In this document: piece after piece, positions 1-64,000 of the stretch
Layout of the letters: the number at the start of each line of letters is the position of its first letter
Numbering within the stretch: position 1 is the stretch's first letter
From: Escherichia coli O127:H6 str. E2348/69
Lineage (GTDB): Bacteria; Pseudomonadota; Gammaproteobacteria; Enterobacterales; Enterobacteriaceae
DNA: 64,000 nt
Direction: 5' to 3' (one strand)
Assembly (NCBI RefSeq): GCF_000026545.1
Contig: NC_011601.1
Position numbers and translations under genes: made by a program
Notes under the pieces: generated by a model
What the model saw: only the letters and a program-made list of their open reading frames with translations
Told to the model about the DNA's origin: nothing
Databases searched by the model: none

Positions 1-492
1 GTGACGGATTTACGCCTGATGTTGCTGGTGCAGGGCGATCAGCCACGTTATCGCTTAGTTGAACTGCACCGCAAACGCGTTGCCAACGGTGAGCGTAGCG
101 TGCTGGTGGGCTTACAGTCCTTTGCCGAAGGTCTTGATCTGAAAGGCGATCTACTCAGCCAGGTGCATATCCACAAGATCGCTTTTCCGCCCATCGACAG
201 TCCGGTGGTGATCACCGAAGGTGAATGGCTGAAAAGCCTCAACCGCTATCCGTTTGAGGTGCAAAGCCTGCCGAGCGCTTCGTTTAACCTAATTCAGCAG
301 GTTGGGCGACTGATTCGAAGCCACGGTTGCTGGGGGGAAGTGGTTATCTACGACAAACGCTTGCTGACCAAAAATTATGGCAAGCGACTACTGGATGCAT
401 TACCGGTATTTCCGATAGAGCAACCGGAAGTCCCTGAAGGTATAGTTAAAAAGAAAGAAAAAACGAAATCCCCACGCCGTCGGCGGCGTTAA
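1..492 (+). CDS. dinG: ATP-dependent DNA helicase DinG, C-terminal fragment (5' end outside window)
   Basis: ORF runs in from the window edge and ends ...KKKEKTKSPRRRRR; lies directly upstream of ybiB as in K-12. Confidence 0.8.
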   Translation: MTDLRLMLLVQGDQPRYRLVELHRKRVANGERSVLVGLQSFAEGLDLKGDLLSQVHIHKIAFPPIDSPVVITEGEWLKSLNRYPFEVQSLPSASFNLIQQVGRLIRSHGCWGEVVIYDKRLLTKNYGKRLLDALPVFPIEQPEVPEGIVKKKEKTKSPRRRRR

Positions 493-519
493 TGATGTGA
501 GTCAGGTAAGGAGTCGTAA

Positions 520-2708
<2,189 letters not shown>

Positions 2709-2742
2709 AAAAAGCCCGTCCAGTGGCGGACGGGCAAACAAG
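2709..2742 (+). terminator. rho-independent terminator after ybiC
   Basis: A-tract then GC hairpin gcccgtcc-agtggc-ggacgggc immediately after the stop codon. Confidence 0.55.
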
Positions 2743-2808
2743 GGTAACATAGGATCAATGAGGGTTAGAGCATATGCGTCTGTCGGCAAACAGACAGGGA
2801 AATACTTG

Positions 2809-2934
2809 TGCTGAACGTAGCGTAAACGCCTGATCCAGCCAACGGTTCGGATTTTGTAGGTCTGATAAGACGCGGTAGCGTCGCATCAGGCATCTGTTGC
2901 CGGATGCGGCGTAAACGCCTTATCCGTCCTACGA
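2809..2934. repeat. REP/BIME palindromic elements
   Basis: gccggatgcggcgtaaacgccttatccg and related imperfect palindromes typical of E. coli REP units, in the ybiC-ybiJ spacer. Confidence 0.7.
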
Positions 2935-2935
2935 A

Positions 2936-3196
2936 TTACTTATAAATTACCGCAGTACCGCTTAATTTATTGTTGTTGGTGGCAGAAGTGATGCTGTATC
3001 CACTGGCACCGGCCGCCGCGGCTTTCTCAGCCAGTTTCGCTTCCAGGGCATCGAGGGTGGATGCGCCATCGGCAGAAACCACGCCGATTTTATTCATGTA
3101 CTGTGCCTGGGATGCCGTTACCGGTTCCGCCGCGAACACACCAAATGACAGAGTTGAAAGAGCCATAGCAGCAACAACAGTATTGATAGTTTTCAT
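2936..3196 (-). CDS. ybiJ: DUF1471 periplasmic protein (secreted, signal peptide)
   Basis: 86 aa; N-terminal signal peptide; C-terminal ...GTAVIYK shared with the paralog mcbA. Confidence 0.9.
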   Translation of the reverse strand: MKTINTVVAAMALSTLSFGVFAAEPVTASQAQYMNKIGVVSADGASTLDALEAKLAEKAAAAGASGYSITSATNNNKLSGTAVIYK

Positions 3197-3460
3197 AATT
3201 AATCTCTCGCAGGTGATTTTTGTATAAGTGACGTTGTTTCGTCGATGTGATGAGTATCACGTTTTTTTACGAGAGATAAAATCGAAGAGAATTGACCGCC
3301 TTGTTCAAATAAATTGATTGATATCTAACATACTGATAAACCATTTATTTGTTGTACTTATGGACTTGTTTTATACCGCGTGGCAGTCACGGTAGCGTTA
3401 AAGGCACGGAATGCCACGCAAAATACAAATTATACTCGCTATACATCCCGCCAGTTGTAG

Positions 3461-3727
3461 TTAACGTAACTGGCTGTCTTTCGAACCTCTGCGATTATAT
3501 CCTGTATAAGCTGGTTTTTGTAAATCTTTCTCCTGCTGACAATGAATGCATAAGCGCACGCCAGGAATGGCTTCCCGACGGGCCTGCGGGATAGGGGCAC
3601 CGCACTCTTCACATTCATACAGGCTTTCGCCACGCGGAATTTCACCCCGAGCGCGGGCAATCGCATCTTCAATTGTACTGTTGATCTGTTCGTTGACGGC
3701 GTCATCATTAGCCCAACCGGATGCCAT
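3461..3727 (-). CDS. ybiI: DksA/TraR-family C4-type zinc-finger protein
   Basis: 88 aa; CxxC...CxxC motif (CEECGAPIP...LCIHCQ). Confidence 0.9.
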   Translation of the reverse strand: MASGWANDDAVNEQINSTIEDAIARARGEIPRGESLYECEECGAPIPQARREAIPGVRLCIHCQQEKDLQKPAYTGYNRRGSKDSQLR

Positions 3728-3800
3728 ATCGTCCTCCCCATATCAATGCTTGTACAGTTAAGTGTAGCTAATATAGGGACGAACTCGGGCAGTTCAAGCG

Positions 3801-4478
3801 TCAGATCTCCGACCATTCCCGCAGCAGATTATGATAAAGATTGAGCAGCGACAGGATCTCTTCACTTTCGCCGTAGTGGCTTTTCAGCGACTGAATATTG
3901 TTGTCCAGTTCAAACAGCATGGCGCGCTTTTTATCATCACGGATCATCGACTGGATCCACATAAATGATGCCACTCGCACGCCGCGGGTTACGGGTGTCA
4001 CGCAATGCAGGCTGCTGGAGGGATACAACACCAGATCGCCTGCCGGGAGTTTTACCCGATGTTGCCCGAAGGTGTCATTAACGACCAGTTCGCCGCCGTC
4101 GTAGCTTTCTGGATCGCTTAAAAACAGCGTGGCAGAAAGGTCAGTGCGCATCCAGCCGTTTTGTGGATGGCTGCGTACTGCGCCATCCACATGAAAACCA
4201 TAGGTTTCATTGTTCTGATAGCGATTAAACAGCGGCGTGGAAAGGGTACGCGGCAAGGCCGCGGCAAAGAACAAAGCATGTTGGTTAACCGCGTTCAGCA
4301 CCTCATTTTGCAGGGCGGCGTACAGGGCGCTGCGGGTGTCTACTTGTTGATTGTTCTTAACTTGCGCACCTTGTGCGCCGGTGGTGACGCGCCCATCCAC
4401 CCATTCGGCTTGTTCCAGTTGTTCGCGAAAACGGGCGACGTCCTGTGGCGATAACACGCCGGGAATGTGGTACATCAT
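3801..4478 (-). CDS. ybiX: PKHD-type Fe(II)/2-oxoglutarate-dependent hydroxylase
   Basis: Track ORF is 237 aa; start trimmed to the internal Met (MMYHIPGVL...) to give the expected 225 aa; lies downstream of fiu in the same orientation. Confidence 0.85.
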
Positions 4479-4519
4479 ACAAGTTCTCCAAAAAGTGGGG
4501 CCTGCGCCCCACATCTGAA

Positions 4520-6802
4520 TCAGAAATGCATATTGGCCGTGAGCAGGAAGGTTCTTGGCTCGCCCGGGTGATAACGGTAGCCGCTCTTGTTGATTGAGGC
4601 GACGTAATCGGTATCAAACAGGTTGTAGACGTTTAGCTGGAAGTCGAGATTGCGATTAACCCGATACCCCAGTTTGGCATCGGCGACCCAGTAACCTTCG
4701 GTAAACGCTGGCGTTCCCACCGCGCCGTCTGAACCTTTATGCATACTGCCGATATACCGTGCGCCCGCACCAACAGAAATATCATCGGTTGCCTGATACT
4801 GGCTCCATAAGGTGAAGGCGTGTTCCGGGGTATACGGCAGCGATGAGGAACCATCCTGGGCAACATCTTTGCCGTTTTTGATAGTTGCTTTTTGCTGGGT
4901 ATAGCCGCCAATCATCTGCCATGCGGGGGTGATATTCCCGGCCACGGATATCTCGTAACCTTCGACACGTTTCTTACCATATTGCGAATAAGTCCCGTCA
5001 TCATTTTGCTCAACTTCATTTTCAATATCAGTACGGAACAGCGCGGCGGTAAGTAGCAGGCGTTTATCCAGAACCTGCCATTTGGTGCCAATCTCGCTGG
5101 TGTTGGCTTTTTGCGGTTTAAAATCGGTGCGGTTGGCACTGTTACCGCTGCCAGACTGCGCAAGGGCGAAGTTGTTGCCGCCCGGCGGCTGCTGGGAAAC
5201 GGCATAGTTAATATAGACATTGCCGTTTTCCGTCAGGTGATACAGCGCCCCGGCTTTCCAGTTCACCAGATTGCCCGACTTGGCGGTGTCGACGGTGGTG
5301 ACCGGAGAACCTTTTGCCACGCTAGCAGGGCAGGTGATGGCACCGCGCCCGCTGCCGCCGCAGGCGGTGGCACTGTCATATTCAGTATGATAATTATCCA
5401 GACGGATCCCACCGTTCAGCTCAAAATCACGGGTGATTTGCAGCGTATCGAAGGCATAAATTGCGAAGGTATCCGTCTGACCATTGGCGTTTGCGCCGTT
5501 GCGCGTCAGGCCGCCGGGATGAATGCTGCTGTCAGGATGATAAATATTTACCGCCGGTAACGTCACCGGATTAACGCCATAGTTAGTCTGTGTTTCGCGG
5601 GTAAATTCCACGCCGGTACTGACATCATGACCGATAGCGCCGGTATAGAACGTCGAGGTCAGGTTGGTCTGGTTGGTGAGAATTTTGTTACTCACATCTT
5701 TGGTATTCGCCGTGCGTGACCACGTCCAGCTATTCACATCGCTGGTGGGCTGGGTAATATTCGACGCTCCACCCATAATCGCCGTCATCAGGTAATCCTG
5801 CTTTACGCGCGACCAACGCGTAGTGTTGCGAATGGTGGTGTTATCGTTGATGTCGTGCTCAAAACGCATGGTAGCGGTGTCGGTGGTCGAATCGTCGTAA
5901 TCGGAATCCGTGCCGTAAAAGTTATGAGTATCAACTTTTCCGGAATGATTCAGGGCCGCTGTTCCCGCAGATGGGGCAGAATAACCCGGTAAACCGATGG
6001 TCGGAATGCCGCCGTCTGGCGTGTTGTGCTGGGTGACATGCAGATAATTAAGATACAAACGATTCGCTGTACCAAGGCCAAAAGCGACAGAAGGGGCGAC
6101 GCCGTAACGCTCATTTTTGACTTTGTTGCGTCCGGCATCGTGCGTTTTTTCGCCCATTACATTCAGGCGCACCGCAGTGGTATCACCAATGACCTGATTG
6201 ACGTCCAGCGTGCCGCGGCGGAACCAGGCGCTGCCAATACTGGCGGAGGCGTCAATGCCGGAATCATTGCGCGGCTGTTTGCTGATCATATTGATCGAGC
6301 CTGTCGGTGCGCTGCGCCCGTAGTCGGTGCCGGACGGCCCTTTAATTACTTCGACCTGCTCGGTATTGAAGGTGTCGCGCGAGACGCTGCCGATATCGCG
6401 AATGCCATCGATATAAATACTGTTAGAGGTATCGGCACCGCGCATATAAATGGCGTCGCCAGTGGTGGAGTTACCGTTCTCACCCGCAAAAAACGCACCC
6501 ACGCCGGGGACGTTTTTGAGCGCGTCGGTAAGGTTGGTTGCACCCTGATCTTTAATCACTTGTTCAGAAATCACTGTCATCGTGCGGGTAGTATCCGCTA
6601 CCGGACGCGAGAATTTCGGATCGGCAGATTTTTGTGGCGCATAAAGCGAAGGCGTTGATGCTTCGACAACCAGCGTGTCATCCGCGTTAGCTTGCCCTTC
6701 GGCAGCGAGTGCCTGTGCCACAGGCGTAATACCAATACAAAGACCGGCAAAGAACGTGAGCGAATGAAATTGTCTGGCAGGGAAATTGCGATTGTTTTCC
6801 AT
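4520..6802 (-). CDS. fiu: TonB-dependent catecholate siderophore outer-membrane receptor
   Basis: 760 aa; signal peptide; C-terminal ...NMHF with terminal Phe typical of TonB-dependent barrels. Confidence 0.95.
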
Positions 6803-6906
6803 TTTGCAGGTGACTTTTTCTTATATGGTGAAATTTTCACTGTCACGAGAAAGCATCTCTGCGGATGCGATGCCACTGTTAATCCCGTGATAGCGTCTGT
6901 GCAAGT

Positions 6907-6931
6907 GATAATAATTTTGATAAGCATTATC
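6907..6931 (-). promoter_or_regulatory. Fur box in the fiu promoter
   Basis: GATAATAATTTTGATAAGCATTATC resembles the Fur consensus GATAATGATAATCATTATC; sits about 100 bp upstream of the fiu start. Confidence 0.6.
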
Positions 6932-7066
6932 ACTTGGCGCGATTTTCTATCACCCATTGCGCGAAAAAGAAATACATTTATTTACATTGCGTTCATATTT
7001 GATGTTTTTTGCTTACAAATTGGACGAAAACTGCATCCAGAGGCGAATGCAGTTACGTTGGTGGGG

Positions 7067-7327
7067 TTATTTGTAGATGATTGCAGTACCGAACATCTGG
7101 TCATTTCCGCCTGCGGAATTAATGACATAACCTTTCGCGCCTTGTTCGCGCGCTTTTTCTGCCAGTTTATCCTCCAGATCGCTTAGGTTTGATGCGCCAG
7201 TTGCCGAAACGGTACCGGCGGGCCGTAGCTGACCGCTGTCCAGGTTACTCATCGGTTGCGCGGCATAAGCCGTGAGAGAGATTCCGCTCAGGACGGTGGC
7301 AATCAGTAGTGTGAGGCACTTTTTCAT
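7067..7327 (-). CDS. mcbA: DUF1471 periplasmic protein, colanic-acid/biofilm regulator
   Basis: Start trimmed to MKKCLTLL... (86 aa); signal peptide; C-terminal ...GTAIIYK paralogous to ybiJ. Confidence 0.85.
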   Translation of the reverse strand: MKKCLTLLIATVLSGISLTAYAAQPMSNLDSGQLRPAGTVSATGASNLSDLEDKLAEKAREQGAKGYVINSAGGNDQMFGTAIIYK

Positions 7328-7602
7328 AATGACATCCTCATAAATACAACGGGTAGTGCCAGATAAGTGTAGGTCGCCTGCGCGATGAAAATGACGCAAA
7401 AAATTGACAGAGATGCGCTTATTTTTTGAACGATATATTTTTACAAAATAAGACAAATCAATGACATGCATGATGATGATTTTTATGGTGAATTGCCATA
7501 AACCATAGCCATGTGAAGGTTTTTAGAAATGATAAACGCAGCCAGATATTTACCCTGTCGCGTTATGCGGGTATCTTACGCCGCTGCTTAAAGGAGAATG
7601 CT

Positions 7603-8529
7603 ATGTCCGCCCAGAAACCGGGGTTGCATCCGCGCAACCGTCATCACAGCCGCTACGATCTCGCCACGCTTTGTCAGGTCAATCCTGAACTCAGGCAATT
7701 CCTCACGCTTACACCCGCCGGGGAGCAAAGCGTAGACTTTGCCAATCCGCTGGCGGTGAAAGCGCTCAATAAGGCGTTGCTGGCCCATTTTTACGCCGTA
7801 GCGAACTGGGATATCCCGGACGGTTTTCTCTGCCCACCAGTACCGGGCCGGGCGGATTATATTCATCACCTTGCCGATTTACTGGCCGAAGCAAGCGGAA
7901 CAATTCAAGCTAATGCCAGCATTCTGGATATCGGCGTTGGTGCGAACTGTATTTATCCGCTGATTGGCGTACATGAATATGGCTGGCGTTTTACCGGTAG
8001 TGAAACCAGCAGCCAGGCGTTAAGCAGTGCGCAGGCGATCATCAGTGCTAATCCGGGGCTTAACCGCGCCATTCGTCTGCGTCGGCAAAAAGAGAGTGGG
8101 GCGATTTTTAACGGCATCATCCATAAAAACGAGCAATACGACGCGACCTTGTGTAACCCGCCATTCCACGATTCCGCCACTGCGGCACGGGCAGGTAGTG
8201 AACGTAAACGCCGTAACCTGGGGCTGAACAAAGACGATGCACTGAACTTTGGTGGTCAGCAACAGGAGTTGTGGTGTGAAGGCGGTGAAGTCGCCTTTAT
8301 TAAAAAGATGATTGAAGAGAGCAAAGGCTTCGCGAAGCAGGTGATGTGGTTTACCTCGCTGGTATCTCGTGGTGAAAACTTACCGCCGTTGTATCGTGCT
8401 CTGACGGACGTAGGTGCGGTGAAGGTGGTAAAAAAAGAGATGGCCCAGGGGCAAAAGCAGAGCCGCTTTATAGCCTGGACCTTTATGAACGACGAGCAGC
8501 GCCGCCGTTTTGTCAATCGCCAGCGTTAA
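7603..8529 (+). CDS. rlmF: 23S rRNA m6A1618 methyltransferase
   Basis: Start trimmed to [10 protein letters not shown]... with AAGGAG RBS (308 aa); NPPF methyltransferase motif present. Confidence 0.9.
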
Positions 8530-10751
8530 AGCGTTGGCTCCCCCGGCGGCAACGGTTCAGCCGGGGCCGCGCCCGGAGCTGGCAGCACCTGATAAGTCTG
8601 TACCGGCGCGCGAACACCCGCCAGGTCGAAATGTTTTTTCACCTGGCTGTCGAGGGCAAAGCGGACCGTCCACTGTTTGAGTGGCAGCGTGGTGAACGAA
8701 ACACGCAGTGTAAACGCGGTATTGCTTAAGCCGACAATCCCGGCAAAGTTCGGTTCACCAATAACCAGCCCGCGAATTTCTTCGTTTTCCATCAATTCTG
8801 CTACCGCATCTTTCAGTGCCTGATTGGCTTTATCAGCATCTTCATGGCGATCAACATCGTAGTTTGCCACTACCGAACCAATACCGCGGACGAAGTTAGC
8901 AAAGGTGGTTATCGAAGACCACGGAATGATGTGATACGCCCCGGTATCCTGGCGCACGCCCACGGAGCGAATCGACATCCGTTCCACAGTGCCGGTCAAC
9001 GGCCCGATAGTCACCAAATCTCCAGTGTTCATGCCGTTTTCAAACTGAATAAATACTCCGGTAATAATATCTTTCACCAGCGTTTGCGAACCAAACGAGA
9101 TAGCCAGACCTAATGCCCCGGCACCTGCCAGCAATGGCGCGATATTGACGCCGATTTCCGACAACACAATCATGATGGTGATGGTACTGATAATCACCGC
9201 CAGCGCGTTACGGAACAGCGTCAGCAGGGTTCGCGTACGGGCGCTGGGTAGCGGGCGGCCATGAATATCCGAAGCCAGCCGGTTTTCTATCAAACTGGCG
9301 AGCACCGTCCAGCCAACCGCCGAGAAGAAAAGAATGAGTGCGATACGGATCAGGATATCTACGGTTTTCTGCCCCGCTCCGTTTTGCAGCCAGTTCCAGA
9401 AATCGAACAATCCCCATGCGCTCAACAGCAGCATTACCGCCACGCAGACTGTCAGAATACGCGCTGTTTTCAGTGCCGCCGAAAGCCATCCATTCAGCCG
9501 TTTTTGCAGCTCGGGATAGTTACGCTGAGTATGTGGCGAGAGAGTGATGGTTTTCGCCAGCCAGCGGGAAAACATACCGGAAACAAATGCTGCGATACCA
9601 ATAATCGCCAGGCTGCGCACCGTTGCACCCATCATAAATTTCAGGCTGTTGCCCGGATCGAACAACGAAAAGAAAAACAGCACGATAAAATAGGCGCTTG
9701 CCAGCCAGTGCCACACCAGCGCAAAGGCGCGGATAAACAGGCTGAAAAAGGCCAGCGAATGCTCCGCAAAGTTGAGCAAATGCTGGGTGATCTCTTTTTT
9801 ATTACGAAAAATCAGGTACAACGCCCAGACGGTCATGCACAGCATAATGATGACGTTTGCCAGCGCACCTATCTGTACATTCACCTGATTAGAGATAATC
9901 GGCACAGCCACAATCAGACCATAGCCAATCAGGCTGCTTAACCAGCTCAGGCGACGACTCCAGTAACGGGCGGTCTCGTCATGAATCGTGAACGGGCGCA
10001 GTTCAGCTACGTTTGGGCAAAAAATCAGGCGTAGTACGGCTTTGAAAAATTCAATCAGGGCAAAGGCGTTGAGAAACAAACTTTGTTGGAAAGCGATGGT
10101 GCGACTGCCCGCATTCAGGTTGTCGCTTAATACCTGGCCGACAAATAATGTCAGTGCCAGTAACAGCAGGTCGATAATAAACGCCCCGATGATCATCGCC
10201 GGAAGCTGCAACCAGTTACTGCGCTCACGATTTTTTTGCCGCGCCCACTGGCCCATTTTGCGATACAGCGGCAGTGCGCACAGACGAATCAGCCAGTAAA
10301 AACCAAACACTAATACCGCTAACATTGAAAAGTGGGTCAGCGCATTGCTGAAGGTTTGTGGATTAAACGGCTTATGCGGGGAGCCGGTGATATTGCGATA
10401 AAGTTGCCCGAAGCGGGCGGAAAGGGCTTCACCATAATGGCGGCTGACTTCGGTGACTTTTTGCAGCACGGTTTGCTCTTCAACCAGCGTCGGCGGCACG
10501 ATCTTCGGTACGGGTTCCGCAGGAGGCGTAGCGGCGACGGTGCGCAACTGGTCGATCAACTCTTTACGCGAGGTGTCATTATCCAGCACATCCGCCAGTG
10601 CGCCATAGGCCGCTTTTTTTTGTTCGATATCCGGTTCCGGGGCCGGTTCAGTCGTTGAGTCCGTTGTCGTTGTGGTTGTAACGCCGGGTATGGATACCGC
10701 GTGGGCAGGTGCGCCCAACAGGCAGAAGAGGATGAACAGGATCCACCGCAT
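8526..10751 (-). CDS. ybiO: MscS-family mechanosensitive channel
   Basis: Start trimmed to MRWILFILF... (741 aa); signal peptide, multiple TM helices, MscS-like C-terminal domain. Confidence 0.9.
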
Positions 10752-10867
10752 GACTCCTCCAGTGAGAAAACAGAGCAAAAAGATAAGTATAGATGCTGGA
10801 GGCTGGGCGATTTTAAATGAGAGGAATCTGGTGTGCCTCCCTTTCGGGGGAAAGGGAGGCAGAGAAG

Positions 10868-11590
10868 TTAAGAGACGTGCTGCAAAAATTCCTGCAAGCG
10901 CTGGCTCGGCGGGTTCTTGATCAACACCTGCGGATCGCCATCTTCTGCAATCCGGCCTTTGTCGATAAAGATCAGGCGCGAAGCTACTTTCTCGGCAAAA
11001 CCGATTTCGTGGGTCACGATCACCATCGTCATCCCTTCTTCAGCCAGATCCTGCATAACCTTCAGCACTTCATGGCGCAGTTCCGGGTCAAGAGCGGAAG
11101 TCGGTTCATCAAACAGCATCATTTTCGGCTTCACCGCCAGCGCGCGGGCAATCGCCACACGCTGCTGTTGACCACCAGAAAGTTCGGAAGGGTAGTGATG
11201 TGCACGCTCTGCCAGACCGACTTTCGCCAGCAGCTCACGCGCCAGTTTTTCCGCCTCTTCTTTATTCGCGCCACGCACGCGTAGCGGGCCAAACATGACG
11301 TTTTCCAGCGCCGTCAGATGCGGGAAGAGGTAAAACTGCTGGAACACCATACCCGCTTCCTGGCGAATCAGGCGCTCATCAACTTTCGGATCGTTAACCT
11401 TCAGGCCATCGACAATCAGATCGCCGGAGGTGATTTCTTCCAGTTTGTTGATGCAGCGCAGCAGGGTCGATTTACCGGAACCGGACGGCCCGATAATCAC
11501 CACGACTTCGCCCTGAGCAATGTTCAAATCGATATTGTGCAGCACCTGGGTTGGACCAAAATGCTTGGAGACGTTTTTAAATTCAATCAC
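10868..11590 (-). CDS. glnQ: glutamine ABC transporter ATP-binding protein
   Basis: 240 aa; Walker [13 protein letters not shown] signature LSGGQQQR, Walker [13 protein letters not shown]. Confidence 0.95.
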
Positions 11591-12246
11591 AGGATTTTCA
11601 TCCTTCTTTCCAGACGACGCAGAATAAAGCTCAGCACCAGGGTAATAATCAGATAGAACACCGCCACGGCGCTCCAGATCTCAAGGGCGCGGAAGTTACC
11701 GGCAATAATTTCTTGCCCCTGACGGGTCAGTTCCGCCACGCCGATAACAATAAACAGCGAAGTGTCTTTAATGCTGATGATCCACTGGTTACCCAGCGGC
11801 GGCAGCATACGACGCAGTGCCAGCGGTAAAATGACGTAGCGAATGGTTTCCCAACGTGAAAGACCGAGCGCCAGTCCTGCTTCACGAAAACCTTTGTGAA
11901 TAGACAGCACCGCACCACGCGTGATTTCCGCAATGTACGCGCCGGAGTTGATCATGATGGTGACCACCGCCGCAGTAAACGGGTCGATGCGTAAATCGTT
12001 AAACGCCATCGGCAGGGCGAAATAGATAAACATCACCTGGACGACGATAGGTGTGCCGCGGATCACTTCAATAAAGACCAGCGCGACGTGGTTGGCTATC
12101 CAACCACCGAAGGTGCGTGCAAAACCTGCCAACAATCCGATCACCAGACCGCCAGCCAGACCGAGGACCGAAATCCACAGGGTCATTTTGGCACCTTCAA
12201 TCAGAAGCGGAATGGCAGGCCAGATGGCACTCCAGTCAAACTGCAT
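11587..12246 (-). CDS. glnP: glutamine ABC transporter permease
   Basis: 219 aa polytopic membrane protein; overlaps glnQ start by 4 nt. Confidence 0.95.
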
Positions 12247-12387
12247 ATGTTGTTCCTGTTACCGTGGTGTAAATAATCAAATTCAGGGTAATTAATGGCC
12301 CCGGAGCGGGTTTGCGCCCTTCACCCTAATCCTCTCCCCGGCGGCGGGGAGAGGGAACTGCCAGTGCGCTTTACAGGCGCAGCGTTA

Positions 12388-13149
<762 letters not shown>

Positions 13150-13188
13150 CTATCCACGGGACGATCCCCTGCGTGACATTCACATATA

Positions 13189-13206
13189 TGAAAAAATCGT
13201 GCCAGT
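13189..13206 (-). promoter_or_regulatory. candidate sigma-54 promoter of glnH (glnHp2)
   Basis: Minus strand reads TGGCAC-N5-TTTCA, close to the sigma-54 -24/-12 consensus TGGCAC-N5-TTGCA, about 55 bp upstream of glnH. Confidence 0.5.
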
Positions 13207-13264
13207 TTTGCAACTCATTGATTTTTCGAGATGCGGCAAAAACGTGATGCACGATTTATAGGGC

Positions 13265-13325
13265 AATAGCCTGAAGATGCACCATTCTGGGGCGCCAAAC
13301 TGGTGCGCTAAAATTGTGCACTCAA
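13265..13325 (-). promoter_or_regulatory. candidate NtrC enhancer sites upstream of glnH
   Basis: TGCACC...GGCGCCA and TGGTGCGCTAAAATTGTGCAC palindromic elements resembling the NtrC consensus TGCACC-N5-GGTGCA. Confidence 0.4.
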
Positions 13326-13537
13326 CACAGTGATTATTTAGCGTAAAACCTGATGAAAAAACAATCTTTATGTAACGATTGTGTGATGATGTGGATACAA
13401 AAAATTTACTTAACCAGCTGGTGATAGCAGATGGATGCACTAAATAAGTGCGTTGAGGCGGGCTACAAAACAAAACGGCCTCCTGTCAGGAAGCCGCTTT
13501 TATCGTGTACTAAAGTTCTGCACCATCAGCGATGGAT

Positions 13538-14215
<678 letters not shown>

Positions 14216-14340
14216 TTATTTGCTCGCCAGGAATTTTCGGAATAAATATGCTTTTGCATAATTCGATATATAAAGACGATGTAGAGGAAAAGTAGCGAGA
14301 AAATCTGCATGGTTATGCATAACCATGCAGAAATGTAAAT

Positions 14341-15228
14341 TTAATTTATGTCTAATTCTTTTATTTTTCTCTCTTTGCGTACTGTCAGCGTAGAACCCAT
14401 TGAAGCGGCGATGATAGCGCCGAGCGCCAGCAGCTGTATGGGTGTCAGTGTTTCTCCGAGGAAAATCATCCCGGAAACGGCAGCCAGCGCAGGTTCCATG
14501 CTCATTAGCGTACCAAATGTGCGTGTTGGCAAACGGGTGAGGGCAATCATTTCCAGCGAATAAGGCAGAGCGGTCGAGAGAATAGCGACAGCCAGACCCA
14601 ATGGAATAACCGACCAGTGCCAGAGTGCTTCACCAGCCTGAAGCGCTCCAATTGGCACGAAAATTAACGCTGCAATCAACGAACCAATTGCCACCGTCGC
14701 AGGACCATGTTCCGCTCCAGCGCGTTGCCCACTTAAAATGTAAATAGCCCAACAAGCCCCGGCCCCCAGTGCCAGCGCACAGCCGGTTAAATCGACATGG
14801 GAAACGTCTTGCCCCAGCGGTAGCAGGAACCACAGACCAAGAACCGCCAGCACAACCCAGACGAAATCTACCGGGCGACGAGAAGAGAACAGTGCCACCG
14901 CCAGTGGTCCGGTGAACTCCAGCGCCACCGCAATACCCAGCGGTACCGTCTGAATAGAAAGATAAAAAAGATAATTCATTCCACCCAGCGAAACGCCGTA
15001 AAACAACAGCGGTAATCGTTGCTCTTTGGCAAAGCGCAGTCGCCATGGCTTAAAGAACGCGATGAGGATCAGCGTGCCTAATGCAAGACGCAGCGCAGTG
15101 ACCCCCGGTGCGCCCACCAGAGGAAAAAGTGACTTAGCTAACGAGGCTCCACCCTGAATAGACGCCATGGCAACGAGCAATATGACTATTGGTAACCAGA
15201 CCGGCATTTTACGTAATGAACCAGGCAT
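14341..15228 (-). CDS. rhtA: threonine/homoserine exporter (DMT family)
   Basis: Start trimmed to MPGSLRKMPVWL... (295 aa); 10-TM DMT-type protein. Confidence 0.9.
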   Translation of the reverse strand: MPGSLRKMPVWLPIVILLVAMASIQGGASLAKSLFPLVGAPGVTALRLALGTLILIAFFKPWRLRFAKEQRLPLLFYGVSLGGMNYLFYLSIQTVPLGIAVALEFTGPLAVALFSSRRPVDFVWVVLAVLGLWFLLPLGQDVSHVDLTGCALALGAGACWAIYILSGQRAGAEHGPATVAIGSLIAALIFVPIGALQAGEALWHWSVIPLGLAVAILSTALPYSLEMIALTRLPTRTFGTLMSMEPALAAVSGMIFLGETLTPIQLLALGAIIAASMGSTLTVRKERKIKELDIN

Positions 15229-15580
15229 CCTTTCTCCCACAAATATCTAAACCTAAGTAAAGCGTGGAGTGTACTGGATATACCCAATGCTGGTTGAGCA
15301 TTTGTTGAAAAAATTTTCCCCCGTTTTGACTAAAATGCGCCAGGATTGATGGAATCATTAGTCTGGTGATTAGGAATAATCTGGATGAATGACAGGGAAA
15401 ACATGCGTAATACTTACGCAGTTCTCTGAAAAAGTGATTTAAATTTAGATGGATAGCGGTGTATGGAAACGTTCTGTTACATGAAATGGCCCGTTAGACA
15501 TCATAAATCGCGAAGAGTTTCCCATTAATTTTTGATATATTTAAAACTTAGGACTTATTTGAATCACATTTGAGGTGGTT

Positions 15581-16096
15581 ATGAAAAAAATTGCATGTCT
15601 TTCAGCACTGGCCGCAGTTCTGGCTTTCACCGCAGGTACTTCCGTAGCTGCGACTTCTACTGTAACTGGCGGTTACGCACAGAGCGACGCTCAGGGCCAA
15701 ATGAACAAAATGGGCGGTTTCAACCTGAAATACCGCTATGAAGAAGACAACAGCCCGCTGGGTGTGATTGGTTCTTTCACTTACACCGAGAAAAGCCGTA
15801 CTGCAAGCTCTGGTGACTACAACAAAAACCAGTACTACGGCATCACTGCTGGTCCGGCTTACCGCATTAACGACTGGGCAAGCATCTACGGTGTAGTGGG
15901 GGTGGGTTATGGTAAATTCCAGACCACTGAATACCCGACCTACAAACACGACACCAGCGACTACGGTTTCTCCTACGGTGCTGGTCTGCAGTTCAACCCG
16001 ATGGAAAACGTTGCTCTGGACTTCTCTTACGAGCAGAGCCGTATTCGTAGCGTTGACGTAGGCACCTGGATTGCCGGTGTTGGTTACCGCTTCTAA
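15581..16096 (+). CDS. ompX: outer membrane protein X
   Basis: MKKIACLSALAAVLAFTAGTSVA signal peptide; 171 aa; C-terminal ...GVGYRF beta-barrel signature. Confidence 0.95.
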   Translation: MKKIACLSALAAVLAFTAGTSVAATSTVTGGYAQSDAQGQMNKMGGFNLKYRYEEDNSPLGVIGSFTYTEKSRTASSGDYNKNQYYGITAGPAYRINDWASIYGVVGVGYGKFQTTEYPTYKHDTSDYGFSYGAGLQFNPMENVALDFSYEQSRIRSVDVGTWIAGVGYRF

Positions 16097-16111
16097 TCAC
16101 TTCGGTGATAT

Positions 16112-16818
16112 AAAAAATCCGCCTCTCGGGGCGGATTTTTTTGTGCACAGAAAACCCCCAGCTAGGCTGGGGGTTCCGGAAAGCTTTCAGCTTTGAGCCA
16201 GTTATTAAAACCCCTTTTGATTTGTTAAAACACCTTGCGGTCTGGCAACTGCAAGTGTCAAACAAGAAATCAAAAGGGGGTCCCAATGGGGAACGAAAAG
16301 AGCTTAGCGCACACCCGATGGAACTGTAAATATCACATAGTATTTGCGCCAAAATACCGAAGACAGGTGTTCTACAGAGAGAAGCGTAGAGCAATAGGCT
16401 GTATTTTGAGAAAGCTGTGTGAGTGGAAAAGTGTACGGATTCTGGAAGCTGAATGCTGTGCAGATCATATCCATATGCTTGTGGAGATCCCGCCCAAAAT
16501 GAGCGTATCCGGCTTTATGGGATATCTGAAAGGGAAAAGCAGTCTGATGCTTTACGAGCAGTTTGGTGATTTGAAATTCAAGTACAGGAACAGGGAGTTC
16601 TGGTGCAGAGGGTATTACGTCGATACGGTGGGTAAGAACACGGCGAAGATACAGGATTACATAAAGCACCAGCTTGAAGAGGATAAAATGGGAGAGCAGT
16701 TATCGATTCCCTATCCGGGCAGCCCGTTTACGGGCCGTAAGTAACGAAGTTGGATGCAAATGTCAGATCGTGTGCGCCTGTTAGGGCGCGGCTGGTAAGA
16801 GAGCCTTATAGGCGCATT
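16112..16818 (+). mobile_element. IS200 insertion sequence (IS200/IS605 family); boundaries approximate
   Basis: Y1 transposase gene flanked by the two characteristic structures: an A-tract/GC-hairpin/T-tract at 16112-16146 plus palindrome acccccagc-tag-gctgggggt, and a stem (ccccttttgattt / aaatcaaaagggg) that overlaps the tnpA RBS. A ~707 bp element with tnpA at ~175-633 fits these coordinates. Confidence 0.8.
16286..16744 (+). CDS. tnpA: IS200 transposase TnpA (HuH Y1 transposase)
   Basis: 152 aa from MGNEKSLAHTRWNCKYHIVFAPKYRR...; HxH motif (DHIHML) and near-identity to recalled IS200 TnpA. Confidence 0.9.
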   Translation: MGNEKSLAHTRWNCKYHIVFAPKYRRQVFYREKRRAIGCILRKLCEWKSVRILEAECCADHIHMLVEIPPKMSVSGFMGYLKGKSSLMLYEQFGDLKFKYRNREFWCRGYYVDTVGKNTAKIQDYIKHQLEEDKMGEQLSIPYPGSPFTGRK

Positions 16819-16856
16819 TGAAAAACCTCCGGCTATGCCGGAGGATATTTATTGTT

Positions 16857-18440
16857 TTAAGGTTTCGGGTCGAAAATATCGGTTCCGAGATGGTTGTAAT
16901 CCACCTTCTGTAACTGGAAGTTGGTGATGTATATCGGCCCGGCTTTCTTCTCAGATATAAACGGGTATTTGATATTTATTTCCTTCGCTTTAATTCCCGT
17001 CCACTGCGAGAAAAAGCCTAAGAAGTCATTGGCCGAGCGGCGGGCTTTAATCACCCGATGCGCTTTATCGTCGCTGGAAATGACCATAAAAGGCACCTGG
17101 AAATTTTGCTGATACTTATCATCATGGGCAAGGTATTGCACGTCTTTGCCGCGCTCTTTAAAGGCCAGACCGTGGTCGGAAAAGTAAACCAGCGAGAAGC
17201 TGCTGCCGCTGTTGCGTAACTGATCGTACAGCTTGCGCAGTAAATTGTCTGTTTGCGTCATGGTATAGAGATAGCACGACGTTTCTTTCGATTGCACAAA
17301 GGTTTCGTATTTGCCTTGTGTCCGGTCGCAGGCCTGCGGATGCGAGCCCATCAGATGTAGAACAATCAGCTGCGGTTGCGAGTGCTCTTGCGCCAGCACT
17401 TGAGCGGTCATATCCAGTAACGCTTCGTCTTTCGTGTTTTTATCTGCTTCAAAATTACCTTCTTTCAGGAAGTACACTTCATCTGCTCGTTTGGCGATGC
17501 TGGCGATGGCGGTATCGTATTCGCCGATTTGACCCTGGTTGGAAAACCACCAGGTCTGGAAGCCCGCGCGATTTGCCAGGGTGACAAAGTTATCCTGAAA
17601 CTGTGGTTTGCCATCGACAACGCGATTGAGCGTTAAGCCAAGCGATTTCTGCGTGGAGCCACTGGCGGCAATGTAGTCAGCAAATATCAAACCGTTAACG
17701 CTGCTGGCAAACGGGGTATTGTCCCAGTGACCGCCAAAGGCACCGAGGGCATCGCGACGCGCGCTTTCTCCGATCACCACCACATAGGTCTGATACTTCG
17801 GCTTAACGGCAGTGACCGTCCAGGTATCTTTCATTCCGGAAAGTTTTGCCATCCGTTCTTGCTCTTCAATCACCTCGTTATTATTGACGATGACATCCTT
17901 AGCAAAACGAAATACCGGATAGCCAGTATCTTTCAGTTTAAATACGCCGCCCCAGGCCAGGTTTTGCACGGGAGCAACAAAAAATGTCGCCGCACTGAAT
18001 ACCAGGCACAGGCTGTCGAAGGTATTCCAGCGCGCTTTTTCACTCTCTTTTTTTCGCCTGATTGCTATTACGCCGAGCGCAAAAATAAATATGCCGACCA
18101 GGTAGCTGTACCACGGAAAAATCGTCAGGATTTCGGTCGACTCTTCCATATTGGTGGAGTGCAATGCCAGCAATGTATTGAAGTTAGGCGCGCCGTAGGC
18201 CTGAGCAAAAGGGAAATAACAAGCCGCCACCAGCGAACTGATACCGACCAGAACTTTTTGTACGCGAGGCAATGTTCGCCATAGCAAAAGCAAAATAGCC
18301 GTAAACGCAGCGGTGTAGAGCAAACTGAAGGGGTAACCTAAGCCGAGGTTAATTAATAGCGACTGTAAAAAGTAGAACGCAGTCCACGGGCTAAATACCC
18401 GGCTACGGGTAACAAGCGATTCTTTGAGGGTTAAATTCAT
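16857..18440 (-). CDS. opgE: phosphoethanolamine transferase for osmoregulated periplasmic glucans
   Basis: 527 aa; N-terminal TM helices plus sulfatase-like domain. Confidence 0.9.
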   Translation of the reverse strand: MNLTLKESLVTRSRVFSPWTAFYFLQSLLINLGLGYPFSLLYTAAFTAILLLLWRTLPRVQKVLVGISSLVAACYFPFAQAYGAPNFNTLLALHSTNMEESTEILTIFPWYSYLVGIFIFALGVIAIRRKKESEKARWNTFDSLCLVFSAATFFVAPVQNLAWGGVFKLKDTGYPVFRFAKDVIVNNNEVIEEQERMAKLSGMKDTWTVTAVKPKYQTYVVVIGESARRDALGAFGGHWDNTPFASSVNGLIFADYIAASGSTQKSLGLTLNRVVDGKPQFQDNFVTLANRAGFQTWWFSNQGQIGEYDTAIASIAKRADEVYFLKEGNFEADKNTKDEALLDMTAQVLAQEHSQPQLIVLHLMGSHPQACDRTQGKYETFVQSKETSCYLYTMTQTDNLLRKLYDQLRNSGSSFSLVYFSDHGLAFKERGKDVQYLAHDDKYQQNFQVPFMVISSDDKAHRVIKARRSANDFLGFFSQWTGIKAKEINIKYPFISEKKAGPIYITNFQLQKVDYNHLGTDIFDPKP

Positions 18441-18711
18441 ATGCCACTATCGTAACAAACGCCATGTGCTTACCCTGGCGTCAAGGGTCAATACCTGCAA
18501 GAGTGCGTGAAGAGGGGAAAGGGGTCCGCATCCGCGAGCCGCAATATACGCAGGGCTGCAAGAAGATAGAGCGAGCTGCTGTTCAGGTCAACTACCGACG
18601 AACAAATCTTTTGCGAAGGGGATTGCAAATCCGACAAAAAGTGGGGTTTTTCAGACCAAAACGCGTTGTGCCTGCATAAAAGCAGGAGTGAAGCGGCGTA
18701 CCGCGACGCCG

Positions 18712-18840
18712 CTATTTATCGGAAGGTTTATCCTGCTGCGGTTTGTTGTTGACCATATCGCACAACATAGAGAGCAGCATTAACCGTACTTTAAAGGGAG
18801 AATGACTAAACACGCGCATACACCTCTTGAACTCATTCAT
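18712..18840 (-). CDS. mntS: small protein MntS (manganese homeostasis)
   Basis: Hand-translated; 42 aa MNEFKRCMRVFSHSPFKVRLMLLSMLCDMVNNKPQQDKPSDK with AGGAGG RBS. Below the ORF-track size cutoff. Confidence 0.85.
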   Translation of the reverse strand: MNEFKRCMRVFSHSPFKVRLMLLSMLCDMVNNKPQQDKPSDK

Positions 18841-18898
18841 AAGACCTCCTGACTTGCTAATCCCATCGATCCTTGAGGGATGATTGCATTACATACAG

Positions 18899-18932
18899 AT
18901 ATAGCACAGGCTATATTATATAGCTATTGCTA
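18899..18932 (-). promoter_or_regulatory. candidate MntR operator in the mntS promoter
   Basis: Perfect inverted repeat ATATAGC-ACAG-GCTATAT followed by TAGC-TATT-GCTA, 60-90 bp upstream of mntS. Confidence 0.5.
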
Positions 18933-19025
18933 AAACGTTAATTTTTTGTACCTTCGCAACTCTGGTTTACAATGTGCGCACGAAATGAGAACGCTATGTA
19001 TGCGTCACCATAATGAGGAAGCACA

Positions 19026-19493
19026 ATGAGTCGTCGCGCAGGTACGCCAACAGCAAAAAAAGTGACGCAGTTAGTGAACGTGGAAGAGCACGTTGAAGGG
19101 TTCCGCCAGGTCAGAGAGGCGCATCGGCGCGAGCTTATTGATGATTACGTTGAGCTGATTTCTGACTTGATCAGGGAAGTGGGGGAAGCTCGTCAGGTAG
19201 ACATGGCTGCTCGTCTGGGGGTTTCGCAACCGACGGTGGCTAAAATGCTTAAGCGACTGGCAACCATGGGGCTGATTGAAATGATCCCCTGGCGTGGCGT
19301 GTTTTTAACGGCAGAAGGAGAGAAGCTGGCGCAGGAAAGCCGCGAGCGACATCAGATAGTCGAAAATTTCTTGTTGGTGTTGGGCGTCAGTCCGGAAATC
19401 GCCCGTCGCGACGCGGAAGGTATGGAGCACCATGTTAGTGAAGAGACGCTGGATGCCTTTCGTTTGTTTACCCAGAAACACGGTGCCAAATGA
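19026..19493 (+). CDS. mntR: manganese-responsive transcriptional regulator (DtxR family)
   Basis: 155 aa; HTH plus metal-binding domain. Confidence 0.95.
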
Positions 19494-20608
19494 GCCTGCC
19501 TTTTTTACGCACGCTGCAAGGCGATCGTTTTTTTCAGTTATTAATTCTTGTTGGCATCGGATTAAGTTTTTTCGTTCCCTTTGCACCGAAATCCTGGCCT
19601 GCTGCTATCGACTGGCACACCATCATCACCTTAAGCGGCCTGATGCTGCTGACCAAAGGTGTCGAGTTAAGCGGCTATTTTGATGTGCTGGGGCGAAAAA
19701 TGGTGCGCCGCTTTGCTACGGAGCGTCGGCTGGCGATGTTTATGGTACTGGCGGCGGCGCTGCTTTCTACCTTTCTGACCAACGATGTCGCGCTGTTTAT
19801 AGTTGTTCCGCTGACTATCACGCTAAAAAGACTGTGTGAGATCCCGGTTAATCGGCTGATTATTTTTGAGGCGCTGGCAGTCAACGCTGGTTCGCTACTG
19901 ACGCCAATTGGCAACCCGCAAAATATTCTTATCTGGGGACGTTCTGGTCTTTCGTTTGCCGGATTTATTGCCCAAATGGCACCGCTGGCTGGCGCAATGA
20001 TGCTGACACTCCTGCTGTTGTGCTGGTGTTGTTTCCCTGGAAAGGCGCTGCAATACCATACGGGGGTGCAAACGCCGGAGTGGAAACCGCGGCTGGTGTG
20101 GAGTTGTCTGGGGCTGTATATCGTCTTTCTGACGGCGCTGGAGTTAAAACAAGAGCTGTGGGGACTGGTGATTGTGGCGGCGGGCTTTGCGCTGCTGGCG
20201 CGTCGCGTGGTGCTCAGTGTGGACTGGACGCTGCTGCTGGTGTTTATGGCGATGTTTATCGACGTCCATTTACTAACCCAACTGCCAGCTTTGCAGGGGG
20301 TGTTAAGTAACGTGAGTCATTTATCCGACCCCGGATTATGGTTAACGGCGATTGGTTTATCGCAGGTGATCAGTAACGTGCCGAGTACCATTTTGCTGCT
20401 CAATTATGTGCCACCGTCTTTATTACTGGCATGGGCGGTAAACGTAGGTGGCTTTGGTTTATTACCCGGATCGCTGGCAAATTTGATTGCGTTACGGATG
20501 GCGAACGATCGCCGTATCTGGTGGCGTTTTCATCTTTATTCGATACCGATGCTGTTGTGGGCGGCGCTGGTGGGATATGTTTTGTTGGTTATGATCCCGG
20601 CGGGATAA
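19490..20608 (+). CDS. ybiR: putative anion transporter (ArsB/NhaD superfamily)
   Basis: 372 aa polytopic membrane protein; overlaps mntR stop. Confidence 0.9.
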
Positions 20609-20621
20609 GGTCTGTCAAATT

Positions 20622-20650
20622 AAAAAGGCGGATTATGAGTCCGCCTTAGC
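20622..20650. terminator. bidirectional rho-independent terminator (ybiR / ldtB)
   Basis: aaaaaggcgga-ttatgag-tccgcctt hairpin with A and T tracts between convergent genes. Confidence 0.6.
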
Positions 20651-20665
20651 TTTACGTTTTGAAGA

Positions 20666-21586
20666 TTAATTCAGACGAACCGGCATCCCGGAACGATTTT
20701 TGATCGCTTCATCCAGAACAACCTGGTCAACATCTGGCTGACCGGTCACTGTCTGCACGCTCTTCGTCAGGGTAATTGGCACAATTTCCTGACCTTCAAA
20801 CTGGGCTTCAGTGGTAGACAGCGGGTTATGGACTTCAATATAACGGCTGCCGTCTGGCTCGGTGGTCGCTTTTACCGGCTCATCAATAAACTGTACGCGG
20901 GTACCGACCGGTACTTTCTCGAACAGGAATTTGATGTCTTCGTTACGCAGACGCACACAACCATGACTTACACGCAGGCCGATACCGAAGTTGGCGTTGG
21001 TGCCATGGATAGCGTACAGGCGACCGATGTAGAGTGCATACAGCCCCATCGGGTTATCCGGACCAGCCGGAACGACCGCCGGAAGCGGTTCGCCCGCAGC
21101 GCGGTACTCTGCGTGCATTTTAGCGGTCGGCGTCCAGGTCGGGCCTGCTTTTTTACGCTCAACTTTGGTGGTCCAGTTGATAGGCGTGTCTTTGCCTAAC
21201 TGACCAATGCCGATCGGCAGCACGATAACGGTGTTGGTCCCTTTCGGATAGTAATACAGACGCATCTCTGCACTGTTAATGACGATGCCTTCATGAACGG
21301 TATCCGGCAGGATCAGCTGCTGCGGAATGTTCAGTACAGTACCGCCTTTCGGCAGGAAGGTATCCACACCCGGGTTCGCTTCCATCATATTGGAAAGTCC
21401 CATCTGGTACTCGGCGGCAAAATACTCCAGCGGCTGAGTGTTACCTTCAGGAATGGTGATCACCTGATTCTGACCAACCAGGCGACTCCCGTCGGTTGGC
21501 AGAGGATAAGTTACCGCAGAGGCGGTACTGCAAAAGCCGACAACAGCGAAGGCCGCTGCGAATAATGTTTTCAATTTCATATTCAT
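20666..21586 (-). CDS. ldtB: L,D-transpeptidase anchoring Lpp to peptidoglycan
   Basis: 306 aa; signal peptide; YkuD-type catalytic motif (SHGCVRL). Confidence 0.9.
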
Positions 21587-21804
21587 GTTAAGCGAGATTT
21601 TGTGCCTGGCAGGCCATTGGGTTGAGAATATTAGAGTATTGGGAGTGCATTATAAGTTCATTCCAGCTCACAGTGAAATCAGATGTGTACGAAATCACAT
21701 TTTTTGCCTTTGGCTTGAGTGTAGACCTTAAGCGAGGAGCAGGATCTTCTTTCAGACTTATGGCATAATGCGCGGTTTGTCATATCTCTTTTCAGGATAC
21801 GCCT

Positions 21805-23397
21805 GTGTTAGTTTCCAGTAACGTCACCATGCAGTTCGGCAGTAAGCCGTTGTTTGAAAACATTTCCGTCAAATTCGGCGGCGGCAACCGTTACGGCCTG
21901 ATTGGCGCGAACGGTAGTGGTAAATCCACCTTTATGAAGATCCTCGGCGGCGACTTAGAGCCGACGTTGGGTAACGTTTCCCTCGATCCCAACGAGCGCA
22001 TTGGTAAGCTGCGTCAGGATCAGTTTGCCTTTGAAGAGTTCACTGTGCTGGATACGGTGATCATGGGGCATAAAGAGTTGTGGGAAGTGAAGCAGGAACG
22101 TGACCGCATCTATGCTTTGCCGGAAATGAGTGAAGAAGACGGCTATAAAGTGGCCGATCTGGAAGTGAAATACGGCGAAATGGACGGTTACTCTGCGGAA
22201 GCTCGCGCTGGTGAACTGTTGCTTGGCGTGGGAATTCCAGTGGAACAGCACTACGGCCCGATGAGTGAAGTTGCTCCTGGCTGGAAGCTGCGTGTGCTGC
22301 TGGCGCAGGCGCTGTTTGCTGATCCGGACATTCTCCTGCTCGACGAACCGACCAACAACCTCGACATCGACACCATTCGCTGGCTGGAACAGGTGCTGAA
22401 CGAGCGTGACAGCACCATGATCATCATCTCGCACGACCGTCACTTCCTTAACATGGTTTGTACCCACATGGCGGATCTGGATTACGGCGAGCTGCGCGTT
22501 TATCCGGGCAACTACGATGAGTACATGACGGCGGCGACTCAGGCGCGTGAACGTCTGCTGGCTGATAACGCCAAGAAGAAAGCGCAGATTGCTGAGTTGC
22601 AATCTTTCGTTAGCCGCTTTAGCGCCAACGCCTCGAAATCTCGCCAGGCAACTTCGCGCGCGCGCCAGATTGATAAAATCAAACTGGAAGAGGTGAAAGC
22701 CTCCAGCCGTCAGAACCCGTTCATCCGTTTTGAACAGGATAAGAAACTGTTCCGTAACGCGCTGGAAGTGGAAGGTCTGACTAAAGGGTTTGATAACGGT
22801 CCGCTGTTTAAAAATCTCAACCTGCTGCTGGAAGTGGGTGAAAAACTGGCTGTACTGGGTACCAACGGCGTCGGTAAATCAACGCTGCTGAAAACGCTGG
22901 TGGGCGATCTGCAACCGGACAGCGGCACCGTAAAATGGTCTGAGAACGCGCGCATTGGTTACTACGCCCAGGACCATGAATATGAGTTCGAAAATGATCT
23001 GACCGTGTTCGAATGGATGAGCCAGTGGAAGCAGGAAGGCGATGACGAGCAGGCGGTACGCAGCATTCTCGGTCGTTTACTGTTCAGCCAGGACGACATC
23101 AAAAAGCCAGCGAAAGTGCTTTCCGGTGGGGAGAAAGGGCGGATGCTGTTTGGTAAGTTAATGATGCAGAAGCCGAACATTCTGATCATGGACGAACCGA
23201 CCAACCACCTGGATATGGAATCCATCGAGTCGCTGAACATGGCGCTGGAACTGTATCAGGGCACGCTGATCTTTGTTTCTCACGACCGTGAGTTTGTAAG
23301 CTCCCTGGCGACCCGTATTCTGGAAATCACCCCGGAACGCGTGATCGACTTTAGCGGTAATTACGAAGATTACCTGCGTAGTAAAGGGATCGAGTAA
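21805..23397 (+). CDS. ybiT: ABC-F family ATPase (two ABC cassettes, no TM domain)
   Basis: 530 aa; two Walker A motifs ([18 protein letters not shown]) and two signature motifs; GTG start. Confidence 0.9.
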
Positions 23398-23440
23398 GTT
23401 ATTATCAGTAGCCCTGATATGGTCAGGGCTACTGAAACTG

Positions 23441-23560
23441 ATGACAAACGCAAGATTGCCTGGTGCGCTACGCTTATCAGGCCTGGTAGTGTATCGCAAT
23501 ATATTGAATTTTCATGATTTTGTATGCCGAATAAGGCGGTTACGCCGTATCCGGCATAAT
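23441..23560. repeat. REP palindromic elements
   Basis: gcctggtgcgctacgcttatcaggcc and gccgaataaggcggttacgccgtatccggca REP-like units after ybiT. Confidence 0.6.
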
Positions 23561-23596
23561 GACATGCACTTTCTCAATAAACTGAATTGGCGATAA

Positions 23597-24412
23597 TCAA
23601 AGATTAAACGGCGGTTTATTTTCCAGCACCGCCTGAATCACATTCAGCGCGCCTTCATGATTATTATCATCGGTAGCGTAACGGGCGATTTGTTTAATGT
23701 TTTCCGCAGCATTGCTCATCGCAAAGGAATAACGCGCCATTTTCAGCATCTCCGCATCGTTACCGCTGTCGCCAATCGCTACCACATTTTGCGGTGACAG
23801 ATCCCAGCGTTTCAGTAACCGCGAAATACCGTTTGCTTTATGTAGACCGGGAATAATCAAGTCGATAAAGCCAAAACCACTGGTGACGGGTTTCATAATG
23901 CCATCCAGCGCTATGTGCAGTTTGTCGATCACTAACGGGATTTGTTCATCCGGCAGGTTGAGCGAAAACTTGAACAGTACGTCGTCAATCTCCTGATAAT
24001 CTTTTACAGGTTTCAGGCGATGGTAGTGTTTTGCCATCAGTGCGACGAATGCTTCGGGGGCATTTTCGCTGACATATGCACTTTGCAGACCGCAGGCGAC
24101 AAAATTGAGTTGCTTATCTTTTAGCAACTCGCCAATAACAATCCGCGATTCATGTCGGGTCAGTTCGCCGTGGAACAACTGCTTGCCATGTTCGTAAACC
24201 AGTGCGCCGTTTTCCGCGACAAAAGAGATCTCATCCTTTAGCTCAGGAAAGAACGAAATAAGCTGGTAATACTGATTACCGCTGGCGACAACGAACTCAA
24301 TGCCGCGCTTTTTCAGTTCCTGATATTGCGCCATAAAACGTGGTTGGTTGTACGTTTTGGCGTCGTTAAGAAAAGTACCGTCCATGTCTGTGACGATAAC
24401 TTTTACGCTCAT
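23597..24412 (-). CDS. ybiV: HAD-superfamily (Cof-type) sugar phosphatase
   Basis: 271 aa; DMDGT HAD motif I near N-terminus. Confidence 0.9.
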
Positions 24413-24556
24413 AGGTGTGCTCCTGGCTCGAAAATGAAACCGTAACAGTGTAATAACAATGTGACGCAGAGCACAAATTATATTTCGAATGAAAGTGAGA
24501 ACAGGATTGATGATGTGAATGATTTAGCCCGGCGATGTCTCCGCCGGGCTGAGGGA

Positions 24557-26989
24557 TTACAGCATGTGTTCGGTACGGGCGATGATATCGTCTTGTGCGT
24601 CTGGAGAGAGTGCGGTGAAGAAGGCTGAATAACCCGCTACGCGTACCACCAGATCGCGGTACTGATTCGGATGTTTTTTCGCTTCCAGCAGCGTTTCGCG
24701 GGAAACGATGTTGTACTGAATATGCCAGCCTTTATGCACCTCAAAGAAGGTACGTAGCAGGATCATCAGTTTCTGCTTGTCAGATTCGTTCTCCAGCGTT
24801 GCCGGATTCAGTTTCTGGTTGAGCAACACGCCGCCGAGAATCGCTGCCGTAGGCAGTTTACCCACCGAGCCAATGACCGCCGTTGGGCCGAGATGGTCAG
24901 TACCGGAGGCCGGACTAGCGCCTTCTGCCAGCGGGGTATGTGCTTTACGTCCGTCCGGCGTTGCCATAGTCTGCGCGCCAAACGGTACGTTAGCGGAGAT
25001 AGACGACGTACCCGCGTAATAGTTGCCGCCAACCGGACCACGACCGTAGCGTGGGTTATGGTACTGTTTCAGTTCGTCGATATAGGTCTGATAAGCGCGA
25101 GCCAGCAGCGTATCGACGGTATCATCGTCGTTGCCGTACTTCGGCGCACCGTTAATCAGCCGCTGACGCAGTTGCTCATGAGTCAGGCCATCGAAGTCAT
25201 CCGCCAGTGCGGCAGCCAGCTGTTGCTGACCAATCGCGCCCTGTTCAAATACCAGTTTCTTCACTGCCGCCAGGCTGTTGCCGAGGTTGGCAATGCCAAC
25301 CTGCAGGCCAGAAACCCAGTCATATTTCGCGCCGCCTTGCTTGATACTTTTCGCTCGCTCAATGCAGTCATCCACCAGCGCCGAGCAGAGAATATCGTGC
25401 ACGTTCTCTTCCAGCATGGTGTCGACGACATATTCGATTTCGATTGATTTACGGGTGTAGTAACGGATTTGCGTGTCCCACGCGTCCATCACTTCATCGA
25501 AGTTGTTGAAGTTACCCGCTGACAACGCTTTTTCTTGTGGCAGGAACACTTTGCCGCTGGTGGCATCACGACCGCCTTCCAGCGCCGCCAGCATCACGCG
25601 GGCGAAGTTGATAAAGCTCATCCCGGTGCAGCGATAGCCCCATTTGCCACCGACGGCGGTTTCGATACAGCCAATCGCCGCGTAGTCGTAAGCGTCCTGC
25701 GGTTCAATACCGAGTTTAATAAATTCCGGGATGACGATTTCGTCGTTGTTGAACGCGGGCATCCCGAAGCCGCAGCGAATCACCTGCACACAGGCGTCGA
25801 GGAAATCGTTGCTCAATCCCGCATGGTAACGCACGCTGAGGTTAGGCTGAGTCGAACGCAGGCGACCGCAGGATTCGAGGATCGCGTAAGAGAGTGGATT
25901 CACCGCGTCCATTGGTTGACCATCAACCAGATTTTGCCCGCCAATGGTGACGTTCTGATACAGCGGACTTCCCGCAGAGGCTTTTGAGTGTGAGCCGGAG
26001 CGGATTTTGTTCACTTCCAGCAATTTCAACCAGCAGCTATGCAACATCTCGATGGCGTGTTCGCGATCCAGTGTCTGGTTCAGTTCAACGTCACGGCGAT
26101 AGTACGGGTAGAGATACTGGTCCATACGACCAAACGATACCGAGTGTCCGTTGGATTCGATCTGCAAAATCAACTGGATGAAGTAGCACAGTTGCAGCGC
26201 CTGCCAGAAAGTCTGCGGCGGCTGGTGGGCGATAAGATCGCAGTTTTCTGCTATCGCCCGCAGTTCATCGCGACGGCTTTCGCGGGTTTCAGTCGCTGCC
26301 ATTTCACGCGCCAGGGCAGCGAAACGTTCAATATGTTCACTGACCGCCACCAGCACGATATCAATCGCTTTCAGGAACTGCTCGCCGTGCAGATCTTCCA
26401 GCACTGTCAGGTTAATACGCGAGCGGCGCTCCGCCACTTTCTCGCGCAGACCATCAAGCCCTTTTTCCAGCAACAGCGGGAAATTGACCGCCAGGTGCGC
26501 ATCGCCGGAGGTCATATTACCTTCCGCTTTAATGATACCGGTCGCCAGCAGGCCTTTTTGCTCATCGGTAAACATGCCATAGCAGCGATCCTGTACCGTC
26601 TGACCGCGCCACCATGGGCACACTTCATGCAGAACGCGTTTGTTCTCTTCGCTCACCGCAAAACCTGCACCCGGACGATCCGCCAGATCATCAATCTCTT
26701 TTTCGATCCAGGAGACGGTATATTCCGGGAAGATCGGCGCGGCGCGAACTTCGCTGGCCTGGTTGCCGATGATCAACTCATCGTGTTTGATCCAGATGGT
26801 GCGATTCGCCAGGTGATGGGCCAGCGCCAGCGCGCGACGTACCGGGATCGGCTTATCGAGATGTTGTTGATACATCTCGGTATAGTGCTGCGCGCGCTCG
26901 GTACAGACCGGCGGTTTCACAATATTCACCAGCGCATTTTTGTGCGCTTTAATGCGGTCGCTGAGCGTGTCCAGTTTCAGTGTGGTCAT
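24557..26989 (-). CDS. ybiW: glycyl-radical enzyme (pyruvate formate-lyase family)
   Basis: 810 aa; C-terminal glycyl-radical motif RVAGYSA. Confidence 0.9.
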   Translation of the reverse strand: MTTLKLDTLSDRIKAHKNALVNIVKPPVCTERAQHYTEMYQQHLDKPIPVRRALALAHHLANRTIWIKHDELIIGNQASEVRAAPIFPEYTVSWIEKEIDDLADRPGAGFAVSEENKRVLHEVCPWWRGQTVQDRCYGMFTDEQKGLLATGIIKAEGNMTSGDAHLAVNFPLLLEKGLDGLREKVAERRSRINLTVLEDLHGEQFLKAIDIVLVAVSEHIERFAALAREMAATETRESRRDELRAIAENCDLIAHQPPQTFWQALQLCYFIQLILQIESNGHSVSFGRMDQYLYPYYRRDVELNQTLDREHAIEMLHSCWLKLLEVNKIRSGSHSKASAGSPLYQNVTIGGQNLVDGQPMDAVNPLSYAILESCGRLRSTQPNLSVRYHAGLSNDFLDACVQVIRCGFGMPAFNNDEIVIPEFIKLGIEPQDAYDYAAIGCIETAVGGKWGYRCTGMSFINFARVMLAALEGGRDATSGKVFLPQEKALSAGNFNNFDEVMDAWDTQIRYYTRKSIEIEYVVDTMLEENVHDILCSALVDDCIERAKSIKQGGAKYDWVSGLQVGIANLGNSLAAVKKLVFEQGAIGQQQLAAALADDFDGLTHEQLRQRLINGAPKYGNDDDTVDTLLARAYQTYIDELKQYHNPRYGRGPVGGNYYAGTSSISANVPFGAQTMATPDGRKAHTPLAEGASPASGTDHLGPTAVIGSVGKLPTAAILGGVLLNQKLNPATLENESDKQKLMILLRTFFEVHKGWHIQYNIVSRETLLEAKKHPNQYRDLVVRVAGYSAFFTALSPDAQDDIIARTEHML

Positions 26990-26994
26990 GGTTG

Positions 26995-27894
26995 TTATCC
27001 TCGTAAGGTCGCGGTTAACCCTTTCTGGCAGGCATACTGCTGGGCAAAGTCGAGCAGTTCTGGCGCATCAAGCGGTTTTTCCGGCGCGTCATAGGGCAGA
27101 TTAAGTAAGTGATATTTGTTGATGCCCAGCGTGTGGTAGGGCAGGAAATGAATTTCGCCAACGTGCAGCTCGTCGGCGGCAAAATCGGTAATGGCTTTTA
27201 CAGAGGTTTCGTCGGCATTAAAGCCCTGAATCAACGGCACGCGGATGATGATTTTTTTCCCCGCCGCAGCGAGTTTTTTCAGGTTATCCAGCACTCTGGC
27301 GGCGTTACCGTCGGTCCACTGTTTAAACGGCGCGTCGGCAACATGTTTTAAATCGGCAAGAAACAGATCGATATAGGGCAGAGAAGGGGCGATATATTTC
27401 CACGGCACATGCAGACAGGTTTCTACCGCAGTATGAATGCCGGCCTCGTGGCTGGCTTGCAGTAGCCCCATCGCCATTTCCGGCTGCATAAACGGTTCAC
27501 CGCCAGAAAGCGTTAAGCCGCCGCCGCTGCGATCGTAAAACGGTTTATCACGCAGAACAGTCGCCATGATCTCCTCTACGCTTTTCACTTCACCACACAC
27601 GGTTAACGCCTGTGTCGGGCAGCAGTCGGTTAACGCCGTCAGATGCTCCGGGGTTAACTTTTCCCGATGAATAAGCAAACCATTCAGCGCGCGCTCAATC
27701 ACTTCCGGCGCGGTCTTAGCGCACAGCTCGCAGCCTTCCAGACACAGACGTGCGTCATACAGAAGATCCTGCGTGCGGGCGCGGCTTTCCGGGTTCTGAC
27801 ACCAGCGGCAGCCCAGTGAACAGCCTTTAAGAAAAACGACCGTGCGGATACCGGGGCCGTCATGGGTCGAGTAGCGCTGAATATTGAAAATCAT
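26995..27894 (-). CDS. ybiY: glycyl-radical enzyme activating protein (radical SAM)
   Basis: Start trimmed to [17 protein letters not shown]...; radical-SAM cysteine cluster; directly upstream of ybiW. Confidence 0.9.
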
Positions 27895-28024
27895 AGTTGC
27901 CTCTCTGTTTCGTTCAAACATTAAAATGCTTTCGAATGAAAGCTGGATTGATGTGCGTCAACTGTTCAGAGAGTTTTCCCGTGATAGTCTACATTCAGAC
28001 AAAAAGTACATTTTGAGGATGGTT

Positions 28025-28687
28025 ATGGAACTGTATCTGGATACTTCAGACGTTGTTGCGGTGACGGCGCTGTCACGTATTTTTCCGCTGGCGGGTGTGA
28101 CCACTAACCCAAGCATTATCGCAGCGGGTAAAAAACCGCTGGAGGTTGTGCTTCCGCAACTTCACGAGGCGATGGGCGGTCAGGGGCGTCTGTTTGCCCA
28201 GGTAATGGCTACCACTGCTGAAGGGATGGTTAATGACGCACGTAAATTGCGTTCTATTATTGCGGATATCGTGGTGAAAGTTCCGGTGACCGCCGAGGGG
28301 CTGGCAGCGATTAAGATGTTAAAAGCGGAAGGGATTCCGACGCTGGGAACCGCGGTATATGGCGCAGCACAAGGGCTACTGTCGGCGCTGGCAGGTGCGG
28401 AATATGTTGCGCCTTACGTTAATCGTATTGATGCTCAGGGCGGTAGCGGTATTCAGACTGTGACCGACTTACACCAGTTATTGAAAATGCATGCGCCGCG
28501 GGCGAAAGTGCTGGCAGCGAGTTTCAAAACCCCGCGTCAGGCGCTGGACTGCTTACTGGCAGGGTGTGAATCAATTACTCTGCCGCTGGATGTGGCACAA
28601 CAGATGATTAGCTATCCGGCGGTTGATGCCGCTGTGGCGAAGTTTGAACAGGACTGGCTGGGAGCGTTTGGCAGAACGTCGATTTAA
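28025..28687 (+). CDS. fsaA: fructose-6-phosphate aldolase 1
   Basis: Start trimmed to [10 protein letters not shown]... with GAGGA RBS (220 aa); transaldolase-like fold. Confidence 0.9.
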
Positions 28688-28762
28688 CCGGACGTTCTGC
28701 ATCCTCATAAATTGCTGATGACGTGGCGGAGTGCCGCGTCTTATCTGGCCTGGAGGTGGCAG

Positions 28763-29512
28763 TTACTGCCCGCACACCTCACACCCCGGATTGCGCATCA
28801 GTTTCATTTCGCGAAACTGACAGGTCATCGCATCGTACATCACGATTTTCCCGCTGGCTGGTTTGCCATAACCTGCCAGCAGTTTGATTGCTTCCATTGC
28901 CTGCAACGAACCAATTACGCCGATTAACGGTGCCATCACGCCTGCTTCTACGCAGGTTAACGCGTTCTCGCCAAACAAACGGCTAAGGCAGTGATAGCAC
29001 GGTTCGCCGTCCTGATAAGTGAAGACCGTGATTTGCCCTTCCATACGAATTGCCGCGCCGGAAACCAGCGGCACCTTCGCGGCAAAACAGCCTGCGTTCA
29101 GTTGATTACGTACTGCAACGTTATCCGTACAGTCGAGCACCAGATCGTGTTTTGCAATCATCGCAGCAAGTTCAGCGTCATCAAGCAGCGCATTGACTGG
29201 CGTAATCGCGATATGTGGGTTGATCCGCGTCAGGGCGTCACGGGCGGATTCCACCTTTGGTTGCCCGACCGTGGCATCACTGTGCAGCGTCTGGCGTTGC
29301 AGATTGGAGAGCGAAACCGTGTCGAAGTCGAGCAGAGTCAGGTTGCCGACACCGGCGCTTGCCAGATACTGCGAAGCTGCGCAGCCGAGTCCACCAAGGC
29401 CGACGACCAGCACGCGGGAATCTTTCAATGCTTCCTGACCGTCAAAATCAAAACCGCGCAGAATGATTTGCCGGTTGTAGCGCAGCATCTCCTGATCGCT
29501 GAGTTCCGCCAT
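28763..29512 (-). CDS. moeB: molybdopterin-synthase adenylyltransferase
   Basis: 249 aa; ThiF/MoeB nucleotide-binding GLGGLG motif and C-terminal CxxC. Confidence 0.95.
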   Translation of the reverse strand: MAELSDQEMLRYNRQIILRGFDFDGQEALKDSRVLVVGLGGLGCAASQYLASAGVGNLTLLDFDTVSLSNLQRQTLHSDATVGQPKVESARDALTRINPHIAITPVNALLDDAELAAMIAKHDLVLDCTDNVAVRNQLNAGCFAAKVPLVSGAAIRMEGQITVFTYQDGEPCYHCLSRLFGENALTCVEAGVMAPLIGVIGSLQAMEAIKLLAGYGKPASGKIVMYDAMTCQFREMKLMRNPGCEVCGQ

Positions 29513-30747
29513 TACAGGCCTCCGAACAACGCGTTAAACGGTTCTACTTCCACCCATTCGCCCACTTCCACATTGCCGCGATCGCGTTCCAGCACGATAA
29601 AGCAGTTGCCGAGGCTAAAGGAGCTAAATATATGTGAACCCTGATGTCCGGTGGTGGTGACTTCCAGTTCGCCATCGGTGTTGCGTTGCAGCACGCCGCG
29701 CTGGAAATCAAGGCGTCCTGGCGTTTTTTTCAGGCGGGACGCTGTGCGTACACGCTGGCGCGCGGGCAGGCCACTGGCGGTATTGCCGCTTAGTTTTGCC
29801 AGCAAAGGCTGTACCAGTTGATAGAAGGTCAGCGTCGCTGAAACCGGGTTGCCCGGCAGGCCGCAGAACCAACTATTAGCAAGTTTACCGAATGCGAACG
29901 GTTTACCCGGTTTAATCGCCAGTTTCCAGAAGGCAATCTCCCCCAGCTCTTCAAGAATCGTTTTGGTGTAATCCGCTTCACCCACTGAAACACCGCCGGA
30001 ACTGATCACCACATCCGCCTGGCTGTCGGCTTCAATAAATGCGGCGCGCAGGGCATGGGGATCGTCACGGATAATCCCTAAGTTGATTACCTCGCATCCC
30101 AACTGTTCTAACATCAGGTGTACGGCGAGACGGTTGGTATCGTAGATTTGGCCGTCGCCCAACGGCTGACCGGGCAACTGGAGTTCATCACCGGTAGAAA
30201 AAAGCGCTACACGCACTTTACGAATCACCGGAACTTCGGCAATCCCTAGCGAAGCAATCACTGGCAGTTCAGCGGTAGTCAGGCGAGTCCCCGCCGGGAA
30301 AACAACCGCACCTGCAGAGATATCTTCACCGCGACGGCGAATATTTTGCCCGCTACGCGCTTCAGCAGTAAAACGCACGCCATTGTCCGTTTGTTCAGTC
30401 TGCTCCTGCATCACCACCGCTTCGCAGCCTTCCGGCACCGGCGCACCGGTCATAATACGAATGCAGGTACCCGCAGGCCATTCACCATGGTACGGCTGAC
30501 CGGCAAAGGATTTACCGGCAACGGGCAGCGGTTGCCCGGAGGCAATATCGGCTAAACGCACCGCGTAGCCGTCCATAGCGGAGTTATCAAACCCCGGGAC
30601 ATCCAGTGGCGAAACGACATCACTCGCCAGAATACGACCAAAACACTGAACCAGTGGCAGCGTTTCCTGGGCGGTCAGTGGGGTAACGCGACAAAGCATC
30701 TCATTAAGCGCGGTGTCGAGCGACATCAATCCGGTGGTAAATTCCAT
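29512..30747 (-). CDS. moeA: molybdopterin molybdenumtransferase
   Basis: 411 aa; forms moeAB operon. Confidence 0.95.
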
Positions 30748-30950
30748 GAAAACACTCCTGCGGAGGCAAAATCGAATTTGCCTATTATGTCAGAAAAACG
30801 CCACAGACTGTATGCCACCTCGGGCGTAGCGCTGGCTCCTGCCTTTACATGCCATATCCATCTTTCTATATTCAAAAATTGAATGAGTCATTCATAAAAA
30901 TTCTGATATTTATAGCAAAAGTGGCGAGCCACCCTTAATGGACGAATACT

Positions 30951-31916
30951 ATGGGCAAAGCAGTCATTGCAATTCATGGTGGCGCAGGTGCAATTAGCCG
31001 CGCGCAGATGAGTCTGCAACAGGAATTACGCTACATCGAGGCGCTGTCTGCCATTGTTGAAACCGGGCAGAAAATGCTGGTAGCGGGCGAAAGTGCGCTG
31101 GATGTGGTGACGGAAGCGGTGCGTCTGCTGGAAGAGTGTCCACTGTTTAACGCCGGAATTGGCGCTGTCTTTACGCGTGATGAAACCCATGAACTGGACG
31201 CCTGTGTGATGGATGGTAACACCCTGAAAGCCGGTGCGGTGGCGGGCGTTAGTCATCTGCGTAATCCGGTTCTTGCCGCCCGACTGGTGATGGAGCAAAG
31301 CCCACATGTGATGATGATTGGCGAAGGGGCAGAAAATTTTGCGTTTGCTCATGGCATGGAGCGCGTCTCGCCGGAGATTTTCTCCACACCTTTGCGTTAT
31401 GAACAACTAATGGCAGCGCGCGAGGAAGGGGCAACAGTCCTCGACCATAGCGGTGCGCCACTGGATGAAAAACAGAAAATGGGCACCGTAGGGGCCGTGG
31501 CGTTGGATTTAGACGGCAATCTGGCGGCAGCCACGTCCACGGGCGGAATGACCAATAAATTACCCGGACGAGTTGGCGATAGTCCCTTAGTGGGGGCCGG
31601 ATGCTATGCCAATAACGCCAGTGTGGCGGTTTCCTGTACCGGCACGGGCGAAGTCTTCATCCGCGCGCTGGCGGCATATGATATCGCCGCGTTAATGGAT
31701 TACGGCGGATTAAGTCTCGCGGAAGCCTGCGAGCGGGTAGTAATGGAAAAACTCCCTGCGCTTGGCGGTAGCGGTGGCTTAATCGCTATCGACCATGAAG
31801 GGAATGTCGCGCTACCGTTTAACACCGAAGGAATGTATCGCGCCTGGGGCTACGCAGGCGATACGCCAACCACCGGTATCTACCGTGAAAAAGGGGACAC
31901 CGTTGCCACACAGTGA
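30951..31916 (+). CDS. iaaA: isoaspartyl peptidase / L-asparaginase (Ntn hydrolase)
   Basis: 321 aa; conserved GTVGAVALD autoprocessing site. Confidence 0.9.
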
Positions 31917-33774
31917 TGAACTTGATGCCGGTGATGTGCTGGCGGTTGAAAATCTGAATATTGCCTTTATGCAGGAGCAGCAGAAAATAGCTGCGGTCCG
32001 CAATCTCTCTTTTAGCCTGCAACGCGGTGAGACGCTGGCAATTGTTGGCGAATCCGGCTCCGGTAAGTCAGTGACTGCGCTGGCATTGATGCGCTTGTTG
32101 GAACAGGCGGGCGGTTTAGTGCAGTGCGATAAAATGCTGTTGCAGCGGCGCAGTCGCGAAGTAATTGAACTTAGCGAGCAGAGCGCTGCACAAATGCGCC
32201 ATGTGCGCGGTGCGGATATGGCGATGATATTTCAGGAGCCGATGACATCGCTGAACCCGGTATTTACTGTGGGTGAACAGATTGCCGAATCTATTCGTCT
32301 GCATCAGAACGCCAGTCGTGAAGAAGCGATGGTCGAGGCGAAGCGGATGCTGGATCAGGTACGCATTCCGGAGGCACAAACCATTCTTTCACGTTATCCG
32401 CATCAACTCTCTGGCGGGATGCGCCAGCGAGTGATGATTGCGATGGCGCTGTCATGCCGCCCGGCGGTGCTGATTGCCGATGAGCCAACCACCGCGCTGG
32501 ATGTCACTATTCAGGCGCAGATCCTGCAATTAATCAAAGTATTGCAAAAAGAGATGTCGATGGGCGTTATCTTTATCACGCACGATATGGGCGTGGTGGC
32601 AGAGATTGCCGATCGGGTTCTGGTGATGTATCAGGGCGAGGCGGTGGAAACGGGTAGCGTCGAACAGATTTTTCATGCACCGCAACATCCTTATACCCGT
32701 GCGCTGTTAGCTGCTGTTCCGCAACTTGGTGCGATGAAAGGGTTAGATTATCCCCGACGTTTCCCGTTGATATCGCTTGAACATCCAGCGAAACAGGAGC
32801 CACCCATCGAGCAGAAAACGGTGGTGGATGGCGAACCTGTTTTACGGGTGCGTAATCTGGTCACCCGTTTCCCTTTGCGCAGCGGTTTGTTGAATCGCGT
32901 AACGCGGGAAGTGCATGCCGTTGAGAAAGTCAGTTTTGATCTCTGGCCTGGTGAAACGCTATCGCTGGTGGGCGAGTCTGGCAGCGGTAAATCCACTACC
33001 GGGCGGGCGTTGCTGCGCCTGGTCGAATCGCAGGGCGGCGAAATTATCTTTAACGGTCAGCGAATCGATACCTTGTCATCCGGTAAACTTCAGGCATTGC
33101 GCCGCGATATTCAGTTTATTTTTCAGGACCCTTACGCTTCGCTGGACCCACGTCAGACCATCGGTGATTCGATTATCGAACCGCTGCGCGTACACGGTTT
33201 ATTGCCAGGTAAAGAAGCGGCTGCACGTGTTGCGTGGTTGCTGGAGCGCGTGGGCCTGTTACCTGAACATGCCTGGCGTTACCCGCATGAGTTTTCCGGC
33301 GGTCAGCGCCAGCGCATCTGCATTGCTCGCGCGTTGGCATTGAATCCAAAAGTGATCATTGCCGACGAAGCCGTCTCGGCGCTGGATGTTTCTATTCGCG
33401 GGCAGATTATCAACTTGTTGCTCGATCTCCAGCGTGATTTCGGCATTGCGTATCTGTTTATCTCCCACGATATGGCCGTGGTAGAGCGGATTAGTCATCG
33501 TGTGGCGGTGATGTATCTCGGGCAAATTGTTGAAATTGGTCCACGGCGCGCGGTCTTCGAAAACCCGCAGCATCCTTATACGCGTAAATTACTGGCGGCA
33601 GTTCCGGTCGCTGAACCGTCCCGACAACGACCGCAGCGTGTACTGCTGTCGGACGATCTTCCCAGCAATATTCATCTGCGTGGCGAAGAGGTTGCAGCCG
33701 TCTCGTTGCAATGCGTCGGGCCGGGGCATTACGTCGCACAACCACAATCAGAATACGCATTCATGCGTAGATAA
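31903..33774 (+). CDS. gsiA: glutathione ABC importer ATP-binding protein (duplicated ABC cassettes)
   Basis: Track ORF extends upstream into iaaA; trimmed to [10 protein letters not shown]... using a TTG start at 31903 (623 aa). Two Walker A motifs GESGSGKS. Confidence 0.85.
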
Positions 33775-33793
33775 CATTCAGGCGGAGAATAAA

Positions 33794-35332
33794 ATGGCAA
33801 GAGCTGTACACCGTAGTGGGTTAGTGGCGCTGGGCATTGCGACAGCGTTGATGGCATCTTGTGCATTCGCTGCCAAAGATGTGGTGGTGGCGGTAGGATC
33901 GAACTTCACCACGCTCGATCCATATGACGCGAATGACACGTTATCTCAGGCCGTAGCGAAATCGTTTTACCAGGGGCTGTTCGGTCTGGATAAAGAGATG
34001 AAACTGAAAAACGTGCTGGCGGAGAGTTATACCGTTTCCGATGACGGCCTTACTTACACCGTGAAACTGCGGGAAGGAATTAAATTCCAGGATGGAACCG
34101 ACTTCAACGCAGCGGCGGTAAAAGCGAATCTGGACCGGGCCAGCGATCCGGCGAATCATCTTAAACGCTACAACCTGTATAAGAATATTGCCAAAACGGA
34201 AGCGATCGATCCAACAACGGTAAAGATTACCCTCAAACAGCCGTTCTCAGCGTTTATTAATATTCTTGCCCATCCGGCGACCGCGATGATTTCGCCGGCA
34301 GCGCTGGAAAAATATGGCAAGGATATTGGTTTTCATCCGGTGGGAACCGGGCCGTATGAACTGGATACCTGGAATCAGACCGATTTTGTGAAGGTGAAAA
34401 AATTCGCGGGTTACTGGCAGCCAGGATTGCCCAAACTGGACAGCATAACCTGGCGTCCGGTTGCGGATAACAACACCCGCGCGGCAATGCTACAAACCGG
34501 TGAAGCGCAGTTTGCTTTCCCCATTCCTTACGAGCAGGCCGCATTGCTGGAGAAAAACAAAAATATCGAGTTGATGGCCAGTCCGTCAATTATGCAGCGT
34601 TATATCAGTATGAACGTGACGCAAAAGCCGTTCGATAACCCGAAGGTCCGTGAGGCGCTGAATTACGCCATTAACCGCCCGGCGCTGGTGAAAGTGGCCT
34701 TCGCGGGCTATGCAACGCCAGCTACTGGTGTGGTACCGCCGAGTATCGCCTATGCGCAAAGTTATAAACCGTGGCCTTACGATCCAGTGAAAGCGCGCGA
34801 ATTACTGAAAGAGGCGGGATATCCCAACGGTTTCAGTACCACGCTGTGGTCGTCACATAACCACAGCACCGCGCAGAAAGTGCTGCAATTTACCCAGCAG
34901 CAGTTAGCGCAGGTCGGGATTAAAGCCCAGGTGACTGCGATGGATGCCGGACAGCGGGCGGCAGAAGTCGAAGGTAAAGGGCAAAAAGAGAGCGGCGTGC
35001 GGATGTTCTACACTGGCTGGTCGGCTTCAACCGGCGAAGCTGACTGGGCACTATCGCCGCTGTTTGCCTCGCAAAACTGGCCACCAACGCTGTTTAATAC
35101 CGCGTTTTACAGCAATAAACAGGTGGATGACTTCCTGGCTCAGGCACTAAAAACTAATGATCCGGCGGAAAAGACCCGTTTATATAAGGCGGCGCAGGAT
35201 ATCATCTGGCAAGAGTCGCCGTGGATCCCGCTGGTGGTAGAAAAACTGGTGTCGGCACACAGTAAAAACCTGACCGGTTTTTGGATCATGCCAGACACCG
35301 GCTTCAGCTTTGAAGACGCAGATTTGCAATAA
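33794..35332 (+). CDS. gsiB: glutathione ABC importer periplasmic binding protein
   Basis: Start trimmed to [26 protein letters not shown] (512 aa) with GGAGAA RBS. Confidence 0.9.
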
Positions 35333-35349
35333 GCAACGCAGGGAGTGGA

Positions 35350-36270
35350 ATGCTTAATTACGTTATCAAACGCTTGCTGGGGTTGATTCCGACGCTGTTT
35401 ATCGTCTCGGTGCTGGTGTTTTTATTTGTCCATATGCTGCCCGGCGATCCGGCGCGATTGATTGCCGGGCTCGAAGCTGATGCGCAGGTTATAGAACTGG
35501 TGCGTCAGCAGCTGGGGTTGGATCAGCCGCTGTATCACCAGTTCTGGCACTATATCAGCAATGCTGTGCAGGGGGATTTTGGCCTGTCGATGGTGTCGCG
35601 TCGTCCGGTTGCTGATGAGATTGCCAGCCGCTTTATGCCAACGCTGTGGCTGACCATAACCAGTATGGTCTGGGCGGTGATATTTGGTATGGCGGCGGGA
35701 ATTATCGCCGCCGTCTGGCGTAACCGTTGGCCGGATCGATTGAGTATGACCATTGCGGTGTCGGGGATCTCGTTTCCGGCATTTGCTCTGGGGATGCTTT
35801 TAATTCAGGTATTCTCCGTTGAACTGGGCTGGCTGCCTACCGTGGGAGCAGACAGTTGGCAGCACTACATTTTACCCTCCCTGACGCTCGGCGCGGCAGT
35901 GGCCGCCGTGATGGCGCGCTTTACCCGCGCATCGTTTGTCGACGTTTTAAGCGAAGATTATATGCGTACCGCGAGGGCGAAAGGGGTGAGCGAAACCTGG
36001 GTTGTCCTCAAGCACGGGCTACGCAACGCGATGATCCCGGTAGTGACCATGATGGGCTTACAGTTTGGCTTTTTGCTCGGTGGTTCCATCGTGGTGGAGA
36101 AAGTTTTCAACTGGCCCGGACTTGGACGCTTACTCGTTGACTCCGTAGAAATGCGCGATTACCCGGTGATTCAGGCGGAAATTCTGCTTTTCTCGCTGGA
36201 ATTTATTCTTATCAACTTAGTGGTGGATGTGCTTTACGCCGCCATTAACCCGGCTATCAGGTACAAGTAA
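35350..36270 (+). CDS. gsiC: glutathione ABC importer permease
   Basis: 306 aa membrane protein with ABC permease signature. Confidence 0.9.
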
Positions 36271-36272
36271 GG

Positions 36273-37184
36273 ATGCGACTATTTAACTGGCGACGTCAGG
36301 CGGTGTTAAACGCCATGCCACTGGTCAAACCTGACCAGGTACGTACACCGTGGCATGAATTCTGGCGACGATTTCGCCGTCAGCATATGGCGATGACCGC
36401 CGCATTGTTCGTTATTTTATTGATTGTGGTGGCCATTTTTGCACGCTGGATTGCTCCCTATGACGCCGAAAATTATTTTGATTATGACAATCTGAATAAC
36501 GGACCTTCTTTGCAGCACTGGTTTGGCGTCGATTCACTGGGGCGTGACATTTTCAGCCGTGTCCTGGTTGGTGCGCAAATCTCGCTGGCGGCGGGCGTGT
36601 TTGCCGTGTTTATCGGTGCGGCGATCGGGACGTTGCTGGGCTTGTTGGCTGGATATTATGAAGGCTGGTGGGATCGGCTGATCATGCGCATTTGCGATGT
36701 GCTGTTTGCCTTCCCGGGTATTTTACTGGCGATCGCTGTTGTTGCGGTGTTGGGAAGCGGCATTGCTAACGTGATTATCGCAGTCGCCATTTTTTCCATC
36801 CCCGCGTTTGCCCGACTGGTGCGCGGCAACACGCTGGTGTTGAAACAGCAAACCTTTATTGAGTCAGCACGCAGTATTGGTGCCAGCGATATGACCATTT
36901 TATTGCGTCATATCCTGCCTGGGACCGTCTCTTCTATCGTGGTGTTTTTCACCATGCGCATTGGTACCTCGATTATCTCTGCCGCCAGCCTGTCATTTCT
37001 CGGCCTCGGTGCGCAGCCGCCGACACCAGAGTGGGGAGCAATGCTCAATGAGGCACGGGCGGATATGGTTATCGCGCCGCATGTCGCTGTTTTTCCGGCC
37101 CTGGCTATTTTTCTGACCGTACTGGCGTTCAATTTGTTGGGCGATGGTTTACGCGATGCGCTGGATCCGAAAATTAAAGGATAG
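36273..37184 (+). CDS. gsiD: glutathione ABC importer permease
   Basis: 303 aa membrane protein; last gene of gsiABCD. Confidence 0.9.
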
Positions 37185-37360
37185 TTACGTTTGAATATTG
37201 CTTGAAAGGGTAATCACCTCACAGGAAATTATTGCCCTAAGCAAGTGTTGTAACTTTCTGCTGATTTTGTAGAATCGGGTAATTTGGTTAAAAAGCCGCA
37301 GCAAGGGACTATTTTGCAGCGGCACAGCGTTCAGACAGTTATTTTGTTAAATGTATTAAC

Positions 37361-39709
37361 ATGCTGAGTTTATACGAAAAGATAAAGATAAGGCTGATAA
37401 TTTTATTTTTATTGGCAGCACTGTCATTTATTGGTCTTTTTTTCATCATTAACTATCAACTGGTATCGGAACGCGCGGTAAAACGTGCCGATAGCCGCTT
37501 TGAACTTATTCAGAAAAACGTTGGCTATTTCTTTAAAGATATTGAACGTTCGGCCCTGACATTAAAGGACTCACTATATTTATTAAAAAATACAGAGGAG
37601 ATTCAACGCGCCGTAATTCTGAAAATGGAAATGATGCCATTTTTAGACTCGGTGGGACTGGTACTTGATGATAATAAATATTATCTCTTTTCGCGGAGGG
37701 CGAATGATAAAATCGTTGTTTATCATCAGGAACAAGTAAATGGACCGCTTGTCGACGAGTCAGGGCGGGTTATTTTTGCCGATTTTAACCCATCGAAACG
37801 ACCGTGGTCGATGGCTTCAGATGACTCTAACAACAGCTGGAACCCGGCATACAATTGCTTTGATCGTCCGGGTAAAAAATGTATCTCTTTTACGCTACAC
37901 ATCAACGGCAAAGATCATGATTTGTTAGCAGTAGATAAAATTCATGTCGATTTAAACTGGCGATATCTGAACGAGTATCTTGATCAAATCAGCGCTAATG
38001 ATGAAGTTCTATTTTTAAAGCAAGGTCATGAGATCATTGCTAAGAATCAACTCGCTCGTGAAAAATTGATTATTTATAATAGCGAAGGTAATTATAATAT
38101 TATTGATTCTGTCGATACGGAATATATTGAAAAAACATCAGCGGTGCCAAACAACGCATTATTCGAAATCTATTTTTATTATCCTGGTGGTAATTTATTG
38201 AACGCATCAGATAAACTTTTTTATCTGCCGTTTGCTTTCATTATTATCGTATTGCTGGTGGTTTATTTAATGACCACTCGAGTTTTCCGTCGGCAATTTT
38301 CTGAAATGACCGAACTGGTTAATACGCTGGCGTTTTTGCCTGACTCTACGGATCAAATCGAGGCCCTGAAGATTCGTGAAGGCGATGCGAAAGAGATTAT
38401 CAGTATCAAAAATTCGATCGCGGAAATGAAAGATGCTGAAATTGAACGGGCAAATAAATTGCTCTCGCTGATCTCTTACGATCAGGAAAGCGGTTTTATT
38501 AAAAATATGGCGATTATTGAGTCCAACAATAATCAGTATCTGGCTGTGGGGATCATCAAACTGTGTGGTCTGGAAGCTGTGGAAGCGGTGTTTGGTGTTG
38601 ATGAACGCAATAAAATCGTCAGGAAATTGTGTCAGCGAATTGCCGAGAAATATGCGCAATGCTGCGATATCGTGACATTTAATGCCGATCTCTATTTACT
38701 CCTGTGCCGGGAAAATGTACAGACGTTTACCCGTAAGATAGCGACGGTAAACGATTTTGACAGCAGTTTTGGCTACTGCAATCTGCGCATCCATAAGTCT
38801 GCTATTTGTGAACCTTTGCAGGGGGAAAACGCCTGGAGTTACGCAGAAAAGCTGAAACTGGCGATTTCCAGTATCCGCAACCATATGTTCTCAGAGTTTA
38901 TTTTCTGTGATGATGCGAAACTCAACGAAATAGAAGAGAATATCTGGATTGCGCGTAATATTCGCCATGCAATGGAAATTGGCGAACTATTCCTGGTCTA
39001 TCAACCGATTGTTGATATTAACACCCGCACCATTTTGGGCGCGGAGGCGTTGTGCCGTTGGGTGTCTGCGGAGCGGGGGATTATTTCACCGCTGAAGTTC
39101 ATTACCATTGCTGAAGATATCGGGTTTATCAATGAGCTGGGCTATCAAATTATTAAAACCGCGATGGGTGAATTCAGACATTTTAGCGAGCGTGCGGTCC
39201 TGAAGGACGGTTTCTTACTGCATATTAATGTTTCGCCCTGGCAGTTAAACGAACCACACTTTCATGAGCGTTTTACTACCATCATGAAAGAAAATGGCCT
39301 GAAGGCGAACAGCCTTTGTGTTGAGATCACTGAAACCGTGATCGAGCGAATTAATGAACATTTCTATCTCAATATTGAACAACTGCGTAAACAAGGGGTA
39401 CGGGTATCGATTGATGACTTTGGCACCGGTTTGTCAAACCTGAAACGTTTTTATGAAATGAATCCAGACAGTATAAAGGTGGATTCGCAATTTACCGGCG
39501 ATATTTTCGGTACTGCGGGAAAAATTGTGCGCATTATTTTCGATCTGGCACGCTATAACCGGATCCCGGTGATTGCGGAAGGCGTAGAGAGCGAAGACGT
39601 TGCGCGTGAATTAATCAAATTAGGATGTGTTCAGGCTCAGGGGTATCTGTACCAGAAACCCATGCCATTCTCCGCCTGGGATAAAAGTGGAAAATTAGTA
39701 AAAGAGTAG
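37361..39709 (+). CDS. pdeI: c-di-GMP phosphodiesterase (EAL domain; periplasmic sensor, TM)
   Basis: 782 aa; N-terminal TM/periplasmic region and C-terminal EAL domain. Confidence 0.9.
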
Positions 39710-39716
39710 TTTACGT

Positions 39717-41045
39717 ATGTCCAGAATCAATAAATTCGTACTTACAGTCAGTCTGCTGATTTTTATCATGATTTCAGCAGTTGCCTGCGGGATCTACACT
39801 CAAATGGTAAAGGAACGGGTGTATGGCCTGAAACAGTCCGTTATTGATACTGCTTTTGCGGTGGCAAATATTGCTGAATATCGGCGTAGTGTGGCAATTG
39901 ATCTCATCAACACGCTAAATCCTACGGAGGAACAGCTGTTGGTTGGCTTACGCACAGCTTACGCCGACTCGGTTTCACCCTCTTATTTGTACGATGTCGG
40001 TCCTTATCTGATTTCCAGTGACGAATGTATTCAGGTAAAGGAGTTCGAGAAAAATTATTGTGCAGATATTATGCAGGTTGTTAAGTATCGACATGTCAAA
40101 AATACAGGGTTTATCTCTTTTGATGGTAAAACCTTCGTCTATTACCTCTATCCGGTAACTCACAATCGTAGTCTGATATTTTTGCTTGGTCTGGAACGTT
40201 TTTCTTTACTGTCAAAATCGCTGGCGATGGATAGCGAGAACCTGATGTTCTCCCTGTTCAAGAACGGTAAATCGGTGACCGGTGATGAATATAACGCTAA
40301 AAACGCCATCTTCACTGTTTCGGAAGCGATGGAGCACTTCGCCTATTTGCCGACCGGATTGTACGTATTTGCGTATAAAAAAGATGTTTATTTGCGGGTT
40401 TGTACGTTGATTATTTTCTTTGCCGCATTGGTGGCTGTGATATCGGGTGCCAGTTGCCTCTATCTGGTACGCAGAGTGATTAATCGTGGTATTGTGGAGA
40501 AAGAAGCCATTATTAATAACCATTTTGAACGCGTACTGGATGGCGGGCTTTTCTTTTCGGCTGCCGATGTCAAAAAACTCTACAGTATGTATAACTCGGC
40601 ATTCCTGGACGACCTGACCAAAGCAATGGGCAGAAAATCCTTTGACGAAGATTTAAAAGCGCTGCCGGAAAAAGGCGGTTATTTGTGCCTGTTTGACGTC
40701 GATAAATTCAAAAACATCAACGACACCTTCGGTCATTTGCTGGGCGATGAAGTGTTGATGAAAGTGGTGAAAATCCTTAAATCACAGATCCCGGTAGATA
40801 AAGGTAAAGTTTACCGCTTCGGAGGTGACGAATTTGCGGTGATTTATACTGGCGGCACGCTGGAAGAGTTGCTATCGATTCTAAAAGAAATCGTTCATTT
40901 CCAGGTGGGAAGCATTAATTTAAGCACCAGTATCGGTGTAGCGCATTCAAATGAATGTACTACCGTTGAACGCTTGAAAATGCTGGCGGATGAGCGGCTG
41001 TATAAGAGTAAGAAAAACGGCAGGGCGCAGATTAGCTGGCAGTAA
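39717..41045 (+). CDS. dgcI: diguanylate cyclase (GGDEF domain)
   Basis: 442 aa; active-site motif RFGGDEF present. Confidence 0.9.
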
Positions 41046-41056
41046 TCATTATTCGC

Positions 41057-41086
41057 AGGCCGGACAAATGATTTTGCCCGGCCTGA
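41057..41086. terminator. bidirectional terminator between dgcI and rimO
   Basis: caggccgg...ccggcctg inverted repeat between convergent genes. Confidence 0.5.
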
Positions 41087-41091
41087 ATTAA

Positions 41092-42417
41092 TTAAACCCG
41101 GCTACCCCACAAATCGTACTCATCGGCGTGCTCGACTTTCACTCGCAGGATATCACCCGGCTTAACGTTGGTTTCACCATTGAGATAAACCGCGCCGTCG
41201 ATTTCCGGTGCATCTGCCATGCTGCGACCAATCGCGCCTTCTTCGTCCACTTCGTCGATAATCACCAGAATTTCACGGCCCACTTTCTCTTGCAGGCGCT
41301 CGGCGGAAATTTGCTGCTGCAACTGCATGAAACGGTTCCAGCGTTCTTCTTTCACTTCTTCCGGAACCTGGTCAGGCAGGGCATTGGCGTCTGCACCTTC
41401 AACCGGGCTGTATTTAAAGCAGCCAACGCGATCCAGACGTGCTTCTTTCAGGAAGTCGAGTAGCATCTGGAAATCTTCTTCCGTCTCGCCAGGGAAGCCA
41501 ACAATAAAGGTTGAGCGTAGGGTCAGTTCCGGGCAGATTTCGCGCCACTGTTTGATGCGCGCCAGTTGGCGATCTACAGAACCCGGACGCTTCATCAGTT
41601 TGAGAATGCGCGGGCTGGCGTGCTGCAACGGAATGTCCAGATACGGCAGGATTTTGCCCTCTGCCATCAATGGGATGACGTCGTCCACATGCGGATAAGG
41701 GTAAACGTAGTGCAGACGTGTCCAGATCCCCAGTTTCGATAACTGTTCGCACAGGCTGACCATGCTGGTTTTTACCGGCTCGCCGTTGTGGAAGCCAGTA
41801 CGATGTTTAACATCGACGCCATACGCGGAAGTATCCTGCGAGATCACCAGAATTTCTTTAACGCCCGCATCAACCAGACGTTTCGCTTCACTTAACACTT
41901 CGCCAATCGGACGGCTCACCAGATCGCCGCGCATAGACGGAATAATGCAGAAGGTGCAGCGGTGATTACAGCCTTCAGAAATTTTCAGATAGGCATAATG
42001 ACGCGGCGTCAGTTTCACACCTTGTTCTGGCACCAGGCTCAGAAATGGGTTGTGTTTCGGTTTTGGTACGTAGTGATGAACGTGCTCCAGAACCTGCTCA
42101 TAGCTATGAGGCCCAGTGATTTCCAGCACTTTCGGGTGGACTTCGCGGATCTGATCTTCTTTTGCCCCCAGACAACCGGTCACAATTACCTTGCCGTTTT
42201 CATTCAACGCTTCACCAATGGCTTCCAGTGATTCTTGTACCGCGCTGTCAATAAAGCCGCAGGTGTTGACGATCACCATGTCCGCATCATCATAGCTCGG
42301 TACCACGTCATAACCTTCAGTGCGTAGTTCGGTGAGAATACGCTCTGAATCGACAAGGTTTTTCGGACAGCCAAGGGAAACAAAGCCGATTTTCGGCTGG
42401 GGAGTTACTTTGCTCAT
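41092..42417 (-). CDS. rimO: ribosomal protein S12 methylthiotransferase (radical SAM)
   Basis: 441 aa; CxxxCxxC radical-SAM motif (CNHRCTFC); MiaB-like architecture. Confidence 0.95.
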
Positions 42418-42629
42418 AGCTTAAAAAATATTCAGTTACAGGAAAGGTCAGGGCAGGGATTCTACAGAGTTCTGGATAAAATTTGTATCGCAATCTCATT
42501 CGCTGGCGGAGTTGAAGGAAATGTAAATTTTGTTAATTCGGCGTGAAGAATTGATCCTGGACAGCATTTTGCTCAAAAAACAGCCATACTATTTAGTTGC
42601 AACAAGGCTGGAAAGAGGAGGATCGAAGT

Positions 42630-43013
42630 ATGTTCGTTGACAGACAGCGAATCGATATGCTGAACCGGTTGATCGACGCACGCGTTGACCTCGCCGCATA
42701 CGTGCAACTGAGGAAGGCAAAAGGATACATGTCCGTCAGCGAAAGCAATCATCTACGAGATAACTTTTTTAAACTGAATCGCGAACTGCACGATAAATCG
42801 CTGCGGTTGAATCTTCATCTGGATCAGGAAGAGTGGAGTGCTCTTCATCATGCTGAAGAAGCATTAGCGACAGCCGCAGTATGTTTGATGAGTGGGCACC
42901 ATGATTGCCCGACTGTTATTACCGTCAACGCCGATAAGCTTGAAAATTGTCTGATGAGCTTAACGCTGAGCATCCAGAGCCTGCAGAAGCACGCCATGCT
43001 TGAGAAGGCCTGA
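42630..43013 (+). CDS. bssR: biofilm regulator BssR
   Basis: Start trimmed to MFVDRQRID... with AGGAGG RBS (127 aa). Confidence 0.9.
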   Translation: MFVDRQRIDMLNRLIDARVDLAAYVQLRKAKGYMSVSESNHLRDNFFKLNRELHDKSLRLNLHLDQEEWSALHHAEEALATAAVCLMSGHHDCPTVITVNADKLENCLMSLTLSIQSLQKHAMLEKA

Positions 43014-43123
43014 AAACTAAGGGGGAGAAAGCGTCTCCCCCTTCATGTTTAAGTTTTTGTAAAAATGAATTTGTTATCTCCTCCACTGACTACGCTTTAA
43101 GCCAGAGTCAATCCGGAGGCGTT

Positions 43124-44239
43124 ATGCATCGACAATCCTTTTTCCTTGTGCCCCTTTTTTGTCTTTCTTCCGCTCTCTGGGCAGCTCCTGCAACGGTAAA
43201 TGTCGAAGCACTGCAAGACAAACTCGACCATCCCTGGGCGCTGGCCTTTTTACCCGATAATCACGGTATGTTAATCACTCTGCGCGGCGGCGAGTTGCGT
43301 CACTGGCAAGCAGGAAAAGGATTATCTGCGCCGCTTTCCGGAGTGCCGGACGTTTGGGCGCACGGGCAGGGCGGCCTGCTGGACGTGGTTTTAGCGCCCG
43401 ATTTTGCTCAGTCGCGCCGCATCTGGTTAAGTTATTCCGAAGTTGGCGATGATGGCAAAGCCGGAACTGCTGTGGGTTATGGCCGCTTAAGTGATGATCT
43501 CTCAAAAGTGACCGACTTCCGCACCGTTTTTCGTCAGATGCCAAAACTGTCTACCGGCAACCATTTTGGCGGGCGGATGGTATTTGACGGTAAAGGTTAT
43601 CTTTTTATTGCTCTGGGCGAAAACAATCAGCGCCCGACGGCGCAGGATCTGGATAAATTACAGGGCAAACTGGTGCGTCTGACCGACCTGGGAGAAATCC
43701 CGGATGATAATCCTTTTATAAAGGAATCTGGTGTGCGCGCCGAGATCTGGTCTTATGGCATTCGTAATCCGCAAGGAATGGCGATGAATCCGTGGAGTAA
43801 TGCACTATGGCTGAATGAACATGGCCCGCGCGGTGGTGATGAAATTAATATTCCGCAAAAAGGCAAAAACTACGGCTGGCCGCTGGCAACCTGGGGAATC
43901 AACTATTCGGGCTTTAAGATACCGGAAGCGAAAGGGGAGATCGTCGCCGGGACCGAGCAACCTGTTTTTTACTGGAAAGATTCGCCCGCCGTGAGCGGCA
44001 TGGCCTTCTATAACAGCGACAAATTCCCCCAGTGGCAGCAAAAATTATTTATTGGCGCGCTGAAAGATAAAGATGTCATTGTGATGAGCGTCAACGGCGA
44101 CAAAGTGACAGAAGATGGCCGTATTTTAACGGACAGAGGGCAGCGAATTCGTGATGTTCGCACTGGACCCGACGGTTATTTATACGTTCTCACCGACGAG
44201 TCCAGTGGGGAATTACTTAAAGTTAGCCCACGCAATTAG
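43124..44239 (+). CDS. yliI: PQQ-dependent soluble aldose sugar dehydrogenase
   Basis: 371 aa; signal peptide; beta-propeller dehydrogenase. Confidence 0.9.
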
Positions 44240-44862
44240 CTAACGGGAATCATCACCACTTTGCGCACTGCGGGGCGTTCAGTGAGTTGCTGATACCAGC
44301 GTTGCAGATTTGGTCGCGGTGTCCAGGTCAGGCCAACGTTAAACAAATTGTAGATGAACGGTGCGATAGCGATATCGCCCACGCCAAACTCGTCGCCTGA
44401 GAACCATTTTACTTTTGCCAGTTCCGCATCGAGCAGGGCAAACAGGGCGTCGCACTCTTTGCAACTGGCATCAATGGCGGCCTGATCGCGCTCTTCCGGT
44501 GGTGTTCTGACTAATCCCATCAGGATCCCGCGATGAGCATTACTGAGCGTCTGGTTTGCCCAGTCCATCCATTTTTCTGCTTCCGCACGACGTGCCGGTG
44601 AGTCGATCCACAGGCGTTTTTGCCCGTACTGTGCCGCCAGATAGCGGACAATGGCGTTTGATTCCCAAAGAATGAGAGCACTTTCGTCGTCACGCAACAA
44701 CGGCACCAGCCCGTTAGGGTTCATCGCCAGAAAATCAGCATCGTGATTTATCCCAAACTCACGGCCCGCGAGAATTTGCTCATAAGGTAGTTCCAGTTCT
44801 TCGAGCGTCAGCAATACTTTTTTTACGTTGGTTGAATTATTCCGACCCCACAGCGTAATCAT
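44236..44862 (-). CDS. gstB: glutathione S-transferase
   Basis: Start trimmed to [10 protein letters not shown]... (208 aa). Confidence 0.9.
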
Positions 44863-45108
44863 ACTCACCCCTTTTCCGACAGGCAGCCACAGGCTGAACA
44901 GGACTCCGATGGTGAAGTAAAGTTAACTTTTAAGCAACAGCTGGCAAAAAAATGACACCAGAAGCAGCGAAGCGGCAGGATATTGCATAAACTTTAAAAA
45001 CTTTACCAACTTACGGTTTCTTTAAGTTTGTGTGTGCGTTATTAATCACCGAACTTATCATACGGCGATATAACGTATTTTTTTTGAATGGATACTCGGG
45101 TGGCATTT

Positions 45109-46311
45109 ATGACGCAATACTCCTCTCTCCTTCGTGGTCTTGCAGCGGGTTCTGCATTTTTATTCCTTTTTGCCCCAACGGCATTCGCGGCGGAACAAAC
45201 CGTTGAAGCGCCGAGCGTGGATGCGCGTGCATGGATTTTAATGGATTACGCCAGCGGTAAAGTGCTGGCAGAAGGCAATGCGGATGAGAAACTGGATCCC
45301 GCGAGCCTGACTAAAATTATGACCAGCTATGTGGTTGGGCAGGCGCTTAAGGCCGATAAGATTAAACTCACCGATATGGTGACGGTCGGTAAAGATGCCT
45401 GGGCGACGGGAAATCCGGCACTGCGTGGTTCATCGGTAATGTTCCTCAAACCGGGCGATCAGGTTTCGGTGGCAGACTTGAACAAAGGTGTGATTATCCA
45501 GTCCGGTAATGACGCCTGTATTGCGCTGGCTGATTACGTTGCCGGGAGCCAGGAGTCATTTATTGGTTTGATGAATGGTTATGCCAAAAAACTGGGTCTG
45601 ACCAACACTACCTTCCAGACGGTGCACGGCCTGGATGCGCCGGGGCAGTTCAGTACCGCGCGCGATATGGCATTGCTGGGTAAAGCATTGATCCACGATG
45701 TGCCGGAAGAGTACGCCATTCATAAAGAGAAAGAGTTCACCTTCAACAAAATTCGTCAGCCTAACCGTAATCGTCTGCTGTGGAGCAGCAATCTGAATGT
45801 TGATGGCATGAAGACAGGAACCACGGCAGGCGCGGGATATAATCTGGTTGCTTCGGCTACCCAGGGCGATATGCGTTTAATCTCCGTAGTGCTGGGGGCG
45901 AAAACTGACCGTATCCGTTTTAATGAGTCTGAGAAATTATTGACCTGGGGTTTCCGCTTCTTTGAAACCGTGACGCCAATTAAACCTGATGCCACATTTG
46001 TGACTCAGCGCGTCTGGTTTGGTGATAAGAGCGAAGTGAATCTCGGGGCAGGCGAAGCGGGCTCAGTGACCATACCGCGTGGGCAGCTGAAAAACCTGAA
46101 GGCGAGTTATACGTTAACGGAACCGCAGCTTACCGCACCGCTGAAAAAAGGTCAGGTTGTCGGCACCATTGATTTCCAGCTTAACGGTAAATCCATTGAG
46201 CAGCGTCCGCTGATCGTGATGGAAAATGTGGAAGAGGGCGGATTCTTTGGTCGGATGTGGGATTTCGTGATGATGAAATTCCATCAGTGGTTCGGCAGCT
46301 GGTTCTCTTAA
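45109..46311 (+). CDS. dacC: D-alanyl-D-alanine carboxypeptidase (PBP6)
   Basis: Start trimmed to [10 protein letters not shown]... (400 aa); SxxK (ASLTK), SGN and KTG motifs. Confidence 0.95.
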
Positions 46312-46357
46312 TCTTCTGATAACCGGATGGCGCGAAACGTCATCCGGTTATACGTCA

Positions 46358-47116
46358 TTAATACATCAACTTAATACGCTGCGTCTGCGCGTACTTCACA
46401 TACTCATCTTCCGGGCAACAATCGCTCACAACAATATCAAAGCGTTTCAGGTCACCCATGCGCGCCGGACGCACCTTGCCAAATTTACTGTGGTCGACAA
46501 CCAGCACATGCTTTTGCGCCATCGACATGGCCCAGTGTTTTACCGGCAACTCTTCAAGATTAAAGCAGGTAGCGCCTTTACTGACATGCACGCCCGCAGC
46601 GGAATAAAAAGCGATATCCGGGCAAAAATTATTCAGCGTTTGCTGAAAATCGATGGGTTTGAAAATGGCGTTGCTGGCGTGAAATTCACCACCGCAAAGA
46701 AACGCGCGGCAATGGGGTTTCTCTTTCAGCGCCAGAAAAGTATTTAGCGAATAACAAACGGCGGTAAAAGGGATTTCATTATCAATTGCTTCAATAATCC
46801 ACGGCGTGGTGGTGCCACAGTCAAAAAAGAGGGTCTGATCGGGTTCTATCAGCGTCGCAGCCAGTTTTGCCGCCCGGCGTTTTTCTTCCACCAGGCGGGA
46901 TTTTTGATCGCTTAACAGGTAATGGCTGGCGCTGCGTGGTTCCAGAACAATATAGCCGCCGAGCAAAACGACGGGCGCACTGTGGTTGTTCAGATCGCGA
47001 CGAATCGTCATCTCCGAAACCCCAAGCAGGGCGGCGGCGTCTTTAAGATGTAACTTATCACTGCGTTTTAATTCTTGCAGCAGCTGCCCGATACGCTCTT
47101 CGCGACGTGTTTCCAT
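46358..47116 (-). CDS. deoR: deoxyribose operon repressor
   Basis: 252 aa DeoR-family HTH regulator. Confidence 0.95.
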   Translation of the reverse strand: METRREERIGQLLQELKRSDKLHLKDAAALLGVSEMTIRRDLNNHSAPVVLLGGYIVLEPRSASHYLLSDQKSRLVEEKRRAAKLAATLIEPDQTLFFDCGTTTPWIIEAIDNEIPFTAVCYSLNTFLALKEKPHCRAFLCGGEFHASNAIFKPIDFQQTLNNFCPDIAFYSAAGVHVSKGATCFNLEELPVKHWAMSMAQKHVLVVDHSKFGKVRPARMGDLKRFDIVVSDCCPEDEYVKYAQTQRIKLMY

Positions 47117-47173
47117 AATCCCTCTGAATAGTTATTGAAGCGAGCCGCTCAATACTACACTTTTTAGCAGAGA

Positions 47174-47770
47174 TCAGTCACGCACCCAGCCTTTGCGGAT
47201 CGGTAATGCAAAACAGAAGCGATACCACGATTGCAGACGTTGATAGAGTTTATGCCCCATCGCTTGCCAGATAATCTGGGCGCTAAGGCAGCCAATCATA
47301 CCTGCCAGCAATCCACCGAGCATATCCAGCGGCCAGTGGACGCCAAGATAAACGCGCGACCAGGCAATGACGACGGCCAGCACCATTAAAAGTGAGCCGG
47401 ACCACAGGCGATGCCAGCATAAAAATGCCAGTGCAAAGGTGAAAATCACCGTACCGTGATCGCTCGGGAATGAGTCATCCGCCGCATGATGCAGGAAGTT
47501 ATAGCCGATATTTTCGACAAAGGGTCGGTCGTGCGGAAAAAGATGTCCCATCGTCCAGGACACAAACAGGCTGACCGCCAGCGCGATAGCGATTTTTATC
47601 ACCAGTTGCCGTTGTGCTGTAAGCCCCCACAACCAAAGTACTGCGGCCAGCAACGGCACCACGGTAATCAAATCTTTAGCAATAAAAATCGCCAACGAGA
47701 TCATCCACGGCGCAGAGTCTGGCGTTGCGTTAATAAGAGAGAATAGAGAGAGATTCAAATTTTCCAGCAT
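47174..47770 (-). CDS. ybjG: undecaprenyl-pyrophosphate phosphatase (PAP2 family)
   Basis: Start trimmed to MLENLNLSLF... (198 aa); PAP2 membrane phosphatase. Confidence 0.9.
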   Translation of the reverse strand: MLENLNLSLFSLINATPDSAPWMISLAIFIAKDLITVVPLLAAVLWLWGLTAQRQLVIKIAIALAVSLFVSWTMGHLFPHDRPFVENIGYNFLHHAADDSFPSDHGTVIFTFALAFLCWHRLWSGSLLMVLAVVIAWSRVYLGVHWPLDMLGGLLAGMIGCLSAQIIWQAMGHKLYQRLQSWYRFCFALPIRKGWVRD

Positions 47771-48054
47771 AACTTCCCGACACAAAGTGATTAAAAGGGA
47801 GCCAATACAGGCAAGTCGTTGAGAATAAAGTGCAGGTTAAACTGGGTAAAGCGGCATCGTCTTATTTCCCTCAAGCGGCCTGTTTACGGTAGGTGATTGT
47901 AACGGGCAAAGGTTAAATAAAACTTAAAGAAAGCGTAGCTATACTCGCAATAATGTAAGAATGTGCTTAACAGTGGTTTCAGCTACAAAATTTGCTTTCT
48001 CGTTAGCTGCGCTTTTATTAAACTTTGCGCGATTATTATTGGCGAAGAAATTGC

Positions 48055-49287
48055 ATGCAAAATAAATTAGCTTCCGGTGCCAGGCTTGGACGTCAGGCGT
48101 TACTTTTCCCTCTCTGTCTGGTGCTTTACGAATTTTCAACCTATATCGGCAACGATATGATTCAACCCGGTATGTTGGCCGTGGTGGAACAATATCAGGC
48201 GGGCATTGATTGGGTTCCTACTTCGATGACCGCGTATCTGGCGGGCGGGATGTTTTTACAATGGCTCCTGGGGCCGTTGTCGGATCGTATTGGCCGCCGT
48301 CCGGTGATGTTGGCGGGAGTGGTGTGGTTTATTGTCACCTGTCTGGCAATATTACTGGCGCAAAACATTGAACAATTCACCCTGTTGCGCTTCTTGCAGG
48401 GCATAAGCCTCTGTTTCATTGGCGCTGTGGGATACGCCGCAATTCAGGAATCCTTCGAAGAGGCGGTTTGTATCAAGATCACCGCGCTGATGGCGAACGT
48501 GGCGCTGATTGCTCCGCTACTTGGTCCGCTGGTGGGCGCGGCGTGGATCCATGTGCTGCCCTGGGAGGGGATGTTTGTTTTGTTTGCCGCATTGGCAGCG
48601 ATCTCCTTTTTCGGTCTGCAACGAGCCATGCCTGAAACCGCCACGCGTATAGGCGAGAAACTGTCGCTGAAAGAACTCGGTCGTGACTATAAGCTGGTGC
48701 TGAAGAACGGCCGCTTTGTGGCGGGGGCGCTGGCGCTGGGATTCGTTAGCCTGCCGTTGCTGGCGTGGATCGCCCAGTCGCCGATTATCATCATTACCGG
48801 TGAGCAGTTGAGCAGCTATGAATATGGTTTGCTGCAAGTGCCTATTTTCGGGGCGTTAATTGCGGGTAACTTGCTGTTAGCGCGTCTGACCTCGCGCCGC
48901 ACCGTACGTTCGCTGATTATTATGGGCGGCTGGCCGATTATGATTGGTCTGTTGGTCGCTGCTGCGGCAACGGTTATCTCATCGCACGCGTATTTATGGA
49001 TGACCGCCGGGTTAAGTATTTATGCTTTCGGCATTGGTCTGGCGAATGCGGGACTGGTGCGATTAACCCTGTTTGCCAGCGATATGAGTAAAGGTACGGT
49101 TTCTGCGGCGATGGGAATGCTGCAAATGCTGATCTTTACCGTCGGTATTGAAATCAGCAAACATGCCTGGCTGAACGGGGGCAACGGACTGTTTAATCTC
49201 TTCAACCTTGTCAACGGCATTTTGTGGCTGTCGCTGATGGTTATCTTTTTAAAAGATAAACAGATGGGAAATTCGCACGAAGGGTAA
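48055..49287 (+). CDS. mdfA: multidrug efflux MFS transporter
   Basis: Start trimmed to [14 protein letters not shown]... (410 aa); 12-TM MFS. Confidence 0.95.
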
Positions 49288-49293
49288 AAAAAT

Positions 49294-49322
49294 GCCTGAT
49301 TGCTTTGTGCGATCAGGCATTC
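49294..49322. terminator. bidirectional terminator between mdfA and ybjH
   Basis: atgcctgat-tgctttgtgcg-atcaggcat hairpin flanked by A and T runs. Confidence 0.6.
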
Positions 49323-49327
49323 TCGAA

Positions 49328-49612
49328 TTAATGGTGATGGTCGTCAATCTGGTGTTCGATAACCATCCCTTCACTTACGCTGGCAAGATGGCGAACATAA
49401 GGATGCGGGCGGTAAGCCGGAGCTGGCGCAGGAGCCACATAGACGGTTTGCGGCACAGTCGCGACGCTGACCGCTTGTGGAACGCTGACTGAATCAGGAA
49501 CCACAACCACTTTGTATCCACTCGGCACATCGACGGTGACACTTTGCGCCATCGCCACACCAGTAAAGCCCATTAAAAGCGCGCCCAACAGTAGACAATT
49601 TTTCATAATCAT
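49328..49612 (-). CDS. ybjH: small secreted protein of unknown function
   Basis: 94 aa with signal peptide. Confidence 0.85.
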   Translation of the reverse strand: MIMKNCLLLGALLMGFTGVAMAQSVTVDVPSGYKVVVVPDSVSVPQAVSVATVPQTVYVAPAPAPAYRPHPYVRHLASVSEGMVIEHQIDDHHH

Positions 49613-49697
49613 TTTGCCTGAAATAATGCAGTGGGTTAATTTCCGCGAATTATGCAGCCTTCATTCAGGCATTGTGTTGCCGGGCGTGCTGCCGTTT

Positions 49698-50513
49698 TTA
49701 TTGCTTAAATGGCACTTCGTGTTTAAGAACTTTATCGATCACATCCAGTACGCCTTCACGGTTATTGGAGCCTGCCCGGTATTTAGCCGCTGCGACGACC
49801 GCGCTGCCGGCATTTTCCATTGCAAAACTAAAGCCTGCTTGACGCAGCATCTCAATATCGTTACCACCATCGCCAAAGACCACCACTTCGCTGTCGTCTA
49901 TTCCCCATAATTTCTGCAGTTGGCGAAGGCCATTGGCTTTATGTACACCGGGGATAATCAGATCGATGCTGCCGTTGCCGGTATGGACCGGTACCATGAT
50001 ATCGCCGATGGCCTCATGTAATGCTTTTTGCACTTGTGGGATCAGTTCGTCAGAGAGATTAAGGCCAAATTTAAAGAAGATATCTTCTAAGTTGTCAAAG
50101 TTATCGACGTATTCCAGACGGTGATAATACATTTCCGCCACCGTTTTCATGGCATCGTCATATTTTTTGAGGGTATAGGCGCTATTTTTTCCGCAGGCAA
50201 TAATTTCCACTTCCGGGCGCGTCAGCAAATGTTCCACGACAGTAGTAAACGCATCCTTCGACAGCTCGCCATTAAAAACATCTTTGCCTTCGCTCACTAC
50301 CCAGCCGCCGTTTTCAGCCACAAAGGCAATTTCATTAGCAATTTCAGGAAAGAAAGAGATCAACTGATAATATTGATTCCCGCTGGCGACCACAAAGCGA
50401 ATGCCTTGTGCTTTCATTTGCTGATACTGAGCCATAAACCGCTCACGGTTATAGGTTTTTTGATCGCTTAAGAAAGTACCATCCATGTCTACCGCAATTA
50501 ATTTAATGCTCAT
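49698..50513 (-). CDS. ybjI: HAD-superfamily (Cof-type) phosphatase
   Basis: 271 aa from [15 protein letters not shown]...; paralogous to ybiV; overlaps ybjJ stop. Confidence 0.9.
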   Translation of the reverse strand: MSIKLIAVDMDGTFLSDQKTYNRERFMAQYQQMKAQGIRFVVASGNQYYQLISFFPEIANEIAFVAENGGWVVSEGKDVFNGELSKDAFTTVVEHLLTRPEVEIIACGKNSAYTLKKYDDAMKTVAEMYYHRLEYVDNFDNLEDIFFKFGLNLSDELIPQVQKALHEAIGDIMVPVHTGNGSIDLIIPGVHKANGLRQLQKLWGIDDSEVVVFGDGGNDIEMLRQAGFSFAMENAGSAVVAAAKYRAGSNNREGVLDVIDKVLKHEVPFKQ

Positions 50514-51721
50514 CAACTATTCTCCATCGCCGTCTGCGTTTTGGTATCGGGTTTGGCGACGGCTTTCGCGACAATAGCCGCGAGAATAACCAGCGCCAGT
50601 ACAACCATCATTGCACTACGTAATCCATAATGTTCGCCGAGATAGCCCAGCAGCGGCGGCCCGACGAGGAAAGCCAGATAACCGGTCGTAGCTACCACGC
50701 TGACGCGGGTTGGTGCATCGGGGCCGGTATCGCTGGCGGCAGAAATAGTCAGCGGGAAGCCCAACGAGGCACCCAGTCCCCAAAGTACAACAGACACCCC
50801 AGCGACCCAGGCGCTATCGACAAAAATAATCAGCCCAATACCCAACGCCCCCATTAGTGCACTGGCCCGAACCACGGCAACGCGACTGTAACGGTCAATG
50901 AACCAACCGCCGGTAAAGCGTCCAACGGTCATCCCCAGGGTAAAACCGGCATAAATCAGCGAGCCGGAAGTAGGGCTAAAACCGTGACCGTCAACCATTA
51001 ATAAGGGTAACCAGTCGTTGGCAGAACCTTCGGCAAAGGCCATCGCCAGCACCACAACACCAATCAGCAGCAACTGGATATCGCGATAAAAAGGTACGCC
51101 TTTTTCACCATGCTGGGTGCCATCGGCAGCATTTTTGCCCGTACCGTCAGGGATTGCCTGAATGGCGATATAAATAGGTGCGATGCCTACCAGCGCCGCC
51201 AATAAAATATGCACCGTTGCCGGAACGCCAAAGGCCGTAAGTGCCATCCCGACACCTGCGCCTGCCAGAGTGCCCAGGCTATAAAAACCGTGCATCATCG
51301 GTAAAACCGTCTTATTCATTTCTCTCTCAACGGTGGCACCTTCAACGTTTATCGCCACTTCCGCAGAACCAAAACTAGCCCCAAAGACGCCGAGACCAAC
51401 GGCAAAGAGCAAGGGCGATGTCAGCCAGAGTGCCAGACTTAATATCATCATCCCAATCAATGCGCAGGACATCGTCACAAGGATGACATTACGCGTCCCA
51501 AAGCGTTTCACTAACCACGCCGAGCAGAGAATACCGCTCATTGAACCGATCGACAGACCAAAGAGGACTCCGCCCATTTCAGCGATCGAAACAGAAAGAA
51601 TATCGCGGATAGCAGGCGTACGGGTTGCCCAGGACGCCATTAACAGGCCCGGCAAAAAGAAGAACATAAACAGCGCCCAGGTTCGGCGTTTCAATGCATT
51701 ACGTGAAGAATTTACGGTCAT
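50513..51721 (-). CDS. ybjJ: MFS transporter
   Basis: 402 aa polytopic membrane protein. Confidence 0.9.
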
Positions 51722-51804
51722 AGATCACGTCAAAATAAGAAGAGGGAAGACAACATTAGCAAGGTTGTGTACATTTGTACACAATTGCAGAGAGAGGAAA
51801 TGAC

Positions 51805-52341
51805 ATGCGTCGCGCTAACGATCCGCAACGGCGAGAAAAAATTATCCAGGCCACGCTGGAGGCGGTGAAACTTTACGGAATACATGCTGTTACACACCGC
51901 AAAATTGCTACCCTTGCCGGGGTGCCGTTGGGATCGATGACCTACTATTTTTCAGGCATTGATGAGTTGTTGCTGGAGGCGTTCAGCCGTTTTACTGAGA
52001 TCATGTCCCGGCAATATCAGGCATTTTTTAGCGATGTTAGTGATGCTCCAGGCGCATGCCAGGCTATCACCGATATGATCTACAGCTCACAGGTCGCAAC
52101 GCCGGATAATATGGAGCTGATGTACCAGCTCTACGCGCTGGCTAGCCGAAAACCGCTATTAAAAACGGTAATGCAAAACTGGATGCAGCGCAGTCAACAA
52201 ACGCTCGAACAATGGTTTGAACCCGGAACCGCCCGCGCGCTTGATGCGTTTATTGAGGGGATGACGCTGCATTTTGTCACCGACCGTAAGCCGCTATCAC
52301 GCGAGGAGATTTTGAGGATGGTTGAGAGGATTGCTGGGTAG
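51805..52341 (+). CDS. rcdA: TetR-family transcriptional regulator RcdA
   Basis: Start trimmed to [10 protein letters not shown]... (178 aa); N-terminal TetR HTH. Confidence 0.9.
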
Positions 52342-52445
52342 TAGATAAATTTCAGGCAACAAAAAACCCATTTATGTAAACGGGTTAATGAAAACAATAA
52401 CTTAGAGTAAAAACAATAAGTTGGGTTGGTGGTCAGTGGTGGTTA

Positions 52446-53498
52446 TTACGGGGTAATGCCAACCGCTGCCGCCACTTTGTCGCCACTTGGCAGCGTTGCC
52501 AGAGGATTGAAACGGAGCGCCGTTTCCAGATGATCCGGTGCCAGATGTGCGTAACGCATAGTCATTTTTATATCGTGGTGTCCGAGAATTTTTTGTAAAG
52601 CCAGAATGTTTCCACCCGACATCATGAAGTGCGCCGCAAACGTATGGCGCAGAACGTGTGTGGGTTGACCGCGAGGGAGCACGATAGACGTTTTTTCCAT
52701 CACGGATAAAAATTGAAAATAGCAGTCTGTGAAGAAATTGAACCCATCAAGCGCCATGATCTCTTCGTAAAGCTCTTTACTGATAGGGATGCTTCTGTTT
52801 TTCTTCCCCTTCGCTCTTACAAAGGTAATTCGGTATTTGGTCACCTGTGAGCGGGTAAGATTTACGTCTTCTCGCCAGCGTGCGCCTGTGCTTAAGCATA
52901 TCTTAACTACCAGTGCCAGAATTGGGTCCTGACGTTTGCAATCAGCTAGTAATTCAACAATCTGCTCATGGGTAAGCCATGCCATCTCTTTTTCTGCGAT
53001 GGTGAATTTTCGCATGTTCTCCAGTGGGTTCGGATACGACCATTCGCCCAGGCGGGATAGTTCGCTAAAAACACTACTTAGATAGCTTTGCTCCAGGTTA
53101 ATGGTGACCGGGCTTGCTCCTTTCTTCCATTTCTCACTGAAGTAGATCTCACCTGTCAGGCGTTTATCTCGATAGTGGGCAAACATTTTAGAGGTTAGAT
53201 CAGTTGCAAGGGGATTGCCCAGAGCGTCAACCATCAGCAGCAATTTGTCATAGACATGCTGCCCAGCAGTCAGAGATTTACCATGTAGTTTGAACCATAG
53301 CTCAACCACGTCTTTCAGTGTTCGACGATCCACTGATTCACCCAGCCAGGGCTTTGCTTCGGTTTCTTCCATCGTGTGACGCTCAAAAGCCAGTGCTTCG
53401 CCTTTGGTGGCGAATTGTTTACGCACACGACGCCCACTACGTCCGGCGGGGTAACATTCGCAAAGCCATTTTCCTGTGGTGAGTTTTCGTACTGCCAT
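52446..53498 (-). CDS. int: phage integrase (tyrosine recombinase, P2/186 type)
   Basis: 350 aa; N-terminus MAVRKLTTGKWLCECYPAGRSGRRVRKQFATKGEALAFE and catalytic-domain motifs (LSTGARW, LRHTFAAHFMMSGGNILALQKILGH, MRYAHLAP) match recalled 186 Int. Confidence 0.9.
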   Translation of the reverse strand: MAVRKLTTGKWLCECYPAGRSGRRVRKQFATKGEALAFERHTMEETEAKPWLGESVDRRTLKDVVELWFKLHGKSLTAGQHVYDKLLLMVDALGNPLATDLTSKMFAHYRDKRLTGEIYFSEKWKKGASPVTINLEQSYLSSVFSELSRLGEWSYPNPLENMRKFTIAEKEMAWLTHEQIVELLADCKRQDPILALVVKICLSTGARWREDVNLTRSQVTKYRITFVRAKGKKNRSIPISKELYEEIMALDGFNFFTDCYFQFLSVMEKTSIVLPRGQPTHVLRHTFAAHFMMSGGNILALQKILGHHDIKMTMRYAHLAPDHLETALRFNPLATLPSGDKVAAAVGITP

Positions 53499-53584
53499 AA
53501 TAAAGCCCTCATATCAGAGGGCTAAATTTAACTGTATGTTTGACCAGTGGTCAATGTATGGTTTAGTTTATTCAAACAATGCTT

Positions 53585-55102
53585 TTAATCAAATGATGTG
53601 GCCAGTTCAATTAATTCAATGTAATTATGTAAGGCATAAAAAGATGTATTCAGACCATTCTCTATAAGGGCTCCTTGCAAATACTTTATAGCTGTATCAC
53701 CATCAATAGGGCCTTGTTGAGATATAATCATTAGTGAATTTTGCCCATTGTTTTTTATACTTGATTTAAGCATGTTTATATTATTAATAAAATACAATGC
53801 AACATCTAAGTAATTTATTAATGTTAAATTTATTTTGGGCTCAATCTGTGAGATGAATAATCTACTGCTCGCCGTTCTATAGATATAATTGACACCTATT
53901 CTTTGCTGATTTGTATCAAGATTTAATTCAAGGATGGCTTGAGAAACACCTTTTAAATTGGAGCTTTGCTTTATCGAATCAGTGAAACGTTGTGCTGCAT
54001 TTCTTCGACCAATTAGTCCATCTATAATTTGACGTTCCTTATCATATATAATCATTAGCGAAATTATAAAAATATAATCTACTTTCTTTTTGACTAAATC
54101 AGATTTAAGAATGTCTATTAACCTTTCAGTATTTCGGATTGAGTCTCTTAGATTTAACCCAAATGCTTCAAATACGTTGGAAATATTTATTGAAAAGTCT
54201 TCTAATGTTGCTGTTAGTGGGTGTGTTTTTGATGTGATATTTTCAAAATCGGTACCAATATAATCACCAACAACACCATTAATTAAATCTTTAAGCTCAG
54301 GTTGTTTTAAAGTAAATCTTCTATGAAAAAAACGGCCTAAATAGTCATTTGCGGAAAAATCATTACCGTAAACATTCTTGATTGAATGTTGTAATTGATC
54401 TGTGTCAGTAGCAATAATAAAGACAAAATTTTTAATATCGAATATATGTTTAACAATCTCTAAAAGAGAAATTGCATAATCTGGCCTGCATCTGTCTAAT
54501 TCATCTATAAAGATAAATATAGGACATGAAAAACTATTTTCATATGCCAACCTAGACCATAACGTTAGTTCTTTTTTTAATACCTTAATGCTCTTCAGTT
54601 TTTCCTGGTGTTCCTTCAGCATTATTAATGAGGCTTCTTTGGCTATATCACCTACGTTATCTACTCCTGCATAAGTCTTGATTAGGCCAGATATGATTTC
54701 AGGTAGAACACCTTTTGTAAAGCGTCCGATAGCATGGCCGCTTTGTATCAATCGAGCATCAAGTTTTCCTGCATATGTTTGCAATTGTTGTGACAAAGAA
54801 GAAAAAAGGGTTAAAAATGCATCATCAGAAAAGTCTTGCTTCCAGGCATCAATGTAAACGCATGGGTGTGCATCTTTTATTGAGTTATAAAATCTCTTTA
54901 TGAAAAAACTTTTACCAGCTCCCCATTCTGCATTAAGGTTGATTACCGTGTTGTTCTTTTGCCCCTTTTCCTTAAGATAAAAATATAGATATTCTGCATA
55001 GTGTCTCCGATTAAGTTTGTCTTTGGAAAGAATTTCCTCTTCGTCGTCTAATATAAAGGTAGTTTCTTCATCCCAGTTCCAATTACAATCACCACATTTC
55101 AC
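53585..55102 (-). CDS. KAP-family P-loop NTPase (prophage cargo; candidate anti-phage protein)
   Basis: 505 aa; GTG start with GGAGA RBS; Walker A AEWGAGKS (res 58-65) and Walker B IFIFIDELDRC typical of KAP NTPases; long Asn/Ile/Lys-rich C-terminal region; AT-rich. Confidence 0.7.
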   Translation of the reverse strand: MKCGDCNWNWDEETTFILDDEEEILSKDKLNRRHYAEYLYFYLKEKGQKNNTVINLNAEWGAGKSFFIKRFYNSIKDAHPCVYIDAWKQDFSDDAFLTLFSSLSQQLQTYAGKLDARLIQSGHAIGRFTKGVLPEIISGLIKTYAGVDNVGDIAKEASLIMLKEHQEKLKSIKVLKKELTLWSRLAYENSFSCPIFIFIDELDRCRPDYAISLLEIVKHIFDIKNFVFIIATDTDQLQHSIKNVYGNDFSANDYLGRFFHRRFTLKQPELKDLINGVVGDYIGTDFENITSKTHPLTATLEDFSINISNVFEAFGLNLRDSIRNTERLIDILKSDLVKKKVDYIFIISLMIIYDKERQIIDGLIGRRNAAQRFTDSIKQSSNLKGVSQAILELNLDTNQQRIGVNYIYRTASSRLFISQIEPKINLTLINYLDVALYFINNINMLKSSIKNNGQNSLMIISQQGPIDGDTAIKYLQGALIENGLNTSFYALHNYIELIELATSFD

Positions 55103-55127
55103 TATGAAGTCTCCATGAAAAATTTAC

Positions 55128-56051
55128 TTAATGTAAACAACTTATAATAACTTTTGCAATAAACTCAATGTCTGTAAGCGAACATTCAAAAGAGTGATTT
55201 TGGGATGAAATATAAACTCGTCCTTTAGGTAGTCGAGTTATCATTCTAAATGAATTCTCTCCATCAATATTTACTAGCCACTTACCATCATGTACATCTT
55301 TAAAACCCATTTCACATATTAATTCAGAGTCTTCGGTAGATACTACGAATGCATTTTTTAAATTGGAAGGTAGAAAGCATGGGTCAAATAAATATGAGCC
55401 ATCATTTATTAACTTGCCATTGATTAATACTTTTTTCACTAATGTTAAAGTATCTTTATTTTTTGCGTTTTTCATTTCTCCTGTACCAAATGAAATCCAT
55501 TCAATAGAATGGCCCGTTTCTATTGCACACTGCAAAACCCAGTCTGCAGGAAAAATGTCACGCATGTATCGTGTGGCTAATGTGCTTTTTGAAATACCTA
55601 GGTGATCAGCTAATGCTTGGCGCGTTTTGTAACCGTAAGCCTCGACAATTCGTTCTATTGTTGCCTTACCCCCTCGGTTAAAATTCATGAGTTTTTCATT
55701 ATCGAACTTTATAGTGGGAATGTATACTTCATTGCAAAGGCCATTAACGGCATGTTTTTCAGAATATTGCTCTGATGAAGGAGCAGTATCTGAACCAAGA
55801 ACTAACCATTCAATTGATGCTCCTGTTTCTATGGAACATATAACAACCCAATCTGCAGGAAAGGTATTACGTGCATATCTGTTGGCCATAGTACTTTGGG
55901 AAATACCTAGATGATTACATAATGCCTGTCGTGACTTGAAGCCATAGGCTAGGAGTATACGCTCAATAACTTTTTGCCCTCCACGATTCTGCATAACTAT
56001 TGCTTTCAGATCGTTTTTGATATGGCTAAATTTTAATTTTTGAGTTGACAT
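55128..56051 (-). CDS. CI-like repressor paralog with tandemly duplicated N-terminal DNA-binding domain
   Basis: 307 aa; residues ~20-85 and ~120-190 are two copies of the domain (IERxxxAYGxKxRQALxxHLGISxSTxAxRYxRxxFPAxWVxxCxxETGxSxxWL) found once in the adjacent CI; C-terminal domain is paralogous to the CI C-terminus. Start could alternatively be the Met at residue 20. Confidence 0.75.
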   Translation of the reverse strand: MSTQKLKFSHIKNDLKAIVMQNRGGQKVIERILLAYGFKSRQALCNHLGISQSTMANRYARNTFPADWVVICSIETGASIEWLVLGSDTAPSSEQYSEKHAVNGLCNEVYIPTIKFDNEKLMNFNRGGKATIERIVEAYGYKTRQALADHLGISKSTLATRYMRDIFPADWVLQCAIETGHSIEWISFGTGEMKNAKNKDTLTLVKKVLINGKLINDGSYLFDPCFLPSNLKNAFVVSTEDSELICEMGFKDVHDGKWLVNIDGENSFRMITRLPKGRVYISSQNHSFECSLTDIEFIAKVIISCLH

Positions 56052-56101
56052 ATTTTTTACACCACAACAAATGCTTTACCAAGCATAAAAACATTCCTAT
56101 A

Positions 56102-56677
56102 TTACTCAAAGTACTTAACTGTTATGCTTATAATTTTTCCAATAATTTCGATTTCTTCTTTTTTACATTCGAAAGCCCTATTTCCACCTTCAACTAAGAT
56201 TCTTCCACCAGGTAAACGAGTGATATCGCGGATTGTTACTTCGGCATCAATACTTATTACCCATTTGCCGTCACGAATATCGTTAAACTCTTTATCGCAA
56301 ATAAAAACGGAATTGTTATCGGTGATTACAAACGGATTTTTGAGCGTAGATGGTAGAAATTCTTTATCGAAAATATAAAAACCATCTTCCTGCAAGGTTC
56401 CATCAGATAATACATATTTAACGACTTCCATAGTATTTGTATTACCTGAAGTTTGCTTTGAACCATGTCCGGTCGTGAGCCAGTTAAGCGAGGCGCCCGT
56501 TTCAAGTGCGCACTGGATTACCCATTCAGCAGGGAATGAGTCACGCATATAGCGTGTGGCGAGAGTACTTTTAGAGATTCCTAAGTGATCGCACAACGCC
56601 TGTCGAGTCTTGAAGCCATATGCTTCTACCATGCGCTCTATAGCGCCTCGTCCGCCTTTCTCCAAACTCATGGTCAC
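56102..56677 (-). CDS. cI: prophage immunity repressor CI (186 type)
   Basis: 191 aa; divergent from the apl/cII operon; N-terminal domain resembles recalled 186 CI (...AYGF...CALETGA..W..TG); start may be the ATG at 56671 instead. Confidence 0.75.
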   Translation of the reverse strand: MTMSLEKGGRGAIERMVEAYGFKTRQALCDHLGISKSTLATRYMRDSFPAEWVIQCALETGASLNWLTTGHGSKQTSGNTNTMEVVKYVLSDGTLQEDGFYIFDKEFLPSTLKNPFVITDNNSVFICDKEFNDIRDGKWVISIDAEVTIRDITRLPGGRILVEGGNRAFECKKEEIEIIGKIISITVKYFE

Positions 56678-56796
56678 TCCAAGTGAACTTTTGTCTTGAC
56701 GATTTCATTATGCGATCGCATGTTTATGGTGTTCACAAAATGCAAACGATCCGTATTCGTCCTGATTAATCAACATTAAACGAGGAATGTTGCATC
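56678..56796. promoter_or_regulatory. prophage immunity switch region (early lytic promoter and candidate CI operators)
   Basis: Divergent intergenic region with TTGACG -35-like hexamer (56696-56701), perfect 12-bp palindrome ATGCGATCGCAT (56710-56721), and flanking inverted repeat GTGAAC...GTTCAC (56683-56688 / 56731-56736). Confidence 0.45.
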
Positions 56797-57018
56797 ATGA
56801 AACCTAACATTTCAATCACTCTTACCACGCCTCATGTGACTATTGAACGTTATAGCGAGCTGACAGGGCTATCCATCGATACTATCAATGACATGTTGGC
56901 TGATGGACGTCTTATCCGTCACCGTCTGCGGAAAGATAAAAAACGCGAAAAAGTGATGATCAACATAGCAGCCATGACCGTTGATGCGCTTTCAGAATGC
57001 AATCTAAACCTTAATTAG
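56797..57018 (+). CDS. Apl/Cox-like HTH excisionase-regulator
   Basis: 73 aa; first gene of the rightward operon with GAGGAA RBS; position matches 186 apl / P2 cox. Confidence 0.55.
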
Positions 57019-57050
57019 TTCGATTCTGAAATACATCAGAGGCATTGACC

Positions 57051-57560
57051 ATGTTTGATTACCAAGTTTCCAAACACCCGCATTTTGATGAAGCCTGTAG
57101 AGCTTTTGCACTTCGTCACAATATGGCGAAGCTGGCAGAACGTGCAGGAATGAATGTCCAGACTCTGCGAAACAAACTCAACCCAGATCAACCGCATCAG
57201 CTCAATGCGCCAGAAATCTGGCTGCTTACCGATCTGACTGAAGATTCAACGCTGGTAGATGGCTTTCTGGCACAGATTCACTGCCTGCCATGTGTACCGA
57301 TTAATGAGGTGGCAAAAGAGAAACTGCCGCATTACGTCATGAGTGCAACTGCAGAGATAGGGCGTGTCGCGGCAGGTGCGGTTTCTGGCGATGTAAAAAC
57401 CAGTGCAGGCCGTCGTGATGCGATCAGCAGCATTAACTCTGTTACACGACTGATGGCGCTGGCTGCTGTTTCATTGCAGGCCCGTTTACAGGCTAATCCT
57501 GCGATGGCGAGTGCAGTTGATACCGTGACTGGCCTCGGTGCTTCATTCGGTTTGCTGTGA
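57051..57560 (+). CDS. cII: CII-like lysogeny establishment regulator (186 type)
   Basis: Start trimmed to [45 protein letters not shown]...; closely matches recalled 186 CII over its full length. Confidence 0.85.
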
Positions 57561-57567
57561 GGTGCTT

Positions 57568-57768
57568 ATGCTGACGAAAGAACCATCATTTGCATCGCTG
57601 CTGGTAAAACAAAGTCCGGCAATGCACTACGGTCACGGCTGGATCATGGGTGAGGATGGTAAACGCTGGCATCCGTGCCGTTCACAAGATGAATTGCTGG
57701 CAGAACTATCAACGAAAAAACGGGGGAACCAATGGCTATTGAAGGCGCTGCGGCGACTGTTCCATTAA
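57568..57768 (+). CDS. hypothetical phage early protein
   Basis: 66 aa from MLTKEPSF...; sits where 186 carries fil; no recognisable motif. Confidence 0.4.
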   Translation: MLTKEPSFASLLVKQSPAMHYGHGWIMGEDGKRWHPCRSQDELLAELSTKKRGNQWLLKALRRLFH

Positions 57769-58073
57769 GCCCCGGTGAACGCCTGAATGGACTTAATCAT
57801 ATTGCGGAATTAAGAGCGAAAGTTTTTGGCCTGAATATTGAGTCAGAGCTTGAGCGGTTTATTAAAGATATGCGTGATCCACGGGATATCAATAATGAAC
57901 AAAATAAACGGGCACTGGCTGCCATATTCTTTATGGCAAAAATTCCAGCTGAACGTCATAGCATCAGCATTAATGAGCTGACCACTGACGAAAAGCGGGA
58001 GCTGATTAAAGCAATGAATCATTTTCGTGCAGTGGTGAGCTTATTTCCCAGACGGCTAACCATGCCGAATTAA
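57732..58073 (+). CDS. hypothetical phage early protein
   Basis: 113 aa ORF in the early operon; start uncertain (overlaps previous gene by 37 nt). Confidence 0.4.
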   Translation: MAIEGAAATVPLSPGERLNGLNHIAELRAKVFGLNIESELERFIKDMRDPRDINNEQNKRALAAIFFMAKIPAERHSISINELTTDEKRELIKAMNHFRAVVSLFPRRLTMPN

Positions 58074-58140
58074 CCAACTAATGAAATTCATGGCGTAAAC
58101 CCGCCAGGCATCCCTTTATCTAAATTCAGGAGAATTGATT

Positions 58141-58374
58141 ATGCGTAATATTGAAACCCTCACGACTAAAACCGGACCGGATGATGCAGGGCTTAATATT
58201 TTACTGACAGAGGCTCGTCTGGAAGAACGCCGGGCAAGGGCTGAAGCAATGGCAGCTCGCCTTGATAGCCTGGCGTGTCATATCACATCCCGCCAGCTAA
58301 ACCACGTCGAAGCGGCAGAACTGCTGCGTGTGACTGCTGAAGCAATCCAGAACGAAGCGCAGGAGATCCACTGA
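58141..58374 (+). CDS. hypothetical phage early protein
   Basis: 77 aa from MRNIETLTTK...; CAGGAGAA RBS 6 nt upstream; stop overlaps next start (TGATG). Confidence 0.5.
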   Translation: MRNIETLTTKTGPDDAGLNILLTEARLEERRARAEAMAARLDSLACHITSRQLNHVEAAELLRVTAEAIQNEAQEIH

Positions 58375-58601
58375 TGGCTGATGCAATGGATCTCGTACAG
58401 CAGCGCGTTGAAGAAGAACGCCAGCGTCATATCCGTGCTGCCCGCGCCAAAACGCCGGGCGTATCCCGCGTGCTTTGCATTGAGTGTGAAGCACCAATTC
58501 CGCCAGCACGACGTCGCGCCATTCCGGGTGTGCAGCTTTGCATTACCTGTCAGGAAATCGCAGAGCTGAAAGGCAAACATTACAACGGAGGTGCTGTATG
58601 A
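58374..58601 (+). CDS. phage TraR/DksA-family C4 zinc-finger protein
   Basis: 75 aa; CIECEAPIPPARRRAIPGVQLCITCQ is paralogous to chromosomal YbiI (CEECGAPIPQARREAIPGVRLCIHCQ). Confidence 0.75.
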   Translation: MADAMDLVQQRVEEERQRHIRAARAKTPGVSRVLCIECEAPIPPARRRAIPGVQLCITCQEIAELKGKHYNGGAV

Positions 58602-59455
58602 GCACCATCCTGAAATGGGCGGGTAATAAAACCGCCATTATGCCAGAACTGAAAAAATACCTTCCTGCTGGCCCGCGACTGGTTGAACCTTTCGCGGGTT
58701 CTTGTGCTGTGATGATAGAGACGGATTACCCCAGCTATCTTGTTGCGGATATTAATCCTGATTTAATCAACCTCTATAAAAAGGTTGCTGCTGATTGCGA
58801 GGCGTTTATATCTCGTGCCAGAGCTTTATTTGAGGAAGCAAACAGGGAGGTGGCTTATTACAACATAAGGCAGGAGTTTAATTACTCCACTGAAATTACT
58901 GATTTCATGAAAGCGGTATATTTCCTGTATCTCAATCGTCATGGTTACCGTGGGTTATGTCGCTATAACAAGAGCGGGCATTTCAACATTCCCTACGGGA
59001 ATTATAAAAATCCGTATTTCCCTGAAAAAGAAATTCGCAAATTTGCAGAAAAAGCCCAGCGAGCAACGTTTATCTGCGCCAGCTTTGATGAAACGCTGGC
59101 GATGTTGAAGGCGGGGGATGTGGTGTATTGCGATCCGCCTTATGACGGTACGTTTTCCGGCTATCACACTGATGGCTTCACTGAGGATGACCAGTATCAC
59201 CTGGCATCCGTTCTTGAACATCGATCATCTGAAGGTCATCCGGTCATTGTTTCTAACAGTGACACATCCCTGATTCGTTCGCTGTATCGCAATTTCACTC
59301 ACCACTACATCAAGGCAAAACGCAGCATCGGCGTGTCGGCTGGCGAGAGTAAATCTGCAACAGAAATCATTGCTGTTTCCGGGGCGCGCTGCTGGGTGGG
59401 ATTTGATCCTTCGCGTGGCGTGGATAGTTCTGCTGTGTACGAGGTGCGTGTATGA
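58598..59455 (+). CDS. dam: phage DNA adenine methyltransferase (Dam-like)
   Basis: 285 aa from [12 protein letters not shown]... with GGAGG RBS; FAGSCAV SAM-binding motif and DPPY catalytic motif. Confidence 0.85.
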
Positions 59456-61866
59456 GTCATGATGATATGAGCAACTCTAGCGGCTTTAACGAGGCCGCTG
59501 CAGCATTTTCATGGAACGGCCCGAAAAAGGCCATTAACCCTTATCTGGATCCGGCGGAAGTTGCGCCGGAGTCTGCACTTTCAAACATGATCACTCTGTA
59601 CGCTGCCGATAACGAGCAGGAACAGCTGCGCCGCGATGCACTGAGTGAGCAGGTCTGGGAGCGTTATTTCTTTAATGAATCCCGTGATCCTGTCCAGCGC
59701 GAAATGGAGCAGGATAATCTCATTAGTCGGGCAAAGCTGGCGCATGATCAGCAGCGTTTTAACCCGGACATGGTCATTCTGGCGGACGTCAGCGCCCAGC
59801 CCACCCACATCAGCAAGCCGCTGATGCAACGTATCGAATACTTCAGCAGCCTGGGCAGGCCAAAGGCTTATTCCCGCTATTTGCGTGAGACGATTAAGTC
59901 ATGTCTGGAGCGACTGGAGTATGTACGCGACAGTCAGCTATCCGCTTCTTTCCGTTTTATGGCAAGCCATCAAGGGCTTGAGGGCCTGCTGATCCTGCCT
60001 GAAATGAGTCAGGATCAGGTAAAACGCCTGTCCACCTTGGTAGCAGCGCATATGAGCATGTGTCTTGAGGCCGCTTGTGGTGATTTGTATGCCTCCGATG
60101 ACGTTAAGCCAGAAGAAATCCGCAAGACATGGGAAAAGGTGGCAGCGGAAACCCTGCGTCTGGATGTTATCCCGCCTGCGTTTGAGAAACTCCGTCGGAA
60201 AAGAAACCGCCGCAAACCCGTGCCCTATGAACTCATACCGGGTTCGCTGGCACGTATGCTTTGCGCCGACTGGTGGTATCGAAAATTGTGGAAGATACGT
60301 TGCGAATGGCGGGAAGAGCAGTTGCGTGCTGTCTGCCTGGTCAGCAAAAAAGCATCTCCCTATGTCAGCTATGAAGCAGTGACGCATAAACGTGAGCAGC
60401 GCCGCAAGTCGCTGGAGTTTTTCCGTTCTCATGAACTGGTGAACGAAGACGGCGACACGCTGGATATGGAAGACGTGGTAAACGCCAGCAGCAGCAACCC
60501 GGCGCACCGCCGCAATGAGATGATGGCCTGTGTTAAAGGTCTGGAGCTTATCGCGGAAATGCGTGGTGACTGCGCCGTTTTCTACACCATTACCTGTCCG
60601 TCACGTTTCCATTCTACGCTCAATAACGGCAGACCAAACCCAACCTGGACAAATGCGACGGTAAGACAAAGCAGCGATTATCTGGTCGGCATGTTTGCTG
60701 CATTTCGTAAGGCTATGCACAAAGCCGGGTTGCGCTGGTATGGCGTGCGGGTGGCTGAGCCGCACCATGACGGTACTGTGCACTGGCATCTCATGTGTTT
60801 CATGCGCAAAAAAGACCGCCGCGCCATTACTGCATTGTTGCGTAAGTTTGCCATCCGTGAAGACCGCGAGGAACTGGGCAATAACACGGGTCCACGCTTT
60901 AAGTCTGAGCTGATAAACCCGCGCAAAGGAACGCCGACAAGCTACATCGCGAAATACATCAGTAAGAACATTGACGGACGTGGTCTGGCTGGCGAGATCA
61001 GCAAGGAAACGGGTAAATCCCTGCGTGATAACGCCGAATACGTTAATGCCTGGGCGTCTCTGCATCGTGTTCAGCAGTTCCGCTTCTTTGGTATTCCGGG
61101 GCGTCAGGCGTACCGTGAACTTCGCTTGCTGGCTGGTCAGGCGGCAAGGCAACAGGGTGACAAAAAAGCAGGTGCGCCGGTACTGGATGACCCGCGCCTT
61201 GATGCCATCCTGGCTGCCGCTGATGCTGGCTGTTTTGCCACCTACATCATGAAGCAGGGCGGCGTACTGGTTCCCCGCAAATATCACCTTATCAGAACAG
61301 CTTATGAAATTAACGAAGAGCCGACCGCTTATGGCGATCACGGTATTCGTATTTATGGCATCTGGTCACCCATTGTACAGGGCAAGATCTGCACTCATGC
61401 AATGAAATGGAAAATGGTTCGTAAGGTCGTTGACGTTCAGGAGGCGGCAGCCGACCAGGGCGCTTGCGCCCCTTGGACTCGTGGCAATAACTGTCCCCTT
61501 GCTGAAAATTTGAACCGACAGGAGAAAGATAAATCAGCTGATGGGGACCCCAGAACGGACATTACCCGCATGGATGACAAGGAGTTACACGATTACCTGC
61601 ACAGTATGAACAAAAAGGAGCGCCGGGAACTGGCTGCAAGGTTACGTCTGGTGAAACCGAAACGGCGTAGAGACTACAAACAGCGAATTACAGACCATCA
61701 ACGACAGCAGCTCGTCTATGAACTGAAATCCAGAGGATTTGATGGCAGCGAGAAAGAGGTCGATTTACTCCTTCGCGGCGGCAGTATTCCGTCAGGAGCT
61801 GGCCTGCGTATCTTCTATCGGAACCAGCGTTTGCAGGAAGATGATAAGTGGCGGAACCTGTATTAA
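59452..61866 (+). CDS. A: phage replication initiation protein A (HuH rolling-circle endonuclease)
   Basis: 804 aa; HuH motif (VHWHLMCF) followed later by tyrosine-containing region ([10 protein letters not shown]); positional equivalent of P2/186 gene A. Confidence 0.8.
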
Positions 61867-61959
61867 TTACGCTGGTTAACAATTCGTGCTCTTAATAATA
61901 CCAGGCATATCAGGCTGATAAGCGTAAAAAAAACGTTTTACATCAGTAAGATTATTATA

Positions 61960-61979
61960 TACTGTAAATATAAACAGTG
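61960..61979 (+). promoter_or_regulatory. LexA (SOS) box
   Basis: TACTGTAAATATAAACAGTG fits CTGT-N8-ACAG, 40 bp upstream of the 62021 ORF. Confidence 0.75.
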
Positions 61980-62020
61980 GTTATACATACAGCATTGTGT
62001 GTGGTGTCATAGGAGGAAAG

Positions 62021-62209
62021 ATGCAGGACTATTTTTTGGAGTCTTTGAAGCTCCAGCGCATTGATTTTTTTCTTAAGCTTGTAGCGGCTAGTGAGTGTAG
62101 TGATGAAGAGAAGGGGCTGGCTCTGCAGTGGGTTTCTGAATTGACTGATGAACTTATGGCAAAAATCAGAAGCCACGAATACAACCGCTCAATGGATGTC
62201 ATCAGCTGA
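62021..62209 (+). CDS. SOS-controlled small protein (positional equivalent of the 186 Tum antirepressor; function unverified)
   Basis: 62 aa from MQDYFLESLK... with AGGAGG RBS; directly downstream of the LexA box. Confidence 0.5.
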   Translation: MQDYFLESLKLQRIDFFLKLVAASECSDEEKGLALQWVSELTDELMAKIRSHEYNRSMDVIS

Positions 62210-62219
62210 GGTGACTTTT

Positions 62220-62453
62220 ATGCGCATTGAAATAATGATCGATAAAGAGCAGAAGATTAGCCAGTCTACCCTGGACGCCCTTGAATCCGAGCTTTACCGC
62301 AATCTGCGCCCCCTGTATCCCAAAACGGTAATTCGCATTCGCAAAGGTAGCTCTAACGGTGTGGAACTAACCGGACTGCAACTGGATGAAGAAAGAAAAC
62401 AAGTGATGAAAATTATGCAGAAGGTGTGGGAGGACGACAGCTGGCTGCATTAA
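62220..62453 (+). CDS. DinI-family protein
   Basis: 77 aa MRIEIMIDKEQ...IMQKVWEDDSWLH resembles DinI; GAGGTG RBS. Confidence 0.75.
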   Translation: MRIEIMIDKEQKISQSTLDALESELYRNLRPLYPKTVIRIRKGSSNGVELTGLQLDEERKQVMKIMQKVWEDDSWLH

Positions 62454-62645
62454 GAAACGTTGCCCCCAGGAGGATTCATTCTGATGGGGGCTAGTTTGGG
62501 CAATGAGTGAAATAAGGCGTAAGGTGGGCGGTTATTTTGATAAGTGATCGTCCGCTTTGTGTCAGAAGCAGAAGTGGGAGTGTCTGAGACTCTCTAAAAG
62601 TTGATGATTCACTTACAAAACCATTTTCCTGATGAATGCTTACAC

Positions 62646-64000: not shown

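Follow-up and report, generated by a model that had tools for sequence, protein, structure and literature searches.

KAP-family P-loop NTPases encoded by single genes have already been shown to act as defences in other lineages. PifA has no membrane helices and yet causes depolarisation and leakage of nucleotides, and for Tmn the turnover of ATP was reported as the output (PMC13001434). EF_KAP, likewise the product of a single gene, confers a defence that needs the Walker B motif and is reportedly non-abortive (PMC12632615), and "Reve", a single KAP gene from a hotspot of P4, gives protection from siphoviruses (10.64898/2026.02.27.708500). KAP_NTPase is also listed among the accessory domains of P2 in the 2026 P2/P4 preprint (10.64898/2026.02.27.708500), and a defence hotspot between cI and int was described in the P2-related K139-like phages of Vibrio (PMC9122126). 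For the KAP family that is the subject of this work, PADLOC lists a candidate system, PDC-S20, which has been proposed computationally. A full-text literature search, with Brenes and Laub 2025 and the original 2004 KAP paper outside its reach, returned no experimental study of any PDC-S20 member and no matches for the P2-like prophage of Escherichia coli E2348/69, and KAP is not mentioned in DefensePredictor or in two further defence-discovery papers.

The window analysed here, a stretch of 64,000 nucleotides that corresponds to positions 800001–864000 of NZ_LT827011.1 (the E2348/69 chromosome), contains a gene of this family at 53585–55102 on the minus strand (coordinates are those of the window). 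Over the 3.4 kb surrounding the gene, the sequence matches the chromosome of E. coli O127:H6 strain E2348/69 with 100% identity. We favour, with more confidence than doubt, the reading that its product is a soluble, single-polypeptide NTPase carried as accessory cargo of the lysogenic operon of a prophage, most likely for anti-phage defence of the lysogen. The gene encodes 505 aa from a GTG start codon with GGAG before it, and its coordinates are identical to those of the RefSeq ORF WP_000649630.1, annotated as "KAP family P-loop NTPase fold protein". The ORF is real: at the base composition of the gene the chance of 505 stop-free codons is 3e-19, the longest stop-free run in 500 shuffles of its sequence spans 145 codons, and the start is supported by the alignment of the N-terminus with those of homologues. 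The assignment to the KAP family, made in the preliminary description from the sequence motifs, was confirmed by the Pfam profile KAP_NTPase (PF07693: E=1.2e-45, 156.5 bits, residues 32–293 against model positions 1–248 of 293), in agreement with PADLOC and with the RefSeq annotation, while PHROGs places the protein in an unannotated family. Both nucleotide-binding motifs are present as described: Walker A (AEWGAGKS, residues 58–65, codons at 54908–54931, minus strand), in which W60, G61, G63 and K64 are invariant among 45 homologues, and Walker B (IFIFIDELDRC, residues 195–205, codons at 54488–54520, minus strand), in which I199, D200, E201, L202, D203, R204 and C205 are invariant in the same set. 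We also looked for a match to some other characterised family, and neither the profile searches with Pfam, PADLOC and NCBIfam nor the RefSeq annotation yielded a packaging or replication ATPase family that competes with KAP. WP_000649630.1 is a KAP-family NTPase with intact catalytic motifs, and its RefSeq name is correct.

The G+C content of the gene is 0.319 (0.249 at third positions), far below that of the flanking genes, as had been noticed (int 0.485, gpA 0.53). The AT-rich stretch reaches past the gene into the adjacent repressor-like gene of 307 aa at 55128–56051, which has a G+C content of 0.355. The composition had been taken to indicate recent horizontal acquisition, an interpretation that we do not retain: homologues with 34–79% identity that occupy the same slot in other prophages all have a G+C content of 0.30–0.34, and because this value is shared by such diverged relatives, low G+C is a lasting trait of this KAP family.

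The full-length AlphaFold2 model rests on 45 homologues and reaches a mean pLDDT of 83. Between the Walker A and B motifs it contains a soluble helical insertion (residues about 95–190, 54533–54820, minus strand), a bundle of about 95 residues with predicted helices at 95–111, 116–129, 132–143 and 150–188, in which pLDDT is 47–66 around residues 120–160. Some P-loop NTPases hold membrane helices at this position, and a search for such P-loop-inserted helices had been recommended. It revealed none in the KAP protein, where the Kyte-Doolittle mean over 19 residues peaks at 1.43, in a beta-strand of the core, and none in 167 relatives, since the hydrophobicity of the insertion never reaches 1.6 in 116 close and 51 distant homologues. 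Membrane helices associated with the NTPase domain characterise many KAP members but are not obligatory for the family. The most hydrophobic element of the insertion is a conserved, proline-kinked stretch at residues about 126–146.

The remainder of the protein had been regarded as a low-complexity region of ~250 aa. We reject this view, since residues 294–505 have a Shannon entropy of 3.9 bits, contain no repeats, align across the whole family and are predicted to form a compact alpha/beta domain with high confidence (pLDDT 91, pTM 0.88). Its abundance of Ile, Leu, Asn and Ser is what AT-rich DNA would lead one to expect. We found no solved structural relative of this domain. A profile search of 1.84 billion representative proteins detected it in 79 clusters. 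Fusion of the domain to other proteins was considered and rejected, as all occurrences among these representatives are either terminal in KAP-length proteins or in short sequences, probably fragments. No recognisable effector domain was found in the KAP protein either, and because the C-terminal domain is confined to KAP-length proteins and fragments, we regard the family as small, with a variable domain of its own and without a recognisable effector.

The hypervariable part of the C-terminal domain comprises residues 345–488 (53639–54070, minus strand), with a mean pairwise identity of 0.19 versus 0.60–0.65 in the NTPase core. It is followed by a conserved C-terminal tail (residues 489–505, 53588–53638, minus strand; "YIELIELATSFD" with the motif Y-x4-E-L), in which E499 is invariant, Y494 and L500 are conserved in at least 90% of the sequences, and the regional identity is 0.44–0.50. 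When whole genes are compared across loci, the mean pairwise identity is 0.51 for KAP, 0.55 for CI and 0.80 for int. The NTPase core is conserved, and the divergence of residues 345–488 proceeds at about the pace of that of the immunity repressor. Among near-identical E. coli alleles the amino-acid changes cluster towards the C-terminus: in one allele (L026) all nine of nine amino-acid differences are at residue 285 or beyond, with synonymous changes spread along the gene, albeit the numbers are small. We propose that residues 345–488 constitute a specificity or sensor region. Co-inheritance of cI and KAP was also considered, and was set aside, as the correlation between their divergences (rho 0.37) is only moderate and the locus pairs are non-independent.

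In a 186-like prophage that is integrated beside rcdA, the KAP gene sits between the repressor genes and the integrase gene. Downstream of rcdA, the minus strand carries int, KAP, the CI-type gene of 307 aa and a cI gene of 191 aa, in this order, and the genes on the plus strand that face this operon are apl, cII, fil and the replication-endonuclease gene. The left flank of the slot is a tyrosine integrase (52446–53498, minus strand; PHROG 1 integrase, E=1e-71), which is 88–97% identical to the integrases that flank KAP in prophages of E. coli, Klebsiella and Enterobacter; the identity drops to 56–80% in Serratia-type loci. The spacer between KAP and int (53499–53584, minus strand) can be identified as the left edge of the variable slot, because roughly 60 bp beside int are conserved with prophages bearing other cargo, and homology ends there in the alignment with the prophage of BL21(DE3). 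A hairpin at 53504–53523 abuts the ATG of int. The right flank is the short-form cI (56102–56677, minus strand; PHROG 4, E=1.2e-44), which adjoins the apl/cII switch and is the resident immunity repressor. At the DNA level, this gene and the switch region have about 90% identity to BL21-type prophages in which the short cI is the sole cI gene. The genes from cI to int are co-oriented with gaps of 50, 25 and 86 bp, no terminator was detected before int, and neither non-coding RNAs nor meaningful repeats were found in the region of 51.5–58 kb. An internal promoter of KAP was considered and rejected, as the 16 promoter-like matches equal the 16.0 expected by chance from shuffled sequences.

The gene at 55128–56051 (minus strand), which ends 25 bp upstream of KAP, codes for a second, long-form CI-type repressor (PHROG 4, E=3.8e-75, with three matched stretches). 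Since it is intact and stands beside the short cI, the prophage of E2348/69 carries, to judge from the sequence, two complete repressors. The likeliest account of this arrangement is that a cassette comprising the long-form cI and KAP was imported next to the resident cI, and this is probably what happened. The long-form protein has two helix-turn-helix domains and one CI C-terminal domain, and its residues 122–307 are 69% identical to a Klebsiella CI encoded directly before a 79%-identical KAP. Repressors of this long form are widespread, and other prophages at this site have no repressor besides them.

The presence of an additional repressor raises the question whether KAP, rather than being a broad abortive-infection sensor, acts together with this repressor in a narrow superinfection exclusion of P2/186-like phages. 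Such a role would agree with the joint arrival of KAP and an extra intact repressor in E2348/69, with the weak co-divergence of KAP and CI (Spearman 0.37 across non-independent locus pairs), and with the observation that a hotspot system of the P2-like phage AC1 restricts P2 itself (PMC9122126). We nevertheless judge it rather unlikely: in most loci the CI encoded upstream is the only repressor of the prophage, so that there is no dedicated pairing, and those KAP proteins that have been tested act on unrelated lytic phages (PMC12632615; 10.64898/2026.02.27.708500).

That the gene is prophage cargo, as suggested in the preliminary description, is borne out by its distribution in complete E. coli genomes. 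The KAP module of E2348/69 is present in 16 of 5426 genomes and a divergent KAP allele in a further 12, together about 0.5%, whereas the int or cI flanks match about 1100 of the same 5426 genomes, with other cargo. Comparison of the int-cI junction across related prophages, which had been proposed as a check, revealed conserved flanks and varying content. The commonest occupant, as in BL21(DE3), is an ORF of 63 aa between cI and int. In phages vB_EcoM-813R9 and KP12 the slot is occupied by the named defence system PD-Lambda-1 (E=3e-120), in two further loci (L020 and L027) by the candidate system PDC-M11A/B, and in another prophage by a DUF4747 pair. One locus contains stacked cassettes with an int fragment between them. 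A putative role of KAP in defence is well supported by this context, because the same slot holds PD-Lambda-1 and PDC-M11 in related phages. The same comparison bears on the idea that KAP serves the life cycle of its own prophage, in integration, excision, maintenance of lysogeny or induction, in which case its location would be a sign of a regulatory or accessory part in lysogeny. The position between cI and int in the lysogeny operon is conserved over deep divergence, and ATPases of the STAND-like and ORC/Cdc6-like kinds are able to act on assemblies of DNA and protein. However, KAP is dispensable, given that its 16 and 12 carriers compare with about 1100 genomes that have the flanks without it; other prophages have unrelated genes in the slot, named defence systems among them; and the fast divergence of a single domain fits conflict better than housekeeping. 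We therefore consider a function in the prophage's own cycle improbable.

Exact-protein look-ups identified KAP homologues whose identity is 79%, 62%, 52% and 34%; they belong to Klebsiella (an assignment taken from the protein name given by the source), Enterobacter, Serratia and a further E. coli lineage. All are in 186-like prophages and in the order cI-KAP-int. The divergent allele of that other E. coli lineage is the one carried by E. coli W. Relatives are encoded on 343 viral contigs of IMG/VR, and in all 29 of the best 29 of these loci KAP has cI on its upstream side and int on its downstream side, in the same orientation. In loci L010 and L050 the start and stop codons abut or overlap at the boundary with the upstream gene. 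These surveys show that full-length homologues are essentially confined to the cI-int slot of 186-like prophages across Enterobacterales. Relatives that are more distant have only the NTPase portion in common with KAP; they are found in other viral settings, on plasmids from other genera, and as lone chromosomal genes, as in Pseudoalteromonas, where the relative has no defence neighbours. A search of a phage collection yielded no full-length homologue in isolated phages and five weak partial matches. The lone chromosomal relatives and the lack of a full-length copy in that collection weigh against the defence reading. There is no constant partner gene: apart from cI and int, which belong to the phage itself, no neighbour is constant, and an extra gene of 160 aa is present in only a subset of the KAP loci.

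These settings have to be considered also in view of the possibility that KAP is a toxin-like addiction gene that stabilises the prophage, or a gene of host physiology, such as stress tolerance or the virulence of enteropathogenic E. coli, and does not target phages. KAP is AT-rich accessory cargo in a pathogen, neither an effector nor a partner can be identified, and other prophages carry beside int a toxin-antitoxin-related gene (SocA_Panacea, in L002) or an arsenic-resistance (ars) operon (in L005), all of which would suit such a gene. Against it, an antitoxin-like partner is not constantly present, the family matches profiles of defence candidates, the carriers come from humans, dogs, pigs, river water and food rather than from one pathotype, and homologues are present in the plant-associated Pectobacterium, Serratia and Rahnella. 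We give this explanation little credence, about as little as a role in the phage's own cycle. The least probable explanation, that KAP is an inert passenger, silenced or decaying, draws on its rarity in the species and on its very low G+C content, which is typical of H-NS-silenced DNA in E. coli, and is opposed by the frame that is intact in all 16 of 16 genomes and in 5 IMG/VR copies, the catalytic motifs that are invariant down to about 31–35% identity, and the conserved C-terminal tail, all of which imply purifying selection.

If KAP is, as we favour, a defence of the lysogen, the following sequence of events can be envisaged. Judging from the gene order, KAP would be transcribed together with cI from the lysogenic promoter, so that lysogens would contain the protein before any induction. 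The hypervariable C-terminal domain might recognise a protein or an activity of an incoming phage, and recognition could lead to NTP-dependent oligomerisation, as in the heptameric ring of RdrA and in STAND/NLR proteins. The assembled NTPase would then stop the infection without the help of a fused enzyme. The likeliest output would be either a PifA-like lesion of the membrane or of energy metabolism, possibly exerted through the proline-kinked element of the insertion, or a Tmn-like runaway consumption of ATP. Of all these steps the output is the weakest, and we would hold any particular output with much less confidence than the overall reading as a defence; a membrane mechanism is speculative because the protein has no membrane-spanning segment. 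A more far-reaching version can also be formulated, although we consider it unlikely: KAP would represent a class of effector-less immune sensors confined to 186-like prophages, in which the C-terminal domain with a novel fold senses the phage and the KAP ring itself is the weapon, either by a membrane lesion that the proline-kinked element would cause in place of a genuine membrane helix or by the exhaustion of ATP, and which in E2348/69 would form with the second repressor a two-gene cassette of "immunity plus defence". If this were true, the recipient prophage would become immune to a further group of 186-like phages and would acquire an abortive defence as well.

The points of interest of this gene are the lack of a visible effector, the link to a single slot in a single phage lineage, and the natural series of alleles. 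If it is defensive, it offers a compact and tractable case of a KAP ATPase that stops phage with neither a fused enzyme nor a membrane anchor; how such an ATPase stops phage is a question that is open for PifA even after decades. In that case PDC-S20 would rise from a database candidate to an established system, and the junction of cI and int in 186-like coliphages would become a site at which to seek defence genes. The same-slot alleles of E2348/69, E. coli W, Klebsiella, Enterobacter and Serratia, with 34–79% identity, provide material for domain swaps with which specificity could be mapped. Prophage genes of this kind affect the responses of enteropathogenic E. coli and Klebsiella to therapeutic phages. 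If the gene is not defensive, little is lost, because it is rare in the species.

Among the known systems, the closest by profile comparison is PDC-S20, the best profile of which matches residues 20–389 (E=5.1e-78) and three more profiles of which match with E=6.5e-47 to 4.7e-26. Like the protein studied here, PDC-S20 is a single-gene, stand-alone KAP NTPase with no obligate partner; the best profile stops short of the last roughly 115 residues, which correspond to the hypervariable part of the C-terminal domain. PifA had been cited as the precedent for a defence role. The precedent holds for the shared KAP NTPase core (PifA profile, E=9.4e-17, KAP residues 26–274 against profile positions 15–262 of 720), and PifA, which excludes T7 from cells with the F plasmid, is likewise a single-protein abortive-infection determinant with a KAP fold, encoded by a mobile element. 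The protein of E2348/69 resembles it also in lacking membrane helices (PMC13001434). PifA is a remote relative, however, with an unrelated C-terminal region of different length. We rejected it as a close relative, as the similarity is limited to the NTPase core and the F plasmid was not matched: a tblastn search of 72,556 plasmids (E<=1e-3) returned no Escherichia among the genera listed or tallied and no place that covers 80% of the query. It cannot be assumed that the KAP of E2348/69 shares the triggers of PifA (T7 gp1.2 and gp10) or its membrane phenotype.

The nearest solved structure is that of RdrA from RADAR, with a sequence identity of 10–13%. RdrA is a protein of about 800 aa that forms a heptameric ring and acts with the adenosine deaminase RdrB, whereas near the KAP gene a partner of the RdrB type is absent. 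QatA is also a KAP-type ATPase and shows local similarity around Walker B, with a PADLOC match of E=6.9e-14 and an NCBIfam score of 43.4 bits, below the threshold given the cut-off of 600; genes for QatB, QatC and QatD are not found nearby, where the neighbours are cI-type repressors and int. EF_KAP with its relatives and Reve, compared here by description and not by sequence, are alike in that a single KAP NTPase is combined with a C-terminal region of no known fold and is encoded by a mobile element. EF_KAP differs by its two N-terminal membrane helices and its origin in Firmicutes (PMC12632615), and Reve by its location in the psu-int hotspot of P4 (10.64898/2026.02.27.708500). With regard to the locus, the well-studied hotspot of E. 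coli P2 differs in that it is next to cos, while the hotspots of P2-like phages in general share with the cI-int slot of E2348/69 a short variable segment, conserved flanks and interchangeable defence cassettes (PMC9122126).

Next to the KAP gene, the 186-like prophage of E2348/69 carries two 186-type CI repressor genes in tandem (55128-56051 and 56102-56677, both on the minus strand), each of which is intact. The first of these is AT-rich and encodes a protein of 307 aa, which comprises two helix-turn-helix domains and a single C-terminal domain. It appears that this gene was acquired together with the KAP gene, and its product might render the E2348/69 lysogen immune to another group of 186-like phages. 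Long-form CI proteins (~310 aa), in which the DNA-binding domain is duplicated, constitute a widespread family with members in E. coli, Salmonella, Klebsiella, Citrobacter and Enterobacter (e.g. 6001-6942 in comparison locus L017 and 6001-6951 in L020). In other prophages at the rcdA site the long-form CI is the sole repressor next to apl.

The KAP allele of E. coli W (hit H137; NC_017664.1, 958306-959757) exhibits only 34% identity to the E2348/69 protein and occupies the same slot between cI and int in a prophage at the same rcdA site. This allele is present in 12 of the 5426 genomes, namely E. coli W and its derivatives, including one record labeled "DH5alpha".

In some prophages and in one chromosomal locus of Pectobacterium, the KAP gene is immediately preceded by a gene encoding a 160-aa protein (L038: 2310-2792; L050: 3504-3989; L012: 7470-7952). 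The C-terminal half of this protein is weakly similar to BRCT (Pfam E-value 0.055; PDC-S48 E-value 5e-7), and within that clade the protein may act as a partner with an accessory or regulatory role.

In the slot of locus L027 the KAP gene is followed by a partial int (5518-5865) that encodes 115 aa of the integrase N-terminus, then by a second cassette and the full-length int. This arrangement resembles a scar left when cassettes were stacked through recombination within the 5' end of int. In the window, a GC-rich hairpin (AGCCCTC-N6-GAGGGCT; 53504-53523, minus strand) abuts the start codon of int, within a ~60-bp leader conserved with prophages bearing different cargo, and may control int expression. 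Additional cargo was observed on the host-flank side of int: a SocA_Panacea-domain gene with a 249-aa gene in L002 (7878-9100), a contig whose KAP protein is assigned by its NCBI name to Klebsiella pneumoniae. In the Enterobacter locus L005 (10822-12916) this cargo is an arsRBC operon.

Other occupants of the cI-int slot include, in L017, a DUF4747 gene and a 201-aa gene, the latter without a match in the defence-profile search. The PADLOC candidate PDC-M11, composed of A and the ASCH-domain protein B, occupies the slot in the prophages of L020 (8125-9547) and L027 (6982-8410). In the isolated phages vB_EcoM-813R9 (L103: 5136-6812) and KP12 (L104: 5137-6813), the slot harbors a 558-aa gene annotated as "chromosome segregation ATPase", which matches the defence system PD-Lambda-1 (E-value 3e-120).

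What the first reader, a model, noticed from the sequence alone, without database searches (positions are those of the whole stretch)
55128..56051. Repressor paralog with internally duplicated CI-type DNA-binding domain
The ~65 aa CI N-terminal module occurs twice in tandem, followed by a CI-like C-terminal domain. Together with the adjacent canonical cI this gives three DNA-level copies of a ~200-bp unit (about 55500-55700, 55800-56000, 56480-56680). The antisense ORFs 55363..55605 and 55687..55914 are echoes of this repeat. A repressor with doubled HTH domains could bind a differently spaced operator, acting as a second immunity specificity or as regulator/sensor for the downstream NTPase.
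Basis: seen in the sequence. Interest (0 to 1): 0.8.

Follow-up and report, generated by a model that had tools for sequence, protein, structure and literature searches.

The report
Second, double-headed phage repressor gene
A 186-like prophage of E. coli E2348/69 carries, right after its normal repressor gene, an intact second repressor with two DNA-binding heads; in related phages this double-headed form is the only immunity repressor, so here it most likely adds immunity against those rival phages.

Summary
ORF 55128-56051 (-) encodes a 307-aa 186-family CI with two tandem HTH modules (Pfam PF07022 twice), a disordered ~34-aa linker and one CI C-terminal domain.

It is not an assembly artefact. 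The three HTH-coding units are only 61-64% identical in DNA, and the arrangement recurs in 16 complete E. coli genomes.

It is not a recent copy of the neighbouring cI. Tandem-HTH CIs form a large, apparently undescribed subfamily in Enterobacteriaceae. In 52 other loci such a protein is the only CI gene, sitting at the switch opposite apl.

Only in the E2348/69-type prophage does it come second. A 2.5-kb cassette (KAP NTPase = PADLOC PDC-S20, plus a mosaic doubled cI without its own operators or promoter) replaced ydcA in the cI-int cargo slot of a canonical-cI phage.

Best reading, inferred: it is co-transcribed with cI and acts in trans as a second immunity specificity against class-A relatives that use the same attachment site. 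A neutral recombination passenger remains a strong rival. A role as dedicated regulator of the NTPase is poorly supported.

How two HTH modules read DNA is unresolved. Verdict: new variant of a known kind, moderate interest.

The parts
52446..53498 (-). Phage integrase, last gene of the leftward (lysogenic) gene string, next to host rcdA
   Evidence: PHROG 1 integrase, E 1e-71. RefSeq 'phage integrase'. It is 95.6% identical in DNA to the canonical-only prophage L092 up to window 53560.
53561..56060 (-). Imported 2.5-kb cargo cassette (KAP NTPase + doubled cI) in the cI-int variable slot
   Evidence: Homology to the canonical-only prophage L092 stops at 53560 on the left and resumes at 56061 on the right. 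The junction was read base by base. Sister prophages carry other cargo between the same boundaries.
53585..55102 (-). KAP-family P-loop NTPase, candidate single-gene anti-phage system
   Evidence: PADLOC PDC-S20, E 5e-78, with weaker PifA and QatA hits. Pfam KAP_NTPase in gene tables. Homologues at 38-79% identity sit after cI in other 186-like prophages.
55128..56051 (-). Doubled-HTH CI repressor gene (307 aa, WP_000107166.1), the finding itself
55131..55433 (-). CI C-terminal (oligomerisation) domain, residues 207-307
   Evidence: PF16452, E 2.4e-25. AF2 pLDDT above 90. Foldseek to the 186 CI CTD 2fkd_A gives TM 0.92 and rmsd 1.4 A. Nearest relatives are CTDs of single-HTH CIs of the cI-KAP lineage, at 58-73% identity.
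55473..55679 (-). HTH module R2, residues 125-193; recognition helix SKSTLATRYMRD, identical to that of the resident canonical CI
   Evidence: PF07022, E 2.7e-27. 50/77 identical to the canonical CI NTD. Helix strings listed.
55680..55781 (-). Flexible inter-module linker, residues 91-124
   Evidence: AF2 pLDDT below 50 for residues 92-125. Only 17% mean identity within class A.
55782..55988 (-). HTH module R1, residues 22-90; recognition helix SQSTMANRYARN of the class-A type
   Evidence: PF07022, E 1e-25. 81-86% identical to the R1 of other class-A doubled CIs. The helix is near-invariant in class A.
55989..56051 (-). Class-A-specific N-terminal extension, residues 1-21, with a predicted short helix at 13-21
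   Evidence: Alignment A1 and the AF2 model.
56057..56086 (-). Nine-codon remnant of a YdcA-family gene (MLGKAFVVV*). It marks the right-hand recombination joint and its stop lies 5 nt before the doubled cI ATG.
   Evidence: Translation. Alignment of the junction against L092 and 4LV2017.
56102..56671 (-). Canonical single-HTH 186-type cI, the repressor cognate to the resident switch
   Evidence: PHROG 4. RefSeq CDS. Window 56061-58000, which contains this gene, is 93.7% identical in DNA to prophage L092, where it is the only CI.
56672..56796 (.). Resident switch region between cI and apl (pR/pL region by analogy with 186)
   Evidence: Position between divergent cI and apl. Conserved with L092. 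Unlike the 88-bp class-A switch.
56797..57018 (+). apl/cox-like excisionase-repressor
   Evidence: PHROG 575, E 1.4e-30.
57051..57560 (+). 186-type cII
   Evidence: PHROG 101, E 4e-59. RefSeq annotation.

Best explanation
Shown:
- The ORF is an intact 186-family CI repressor with two tandem helix-turn-helix modules. These are joined by a disordered ~34-residue linker and followed by one CI C-terminal domain.
- This tandem-HTH architecture is a widespread natural variant. In related Peduoviridae phages and prophages it is the only CI gene, sits at the switch opposite apl, and so appears to be the immunity repressor.
- In the E2348/69-type prophage the gene is a mosaic. Its heads are of the class-A type. 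Its R2, CTD and the adjacent KAP NTPase gene match a cI-KAP-int lineage.
- It arrived as part of a 2.5-kb cassette that replaced ydcA in the variable cI-int slot of a phage with its own canonical cI and switch.
- It brought no operator or promoter region. No class-A switch sequence exists anywhere in the prophage.

Inferred:
- It is transcribed by read-through from the lysogenic promoter as cI - doubled cI - KAP (- int).
- Translation possibly re-initiates after the 9-codon ydcA remnant.
- In the lysogen it acts in trans. It binds the early-promoter operators of incoming class-A phages, which are heteroimmune relatives using the same attachment site. This gives the lysogen a second immunity specificity alongside the separate KAP NTPase defence.

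Unresolved: how the two HTH modules divide the DNA-binding work.
For: Architecture:
- Pfam finds 2x PF07022 plus PF16452.
- 186 CI (2fjr) matches residues 131-302 at E 1e-22.
- The AF2 model has three confident domains and a disordered linker.
- The CTD superposes on 2fkd at TM 0.92.

Family:
- 47 of the best 120 clusters (clustered at 90% identity) have two modules.
- R1 forms its own clade.
- In class A, R1 is 79% and R2 75% conserved while the CTD is 35%. Both recognition helices are near-invariant.

Primary-repressor role of homologues:
- A doubled CI is the only CI-family ORF, divergent from apl, in Klebsiella phages 4LV2017 and ST11-OXA245phi3.1 and in 50 further loci.

Uniqueness and origin of the tandem arrangement:
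- It occurs only in the E2348/69-type prophage.
- Breakpoints lie at 53560 and at 56059-56061, with a ydcA remnant.

Expression context:
- There is a 50-bp gap after cI, with no terminator-like site and no promoter-like site on the coding strand in that gap.

No cognate switch in cis.

Likely specificity:
- The R2 recognition helix is identical to that of the 4LV2017, P0002 and P0005 group. R1 differs from them by one residue.
- These proteins sit at near-identical class-A switches.

Targets exist in E. coli:
- 37 genomes match at least 80% of the N-extension-R1-linker query. About half of 474 weaker matches extend through the class-A N-extension.
- These phages occupy the same rcdA-side attachment site.

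Integrity:
- All three ORFs are intact in 13 genomes.
- None of the 6 nonsynonymous changes in the doubled cI falls in an HTH module.
Against: - No experiment or expression data were available.
- Among the 13 genomes the doubled cI shows 4 synonymous and 6 nonsynonymous polymorphisms. That is not distinguishable from neutrality at under 1% divergence.
- The cassette could have carried the cI along simply because the right-hand crossover was illegitimate.
- The presumed donor, a phage with this exact mosaic repressor at its switch, was not found.
- R1 has N62 where all 37 other aligned family members have D.
- The CTD comes from a different lineage than the heads, so operator geometry may not match any living phage.
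- I could not define operators for doubled CIs. Half-site patterns seen by eye were not above shuffles.
Confidence: 0.5

Rival explanations
1. Neutral passenger. The doubled cI was dragged in with the KAP NTPase by one illegitimate recombination event. It may be expressed, but it has no target and no selected function in this prophage, and it has simply not had time to decay.
For: - The right-hand joint is non-homologous, cutting ydcA at codon 9 and the donor 8 bp before the cI ATG.
- The arrangement is a one-off among about 60 related loci.
- Divergence among carriers is at most 0.8%, and the syn:nonsyn ratio is near neutral.
- No cognate switch is present in cis.
- D62N is unique to this protein.
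Against: - The ORF is intact in all 13 genomes examined, which come from hosts on several continents.
- Nonsynonymous changes avoid both HTH modules (0 of 6, chance about 0.03).
- An intact repressor in the lysogenic operon would bind matching operators whether or not it was selected for.
- Matching class-A phages are common in E. coli.
Confidence: 0.28
2. Modulator of the resident switch. The doubled CI binds the resident prophage's own operators through R2, whose recognition helix equals that of the canonical CI. Alternatively it co-assembles with canonical CI through the CTDs. Either way it would change lysogen stability or induction.
For: - R2 and the canonical CI share the helix SKSTLATRYMRD and are 65% identical over the module.
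- Both proteins would be made from one transcript.
Against: - The CTDs are only 49% identical. CTDs diverge fast in this family (35% mean identity), which fits the idea of avoiding mixed oligomers.
- The same helix motif is shared widely in the family, so it is weak evidence of shared specificity.
- The resident and class-A switch DNAs are unrelated.
Confidence: 0.12
3. Dedicated regulator, sensor or guarded partner of the downstream KAP NTPase.
For: - The two genes are 25 bp apart and arrived as one cassette.
- KAP homologues at 38-79% identity lie 0-26 bp after a 186-type cI in four prophage lineages. A fifth lineage (Yersinia) has a 327-aa gene in between.
- Across loci, CTD identity and KAP identity rise and fall together (69/79, 73/68, 58/63, 34/40, 40/52%) while int stays at 92-93% in three of the loci.
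Against: - In those lineages the CI is the ordinary single-HTH primary repressor at the switch.
- Doubled CIs elsewhere are followed by unrelated cargo: GmrSD+HEPN, AAA_15+DUF4276, and unknown proteins.
- A 327-aa gene separates cI and KAP in Yersinia.
- KAP occurs with no CI in Pectobacterium.
- PADLOC models PDC-S20 as a single-gene candidate.
- The co-divergence is what linkage predicts when recombination can only cross over in the conserved NTD and int flanks.
Confidence: 0.08
4. Assembly artefact or mis-joined duplicate of cI.
For: None found.
Against: - The units are only 61-64% identical in DNA.
- The arrangement is identical in 16 complete genomes and several metagenome contigs.
Confidence: 0.01

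Closest known systems
Coliphage 186 CI immunity repressor (PDB 2FJR, 2FKD)
   Same: - Same HTH domain family and the same C-terminal domain fold.
- Same genomic neighbourhood of apl, cII, fil, dam and gpA.
- 186 CI is reported to form a wheel of seven dimers that wraps operator DNA (PMC3675496).
   Different: - Two HTH modules per chain instead of one, with a class-specific 21-residue N-extension and a ~34-residue disordered linker.
- In this prophage it is the second gene of the operon and has no operators of its own.
- Wheel formation and DNA binding were not tested.
Tandem-HTH CIs of Klebsiella phages 4LV2017 (Elveevirus) and ST11-OXA245phi3.1 (Kapieceevirus), and E. coli, Salmonella and Enterobacter prophages
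   Same: - Same architecture.
- 51-62% identical overall, and 81-86% in R1.
- Same attachment site next to rcdA in the E. coli and Salmonella examples.
   Different: - Those proteins are the sole CI and sit directly at the switch.
- The E2348/69 protein sits behind a canonical cI and has a CTD from another lineage.
Lambda cI-rexA-rexB operon (from general knowledge; see also bioRxiv 10.1101/2021.04.19.439022)
   Same: A defence function is placed in the repressor transcript, so it is made in the lysogen. Here the equivalent layout is cI - doubled cI - KAP NTPase.
   Different: - Lambda has one repressor gene.
- The extra gene here is itself a repressor of a different immunity type.
- KAP is unrelated to Rex.
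Defence hotspots of P2-like phages (PMC9122126; bioRxiv 10.64898/2026.02.27.708500)
   Same: - The cI-int interval behaves as a cargo slot with swapped defence genes.
- The 2026 preprint lists a minor hotspot between integrase and primase. It also lists a single-gene KAP-domain system ('Reve') in P4 hotspots.
   Different: In the text I searched, those papers do not describe a repressor gene as cargo, nor tandem-HTH CIs.
Monomeric two-domain mycobacteriophage immunity repressor (PMC9283540)
   Same: One chain uses two DNA-binding domains, according to the title and abstract listed.
   Different: - Unrelated family.
- Its two domains are not tandem copies of one module.
- It is monomeric with no oligomerisation wheel. 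I did not read it beyond the abstract.

Membership tests
186-type CI repressor (Phage_CI_repr + Phage_CI_C) | N-terminal HTH domain of family PF07022 | tested here: met
   Two copies, at residues 28-89 (E 1e-25) and 130-194 (E 2.7e-27).
186-type CI repressor (Phage_CI_repr + Phage_CI_C) | C-terminal oligomerisation domain with the 186 CI CTD fold | tested here: met
   PF16452, E 2.4e-25. Foldseek to 2fkd_A gives TM 0.92 and rmsd 1.4 A over 109 columns.
186-type CI repressor (Phage_CI_repr + Phage_CI_C) | One HTH module per chain (canonical 1+1 architecture, about 190 aa) | tested here: not met
   307 aa with two modules. Hence a variant, not a canonical member.
186-type CI repressor (Phage_CI_repr + Phage_CI_C) | [quoted passage not shown] | tested here: not met
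   It is the second gene, 50 bp after the canonical cI. The feature is met by its homologues in 52 other loci.
186-type CI repressor (Phage_CI_repr + Phage_CI_C) | Cognate operators in the same phage | tested here: not met
   The conserved class-A switch elements are absent from the window and from the rest of the prophage. Operators as such could not be defined.
186-type CI repressor (Phage_CI_repr + Phage_CI_C) | Dimer and 14-mer wheel assembly; DNA binding; confers immunity | not testable with these tools
   Needs SEC-MALS or cryo-EM, EMSA or footprinting, and plating assays.
LexA / lambda CI type self-cleaving (S24) repressors | Match to the Peptidase_S24 profile | tested here: not met
   There is no S24 family among the Pfam hits. 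Some source names say 'S24'. Foldseek shows only distant fold similarity to LexA CTDs at 10-18% identity. The catalytic dyad was not examined residue by residue.
Dedicated regulator of a defence NTPase | Conserved pairing of the doubled CI with the KAP NTPase across lineages | tested here: not met
   Doubled CIs precede unrelated cargo. KAP follows single-HTH CIs or no CI.
PADLOC PDC-S20 (neighbouring gene 53585-55102) | Match to the PDC-S20 profile | tested here: met
   PDLC04959, E 5.1e-78, residues 20-389.
PADLOC PDC-S20 (neighbouring gene 53585-55102) | Anti-phage activity | not testable with these tools
   It is a candidate system only. No paper mentioning PDC-S20 was found.

The most novel reading that the evidence does not exclude
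The doubled CI and the KAP NTPase form a guard pair. The NTPase would monitor the state of its linked repressor, through the CTD that always travels with it. It would fire when an invading phage's antirepressor or the switch to lytic growth disturbs that repressor. The cassette therefore had to bring its own CI when it moved into a phage with a different repressor. A less radical version, counted separately in the main explanation, is that tandem-HTH CI wheels represent an undescribed operator-reading logic that gives the lysogen dual immunity.
Probability: 0.07. Interest if true: 0.8.

Novelty: new variant of a known kind. Interest (0 to 1): 0.5.

Why it matters
The 186 CI wheel is a model for cooperative gene regulation by DNA wrapping. 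A natural subfamily with two HTH modules per subunit, serving as the only repressor in many Klebsiella, E. coli, Salmonella and Enterobacter prophages, would extend that model. It offers a ready-made comparison for how operator reading and immunity specificity evolve.

Separately, a repressor of another immunity type carried as cargo in the lysogenic operon would be a very simple form of prophage-encoded defence against close competitors for the same attachment site. It sits beside a candidate NTPase defence gene.

Both ideas can be tested directly with plating and reporter assays in a well-studied pathogen strain.

Tried and rejected
1. TTGTGGTG in the 50-bp spacer as a class-A operator remnant. 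Rejected: it is part of the ydcA remnant shared with the canonical-only prophage, and the 8-mer occurs 5 times in the window against 2.1 expected.

2. GGCTTGTGGTGAGCC as the R1 binding site. Rejected: the same element occurs upstream of apl in single-HTH phages L101, L103, L104, L111 and L107. No significant match exists in the window.

3. A nested-palindrome operator (four GTGA/TCAC-type half-sites symmetric about one centre) in class-A and class-B switches. It looked attractive by eye. However, the repeat finder found no inverted repeats, and a dyad-symmetry score was not above shuffles (P 0.2-0.99). The Yersinia single-HTH switch served as a positive control and did score (P below 0.02).

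4. Recurrent 8-mers within -700/+1100 bp of class-A cI starts, as a search for distal operators. Nothing convincing was found.

5. Selection test on 13 genomes. Too little divergence to decide.

6. A donor phage carrying this exact mosaic repressor at its switch. Not found in E. coli complete genomes, IMG/VR or the contig index.

7. KAP homologues in the deposited phage collection. Only remote matches at about 30% identity, which were uninformative.

8. Literature. No paper on tandem-HTH 186-type CIs or on PDC-S20 turned up in the searchable library. The library lacks most subscription journals.

Full report
**Where we are.** The window is E. coli O127:H6 E2348/69, NZ_LT827011.1 positions 800001-864000. 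The finding lies at the left end of a 34-kb 186/P2-like prophage inserted between rcdA and ybjL. On the minus strand the gene order is:
- canonical cI (56102-56671)
- the 307-aa ORF (55128-56051)
- a KAP P-loop NTPase (53585-55102)
- int (52446-53498)

Rightward from the switch (56672-56796) run apl, cII, fil, DUF5347, DUF2732, a TraR-like gene, dam and gpA.

**Observation.** It is correct.
- Pfam places Phage_CI_repr twice (residues 28-89 and 130-194) and Phage_CI_C once (207-302).
- The two modules are 46/77 identical, z = 48 against shuffles. Each is similar to the neighbouring CI's N-terminal domain (41/71 and 50/77). The two CTDs are 51/105 identical.
- At the DNA level the three units are only 61-64% identical.
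- The antisense ORFs are mirror images of the repeat.
- 186 CI itself (2fjr) aligns to residues 131-302 at E 1e-22.
- An AlphaFold2 model from a 38-sequence alignment gives three confident domains, a short extra N-terminal helix and a disordered linker at 92-125. The low pTM (0.38) means no fixed arrangement between domains.
- The CTD superposes on the 186 CI CTD at TM 0.92 and 1.4 A.
- The arrangement is present at 99.2-100% identity in 16 of 5,426 complete E. coli genomes and in independent metagenome contigs, so it is not an assembly artefact.

**The architecture is a family, not a local accident.**
- Of the best 120 protein clusters found with the ORF, 47 have two HTH modules. They come from E. 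coli, Salmonella, Klebsiella, Enterobacter, Citrobacter, Kosakonia and Edwardsiella.
- A large class, which I call class A, has a 21-residue N-extension and an R1 recognition helix SQSTMANRYARD that is almost invariant.
- Several smaller kinds (class B) have other R1 helices, so doubling or R1 replacement has happened more than once.
- R1 modules resemble each other more than they resemble their own R2. Within class A, R1s are 79% identical to one another, against about 58% between R1 and R2 of the same protein across all doubled CIs.
- In class A, R1 (79%) and R2 (75%) are conserved, while the linker (17%) and CTD (35%) are not. Both heads therefore look constrained.
- I found no paper describing this architecture in the searchable library. 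That library lacks most subscription journals.

**What doubled CIs do elsewhere.**
- In Klebsiella phages 4LV2017 and ST11-OXA245phi3.1 the doubled CI is the only CI-family gene and sits directly opposite apl.
- The same holds in 50 further loci from genomes, metagenomes and IMG/VR.
- Many of these prophages use the same attachment site next to rcdA and have near-identical int, apl and cII.
- In those phages the doubled CI therefore appears to be the immunity repressor. This is inferred from position.

**Why E2348/69 is different.** The pair 'canonical cI followed by doubled cI' occurs only in the E2348/69-type prophage. Breakpoint mapping explains it.
- Window 56061-58000 is 93.7% identical to a common E. 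coli prophage (L092). L092 has only the canonical cI, followed by a small YdcA-family gene.
- The similarity runs 41 bp past the cI stop and includes the first nine codons of ydcA. These survive as the mini-ORF MLGKAFVVV* at 56057-56086.
- Similarity to class-A phages begins at 56059, 8 bp before the doubled cI ATG, and covers residues 1-189.
- From residue ~135 to the end of the gene, on through the KAP gene and into int, the window is colinear at 77% with Klebsiella prophages of the form apl - cI (186 aa) - KAP - int.
- On the left, similarity to L092 resumes at 53560, the boundary where all sister phages change cargo.
- So 53561-56060 is a cassette in the cI-int cargo slot. It holds a KAP NTPase and a mosaic doubled cI that brought no switch DNA.
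- Conserved class-A switch elements are absent from the window and from the rest of the prophage.

**The neighbour.**
- The NTPase matches the PADLOC candidate PDC-S20 at E 5e-78.
- Homologues at 38-79% identity recur just after single-HTH cI genes in other 186-like prophages. One has a gene in between, and one lies outside any prophage.
- Sister phages carry GmrSD+HEPN, AAA_15+DUF4276, unknown proteins or YdcA in the same slot.
- This agrees with the minor integrase-primase hotspot reported for P2-like phages.
- CTD and KAP identities co-vary across loci while int does not. This is expected if crossovers can only occur in the conserved NTD and int flanks, so I do not read it as evidence of functional coupling.

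**Mechanism.**
- Shown: an intact repressor gene of a foreign immunity type lies 50 bp behind cI. No terminator-like or coding-strand promoter-like site lies between them.
- Shown: its R2 recognition helix equals that of the 4LV2017, P0002 and P0005 group, and its R1 helix differs by one residue. Those proteins sit at near-identical class-A switches.
- Inferred: co-transcription from the lysogenic promoter, possible translational re-initiation after the ydcA remnant, and binding in trans to the switch of incoming class-A phages. That would give a second immunity specificity.
- Such phages are present in a few per cent of complete E. coli genomes and compete for the same attachment site.
- I give this reading 0.5. 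The structural and evolutionary statements are much firmer than the functional one.

**Rivals.**
- Neutral passenger (0.28). It is favoured by the illegitimate right joint, the single origin, the near-neutral polymorphism pattern (4 synonymous, 6 nonsynonymous) and the unique D62N. It is weakened by intact ORFs in all 13 genomes examined and by the absence of amino-acid changes in either HTH module.
- Modulator of the resident switch (0.12). It rests on the shared R2 helix. The 49% CTD identity and the unrelated switch DNA argue against it.
- Regulator, sensor or guard partner of KAP (0.08). See the neighbour section above.
- Assembly artefact (about 0).

**How two heads read DNA: unresolved.** Patterns of GTGA/TCAC half-sites that looked like nested palindromes did not beat shuffles. 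A conserved GGCTTGTGGTGAGCC element is shared with single-HTH phages and so cannot be R1-specific. The disordered linker would let R1 reach sites one to a few helical turns from R2, but this is only a geometric inference from the model.

**Verdict.** The finding is real and more interesting as a family-level observation than as a local duplication. It is a tandem-HTH variant of the 186 CI repressor. It is widespread as a primary repressor, and here it has been captured as cargo behind a canonical cI. I rate it a new variant of a known kind, with interest 0.5.

Noticed in passing
window 56057-56086 (-): A nine-codon remnant of a YdcA-family gene (MLGKAFVVV*) keeps an AGGA 9-12 nt before its ATG. 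It stops 5 nt before the doubled cI start codon, so the doubled cI may be translated by termination-reinitiation.
   Followed up: partly
L004, L005, L007, L002, L092, L101, L107, L111 (the cI-int interval of sister prophages at the rcdA site): The slot between cI and int holds different cargo in each lineage: GmrSD_N + HEPN RiboL-PSP; AAA_15/SMC-like + DUF4276; 384 + 359 aa unknowns + ASCH; 349 + 201 aa unknowns; YdcA; or KAP NTPases. It behaves as a defence or accessory hotspot expressed with the repressor.
   Followed up: partly
window 55131-55433 and 53585-55102, compared with L101, L103, L104, L107 and L111: The CI C-terminal domain and the KAP gene diverge together across loci (CTD/KAP identity 69/79, 73/68, 58/63, 34/40, 40/52%). 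The NTD stays at 73-77% and int at 92-93% in the enterobacterial loci where they could be compared. CTD plus cargo seems to be exchanged as one block.
   Followed up: partly
L002 4933-4948 and equivalent positions in L003-L005, L015-L057, L101-L104, L107 and L111; absent from window 56672-56796: A short inverted repeat, GGCTTGTGG(T/C)GAGCC, lies about 20-35 nt upstream of the apl start. It is conserved in both doubled-CI and single-CI phages. Stem changes look compensatory (AGCT..AGCT, CGCT..AGCG). L045 carries it as a tandem duplicate. Its function is unknown.
   Followed up: partly
window 55866-55868 (codon 62 of the doubled cI): The residue ending the R1 recognition helix is N in all 13 E2348/69-type genomes but D in the other 37 aligned family members.
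   Followed up: partly
L112 11370-17138 (NZ_LT827011.1 873369-879137, outside the window): In this E2348/69 assembly the gpS-like gene is annotated as truncated. The V-W-J-I-H baseplate and tail-fibre block is inverted next to a recombinase-family (invertase-like) gene. The prophage may therefore be unable to make virions in this isolate.
   Followed up: no
L095 (NZ_JBRERE010000002.1, labelled plasmid pE100181_149): One copy of the int - KAP - doubled cI - cI region lies on a 150-kb record labelled as a plasmid rather than on a chromosome.
   Followed up: no
window 56710-56721: A perfect 12-bp palindrome, ATGCGATCGCAT, sits in the resident switch. The canonical-only relative L092 has ATACGATCGCAC there. 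Four of the polymorphic sites among the 13 genomes fall in this intergenic region (56708, 56719, 56729, 56742).
   Followed up: no
window 16153-16276 (+) and 2859-2929 (-): Rfam gathering-score matches to the sRNAs STnc490 (146 bits) and naRNA4 (73 bits) in the host DNA flanking the prophage. These are ordinary E. coli features.
   Followed up: no
L011 10905-12888 (Klebsiella phage 4LV2017): This doubled-CI phage also carries a retron St85-type effector and a gene annotated 'polymerase' between gpA and the portal gene, which is the classical P2 defence hotspot.
   Followed up: no

Follow-up and report, generated by a model that had tools for sequence, protein, structure and literature searches.

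Two small C4 zinc-finger proteins of the TraR/DksA family are encoded within a single 64,000-nucleotide stretch of the Escherichia coli O127:H6 str. E2348/69 chromosome (contig NC_011601.1; hereafter, the window), one of them in a prophage and the other, YbiI, at a chromosomal locus. This arrangement raises the question of how the two genes are related, and what the phage protein would do to its host. A first-pass annotation, made from the sequence alone, had described the prophage gene as a paralog of ybiI with a nearly identical finger core, had proposed that its product binds RNA polymerase (RNAP) at its secondary channel to reprogram host transcription, and had suggested that ybiI may itself be a domesticated phage gene. 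The window corresponds to nucleotides 800001-864000 of NZ_LT827011.1. Both open reading frames were recovered as described, at 75 and 88 amino acids, respectively (Table 1). A six-frame scan of the 64-kb window detected exactly two TraR-like fingers with the CxxC-N17-CxxC spacing, and the occurrence of additional TraR-like copies in the window was thereby rejected.

Table 1. Coordinates of the features discussed in the text (positions within the window; gene ends include the stop codon for the two TraR/DksA-family genes)
Feature	Position	Strand	Basis and remarks
ybiI, chromosomal YbiI-type C4 zinc-finger gene	3461..3727	-	88 aa; NF008243, 160.6 bits (cut-off 96)
YbiI C-terminal tail YNRRGSKDSQLR	3464..3499	-	subfamily signature; absent from the prophage copy
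ybiI zinc-finger core CEECGAPIPQARREAIPGVRLCIHC	3539..3613	-	six-frame motif scan
Promoter-like site between ybiX and ybiI	3770..3797	-	consensus scan; consistent with ybiI having its own promoter
186-type CI repressor gene, divergent from the early operon	56102..56671	-	189 aa; PF07022, PF16452, annotation
Early lytic operon (small ORF, cII, fil, DUF5347, DUF2732, TraR-like, dam, replication endonuclease A)	56797..61866	+	annotation, Pfam
DUF2732 gene (P2 Orf80-like)	58141..58374	+	PF10809, E=2.9e-29; directly 5' of the TraR-like gene
TraR/Orf82-type C4 zinc-finger gene, prophage	58374..58601	+	75 aa
N-terminal tip motif D3-A-M-D6-L-V8	58380..58397	+	DxxDxV variant of TraR DxxDxA; alignment with TraR, P2 Orf82, and YbiI
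C4 zinc-finger core CIECEAPIPPARRRAIPGVQLCITC	58476..58550	+	six-frame motif scan, alignment; includes R46/R47 (TraR R48/R49)
DNA adenine methylase gene (dam)	58598..59455	+	annotation; start overlaps the TraR-like stop (ATGA)

The prophage gene product (WP_000752613.1), which starts MADAMD and ends KHYNGGAV, is already labeled a "TraR/DksA family transcriptional regulator" in RefSeq, and curated profiles bear out the family assignment of the first-pass annotation. The protein scores above the cut-offs of both PF01258 (43.5 bits versus 24.9) and TIGR02419 (65.8 bits versus 59.7) and matches phrog_54 (E=1.4e-30). YbiI likewise passes the PF01258 and TIGR02419 cut-offs and matches phrog_54, and a sequence search of the PDB with the prophage protein retrieved YbiI (E=5e-11) and TraR (E=3e-9). 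The architecture typical of TraR, with a length of ~73 aa and an N-terminal helix, a C4 globular domain, and a C-terminal helix, is also present.

Models for narrower groups place the protein more precisely. It scores only 40.4 bits against the equivalog for conjugative-plasmid TraR (NF010268; cut-off 108), and its gene occupies a phage early operon as opposed to a tra operon. Against the YbiI equivalog (NF008243) it reaches 54.6 bits versus a cut-off of 96, and it lacks both the MAxG[WF] N-terminus and the NRR[GA]SKDSQLR tail that were derived here as a YbiI signature. The DksA model NF033459 gives 24.3 bits versus 105, with no reported match to TIGR02420. The position of the gene, 3' of DUF2732/Orf80 and 5' of replication gene A, is that of Orf82 in the Peduoviridae. 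Taken together, the prophage gene is the Felsduovirus version of P2 Orf82, an ordinary and previously annotated member of the TraR family. The family itself is large, comprising 6496 clusters at 50% identity (E<=1e-3); the 150 representative sequences drawn from it included many frameshifted or truncated gene calls, which were filtered out beforehand.

The gene is also widespread and well conserved. Its product is 100% identical in amino acid sequence to ELphiS00009 of Salmonella phage RE2010, and the eight nucleotide differences between the two genes are all synonymous (8 synonymous, 0 nonsynonymous), indicating purifying selection on the TraR-like gene. Moreover, a 501-bp region around it was found in 1240 of 5426 complete E. 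coli genomes (about 23%).

Residues that matter for TraR activity are largely retained in the prophage protein. In the N-terminal tip, D3 and D6 are kept, as they are in 76 and 77 of 79 TraR/Orf82-type sequences, respectively. Position 8 of the DxxDxA motif is occupied by Val (DAMDLV); among the 79 relatives, 37 have Ala there, 32 have Val, and 5 have Ile. P2 Orf82 carries Ile and is active but less potent, and the authors who tested it connect the Ile with the lower activity (Gopalkrishnan et al. 2022, PMC9239242). Within the finger, P41-I42-P43 and A45-R46-R47 align with P43-I44-P45 and A47-R48-R49 of TraR, so that the RNAP-binding PIP loop and Arg pair are both in place (residue roles for the finger and Arg pair are taken from PMC9239242 and PMC6970531). 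R46 is invariant among the TraR/Orf82-type sequences and R47 occurs in 75 of the 79. One substitution may be of consequence: Pro44 occupies the position of TraR E46, a residue at the Si3 interface (PMC6970531), and activation by the prophage protein could therefore be weak. The C-terminal helix ends in KHY.

The predicted fold agrees with these motifs. A single-sequence AF2 model was poor (pLDDT 68), and an MSA-based model (pLDDT 85.7) was used instead; it consists of a helix at residues 4-25, a zinc domain, and a second helix at residues 57-70. These predicted elements reproduce the N, G, and C elements of TraR, which span residues 2-27, 28-57, and 58-73 (PMC6970531). The top PDB match to the model is RNAP-bound TraR (6N57_M; TM 0.58-0.60 over 71 columns), followed by YbiI (2KGO) and DksA complexes (7KHI_M, TMq 0.69), and no DNA-binding zinc-finger fold was significant in the PDB comparison. 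The last result bears on the idea of a zinc-finger transcription factor that binds specific DNA sequences, a reading to which the annotation wording "transcriptional regulator" alone lends itself. With a model fold that matches TraR and DksA, and with all of the characterized relatives acting through binding to RNAP and not to DNA (PMC9239242), that reading is barely credible.

The gene's surroundings are those of a temperate phage. The host prophage is of the Peduoviridae, Felsduovirus type (RE2010/Fels-2/186-like), is integrated beside rcdA, and has DNA that is 95.9% identical to several Klebsiella Felsduovirus-type phages and 94.6% identical to RE2010. Its minus strand carries int, a KAP NTPase gene, and two CI-like genes, while the plus strand carries, in order, a small ORF, cII, fil, DUF5347, DUF2732, the TraR-like gene, dam, replication endonuclease A, and a dinI-like gene. 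The DUF2732 stop and the TraR-like start overlap in the sequence TGATG, with a GGAG 9 nt upstream. A scan of the plus strand from 56500 to 59600, using the sigma-70 consensus only, detected no promoter-like or terminator-like site. The gene overlaps, together with the lack of an internal promoter or terminator, fit a single early transcript under the repression of the 186-type CI, whose gene is divergent. From what is known of P2 and 186, this repressor would be expected to prevent expression of the TraR-like gene in the lysogen.

The same gene neighborhood recurs in related phages. A DUF2732/Orf80 gene lies immediately 5' of the TraR-like gene in all six of the other Peduoviridae compared (RE2010, SEN8, MHG39, SW9, EtG, and 613R3). 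In P2 itself, the layout is Orf80 (DUF2732), Orf81, Orf82, Orf83, and A, and Orf82 is expressed from the Pe promoter (PMC9239242).

Several other genes of the prophage deserve mention in their own right. Between int and the repressor genes is a gene for a KAP-family P-loop NTPase of 505 aa (53585-55102, minus strand), which matches the PADLOC candidate defense family PDC-S20 (E=5e-78), with weaker matches to PifA and QatA; the gene is probably anti-phage cargo. The two CI-type repressor genes are adjacent. One (56102-56671, minus strand) is of the ordinary 186 type, and the other (55128-56051, minus strand) encodes a protein of 307 aa with two Phage_CI_repr HTH stretches and a CI C-terminal domain. 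The latter could provide a second layer of immunity or could regulate the KAP gene. On the other side of the operon, 3' of gene A and where P2 has its tin/old cargo hotspot, are two small ORFs (62646-62981, minus strand, and 62021-62209, plus strand) with no Pfam or PADLOC match; RE2010 has an abortive-infection gene at the corresponding place. Also downstream of gene A, a DprA-like gene is cut by the end of the window (64075-64000 edge).

What, then, would the prophage protein do? By analogy with its characterized relatives, it is quite likely to regulate transcription through the secondary channel in the manner of TraR and to be produced at an early stage of lytic growth. RNAP binding, ppGpp-independent inhibition of rRNA promoters, and complementation of a dksA deletion have been reported for TraR, lambda Orf73, P2 Orf82, VHML Orf8, VP882 Orf61, and X. 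bovienii Gp34 (PMC9239242). Because P2 Orf82 and four other phage homologs bind RNAP, inhibit the rRNA and ribosomal-protein promoters rrnB P1 and rpsT P2, and complement a dksA deletion (PMC9239242), host reprogramming is the best-supported function for the prophage protein, much as the first-pass annotation had proposed. The nearest tested relative is P2 Orf82, which is only 47% identical.

A mechanism can be outlined on this basis. The TraR-like gene would be the sixth ORF of a CI-repressed early lytic operon, as P2/186 biology and the operon anatomy suggest, and its translation would be coupled to that of DUF2732 on the 5' side and dam on the 3' side. If the operon is indeed repressed by CI, the protein would be made only after induction or infection and not in a stable lysogen. 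Its RNAP binding and physiological effect are modeled here on TraR-RNAP structures and the tested homologs. The single N-terminal helix (residues 4-25) would enter the secondary channel of RNAP and bring D3 and D6 close to the active site, the zinc-ribbon domain would dock on the beta-prime rim helices and Si3 via R46 and R47, and the C-terminal helix (57-70) would contact the beta lobe-Si1. Once bound, the protein would inhibit the promoters of rRNA and ribosomal-protein genes and, with no need for ppGpp, stimulate some amino-acid promoters, and these promoter effects may channel host resources into phage production. From the Ala-to-Val change in DxxDxA, a lower potency is predicted, as reported for P2 Orf82.

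The position of the DUF2732 gene invites a comparison with phage VP882, where QisA, encoded directly 5' of traR, binds TraR and strongly potentiates growth arrest (bioRxiv 10.64898/2026.07.27.740977). It is conceivable that the prophage protein likewise acts mainly within a two-protein module, most plausibly with DUF2732 as the phage partner, to cause a growth arrest like that of TraR_VP882 plus QisA; the DUF2732 gene is found 5' of the TraR-like gene in every member of the Peduoviridae examined, and the two genes overlap (TGATG) in E2348/69. However, QisA (VP882 gp60) has no Pfam match and no detectable similarity to the DUF2732 or CII proteins of the window, and the presence of a QisA-like partner among these two was rejected on that account. 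In P2, moreover, orf81 stands between DUF2732/Orf80 and Orf82, and P2 Orf82 is active on RNAP in vitro by itself (PMC9239242). A mainly two-protein mode of action is thus unlikely.

Another proposal, modeled on the TraR of F, which stimulates F transfer promoters, is that the main targets of the protein are the promoters or the replication of the phage itself, as opposed to host promoters. The gene does neighbor replication functions (dam and A), TraR raises transcription from F promoters, and the regulation of phage promoters has been left open for other homologs (mBio, PMC9239242). TraR-type proteins, however, act without binding DNA, so that promoter choice is a matter of kinetics, and the promoters that are canonically sensitive are those of host rRNA. 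A primarily phage-directed role is therefore decidedly unlikely, and regulation of host transcription through the secondary channel is the reading preferred here.

Comparisons with the closest known systems define what the prophage protein shares with each of them and how it differs. It shares with P2 Orf82 a length class of 74-75 aa, an early-operon location between DUF2732/Orf80 and replication gene A, D3 and D6, the C4 finger, the ARR motif, a C-terminal KHY helix, and a DxxDxA motif left incomplete by Ile in P2 and by Val in E2348/69. In contrast, P2 Orf82 falls outside the small neighbor-joining (NJ) clade of the prophage copy, at only 47% identity, and whereas in P2 orf81 separates Orf80 from Orf82 and orf83 comes next, the E2348/69 gene overlaps DUF2732 and is followed by dam. 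F-plasmid TraR (PDB 5W1S, 6N57) has the same succession of N-helix, zinc globular domain, and C-helix, with a full-length TM of about 0.6 and with D3, D6, and the PIP and RR residues kept; it differs in being only about 39% identical, in having Ala8 where the prophage protein has Val8 and Glu46 where it has Pro44, and in being encoded by a tra operon and not a phage lytic operon.

More distant relatives include lambda Orf73 and VP882 Orf61 (TraR_VP882), which are also small phage TraR homologs encoded in early or regulatory regions. The former slows host growth and raises burst size (PMC9239242), and the latter slows host growth as well (bioRxiv 10.64898/2026.07.27.740977). Both belong to other phage families and have other gene neighbors; sequence identity is low, about 33% for lambda Orf73 in the alignment, and VP882 differs further in its QisA, a homolog of which was undetected among the CII and DUF2732 proteins of the window. 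As a side observation, lambda orf73 (NC_001416.1, 30392-30613, minus strand) lacks a CDS annotation in the RefSeq lambda record and was recovered as a raw ORF. Finally, the prophage protein resembles DksA in its C4 finger and, as far as the model's alignment to DksA in RNAP complexes indicates, in a probable secondary-channel binding mode; DksA, in contrast to this 75-aa protein, has 151 aa and a two-helix coiled coil and needs ppGpp.

The second part of the question concerns the relationship of the prophage protein to YbiI. The two are clearly homologous, with 31 of 68 residues identical by BLASTP (46%, E=1e-16), so that the kinship seen by the first-pass annotation stands; the special, paralogous link that it drew between them is not supported, since they belong to different subfamilies with different diagnostic termini. 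Within the finger core, counted as the 26 residues that begin with the first Cys and close with the Gln following the last Cys, the pair agrees at 20 (77%), and to call it nearly identical was a fair description, although most of these positions are family-wide consensus. The core consensus of the two types, Ce.Cg.pIPeaRR.a.PGv..Cv.CQ and CeeCg.pIPeARR.A.pGVrlC..CQ, makes the point. Over all cross-subfamily pairs the core identity averages 58% (sd 8), which puts the window pair in the top 2.5%; its 77% is the highest core identity to E. coli YbiI among 61 TraR/Orf82-type sequences, an excess of about four residues. The resemblance of the pair is weak outside the core, at 26% identity for the 34 N-terminal positions and 18% for the C-terminal helix.

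At the DNA level, the two cores are only 65% identical, use the same codon for 9 of the 20 shared residues, and have no identical run longer than 8 nt. Recent recombination or gene conversion between them was rejected on these grounds, which indicate that the similarity of the cores is old and has been maintained by selection. The shared finger core thus reflects a family-wide constraint on the RNAP-docking domain and not a recent common origin, and the two proteins plausibly dock on the same surface of the enterobacterial RNAP.

The termini, on the other hand, divide the family. Members of the TraR/Orf82 type are 73-75 aa long, with an M-x-D-x-x-D start and an ELKxKHY helix at the end, whereas those of the YbiI type are 85-89 aa long, start MA[SGV]G[WF], lack the first Asp of DxxDxA, and have YNRRGSKDSQLR at the end. 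E. coli YbiI itself, with its 88 aa, MAxGW N-terminus, a Pro in the C-helix region, and the NRRGSKDSQLR tail, differs from the prophage copy in each of these respects. The prophage gene is accordingly a distant cousin of ybiI, neither a recent copy nor its source, with YbiI belonging to a separate, mainly chromosomal subfamily.

Phylogenetic analysis gave the same division. In an NJ tree built on 74 columns shared by 102 sequences, with 300 bootstrap replicates and the C-terminal half of DksA as the root, all 40 of the YbiI-type sequences formed one clade (bootstrap 0.57), within which the chromosomal and virulent-phage members were sister groups. The prophage copy from the window paired with that of SEN8 (bootstrap 0.96) in a weakly supported, mostly Peduoviridae clade. 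When the columns of the terminal motifs were removed, leaving 63, the YbiI-type clade was again recovered, at a bootstrap of 0.15, and in fewer than 1% of the replicates did the two window genes share a clade of at most ten members more than the YbiI type itself. The two proteins do fall in different clades, as the refutation named in the first-pass annotation would have it, but their similarity is not confined to the cysteine ligands. Backbone bootstraps were below 0.2, and given this and the sister relationship of phage and chromosomal groups, the NJ tree gives no direction for an ancient phage-host transfer.

The YbiI type is not confined to chromosomes. Homologs in virulent phages are 39-56% identical to YbiI over the full length, most of them 44-56%, among the matches listed. 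Their carriers include Privateervirus and Libingvirus (Grimontviridae); Slopekvirus, Karamvirus, Jiaodavirus, Hadassahvirus, and Ceceduovirus of the Straboviridae; a phage of the Vequintavirinae; and the jumbo Alexandravirus. The NRR[GA]SKDSQLR tail is present in 9 of 10 virulent-phage homologs, and three of the proteins (from Privateer, KP27, and Kashira) pass NF008243 with 112-118 bits versus 96. The closest phage relatives of YbiI are thus virulent-phage proteins and not the Peduoviridae protein.

As for ybiI, the gene behaves as a core, syntenic, sigma-S-regulated chromosomal host gene. It was found in 5420 of 5426 complete E. coli genomes, and its product has an NMR structure (PDB 2KGO). 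The gene order rlmF-[fiu-ybiX]-ybiI-ybiJ-[ybiC]-ybiB is shared by Escherichia, Citrobacter, Enterobacter, Salmonella, Leclercia, Lelliottia, and others; only some of the Enterobacteriaceae have the fiu-ybiX pair (3801-6802, minus strand, in the window) between rlmF and ybiI, whereas the order ybiI-ybiJ-ybiB does not change. Membership of ybiI in a fiu-ybiX iron operon was rejected for this reason. The variability means that the textbook assignment of ybiI to an iron-uptake operon fails across genera, and it fits a ybiI promoter of its own. Such a promoter has been shown experimentally to be sigma-S-dependent (PMC4447067), and the promoter-like site upstream of ybiI in the window presumably corresponds to it. 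With respect to function, YbiI has been reported to rescue the auxotrophy of a dksA deletion only at high expression ("data not shown", PMC2613031).

Beyond the enteric bacteria, full-length homologs that are 64-74% identical to YbiI occur in Morganella, Pantoea, the Halomonadaceae, Pseudomonas, Halopseudomonas, an Ectothiorhodospiraceae MAG, and a Desulfovibrio MAG. The neighbors of distant homologs are housekeeping genes, including betT, betC, ureC, uvrA, folC, and genes for an aminotransferase and an aldehyde dehydrogenase. The NRR[GA]SKDSQLR tail is invariant in all 80 of the chromosomal loci examined, from the Enterobacteriaceae to the Halomonadaceae, Pseudomonas, and a Desulfovibrio MAG, and these loci were retrieved without using the tail as a search pattern. 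The dodecapeptide is as conserved as the zinc ligands, and no mention of it was found in the searchable literature.

These observations bear directly on the suggestion that ybiI is a domesticated prophage gene of the Peduoviridae type, or that the two genes have exchanged sequence. The window copy does have the top core identity to E. coli YbiI of the 61 TraR/Orf82-type sequences, and in the DksA-rooted NJ trees the YbiI-type clade is nested, with negligible support, in a radiation of mobile-element sequences. Nevertheless, the prophage protein falls far short of the YbiI equivalog (54.6 versus 96 bits) and has neither of the YbiI termini, it comes near YbiI in less than 1% of bootstrap replicates, and the core DNA shows no long shared run. 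The gene is nearly universal in E. coli and syntenic across the Enterobacteriaceae, with housekeeping neighbors in the Halomonadaceae, Pseudomonas, Morganella, and Pantoea, and proteins from virulent phages are closer to YbiI, at 53-56% full-length identity. A foreign origin by composition was also rejected, with a GC content of 50.9% for ybiI and 50.8% for the window on average. Domestication from the Peduoviridae lineage, or exchange with it, is thus highly improbable.

YbiI-type proteins form a distinct class, shared by gammaproteobacterial chromosomes (with sigma-S induction in E. coli) and the early regions of unrelated virulent phages. It is conceivable, if rather doubtful, that this class has a mechanism unlike that of TraR, in which the conserved tail could contact a target untouched by TraR. 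The cellular gene, on this same tentative footing, could be an ancient capture from virulent phages or a donation to them.

Since the mechanism of the TraR family is already established on close relatives, the E2348/69 copy is a case of known biology and by itself adds little to the family or the principle. The more useful outcome is the negative one, namely that ybiI should not be read as the relic of a Peduoviridae-type prophage. For the phage itself, the homologs of TraR illustrate how a 75-residue protein can impose a stringent-response-like transcription program without ppGpp. Given that ~23% of complete E. coli genomes contain the prophage region and that phages of Salmonella and Klebsiella encode the same or nearly the same protein, the gene may well be a common modifier of host physiology during induction.

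What the first reader, a model, noticed from the sequence alone, without database searches (positions are those of the whole stretch)
58598..59455. Prophage-encoded orphan Dam-like methyltransferase
A D12-class N6-adenine methyltransferase (DPPY motif) sits just upstream of replication gene A with no restriction partner visible. In a host that is presumably already Dam+, a second GATC-type methylase could protect phage DNA or shift host epigenetic regulation; its specificity is unknown.
Basis: partly seen in the sequence, partly recalled or inferred. Interest (0 to 1): 0.3.

Follow-up and report, generated by a model that had tools for sequence, protein, structure and literature searches.

The report
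Known phage Dam methylase gene
This is an intact, already-annotated phage copy of the Dam (GATC adenine) DNA methylase. It sits in the lytic replication operon of a 186/Fels-2-type prophage of E. coli E2348/69, is the same kind of gene described with the retron-Ec67 prophage in 1990, and is ordinary.

Summary
Window 58598..59455 (+) is a 285-aa D12-class N6-adenine methyltransferase with a DPPY motif, and RefSeq annotates it as "DNA adenine methylase".

It lies in the early lytic operon of a 34-kb 186/Fels-2-like prophage. Its start overlaps the stop of a TraR/DksA zinc-finger gene, and its stop overlaps the start of replication gene A. No restriction enzyme is nearby.

It is 45.5% identical to E. 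coli Dam and keeps the listed GATC-contact residues except N120 (Arg here), so GATC specificity is predicted with good confidence. Near-identical genes occur in 1238 of 5426 complete E. coli genomes and in Fels-2, RE-2010 and many Klebsiella phages.

The prophage matches the 1990 description of the retron-Ec67 element in size, 26-bp flanking repeats and a dam gene.

The gene most likely acts only during lytic growth, keeping fast-replicating phage DNA fully methylated. It probably does not reprogram the lysogen. In support, Dam-carrying P2-family phages have host-like GATC density (observed/expected about 0.8), while Dam-less P2, 186 and PSP3 avoid GATC (0.13-0.22).

Novelty: already known. 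Interest is low.

The parts
58598..59455 (+). Phage dam gene: 285-aa D12-class (alpha-type) N6-adenine DNA methyltransferase, predicted G(m6A)TC specificity
   Evidence: PF02086 E = 2.8e-77. TIGR00571 325 bits. 45.5% identity to EcoDam (PDB 2G1P, E = 2e-73). Median dN/dS 0.14 against 73 homologues.
59132..59143 (+). Codons for catalytic motif IV, DPPY (residues 179-182)
   Evidence: D/P/P/Y are conserved in 111-112 of 113 clade members.
58587..58591 (+). GGAGG Shine-Dalgarno sequence, 6 nt upstream of the dam ATG
   Evidence: Read directly from the sequence.
58374..58601 (+). TraR/DksA-type C4 zinc-finger gene; its stop overlaps the dam start (ATGA)
   Evidence: PF01258 E = 3.1e-11. phrog_54 E = 1.4e-30. 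Homologous to nonessential genes of 186 and P2.
59452..61866 (+). Replication gene A (rolling-circle initiator nuclease); its start overlaps the dam stop (ATGA)
   Evidence: PF05840 E = 5.8e-128. The same ATGA junction links orf84 and A in 186, and the 186 record notes that translation to the end of orf84 appears necessary for translation of A.
56797..58374 (+). Upstream part of the early lytic operon: apl-like gene (56797-57018), cII (57051-57560), fil (57568-57768), DUF5347 (57732-58073) and DUF2732 (58141-58374)
   Evidence: The gene order matches the pR operon of phage 186.
56102..56671 (-). 186-type CI immunity repressor, expected to keep the dam-containing operon silent in the lysogen
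   Evidence: PF07022 and PF16452. RefSeq 'phage repressor protein CI'. Repression of pR by CI is documented for 186 and inferred here.
56672..56796 (.). Divergent switch region between cI and apl (expected pR/pL); contains GATC sites at 56714 and 56748
   Evidence: A TTGACG hexamer lies at 56695-56700. Promoters were not mapped; the consensus scan found only a minus-strand candidate at 56735-56707.
52346..52371 (.). attL: left copy of the perfect 26-nt direct repeat TAAATTTCAGGCAACAAAAAACCCAT that bounds the prophage. The right copy lies 34,143 bp away, outside the window.
   Evidence: L001 4347-4372 and 38490-38515.
63361..63379 (+). Putative cos cohesive-end sequence GGCGTGGCGGGGATACGAG, preceded by a conserved block of about 135 bp that holds two conserved GATC sites (63265, 63276)
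   Evidence: The sequence is identical in Fels-2 and RE-2010 and resembles the 186 and P2 cos ends.

Best explanation
The gene encodes a phage-borne orphan Dam enzyme. It is an AdoMet-dependent N6-adenine methyltransferase that most probably methylates GATC, the same site as the host Dam.

It is one of several interchangeable, nonessential cargo genes that P2-family phages carry in the slot between the DksA-like zinc-finger gene and replication gene A.

It is transcribed as part of the CI-repressed early lytic operon and is translationally linked to both neighbours. It is therefore made together with the replication initiator when the prophage is induced or on infection, and not in the stable lysogen.

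Its likely job is to add methylation capacity while phage DNA replicates faster than the limited host Dam can follow, so that replicating and packaged genomes are fully methylated at GATC. That would spare the phage from whatever acts on un- or hemi-methylated GATC:
- MutH nicking,
- SeqA binding,
- MboI/DpnII-type restriction in the next host.

Shown here: the gene, its family, the motifs, the conserved contact residues, the operon position, purifying selection, and the link between Dam carriage and GATC content. Inferred: GATC specificity, expression limited to lytic growth, and which host factor is being evaded.
For: Family and catalytic competence:
- PF02086 E = 2.8e-77.
- TIGR00571 325 bits against a cut-off of 114.85.
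- E = 2e-73 to EcoDam crystal structures.
- DPPY, the AdoMet-binding Asp (D54 equivalent) and the F-x-G core of motif I are present.

Specificity:
- EcoDam K9, Y119, L122, R124, P134 and Y138, and the phosphate contacts R95, N126 and N132, are identical here and in 110-113 of 113 clade members.
- PMC4417163 assigns the roles: R124 reads Gua4, L122 and P134 read the third base pair, Y119 intercalates, and K9 and Y138 read the first base pair.
- The 34-kb retron-Ec67 element, flanked by 26-bp repeats and carrying a dam gene, was reported in 1990 to encode 'Dam methylase functions' (title and description cited in PMC7826664). This prophage has a perfect 26-nt flanking repeat 34,143 bp apart.
- The Fels-2 record links its homologue to an E. 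coli HS protein annotated 'retron EC67 DNA adenine methylase'.

Expression:
- The gene order apl-cII-fil-...-zf-dam-A matches the pR operon of 186.
- ATGA overlaps occur at both ends. The same junction links orf84 and A in 186, where coupling is recorded.
- No plus-strand sigma-70-like promoter was found upstream.
- Fels-2 dam (STM2730) and A (STM2729) change expression together with late genes (PMC3844500).
- Other prophage methyltransferases in E. coli were silent in lysogens (PMC4659465).

Real, selected gene:
- Median dN/dS is 0.14 over 73 comparisons.
- It is present in 1238 of 5426 complete E. coli genomes and in 77 of 80 related viral contigs.

Benefit:
- GATC observed/expected is 0.76-0.79 in this prophage, Fels-2 and RE-2010, with a median of 0.80 in 77 Dam-carrying loci.
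- It is 0.13-0.22 in the Dam-less phages 186, P2 and PSP3, with a median of 0.335 in 76 Dam-less 186-like loci.
- The contrast holds within homologous genes: A, portal plus terminase, and the tail block.
- The depletion is specific to GATC apart from CTAG, which is generally rare; the other six 4-bp palindromes tested are near expectation.
- HP1 and K139, which carry other methyltransferase families, score 0.63 and 0.58.
- Published work reports under-methylation of fast-replicating phage DNA and MutH-linked counter-selection of GATC (PMC5014478). The same role has been proposed for T4 and T2 Dam (PMC8541194).
Against: - No activity, specificity or expression data were obtained for this gene here. 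The 1990 paper is not in the library, and its protein sequence could not be compared directly.
- Two contact residues differ from EcoDam throughout the clade: N120 is Arg and R137 is Asn or His. There is also a 5-residue deletion after DPPY, and the last Gly of motif I is Cys. Altered flanking preference or relaxed specificity is therefore not excluded.
- The GATC/Dam association rests on few independent lineages, essentially Fels-2-like against 186-like and P2-like, plus HP1 and K139. It is a correlation.
- Two Fels-2-like contigs lack dam altogether yet have normal GATC content, 0.78-0.80. So the gene is dispensable at least in the short term.
- This particular prophage has an inverted baseplate/tail-fibre block and a truncated S-like gene. 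It may be unable to make virions.
Confidence: 0.78

Rival explanations
1. Lysogenic conversion: the methylase is expressed from the resident prophage and changes the host's epigenetic state, through extra Dam dosage or a new motif, and so alters gene regulation in the lysogen.
For: Extra Dam dosage is known to matter for E. coli physiology (general knowledge). The prophage carries GATC sites in its own switch region at 56714 and 56748. The gene is very common in E. coli, in 1238 of 5426 genomes.
Against: The gene lies between cII/fil and A in the operon that CI represses in 186-type phages. No promoter of its own was detected. The predicted motif is the one the host already methylates at about 99.9% of sites (PMC6602927). 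Comparable prophage methyltransferases were transcriptionally silent in lysogens (PMC4659465). The cargo genes that P2-family phages do express in lysogens sit in other slots, such as int-cI and cos-portal.
Confidence: 0.06
2. Anti-restriction as the main purpose: the enzyme exists to protect packaged DNA from GATC-cleaving, methylation-sensitive restriction systems (MboI/DpnII type) in the next host, rather than from MutH or SeqA in the current one.
For: The outcome is the same as in the best explanation, namely fully methylated virion DNA. Orphan phage methyltransferases are shown to protect against restriction in other systems (PMC4190342, listed). The family spans many Enterobacterales genera, consistent with host switching.
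Against: All known hosts of this family are Dam+ enterics, so most sites are methylated anyway. GATC avoidance in Dam-less relatives has been linked to mismatch-repair components rather than to restriction enzymes (Deschavanne and Radman 1991, as described in PMC5014478).
Confidence: 0.2
3. Different or relaxed specificity: the enzyme methylates something other than, or more than, GATC, as some phage adenine methylases do.
For: Clade-wide substitutions occur at two EcoDam DNA-contact positions: N120 to Arg and R137 to Asn/His. There is a 5-aa deletion after DPPY and a conserved extra C-terminal tail with W266, G268, D270, G274 and D276. The protein fails the host-Dam equivalog model, 288.6 bits against a cut-off of 441. 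First-base-pair contacts are known to vary within the Dam family (PMC4417163).
Against: The residues that read base pairs 3 and 4 and that intercalate (R124, L122, P134, Y119), and K9 and Y138 for base pair 1, are invariant or nearly so. The sibling gene was reported as a Dam methylase. T4 Dam also differs at the N120 position yet is GATC-specific (my own memory of the literature).
Confidence: 0.08
4. The reading frame matters mainly as a translated leader that delivers ribosomes to gene A, and the enzyme activity itself is incidental or decaying.
For: In 186, translation to the end of the upstream ORF appears necessary for A translation (record note). The ATGA junction is kept whatever gene occupies the slot. 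E282 and V283 are conserved where the codons form the Shine-Dalgarno sequence of A.
Against: Median dN/dS is 0.14 across the whole protein. Catalytic and DNA-contact residues are near-invariant in 113 homologues down to about 70% identity. In the dam-less relatives L057 and L083 the zinc-finger gene performs the coupling, so an 858-bp leader is not required.
Confidence: 0.05

Closest known systems
Dam methylase of the retron-Ec67-carrying 186-related prophage of E. coli Cl-1 (Hsu, Inouye and Inouye 1990; Dodd and Egan 1996)
   Same: As described in PMC7826664, that element is 34 kb, is flanked by 26-bp direct repeats and contains a dam gene. This prophage has a perfect 26-nt flanking repeat 34,143 bp apart and a dam gene. 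From my own memory of the 1990 paper, not checked here, its Dam ORF is 285 residues and 44% identical to E. coli Dam, and the element maps at 19 min. Here the ORF is 285 aa and 45.5% identical, and the insertion lies between rcdA (ybjK) and ybjL. The Fels-2 record notes similarity of its homologue to a protein annotated 'retron EC67 DNA adenine methylase'.
   Different: This prophage carries a ShosTA pair instead of a retron in the cos-proximal cargo slot. The Ec67 protein sequence and the original paper were not available, so exact identity was not measured.
Fels-2 STM2730 and Salmonella phage RE-2010 Dam (Felsduovirus), and Klebsiella ST11/ST258/ST512 prophage Dam
   Same: The gene is 858 bp in each, in the same zf-dam-A arrangement. 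Nucleotide identity is 94.9% to RE-2010 and 99.4% to the Klebsiella phages. The cos sequence is the same. The early region is 94.7% identical to RE-2010 over 5.4 kb.
   Different: The immunity region (int, cI, apl) and the cargo genes differ. The late region is only 75-87% identical, and one block is inverted.
E. coli host Dam (EcoDam, PDB 2G1P)
   Same: Same fold family and motif order, 45.5% identity, and the same GATC-reading residues apart from N120.
   Different: It fails the host-Dam equivalog model. N120 is Arg, R137 is Asn, there is a 5-aa deletion after DPPY, and the conserved C-terminal tail is about 20 aa longer. It is phage-borne and under lytic control rather than a housekeeping gene.
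Other phage-encoded Dam enzymes: T4/T2 Dam, P1 Dam, VT2-Sa/933W Dam, HP1 Dam
   Same: All are orphan GATC adenine methylases made by phages of Dam+ hosts. The role is generally proposed to be efficient methylation of rapidly replicating phage DNA (PMC7556043; PMC8541194).
   Different: T4 Dam is only distantly related, E = 3e-18. The HP1 and K139 enzymes are much smaller proteins, 173 and 205 aa, located elsewhere in the early region. From my own memory, P1 uses Dam methylation of its pac site for packaging; no such dependence is shown here.

Membership tests
Dam family / D12-class N6-adenine DNA methyltransferase (PF02086, TIGR00571) | Full-length match to the family profile above the curated threshold | tested here: met
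   PF02086: 260.3 bits against 22, profile positions 1-253 of 253. TIGR00571: 325 bits against 114.85.
Dam family / D12-class N6-adenine DNA methyltransferase (PF02086, TIGR00571) | Catalytic motif IV (D/N)PP(Y/F) | tested here: met
   DPPY at residues 179-182, aligned to EcoDam 181-184 and conserved in 111-112 of 113 homologues.
Dam family / D12-class N6-adenine DNA methyltransferase (PF02086, TIGR00571) | AdoMet-binding motif I (FxGxG) and the acidic residue equivalent to EcoDam D54, N-terminal to motif IV (alpha order) | tested here: met
   F32-A-G34-S-C36 aligns to EcoDam F35-V-G37-A-G39. The last Gly is Cys in all 113 clade members. D51 aligns to D54. The order is motif I, then the DNA-recognition hairpin, then motif IV.
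Dam family / D12-class N6-adenine DNA methyltransferase (PF02086, TIGR00571) | Residues that read GATC in EcoDam (K9, Y119, N120, L122, R124, P134, Y138) | tested here: met
   Six of seven are identical and near-invariant in the clade. N120 is Arg in all members. Residue roles come from PMC4417163.
Dam family / D12-class N6-adenine DNA methyltransferase (PF02086, TIGR00571) | Methylation of adenine N6 in GATC | not testable with these tools
   Needs expression in a dam-negative host with DpnI/MboI digestion, or SMRT/nanopore methylome analysis.
Host housekeeping Dam (NCBIfam equivalog NF008152 / PRK10904) | Score above the equivalog cut-off | tested here: not met
   288.6 bits against a cut-off of 441. 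This is a paralogous phage lineage, not the chromosomal dam. The chromosomal gene is a separate locus present in 5425 of 5426 genomes.
Type II restriction-modification system | A cognate restriction endonuclease gene next to the methyltransferase | tested here: not met
   The neighbours are a DksA/TraR zinc-finger protein and GpA. No nuclease is annotated in the 34-kb prophage other than GpA and the terminase. PADLOC's best model is 'orphan methyltransferase'.
186/Fels-2-type P2-family temperate phage (Peduoviridae) | Integrase, 186-type CI, Apl/Cox-like gene, CII, Fil, GpA, P2-type cos, portal/terminase and tail genes, Ogr/B-type late activator, flanking att repeats | tested here: met
   gene content; 26-nt att repeats; cos; collinear with RE-2010 except for one inverted block.

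The most novel reading that the evidence does not exclude
The phage Dam may do more than maintenance. Two GATC sites, 96 and 85 bp left of the cos cut, lie inside the conserved cos recognition block of about 135 bp, next to TGCATG repeats. They are conserved across most of 72 distinct Dam-carrying relatives, while 186 and P2 have no GATC at the homologous positions. Methylation by the phage enzyme could therefore gate terminase binding or cos cleavage, as Dam methylation of pac does in phage P1. That would tie packaging to the phage's own methylase.
Probability: 0.06. Interest if true: 0.5.

Novelty: already known. Interest (0 to 1): 0.13.

Why it matters
As a gene it matters little. It is correctly annotated, very common, and belongs to a family whose first member was described with the retron-Ec67 prophage in 1990.

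Its practical relevance is modest. It explains why methylome studies of E. coli lysogens find "extra" Dam homologues that add no new motif. It also warns that dam-negative hosts carrying such prophages could regain GATC methylation on induction.

The more useful by-product is comparative. Within one phage family, lineages that carry a GATC methylase have host-like GATC density, and lineages without one avoid GATC five-fold. This gives a clean natural contrast for testing the old idea that under-methylated GATC sites are costly to fast-replicating phages.

Tried and rejected
1. I asked whether M.EcoMIV, the prophage 'Dam homolog' of ST131 strain EC958 (PMC4659465), is the same gene. The EC958 region I fetched ended in Mu-like genes (Mor, gp16) and showed no P2-like genes, so the link was not established and I dropped it.

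2. The 1990 PNAS paper (PMC55184) is not held. The link to retron Ec67 therefore rests on secondary citation, element size, the 26-nt repeats, my own recollection of the ORF length and map position, and a database note.

3. A cluster of four GATC sites in 105 bp next to cos was considered. About 0.75 such clusters are expected by chance in this prophage (my estimate). Only two of the four sites are conserved, and 186 and P2 lack them. I kept this only as the low-probability novel reading.

4. GATC density in the prophage is not unusual relative to the host: O/E 0.76 against 0.74. There is no enrichment or avoidance in this genome itself.

5. The promoter and terminator scan found no plus-strand promoter for dam and fewer hits than in shuffled sequence. 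A hairpin in early A (59550-59570), at the position of the 186 terminator tM1, folds no better than shuffles, z = -0.22.

6. An Rfam scan of 52000-64000 found nothing.

7. Structure prediction was not run. With 45% identity to a crystal structure it would add nothing.
Full report
**Observation**

The window is E. coli O127:H6 E2348/69 (NZ_LT827011.1), positions 800001-864000. A search hit at 858598-859455 matches the finding's coordinates plus 800000, and the fetched record is identical to the window over the overlap.

The ORF runs from ATG 58598 to TGA 59455 and encodes 285 aa. A GGAGG sequence lies 6 nt upstream of the start. The ATG overlaps the stop of the upstream gene (ATGA), and the stop overlaps the ATG of gene A (ATGA). 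RefSeq annotates exactly this interval as "DNA adenine methylase".

The protein matches its family strongly:
- Pfam PF02086 (D12-class N6-adenine methyltransferase): E = 2.8e-77 over the whole profile.
- NCBIfam TIGR00571 "dam": 325 bits against a cut-off of 114.85.
- E. coli Dam crystal structures: E = 2e-73.
- DPPY lies at residues 179-182.

**Surroundings**

The gene sits in a prophage bounded by a perfect 26-nt direct repeat, at window 52346-52371 and again 34,143 bp downstream. The prophage is inserted between rcdA (ybjK) and ybjL.

The gene order is: integrase, a KAP-type NTPase, two CI-like genes, then rightward apl-like, cII, fil, DUF5347, DUF2732, a TraR/DksA zinc-finger gene, dam, A, a small ORF and a DinI-like gene. 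These are followed by cos, a cargo slot, portal/terminase and the late genes, ending with an ogr/B-type activator.

This is the architecture of phage 186 and Fels-2. In the 186 record the equivalent rightward genes form the pR early lytic operon, which CI represses. Neither the neighbours nor the rest of the prophage encode a restriction enzyme. PADLOC's best model for the protein is "orphan methyltransferase".

The chromosomal dam gene is a separate locus, present in 5425 of 5426 complete E. coli genomes.

**A variable cargo slot**

The slot between the zinc-finger gene and A holds different genes in different phages:

| Phage | Genes between the zinc-finger gene and A |
|---|---|
| P2 | orf83 |
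| 186 | three genes annotated "not essential" (a DnaQ-like exonuclease, a DUF5405 protein, a PAPS-reductase-like protein) |
| PSP3 | gp35 |
| Fels-2, RE-2010, this prophage | dam |
| Fels-2-like contigs L057 and L083 | nothing; the zinc-finger gene abuts A |

Whatever occupies the slot ends in an ATGA overlap with A. The 186 record notes that translation to the end of the upstream ORF appears necessary for translation of A.

Dam is therefore an optional passenger that is made together with the replication initiator.

**Predicted activity**

The protein is 45.5% identical to EcoDam. PMC4417163 assigns roles to the EcoDam residues:
- R124 reads the guanine of the fourth base pair.
- L122 and P134 contact the third base pair.
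- Y119 intercalates.
- K9 and Y138 recognise the first base pair.
- N120 makes a base hydrogen bond.

Six of these seven are identical here and in 110-113 of 113 homologues. The same holds for R95, N126 and N132, which I recall as phosphate contacts.

Several differences from EcoDam are shared by the whole clade:
- N120 is Arg.
- R137 is Asn or His.
- The last Gly of motif I is Cys.
- Five residues are missing after DPPY.
- There is a longer C-terminal tail with conserved W266, G268, D270, G274 and D276.

GATC is the expected target. A subtly different flanking preference cannot be excluded. Median dN/dS is 0.14 over 73 comparisons, so the protein is under purifying selection.

**How it relates to what is known**

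The gene is common:
- ≥99% identical copies in nine phage records (Klebsiella prophages ST11, ST258, ST340, ST437 and ST512).
- About 95% identity in Salmonella phage RE-2010 and many Klebsiella phages.
- Present in 1238 of 5426 complete E. coli genomes.
- The exact protein was seen on at least 1000 contigs.

PMC7826664 describes the same zf-dam-A block in a K. pneumoniae Fels-2-like prophage. It recalls that retron Ec67 lies in a 34-kb element flanked by 26-bp direct repeats and encoding a Dam methylase (Hsu et al. 1990). It also recalls that the retron replaced DNA next to cos in a 186-related prophage (Dodd and Egan 1996).

This prophage has the same size and the same repeat length. From my memory of the 1990 abstract, not checked here, that Dam ORF is 285 residues and 44% identical to E. 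coli Dam, and the element maps at 19 min. That would fit the 285 aa, the 45.5% identity and the rcdA-ybjL insertion site found here. The Fels-2 record notes similarity of its homologue to a protein annotated "retron EC67 DNA adenine methylase".

This prophage is therefore a retron-less sibling of that element. Its cos-proximal slot holds a ShosTA pair instead. The original paper is not in the library, so I could not compute the exact identity.

**Most likely function**

The operon position argues for expression during lytic growth only. In Salmonella, Fels-2 dam and A changed expression together with late genes (PMC3844500). Other prophage methyltransferases in E. coli were silent in lysogens (PMC4659465). 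In the lysogen the enzyme would add nothing, because about 99.9% of GATC sites are already methylated (PMC6602927).

The published rationale for phage Dam enzymes is that host Dam cannot keep pace with phage replication. Unmethylated GATC is then exposed to MutH and other factors. GATC is counter-selected in enterobacteriophages (PMC5014478; PMC8541194).

I tested a prediction of that idea within the P2 family, using the ratio of observed GATC count to the count expected from trinucleotide frequencies:

| Group | Carries a methylase? | GATC observed/expected |
|---|---|---|
| This prophage | dam | 0.76 |
| Fels-2 | dam | 0.76 |
| RE-2010 | dam | 0.79 |
| 77 Dam-carrying viral contigs | dam | median 0.80 (range 0.67-0.97) |
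| 186 | none | 0.13 |
| P2 | none | 0.20 |
| PSP3 | none | 0.22 |
| 76 Dam-less 186-like contigs | none | median 0.335 (range 0.17-0.69) |
| HP1 | other methylase family | 0.63 |
| K139 | other methylase family | 0.58 |

The depletion in 186 and P2 is essentially specific to GATC. Of the seven other 4-bp palindromes tested, only CTAG, which is generally rare, is also low. The contrast holds inside homologous genes: A, portal plus terminase, and the tail block.

This is what one expects if carrying a Dam relieves the cost of GATC sites. It remains a correlation over few independent lineages. The two dam-less Fels-2-like contigs with normal GATC content show that loss is tolerated at least briefly.

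**Rivals**

- Lysogenic epigenetic reprogramming is unlikely, for the reasons given above.
- Anti-restriction against MboI/DpnII-type systems gives the same molecular outcome and cannot be separated from the MutH/SeqA model here.
- A non-GATC or relaxed specificity is possible but disfavoured by the conserved contact residues.
- A pure "leader for A" role is contradicted by purifying selection on catalytic residues and by relatives in which the zinc-finger gene does the coupling.

**Caveat for this strain**

Relative to RE-2010, the block carrying V-W-J-I and the 5' part of H is inverted, and the S-like gene is annotated as truncated. This prophage may therefore be unable to form particles, even though dam and the early region are intact.

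**Verdict**

The feature is real and correctly identified, and it belongs to a well-known kind. The specific gene family has been in the literature since 1990 and is routinely annotated. Interest is low. The only mildly new element is the clean link between Dam carriage and GATC content within the P2 family.

Noticed in passing
window 63510-64000, continuing outside the window to L001:17050 (equivalent to window 65049): A ShosTA-like defence pair fills the cargo slot between cos and the portal gene. The phosphoribosyltransferase-like ShosT (191 aa) scores PADLOC 3.7e-14 and the DprA-like ShosA (324 aa) scores 2.8e-70. This is the same slot where retrons Ec67 and Ec86 sit in sibling prophages.
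   Followed up: partly
window 53585-55102 (-): A KAP-family P-loop NTPase (505 aa) lies between the integrase and cI. It matches the PADLOC candidate defence family PDC-S20 (5e-78), with weaker matches to PifA and QatA.
   Followed up: partly
window 55128-56051 (-): A 307-aa CI-like protein with two tandem Phage_CI_repr helix-turn-helix domains plus one CI C-terminal domain sits directly beside the ordinary 191-aa CI (56102-56677). This second, duplicated-HTH repressor paralogue has no PADLOC match and its role is unknown.
   Followed up: no
whole genomes L003-L007, L168, L169; loci L008-L167: Within the P2 family, GATC is five-fold depleted in phages without a methylase (186 0.13, P2 0.20, PSP3 0.22). 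It is near host level in those with one (this prophage 0.76, Fels-2 0.76, RE-2010 0.79, HP1 0.63, K139 0.58). The contrast holds in homologous genes and, apart from the generally rare CTAG, is specific to GATC among 4-bp palindromes.
   Followed up: yes
L057:5406-5640 and L083:5586-5813: Two Fels-2-like viral contigs lack dam entirely; the zinc-finger gene directly abuts or overlaps gene A. They still have normal GATC content (0.78-0.80). This points to recent loss, or to insertion of dam as a discrete cassette.
   Followed up: partly
window 63230-63379: A block of about 135 bp left of the putative cos cut is conserved across 72 distinct relatives. It contains repeated TGCATG/GCATGA motifs, probably terminase sites, and two conserved GATC sites (63265, 63276). 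Sequence further left is unalignable cargo. 186 and P2 share the TGCAT repeats but have no GATC there.
   Followed up: partly
L001:25370-29217 (equivalent to window 73369-77216, outside the window): The baseplate/tail-fibre block (V, W, J, I and the 5' part of H) is inverted relative to RE-2010, and the adjacent S-like morphogenesis gene is annotated as truncated. A DNA invertase gene lies nearby. The prophage may be defective.
   Followed up: partly
protein cluster; P0056 and P0060: The 90%-identity protein cluster containing this Dam also contains 804-aa GpA proteins. The likely cause is that some assemblies call fused Dam-GpA products (Pfam PF02086 plus PF05840 on one protein). This looks like a clustering artefact of the ATGA overlap or of frameshifted assemblies.
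   Followed up: no
window 59001-59028 (-): A sigma-70-like promoter match (TTTTCA, 16-nt spacer, TATAAT; 10 of 12) lies on the antisense strand inside dam. The region had fewer promoter-like hits than shuffled controls, so this is probably chance.
   Followed up: no
window 56714 and 56748: Two GATC sites lie in the 125-bp cI-apl switch region. One falls in the spacer after a TTGACG hexamer that could be the -35 element of pR. Whether methylation affects the switch is unknown.
   Followed up: no

What the first reader, a model, noticed from the sequence alone, without database searches (positions are those of the whole stretch)
61960..62453. SOS-inducible module: LexA box - small ORF - DinI-like gene
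The LexA box lies 40 bp upstream of a 62-aa ORF and a DinI-family gene, mirroring the 186 induction circuit in which a LexA-controlled antirepressor inactivates CI. The small ORF has no obvious similarity to Tum as I recall it, so the antirepressor may be a novel variant, possibly matched to the unusual double-repressor arrangement.
Basis: partly seen in the sequence, partly recalled or inferred. Interest (0 to 1): 0.45.

Follow-up and report, generated by a model that had tools for sequence, protein, structure and literature searches.

The report
Fels-2-type split tum SOS operon
This is the well-known DNA-damage switch of a 186/Fels-2-like prophage in E. coli E2348/69, in which LexA holds off a small antirepressor gene (tumA) and a DinI-like gene (tumB); it is real, but ordinary and already described.

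Summary
A near-consensus LexA box (TACTGTAAATATAAACAGTG, 61960-61979) lies 41 nt upstream of a 62-aa ORF (62021-62209), which is followed by a 77-aa DinI-family gene (62220-62453).

The novelty claim fails. The module is 96% identical in DNA to Fels-2 STM2728/STM2726.1 and occurs in 1124 of 5426 complete E. coli genomes. It matches the split tumA/tumB form of the phage 186 tum operon, already described for Fels-2 and PsP3.

BLASTP finds no similarity between the 62-aa protein and 186 Tum, but profiles do (my HMM E 5e-6; PHROG cross-hits E 2e-5 to 1e-8), collinear with Tum residues 6-43. The promoter geometry matches 186 p95, with the -10 hexamer TACTGT forming the left arm of the operator. All 16 related phage loci I fetched carry a TACTGT-N8-ACAGT box at this position. 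dN/dS of about 0.04-0.24 shows the small ORF is translated. The Fels-2 ortholog, with an identical box, is induced 5-15 fold by a mutagen.

The small protein is not specially matched to the two repressors. TumA proteins 85-98% identical to this one occur in phages with a single CI whose C-terminal domain is only 24-43% identical.

Verdict: already known, low interest.

The parts
61937..61942 (+). Putative -35 hexamer TTTACA of the SOS promoter (equivalent to 186 p95)
   Evidence: Read from the sequence. It lies 17 nt upstream of TACTGT. 186 p95 is annotated as -35 TTCACA, an 18-nt spacer, then -10 TACTGT. The consensus promoter scan did not call it because the -10 matches only 3 of 6 positions.
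61960..61965 (+). Putative -10 hexamer TACTGT, which is also the left arm of the LexA operator
   Evidence: Same arrangement as the annotated 186 p95 -10, which is the first 6 nt of the LexA site. Inferred by analogy; no transcript mapping was available here.
61960..61979 (.). LexA operator (SOS box) TACTGTAAATATAAACAGTG
   Evidence: Only CTGT-N8-ACAG match in the window. Identical box in Fels-2, 813R9 and Kp4846-2, and an equivalent box in all 16 related loci. The Fels-2 operon is induced by a mutagen (PMC2225428).
62011..62016 (+). Shine-Dalgarno sequence AGGAGG of tumA
   Evidence: Read from the sequence, 4 nt before the ATG at 62021.
62021..62209 (+). tumA-type gene: 62-aa predicted antirepressor, homolog of the N-terminal half of 186 Tum
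   Evidence: RefSeq WP_001154431.1, annotated 'hypothetical protein'. phrog_698 E 6e-38, with cross-hits to the Tum N-terminal PHROGs 8554 and 1993. A family HMM hits 186 Tum residues 6-43 at E 5e-6. dN/dS is 0.04-0.09 in the informative pairs. Predicted as a two-helix hairpin, pLDDT 87.
62198..62215 (+). Small hairpin spanning the tumA stop codon and the tumB Shine-Dalgarno (GAGGTGA, 62208-62214); possible translational coupling
   Evidence: Free energy -12 kcal/mol, but z-score only -1.2. Conserved only among the closest relatives. Weak evidence.
62220..62453 (+). tumB-type gene: 77-aa DinI-family protein, homolog of the C-terminal half of 186 Tum
   Evidence: Pfam PF06183 E 8e-23. 41% identical to 186 Tum residues 71-145. 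78% identical to PsP3 TumB. Matches the solved E. coli DinI structure 1GHH at E 3e-6.
62462..62491 (+). Stem-loop just after tumB (GCCCCCA...TGGGGGC); possible weak or partial terminator marking the end of the conserved module
   Evidence: Fold. Relatives have a stronger hairpin at the same place with different stem sequences. There is no U tract. Homology to Fels-2 stops here.
56102..56677 (-). 186-type CI repressor (191 aa), the presumed target of TumA
   Evidence: Pfam Phage_CI_repr plus Phage_CI_C. 33% identical to 186 CI and 39% to Fels-2 CI. It lies divergent from the apl/cox-like gene.
55128..56051 (-). Second CI-family gene (307 aa, two N-terminal HTH domains plus one C-terminal domain); a possible second TumA target
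   Evidence: Pfam finds two Phage_CI_repr domains and one Phage_CI_C. Its N-terminal domains are 62% and 70% identical to the CI191 N-terminal domain. Any sensitivity to TumA is only inferred.

Best explanation
Window 61937-62491 is the SOS operon of a Fels-2-like (Peduoviridae) prophage inserted next to rcdA in E. coli O127:H6 E2348/69. It is the split tumA/tumB version of the phage 186 p95-tum operon.

Proposed mechanism:
1. In the lysogen, LexA binds the operator TACTGTAAATATAAACAGTG. Its left arm is the -10 hexamer of the promoter, so transcription is blocked.
2. DNA damage produces RecA filaments, LexA cleaves itself, and the promoter fires.
3. TumA, a 62-aa helical hairpin, binds the 186-type CI repressor. 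That repressor has no self-cleavage mechanism. TumA binding prevents operator binding, so the early lytic promoter is derepressed and the prophage is induced.
4. TumB (77 aa, DinI family) is made from the same transcript. It most likely binds RecA filaments and tunes the strength or duration of the SOS signal.

Shown here: the sequence elements, the homology of both proteins to the two halves of Tum, conservation of the box and gene order across the phage family, and purifying selection.

Shown by others on orthologs: DNA-damage induction of the Fels-2 operon, antirepressor activity of 186 Tum, and assignment of induction to the upstream gene in PsP3.

Inferred for this prophage: LexA control, the TumA-CI interaction, and the role of TumB.
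For: - The module is 96% identical in DNA to Fels-2 STM2728/STM2726.1, and the LexA box is identical.
- PMC3121763 states that Fels-2 and PSP3 have tum split in two by a stop codon. [quoted passage not shown]
- The PsP3 record annotates tumA as 'similar to 5' end 186 tum; UV induction of prophage' and tumB as 'similar to dinI and 3' end of 186 tum'.
- TumB is 41% identical to 186 Tum residues 71-145 (E 3e-24) and matches Pfam DinI at E 8e-23.
- TumA links to the Tum N-terminal half by profiles. 186 Tum residues 7-44 hit the window protein's PHROG 698 at E 2.4e-5. The window protein hits PHROG 8554 (E 1e-8) and PHROG 1993 (E 0.002), which 186 Tum also hits. My HMM of 92 distinct family members hits 186 Tum residues 6-43 without gaps at E 5e-6 and a Yersinia phage 'tum protein' at E 1e-7. 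Columns R13, A22, C26, A34 and E40 are conserved.
- Promoter geometry equals 186 p95.
- A box of the form TACTGT-N8-ACAGT sits between gene A and tum in 16 of 16 loci, in at least 9 classified genera.
- dN/dS is 0.04-0.09 for tumA in the informative comparisons.
- In Fels-2, STM2727 was induced 5.5-, 11.1- and 14.8-fold by the mutagen MX, and STM2726-STM2727-STM2728 behaved as an operon (PMC2225428).
- The adjacent CI has the 186-type architecture PF07022 plus PF16452.
Against: - BLASTP finds no pairwise similarity between TumA and 186 Tum or PsP3 TumA. The PsP3 TumA profile link is weak (E 0.004).
- The -10 hexamer matches the consensus at only 3 of 6 positions, and the generic promoter scan called nothing.
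- There is no convincing intrinsic terminator.
- TumA is 97% identical to the Fels-2 protein, but the CI here is only 39% identical to Fels-2 CI. Cognate pairing in this prophage is therefore assumed, not shown.
- The key primary paper (Bunny et al. 2002) could not be read here. Its content is taken from PMC3121763.
- No experiment on this E. coli prophage was found.
Confidence: 0.87

Rival explanations
1. One reading: the 62-aa protein is a novel antirepressor unrelated to Tum, evolved to fit the two-repressor arrangement of this prophage.
For: BLASTP finds no alignment to 186 Tum or PsP3 TumA. Pfam and NCBIfam have no family for it. RefSeq calls it a hypothetical protein. Two CI-family genes do lie in tandem.
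Against: Reciprocal profile links to the Tum N-terminal half are collinear and gap-free. The protein is 97% identical to Fels-2 STM2728 and 98% to the 813R9 protein, both from phages with a single CI. The module is present in 21% of complete E. coli genomes.
Confidence: 0.04
2. The module is SOS-regulated but does not induce this prophage. After recombination, TumA may no longer match the resident CI. The operon would then act only as an SOS-modulating accessory through the DinI-like TumB, or as a trans-acting antirepressor for other prophages.
For: TumA is nearly invariant while CI varies: the C-terminal domain is 24-43% identical and the N-terminal domain 62-77% identical among phages sharing this TumA type. 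Trans-acting antirepressors are documented for the Gifsy and Fels-1 prophages (PMC3121763).
Against: The N-terminal domains of CI191, CI307 and the CIs of the other phages with Fels-2-type TumA are all of one class and clearly closer to each other than to 186 or PsP3 (42-46%). This fits a conserved TumA contact surface. Strong purifying selection on tumA in every lineage argues for a retained function.
Confidence: 0.08
3. The LexA-like palindrome is a chance match and the two genes are expressed constitutively or from read-through of the early operon.
For: The core pattern alone is expected 0.41 times per window, and 32 of 100 shuffles have at least one match. The generic scan called no promoter.
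Against: The box is conserved in position and in both arms in 16 of 16 related phages, while the 8 central bases vary. The ortholog with an identical box is damage-induced in Salmonella. 186 p95 has the same arrangement and is the established SOS promoter (PMC7708051).
Confidence: 0.01

Closest known systems
Salmonella phage Fels-2 STM2728 / STM2727 (STM2726.1 in the phage record), the split tum operon
   Same: 96% DNA identity over the promoter, box and both genes, with an identical LexA box. TumA is 97% identical and TumB 100% identical. Same position after gene A.
   Different: The partner CI is only 39% identical. Fels-2 has one CI and this prophage has two CI-family genes. The cargo after tumB differs: an orf97-like STM2726 in Fels-2, against a 111-aa ORF, cos and ShosTA here.
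Coliphage 186 SOS operon (p95-tum-orf97)
   Same: The LexA box doubles as the -10 hexamer. It lies downstream of gene A. It has an N-terminal antirepressor part and a C-terminal DinI-like part. Even in 186 the DinI-like part is also made separately from an internal GTG start.
   Different: In 186 the two parts are fused in one 146-aa protein. The N-terminal part is similar only at profile level. Here there is no orf97 and the leader is 41 nt rather than 18 nt.
Phage PsP3 tumA / tumB
   Same: Split architecture, with tumA annotated as responsible for UV induction. TumB is 78% identical.
   Different: PsP3 TumA has a different specificity type, with no BLASTP match and a profile E of 0.004. The PsP3 CI is a 286-aa tandem-HTH form.
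Gifsy-1/2/3 dinI-gfoA/gftA-irsA operons and the N15 AntC antirepressor
   Same: A LexA-controlled small antirepressor is co-transcribed with a DinI homolog, and the repressor is inactivated by binding rather than cleavage (PMC3121763).
   Different: The gene order is reversed, with dinI first. The phages are lambdoid or N15-like with unrelated repressors. Sequence relation to TumA was not tested here. Gifsy-1 DinI is 33% identical to TumB.
E. coli DinI (PDB 1GHH)
   Same: Same Pfam family and full-length alignment.
   Different: It falls below the NCBIfam equivalog cut-off for host DinI (42.7 against 111 bits). It is a phage paralog whose RecA-binding behaviour is untested.

Membership tests
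186-type SOS (tum) operon of Peduoviridae, split tumA/tumB form | Located directly downstream of replication gene A, transcribed in the same direction | tested here: met
   Gene A is at 59452-61866, and the module starts 71 nt later. The layout is the same in all 16 loci.
186-type SOS (tum) operon of Peduoviridae, split tumA/tumB form | LexA operator overlapping the promoter -10 hexamer | tested here: met
   TACTGTAAATATAAACAGTG matches the consensus at 17 of 20 positions. TTTACA, 17 nt, then TACTGT here, against TTCACA, 18 nt, then TACTGT in 186 p95. This is sequence evidence only.
186-type SOS (tum) operon of Peduoviridae, split tumA/tumB form | First product homologous to the N-terminal (antirepressor) half of Tum | tested here: met
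   Met at profile level: PHROG cross-hits at E 2.4e-5, 1e-8 and 0.002, and the family HMM against 186 Tum residues 6-43 at E 5e-6. Not met by pairwise BLASTP.
186-type SOS (tum) operon of Peduoviridae, split tumA/tumB form | Second product, or C-terminal half, belongs to the DinI family | tested here: met
   PF06183 E 8e-23. 41% identical to Tum residues 71-145.
186-type SOS (tum) operon of Peduoviridae, split tumA/tumB form | Partner repressor is a 186-type CI (Phage_CI_repr plus Phage_CI_C) rather than a lambda-type self-cleaving repressor | tested here: met
   CI191 matches PF07022 at E 5e-33 and PF16452 at E 1e-26. Peptidase_S24 scores only E 0.009.
186-type SOS (tum) operon of Peduoviridae, split tumA/tumB form | Transcription is induced by DNA damage in a LexA-dependent way | not testable with these tools
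   Indirect only. Fels-2 STM2727, which has an identical box, was induced 5.5- to 14.8-fold by MX (PMC2225428).
186-type SOS (tum) operon of Peduoviridae, split tumA/tumB form | TumA binds CI and blocks its DNA binding; required for prophage induction | not testable with these tools
   Known for 186 Tum (Shearwin et al. 1998, cited in PMC3121763 and PMC7708051) and stated for PSP3. Not tested for this protein.
DinI family (PF06183) | Full-length match to the DinI profile | tested here: met
   Model positions 1-63 of 63, E 8e-23. Aligns to 1GHH over residues 1-75.
DinI family (PF06183) | Equivalog of the host dinI gene (NCBIfam NF007893 cut-off) | tested here: not met
   42.7 bits against a cut-off of 111. 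It is a phage DinI-like paralog, not host DinI.
DinI family (PF06183) | Binds RecA filaments and modulates SOS | not testable with these tools
   No experiment is available for TumB-type proteins in the papers I could read.

The most novel reading that the evidence does not exclude
The nearly invariant Fels-2-type TumA may recognise the conserved N-terminal HTH domain shared by many heteroimmune CI repressors. It would then act as a broad, trans-acting antirepressor. In this prophage it would neutralise both the 191-aa CI and the tandem-HTH 307-aa CI. In polylysogens it would cross-induce other Fels-2-like prophages, much as the Gifsy antirepressors do.
Probability: 0.25. Interest if true: 0.4.

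Novelty: already known. Interest (0 to 1): 0.12.

Why it matters
It matters little as a discovery. The circuit (LexA, then the Tum antirepressor, then CI) has been known since 1989-1998, and the split form since 2002.

The practical value is in annotation. The tumA-type gene is labelled 'hypothetical protein' in RefSeq, and sometimes 'levan regulatory protein', in over a thousand complete E. coli genomes. Pfam and NCBIfam have no model for it. Recognising it would flag these P2-like prophages as SOS-inducible rather than P2-type non-inducible.

The contrast between a nearly constant TumA and very variable CI C-terminal domains is a modest lead on where the antirepressor binds.

Tried and rejected
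- Pairwise BLASTP of the 62-aa protein against 186 Tum and PsP3 TumA gave no alignment. Profiles were needed.
- Pfam and NCBIfam had no family for TumA, and no solved structure matched by sequence.
- Foldseek of the AlphaFold model against the PDB gave only generic helical hairpins, with no hit at E <= 0.001. Nothing was drawn from it beyond 'two-helix hairpin'.
- The generic promoter scan found no promoter, and the only terminator-like site lies inside the operon at the tumA/tumB junction. The hairpins folded there and after tumB are not better than shuffles (z about -1.2 and -1.3), so I do not claim a terminator or coupling element.
- Rfam found no RNA family in 52000-64000.
- Bunny et al. 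2002 could not be opened by DOI or PMC id. Its content is cited second-hand.
- Literature searches for 'TumA/TumB' and for the E2348/69 prophage returned noise.
- I did not compute a LexA heterology index because I do not hold the published matrix.
- I considered that the two ORFs might be a frameshifted pseudogene of a fused tum and rejected it. The split form with its own Shine-Dalgarno and ATG is conserved, and both ORFs are under purifying selection in many lineages.

Full report
**Where the window comes from.** The 561 bases around the finding are 100% identical to E. coli O127:H6 E2348/69. Window position n corresponds to NZ_LT827011.1 position 800000+n. From about 52354 to the end, the window holds the left arm of a P2/186-like prophage (family Peduoviridae) inserted beside rcdA. 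The gene order is:
- integrase, 52446-53498 (-)
- KAP-family NTPase, 53585-55102 (-)
- 307-aa CI-family protein, 55128-56051 (-)
- 191-aa CI, 56102-56677 (-)
- then, on the + strand: an apl/cox-like gene, cII, fil, four small genes, a dam methylase and replication gene A (59452-61866)
- the finding follows directly after gene A.

**Check of the observation.**
- The core CTGT-N8-ACAG occurs once in the window, at 61962-61977. The full 20-mer TACTGTAAATATAAACAGTG (61960-61979) matches the E. coli LexA consensus TACTGTATATATATACAGTA, which I give from general knowledge, at 17 of 20 positions.
- On its own the core is not statistically remarkable, since 32 of 100 shuffles contain one. The context makes it convincing, as described below.
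- The 62-aa ORF starts at ATG 62021, preceded by AGGAGG at 62011-62016, and ends at 62209.
- The DinI-like ORF runs from 62220 to 62453. Its GAGGTGA Shine-Dalgarno overlaps the tumA stop codon.

**What the module is.**
- The 701 bases around the module are 96% identical to Salmonella phage Fels-2. They are 96-98% identical to many E. coli, Klebsiella and Salmonella Peduoviridae.
- In Fels-2 the two genes are STM2728 (hypothetical) and STM2726.1 (DinI family, 'similar to TumB of PsP3').
- Lemire et al. 2011 (PMC3121763) state that 186 Tum (146 aa) resembles a fusion of an antirepressor with DinI. [quoted passage not shown] - The PsP3 GenBank record names the genes. tumA is described as 'similar to 5' end 186 tum; UV induction of prophage', and tumB as 'similar to dinI and 3' end of 186 tum'.
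- The same DNA module is found in 1124 of 5426 complete E. coli genomes. There it is always annotated 'hypothetical protein | DinI-like family protein'.

**Is the small ORF related to Tum?**
- Profiles do connect them. The window protein belongs to phrog_698 (E 6e-38). It also hits phrog_8554 (E 1e-8) and phrog_1993 (E 0.002).
- The N-terminal 60 residues of 186 Tum hit phrog_1993 (E 1e-22), phrog_8554 (E 1e-11) and phrog_698 (E 2.4e-5, residues 7-44 on profile positions 7-44).
- I built an HMM from 92 distinct members of the window protein's family, taken. In single-target searches it finds 186 Tum residues 6-43 without gaps (E 5e-6). It also finds a Yersinia phage protein annotated 'tum protein' (E 1e-7), the ESSI-2 group proteins (E 1e-19 to 1e-20) and, weakly, PsP3 TumA (E 0.004).
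- The multiple alignment shows a shared pattern: R13, A22, C26, A34 and E40 are conserved.
- AlphaFold predicts a two-helix hairpin (helices 2-23 and 28-61, pLDDT 87). Foldseek found only generic hairpins.
- The small ORF is therefore a divergent member of the Tum N-terminal domain family, not a new kind of antirepressor.

**The DinI-like ORF.**
- It is 41% identical to 186 Tum residues 71-145 (E 3e-24) and 78% identical to PsP3 TumB.
- It matches Pfam DinI over the whole model (E 8e-23) and aligns end to end with the solved E. coli DinI structure 1GHH.
- It falls below the NCBIfam equivalog cut-off for host DinI, so it is a phage paralog.
- The 186 record annotates an internal GTG start that yields just this DinI-like part ('truncated Tum, modulates SOS induction'). 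The fused and split forms therefore deliver equivalent products.

**Promoter and operator.**
- In 186 the annotated p95 promoter has -35 TTCACA, an 18-nt spacer and -10 TACTGT. The -10 hexamer is the first six bases of the LexA site.
- The window has TTTACA (61937-61942), a 17-nt spacer and TACTGT (61960-61965), again the first six bases of the box.
- LexA binding would therefore occlude the -10 region.
- The generic promoter scan missed it because TACTGT matches TATAAT at only 3 of 6 positions.

**Comparative test.**
- I fetched 16 tum regions from Fels-2, 186, PsP3, EtG, SEN1, BIS20, SopEPhi, ESSI-2, and Yersinia and Klebsiella phages, covering at least nine classified Peduoviridae genera.
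- Every one has TACTGT-N8-ACAGT(A/G) between gene A and the first tum codon. The eight central bases vary.
- Three architectures exist. Tum is fused in 186, EtG, MHG75, Kp4882-2 and BIS20. It is split into tumA plus tumB in the PsP3, SEN1 and RCIP0057 group and in the Fels-2, SopEPhi and window group. TumA occurs without a DinI part in ESSI-2, ESSI2_ev015 and YenM06.16-2.

**Is the small ORF translated?**
- Between the window and SopEPhi, tumA has 20.5 synonymous and 9.5 non-synonymous differences (dS 1.05, dN 0.066, dN/dS 0.06).
- The other informative pairs give 0.04-0.09. The window-813R9 pair gives 0.24 but rests on one synonymous and one non-synonymous difference.
- tumB behaves the same way, at 0.03-0.09.

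**Experimental evidence on the ortholog.**
- In Salmonella TA100, which is Fels-2 positive, the mutagen MX induced STM2727 5.5-, 11.1- and 14.8-fold (p = 0.00003).
- That study lists STM2727 among LexA-regulon genes, and STM2726-STM2727-STM2728 scored as a co-regulated operon (PMC2225428).
- The Fels-2 box is identical to the one in the window.
- For 186, induction through LexA-controlled p95-tum and sequestration of CI by Tum is established and in current experimental use (PMC7708051).

**Is TumA matched to the two repressors?**
- CI191 has the 186-type architecture (PF07022 plus PF16452). CI307 has two PF07022 domains and one PF16452 domain.
- Phages whose TumA is 85-98% identical to the window's carry quite different CIs. 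Fels-2 CI is 39% identical to CI191, 813R9 CI 58%, and Kp4872-2 51%.
- Split by domain, the N-terminal HTH domains of these CIs are 62-77% identical to that of CI191. The C-terminal domains are 24-43% identical. For 186 and PsP3, which have other TumA types, the N-terminal domains are 42-46% identical.
- Fels-2 and 813R9 have a single CI.
- Long tandem-HTH CIs are not unique to this window. PsP3 has one of 286 aa, and Kp4872-2/4LV2017 has one of 313 aa that is 61% identical to CI307.
- TumA is therefore not a special adaptation to this arrangement.
- The pattern fits TumA contacting the conserved N-terminal domain, but does not prove it. That would make both resident repressors, and the CIs of related prophages, potential targets. 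I report this as the most novel reading still open.

**End of the operon.**
- Homology to Fels-2 stops at the tumB stop codon.
- A hairpin at 62462-62491 lies where relatives have a stronger hairpin with other stem sequences. There is no U tract, and the fold is not better than shuffles.
- The next gene (62646-62981) is on the opposite strand, so the transcription unit most likely ends after tumB.
- The orf97 gene that follows tum in 186 is absent.

**Verdict.** The finding is a textbook element of 186/Fels-2-like prophages, nearly identical to a described case and present in a fifth of complete E. coli genomes. It is already known and of low interest. The one useful by-product is that the tumA-type gene is systematically unannotated.

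Noticed in passing
window 55128-56677 (- strand): Two 186-type CI genes lie in tandem in the lysogenic operon. One is a 191-aa CI next to the switch. The other is a 307-aa protein with two Phage_CI_repr HTH domains and one Phage_CI_C domain. Tandem-HTH CIs of similar length are the sole CI of PsP3 (286 aa) and Kp4872-2/4LV2017 (313 aa, 61% identical). This prophage therefore seems to carry immunity repressors of two lineages.
   Followed up: partly
window 53585-55102 (- strand): A 505-aa KAP-family P-loop NTPase sits between the CI genes and the integrase. It matches the PADLOC candidate defence family PDC-S20 (E 5e-78) and, more weakly, PifA and QatA. It is probably an anti-phage cargo gene expressed from the lysogenic operon.
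   Followed up: partly
window 63235-63391 (core GGCGTGGCGGGG at 63361-63372): A conserved non-coding block is shared with Fels-2, 813R9 and Kp4846-2 (88-90% identical). A core is also shared with RCIP0057, YenM06.16-2 and the extreme right end of the linear PsP3 genome, which aligns to window 63322-63360. This is most likely the cos site, so cargo genes sit on both sides of cos.
   Followed up: partly
window 63510-64000, continuing to 65049 in NZ_LT827011.1 (L017 12011-13550): A 191-aa phosphoribosyltransferase ORF (PADLOC ShosT, E 4e-14) overlaps by 11 bases a 324-aa DprA-like gene (ShosA, E 3e-70). Together they form a ShosTA-type defence/toxin-antitoxin pair between cos and the portal gene. 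The ShosT ORF has no CDS in the RefSeq feature table for this record.
   Followed up: partly
window 62646-62981 (- strand): A 111-aa very acidic ORF lies between tumB and cos, convergent with the SOS operon. RefSeq calls it a hypothetical protein and it has no PADLOC match. Its function is unknown.
   Followed up: no
window 62462-62491; L003, L011, L012, L016, L004 just after tumB: A hairpin lies immediately 3' of the tumB stop at the same position in many relatives. The stem sequences differ and there is no U tract. It marks the point where conserved sequence gives way to variable cargo. It could be a partial terminator like 186 t95a or a recombination boundary.
   Followed up: partly
loci L002, L004-L016 (tum regions of 186, PsP3, EtG, ESSI-2, YenM06.16-2 and others): The Tum module comes in three architectures across Peduoviridae: fused Tum, split TumA plus TumB, and TumA alone with no DinI part. 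TumB can be 78% identical between phages whose TumA proteins are not alignable by BLAST (window against PsP3). The antirepressor half therefore diverges or is exchanged independently of the DinI half.
   Followed up: partly
window 62021-62209 and its database relatives: The TumA-type protein family has 484 database clusters with E <= 0.01, across Escherichia, Salmonella, Klebsiella, Enterobacter, Pectobacterium, Lonsdalea and others. It is labelled 'hypothetical protein' or, wrongly, 'levan regulatory protein'. Pfam and NCBIfam have no model for it.
   Followed up: partly
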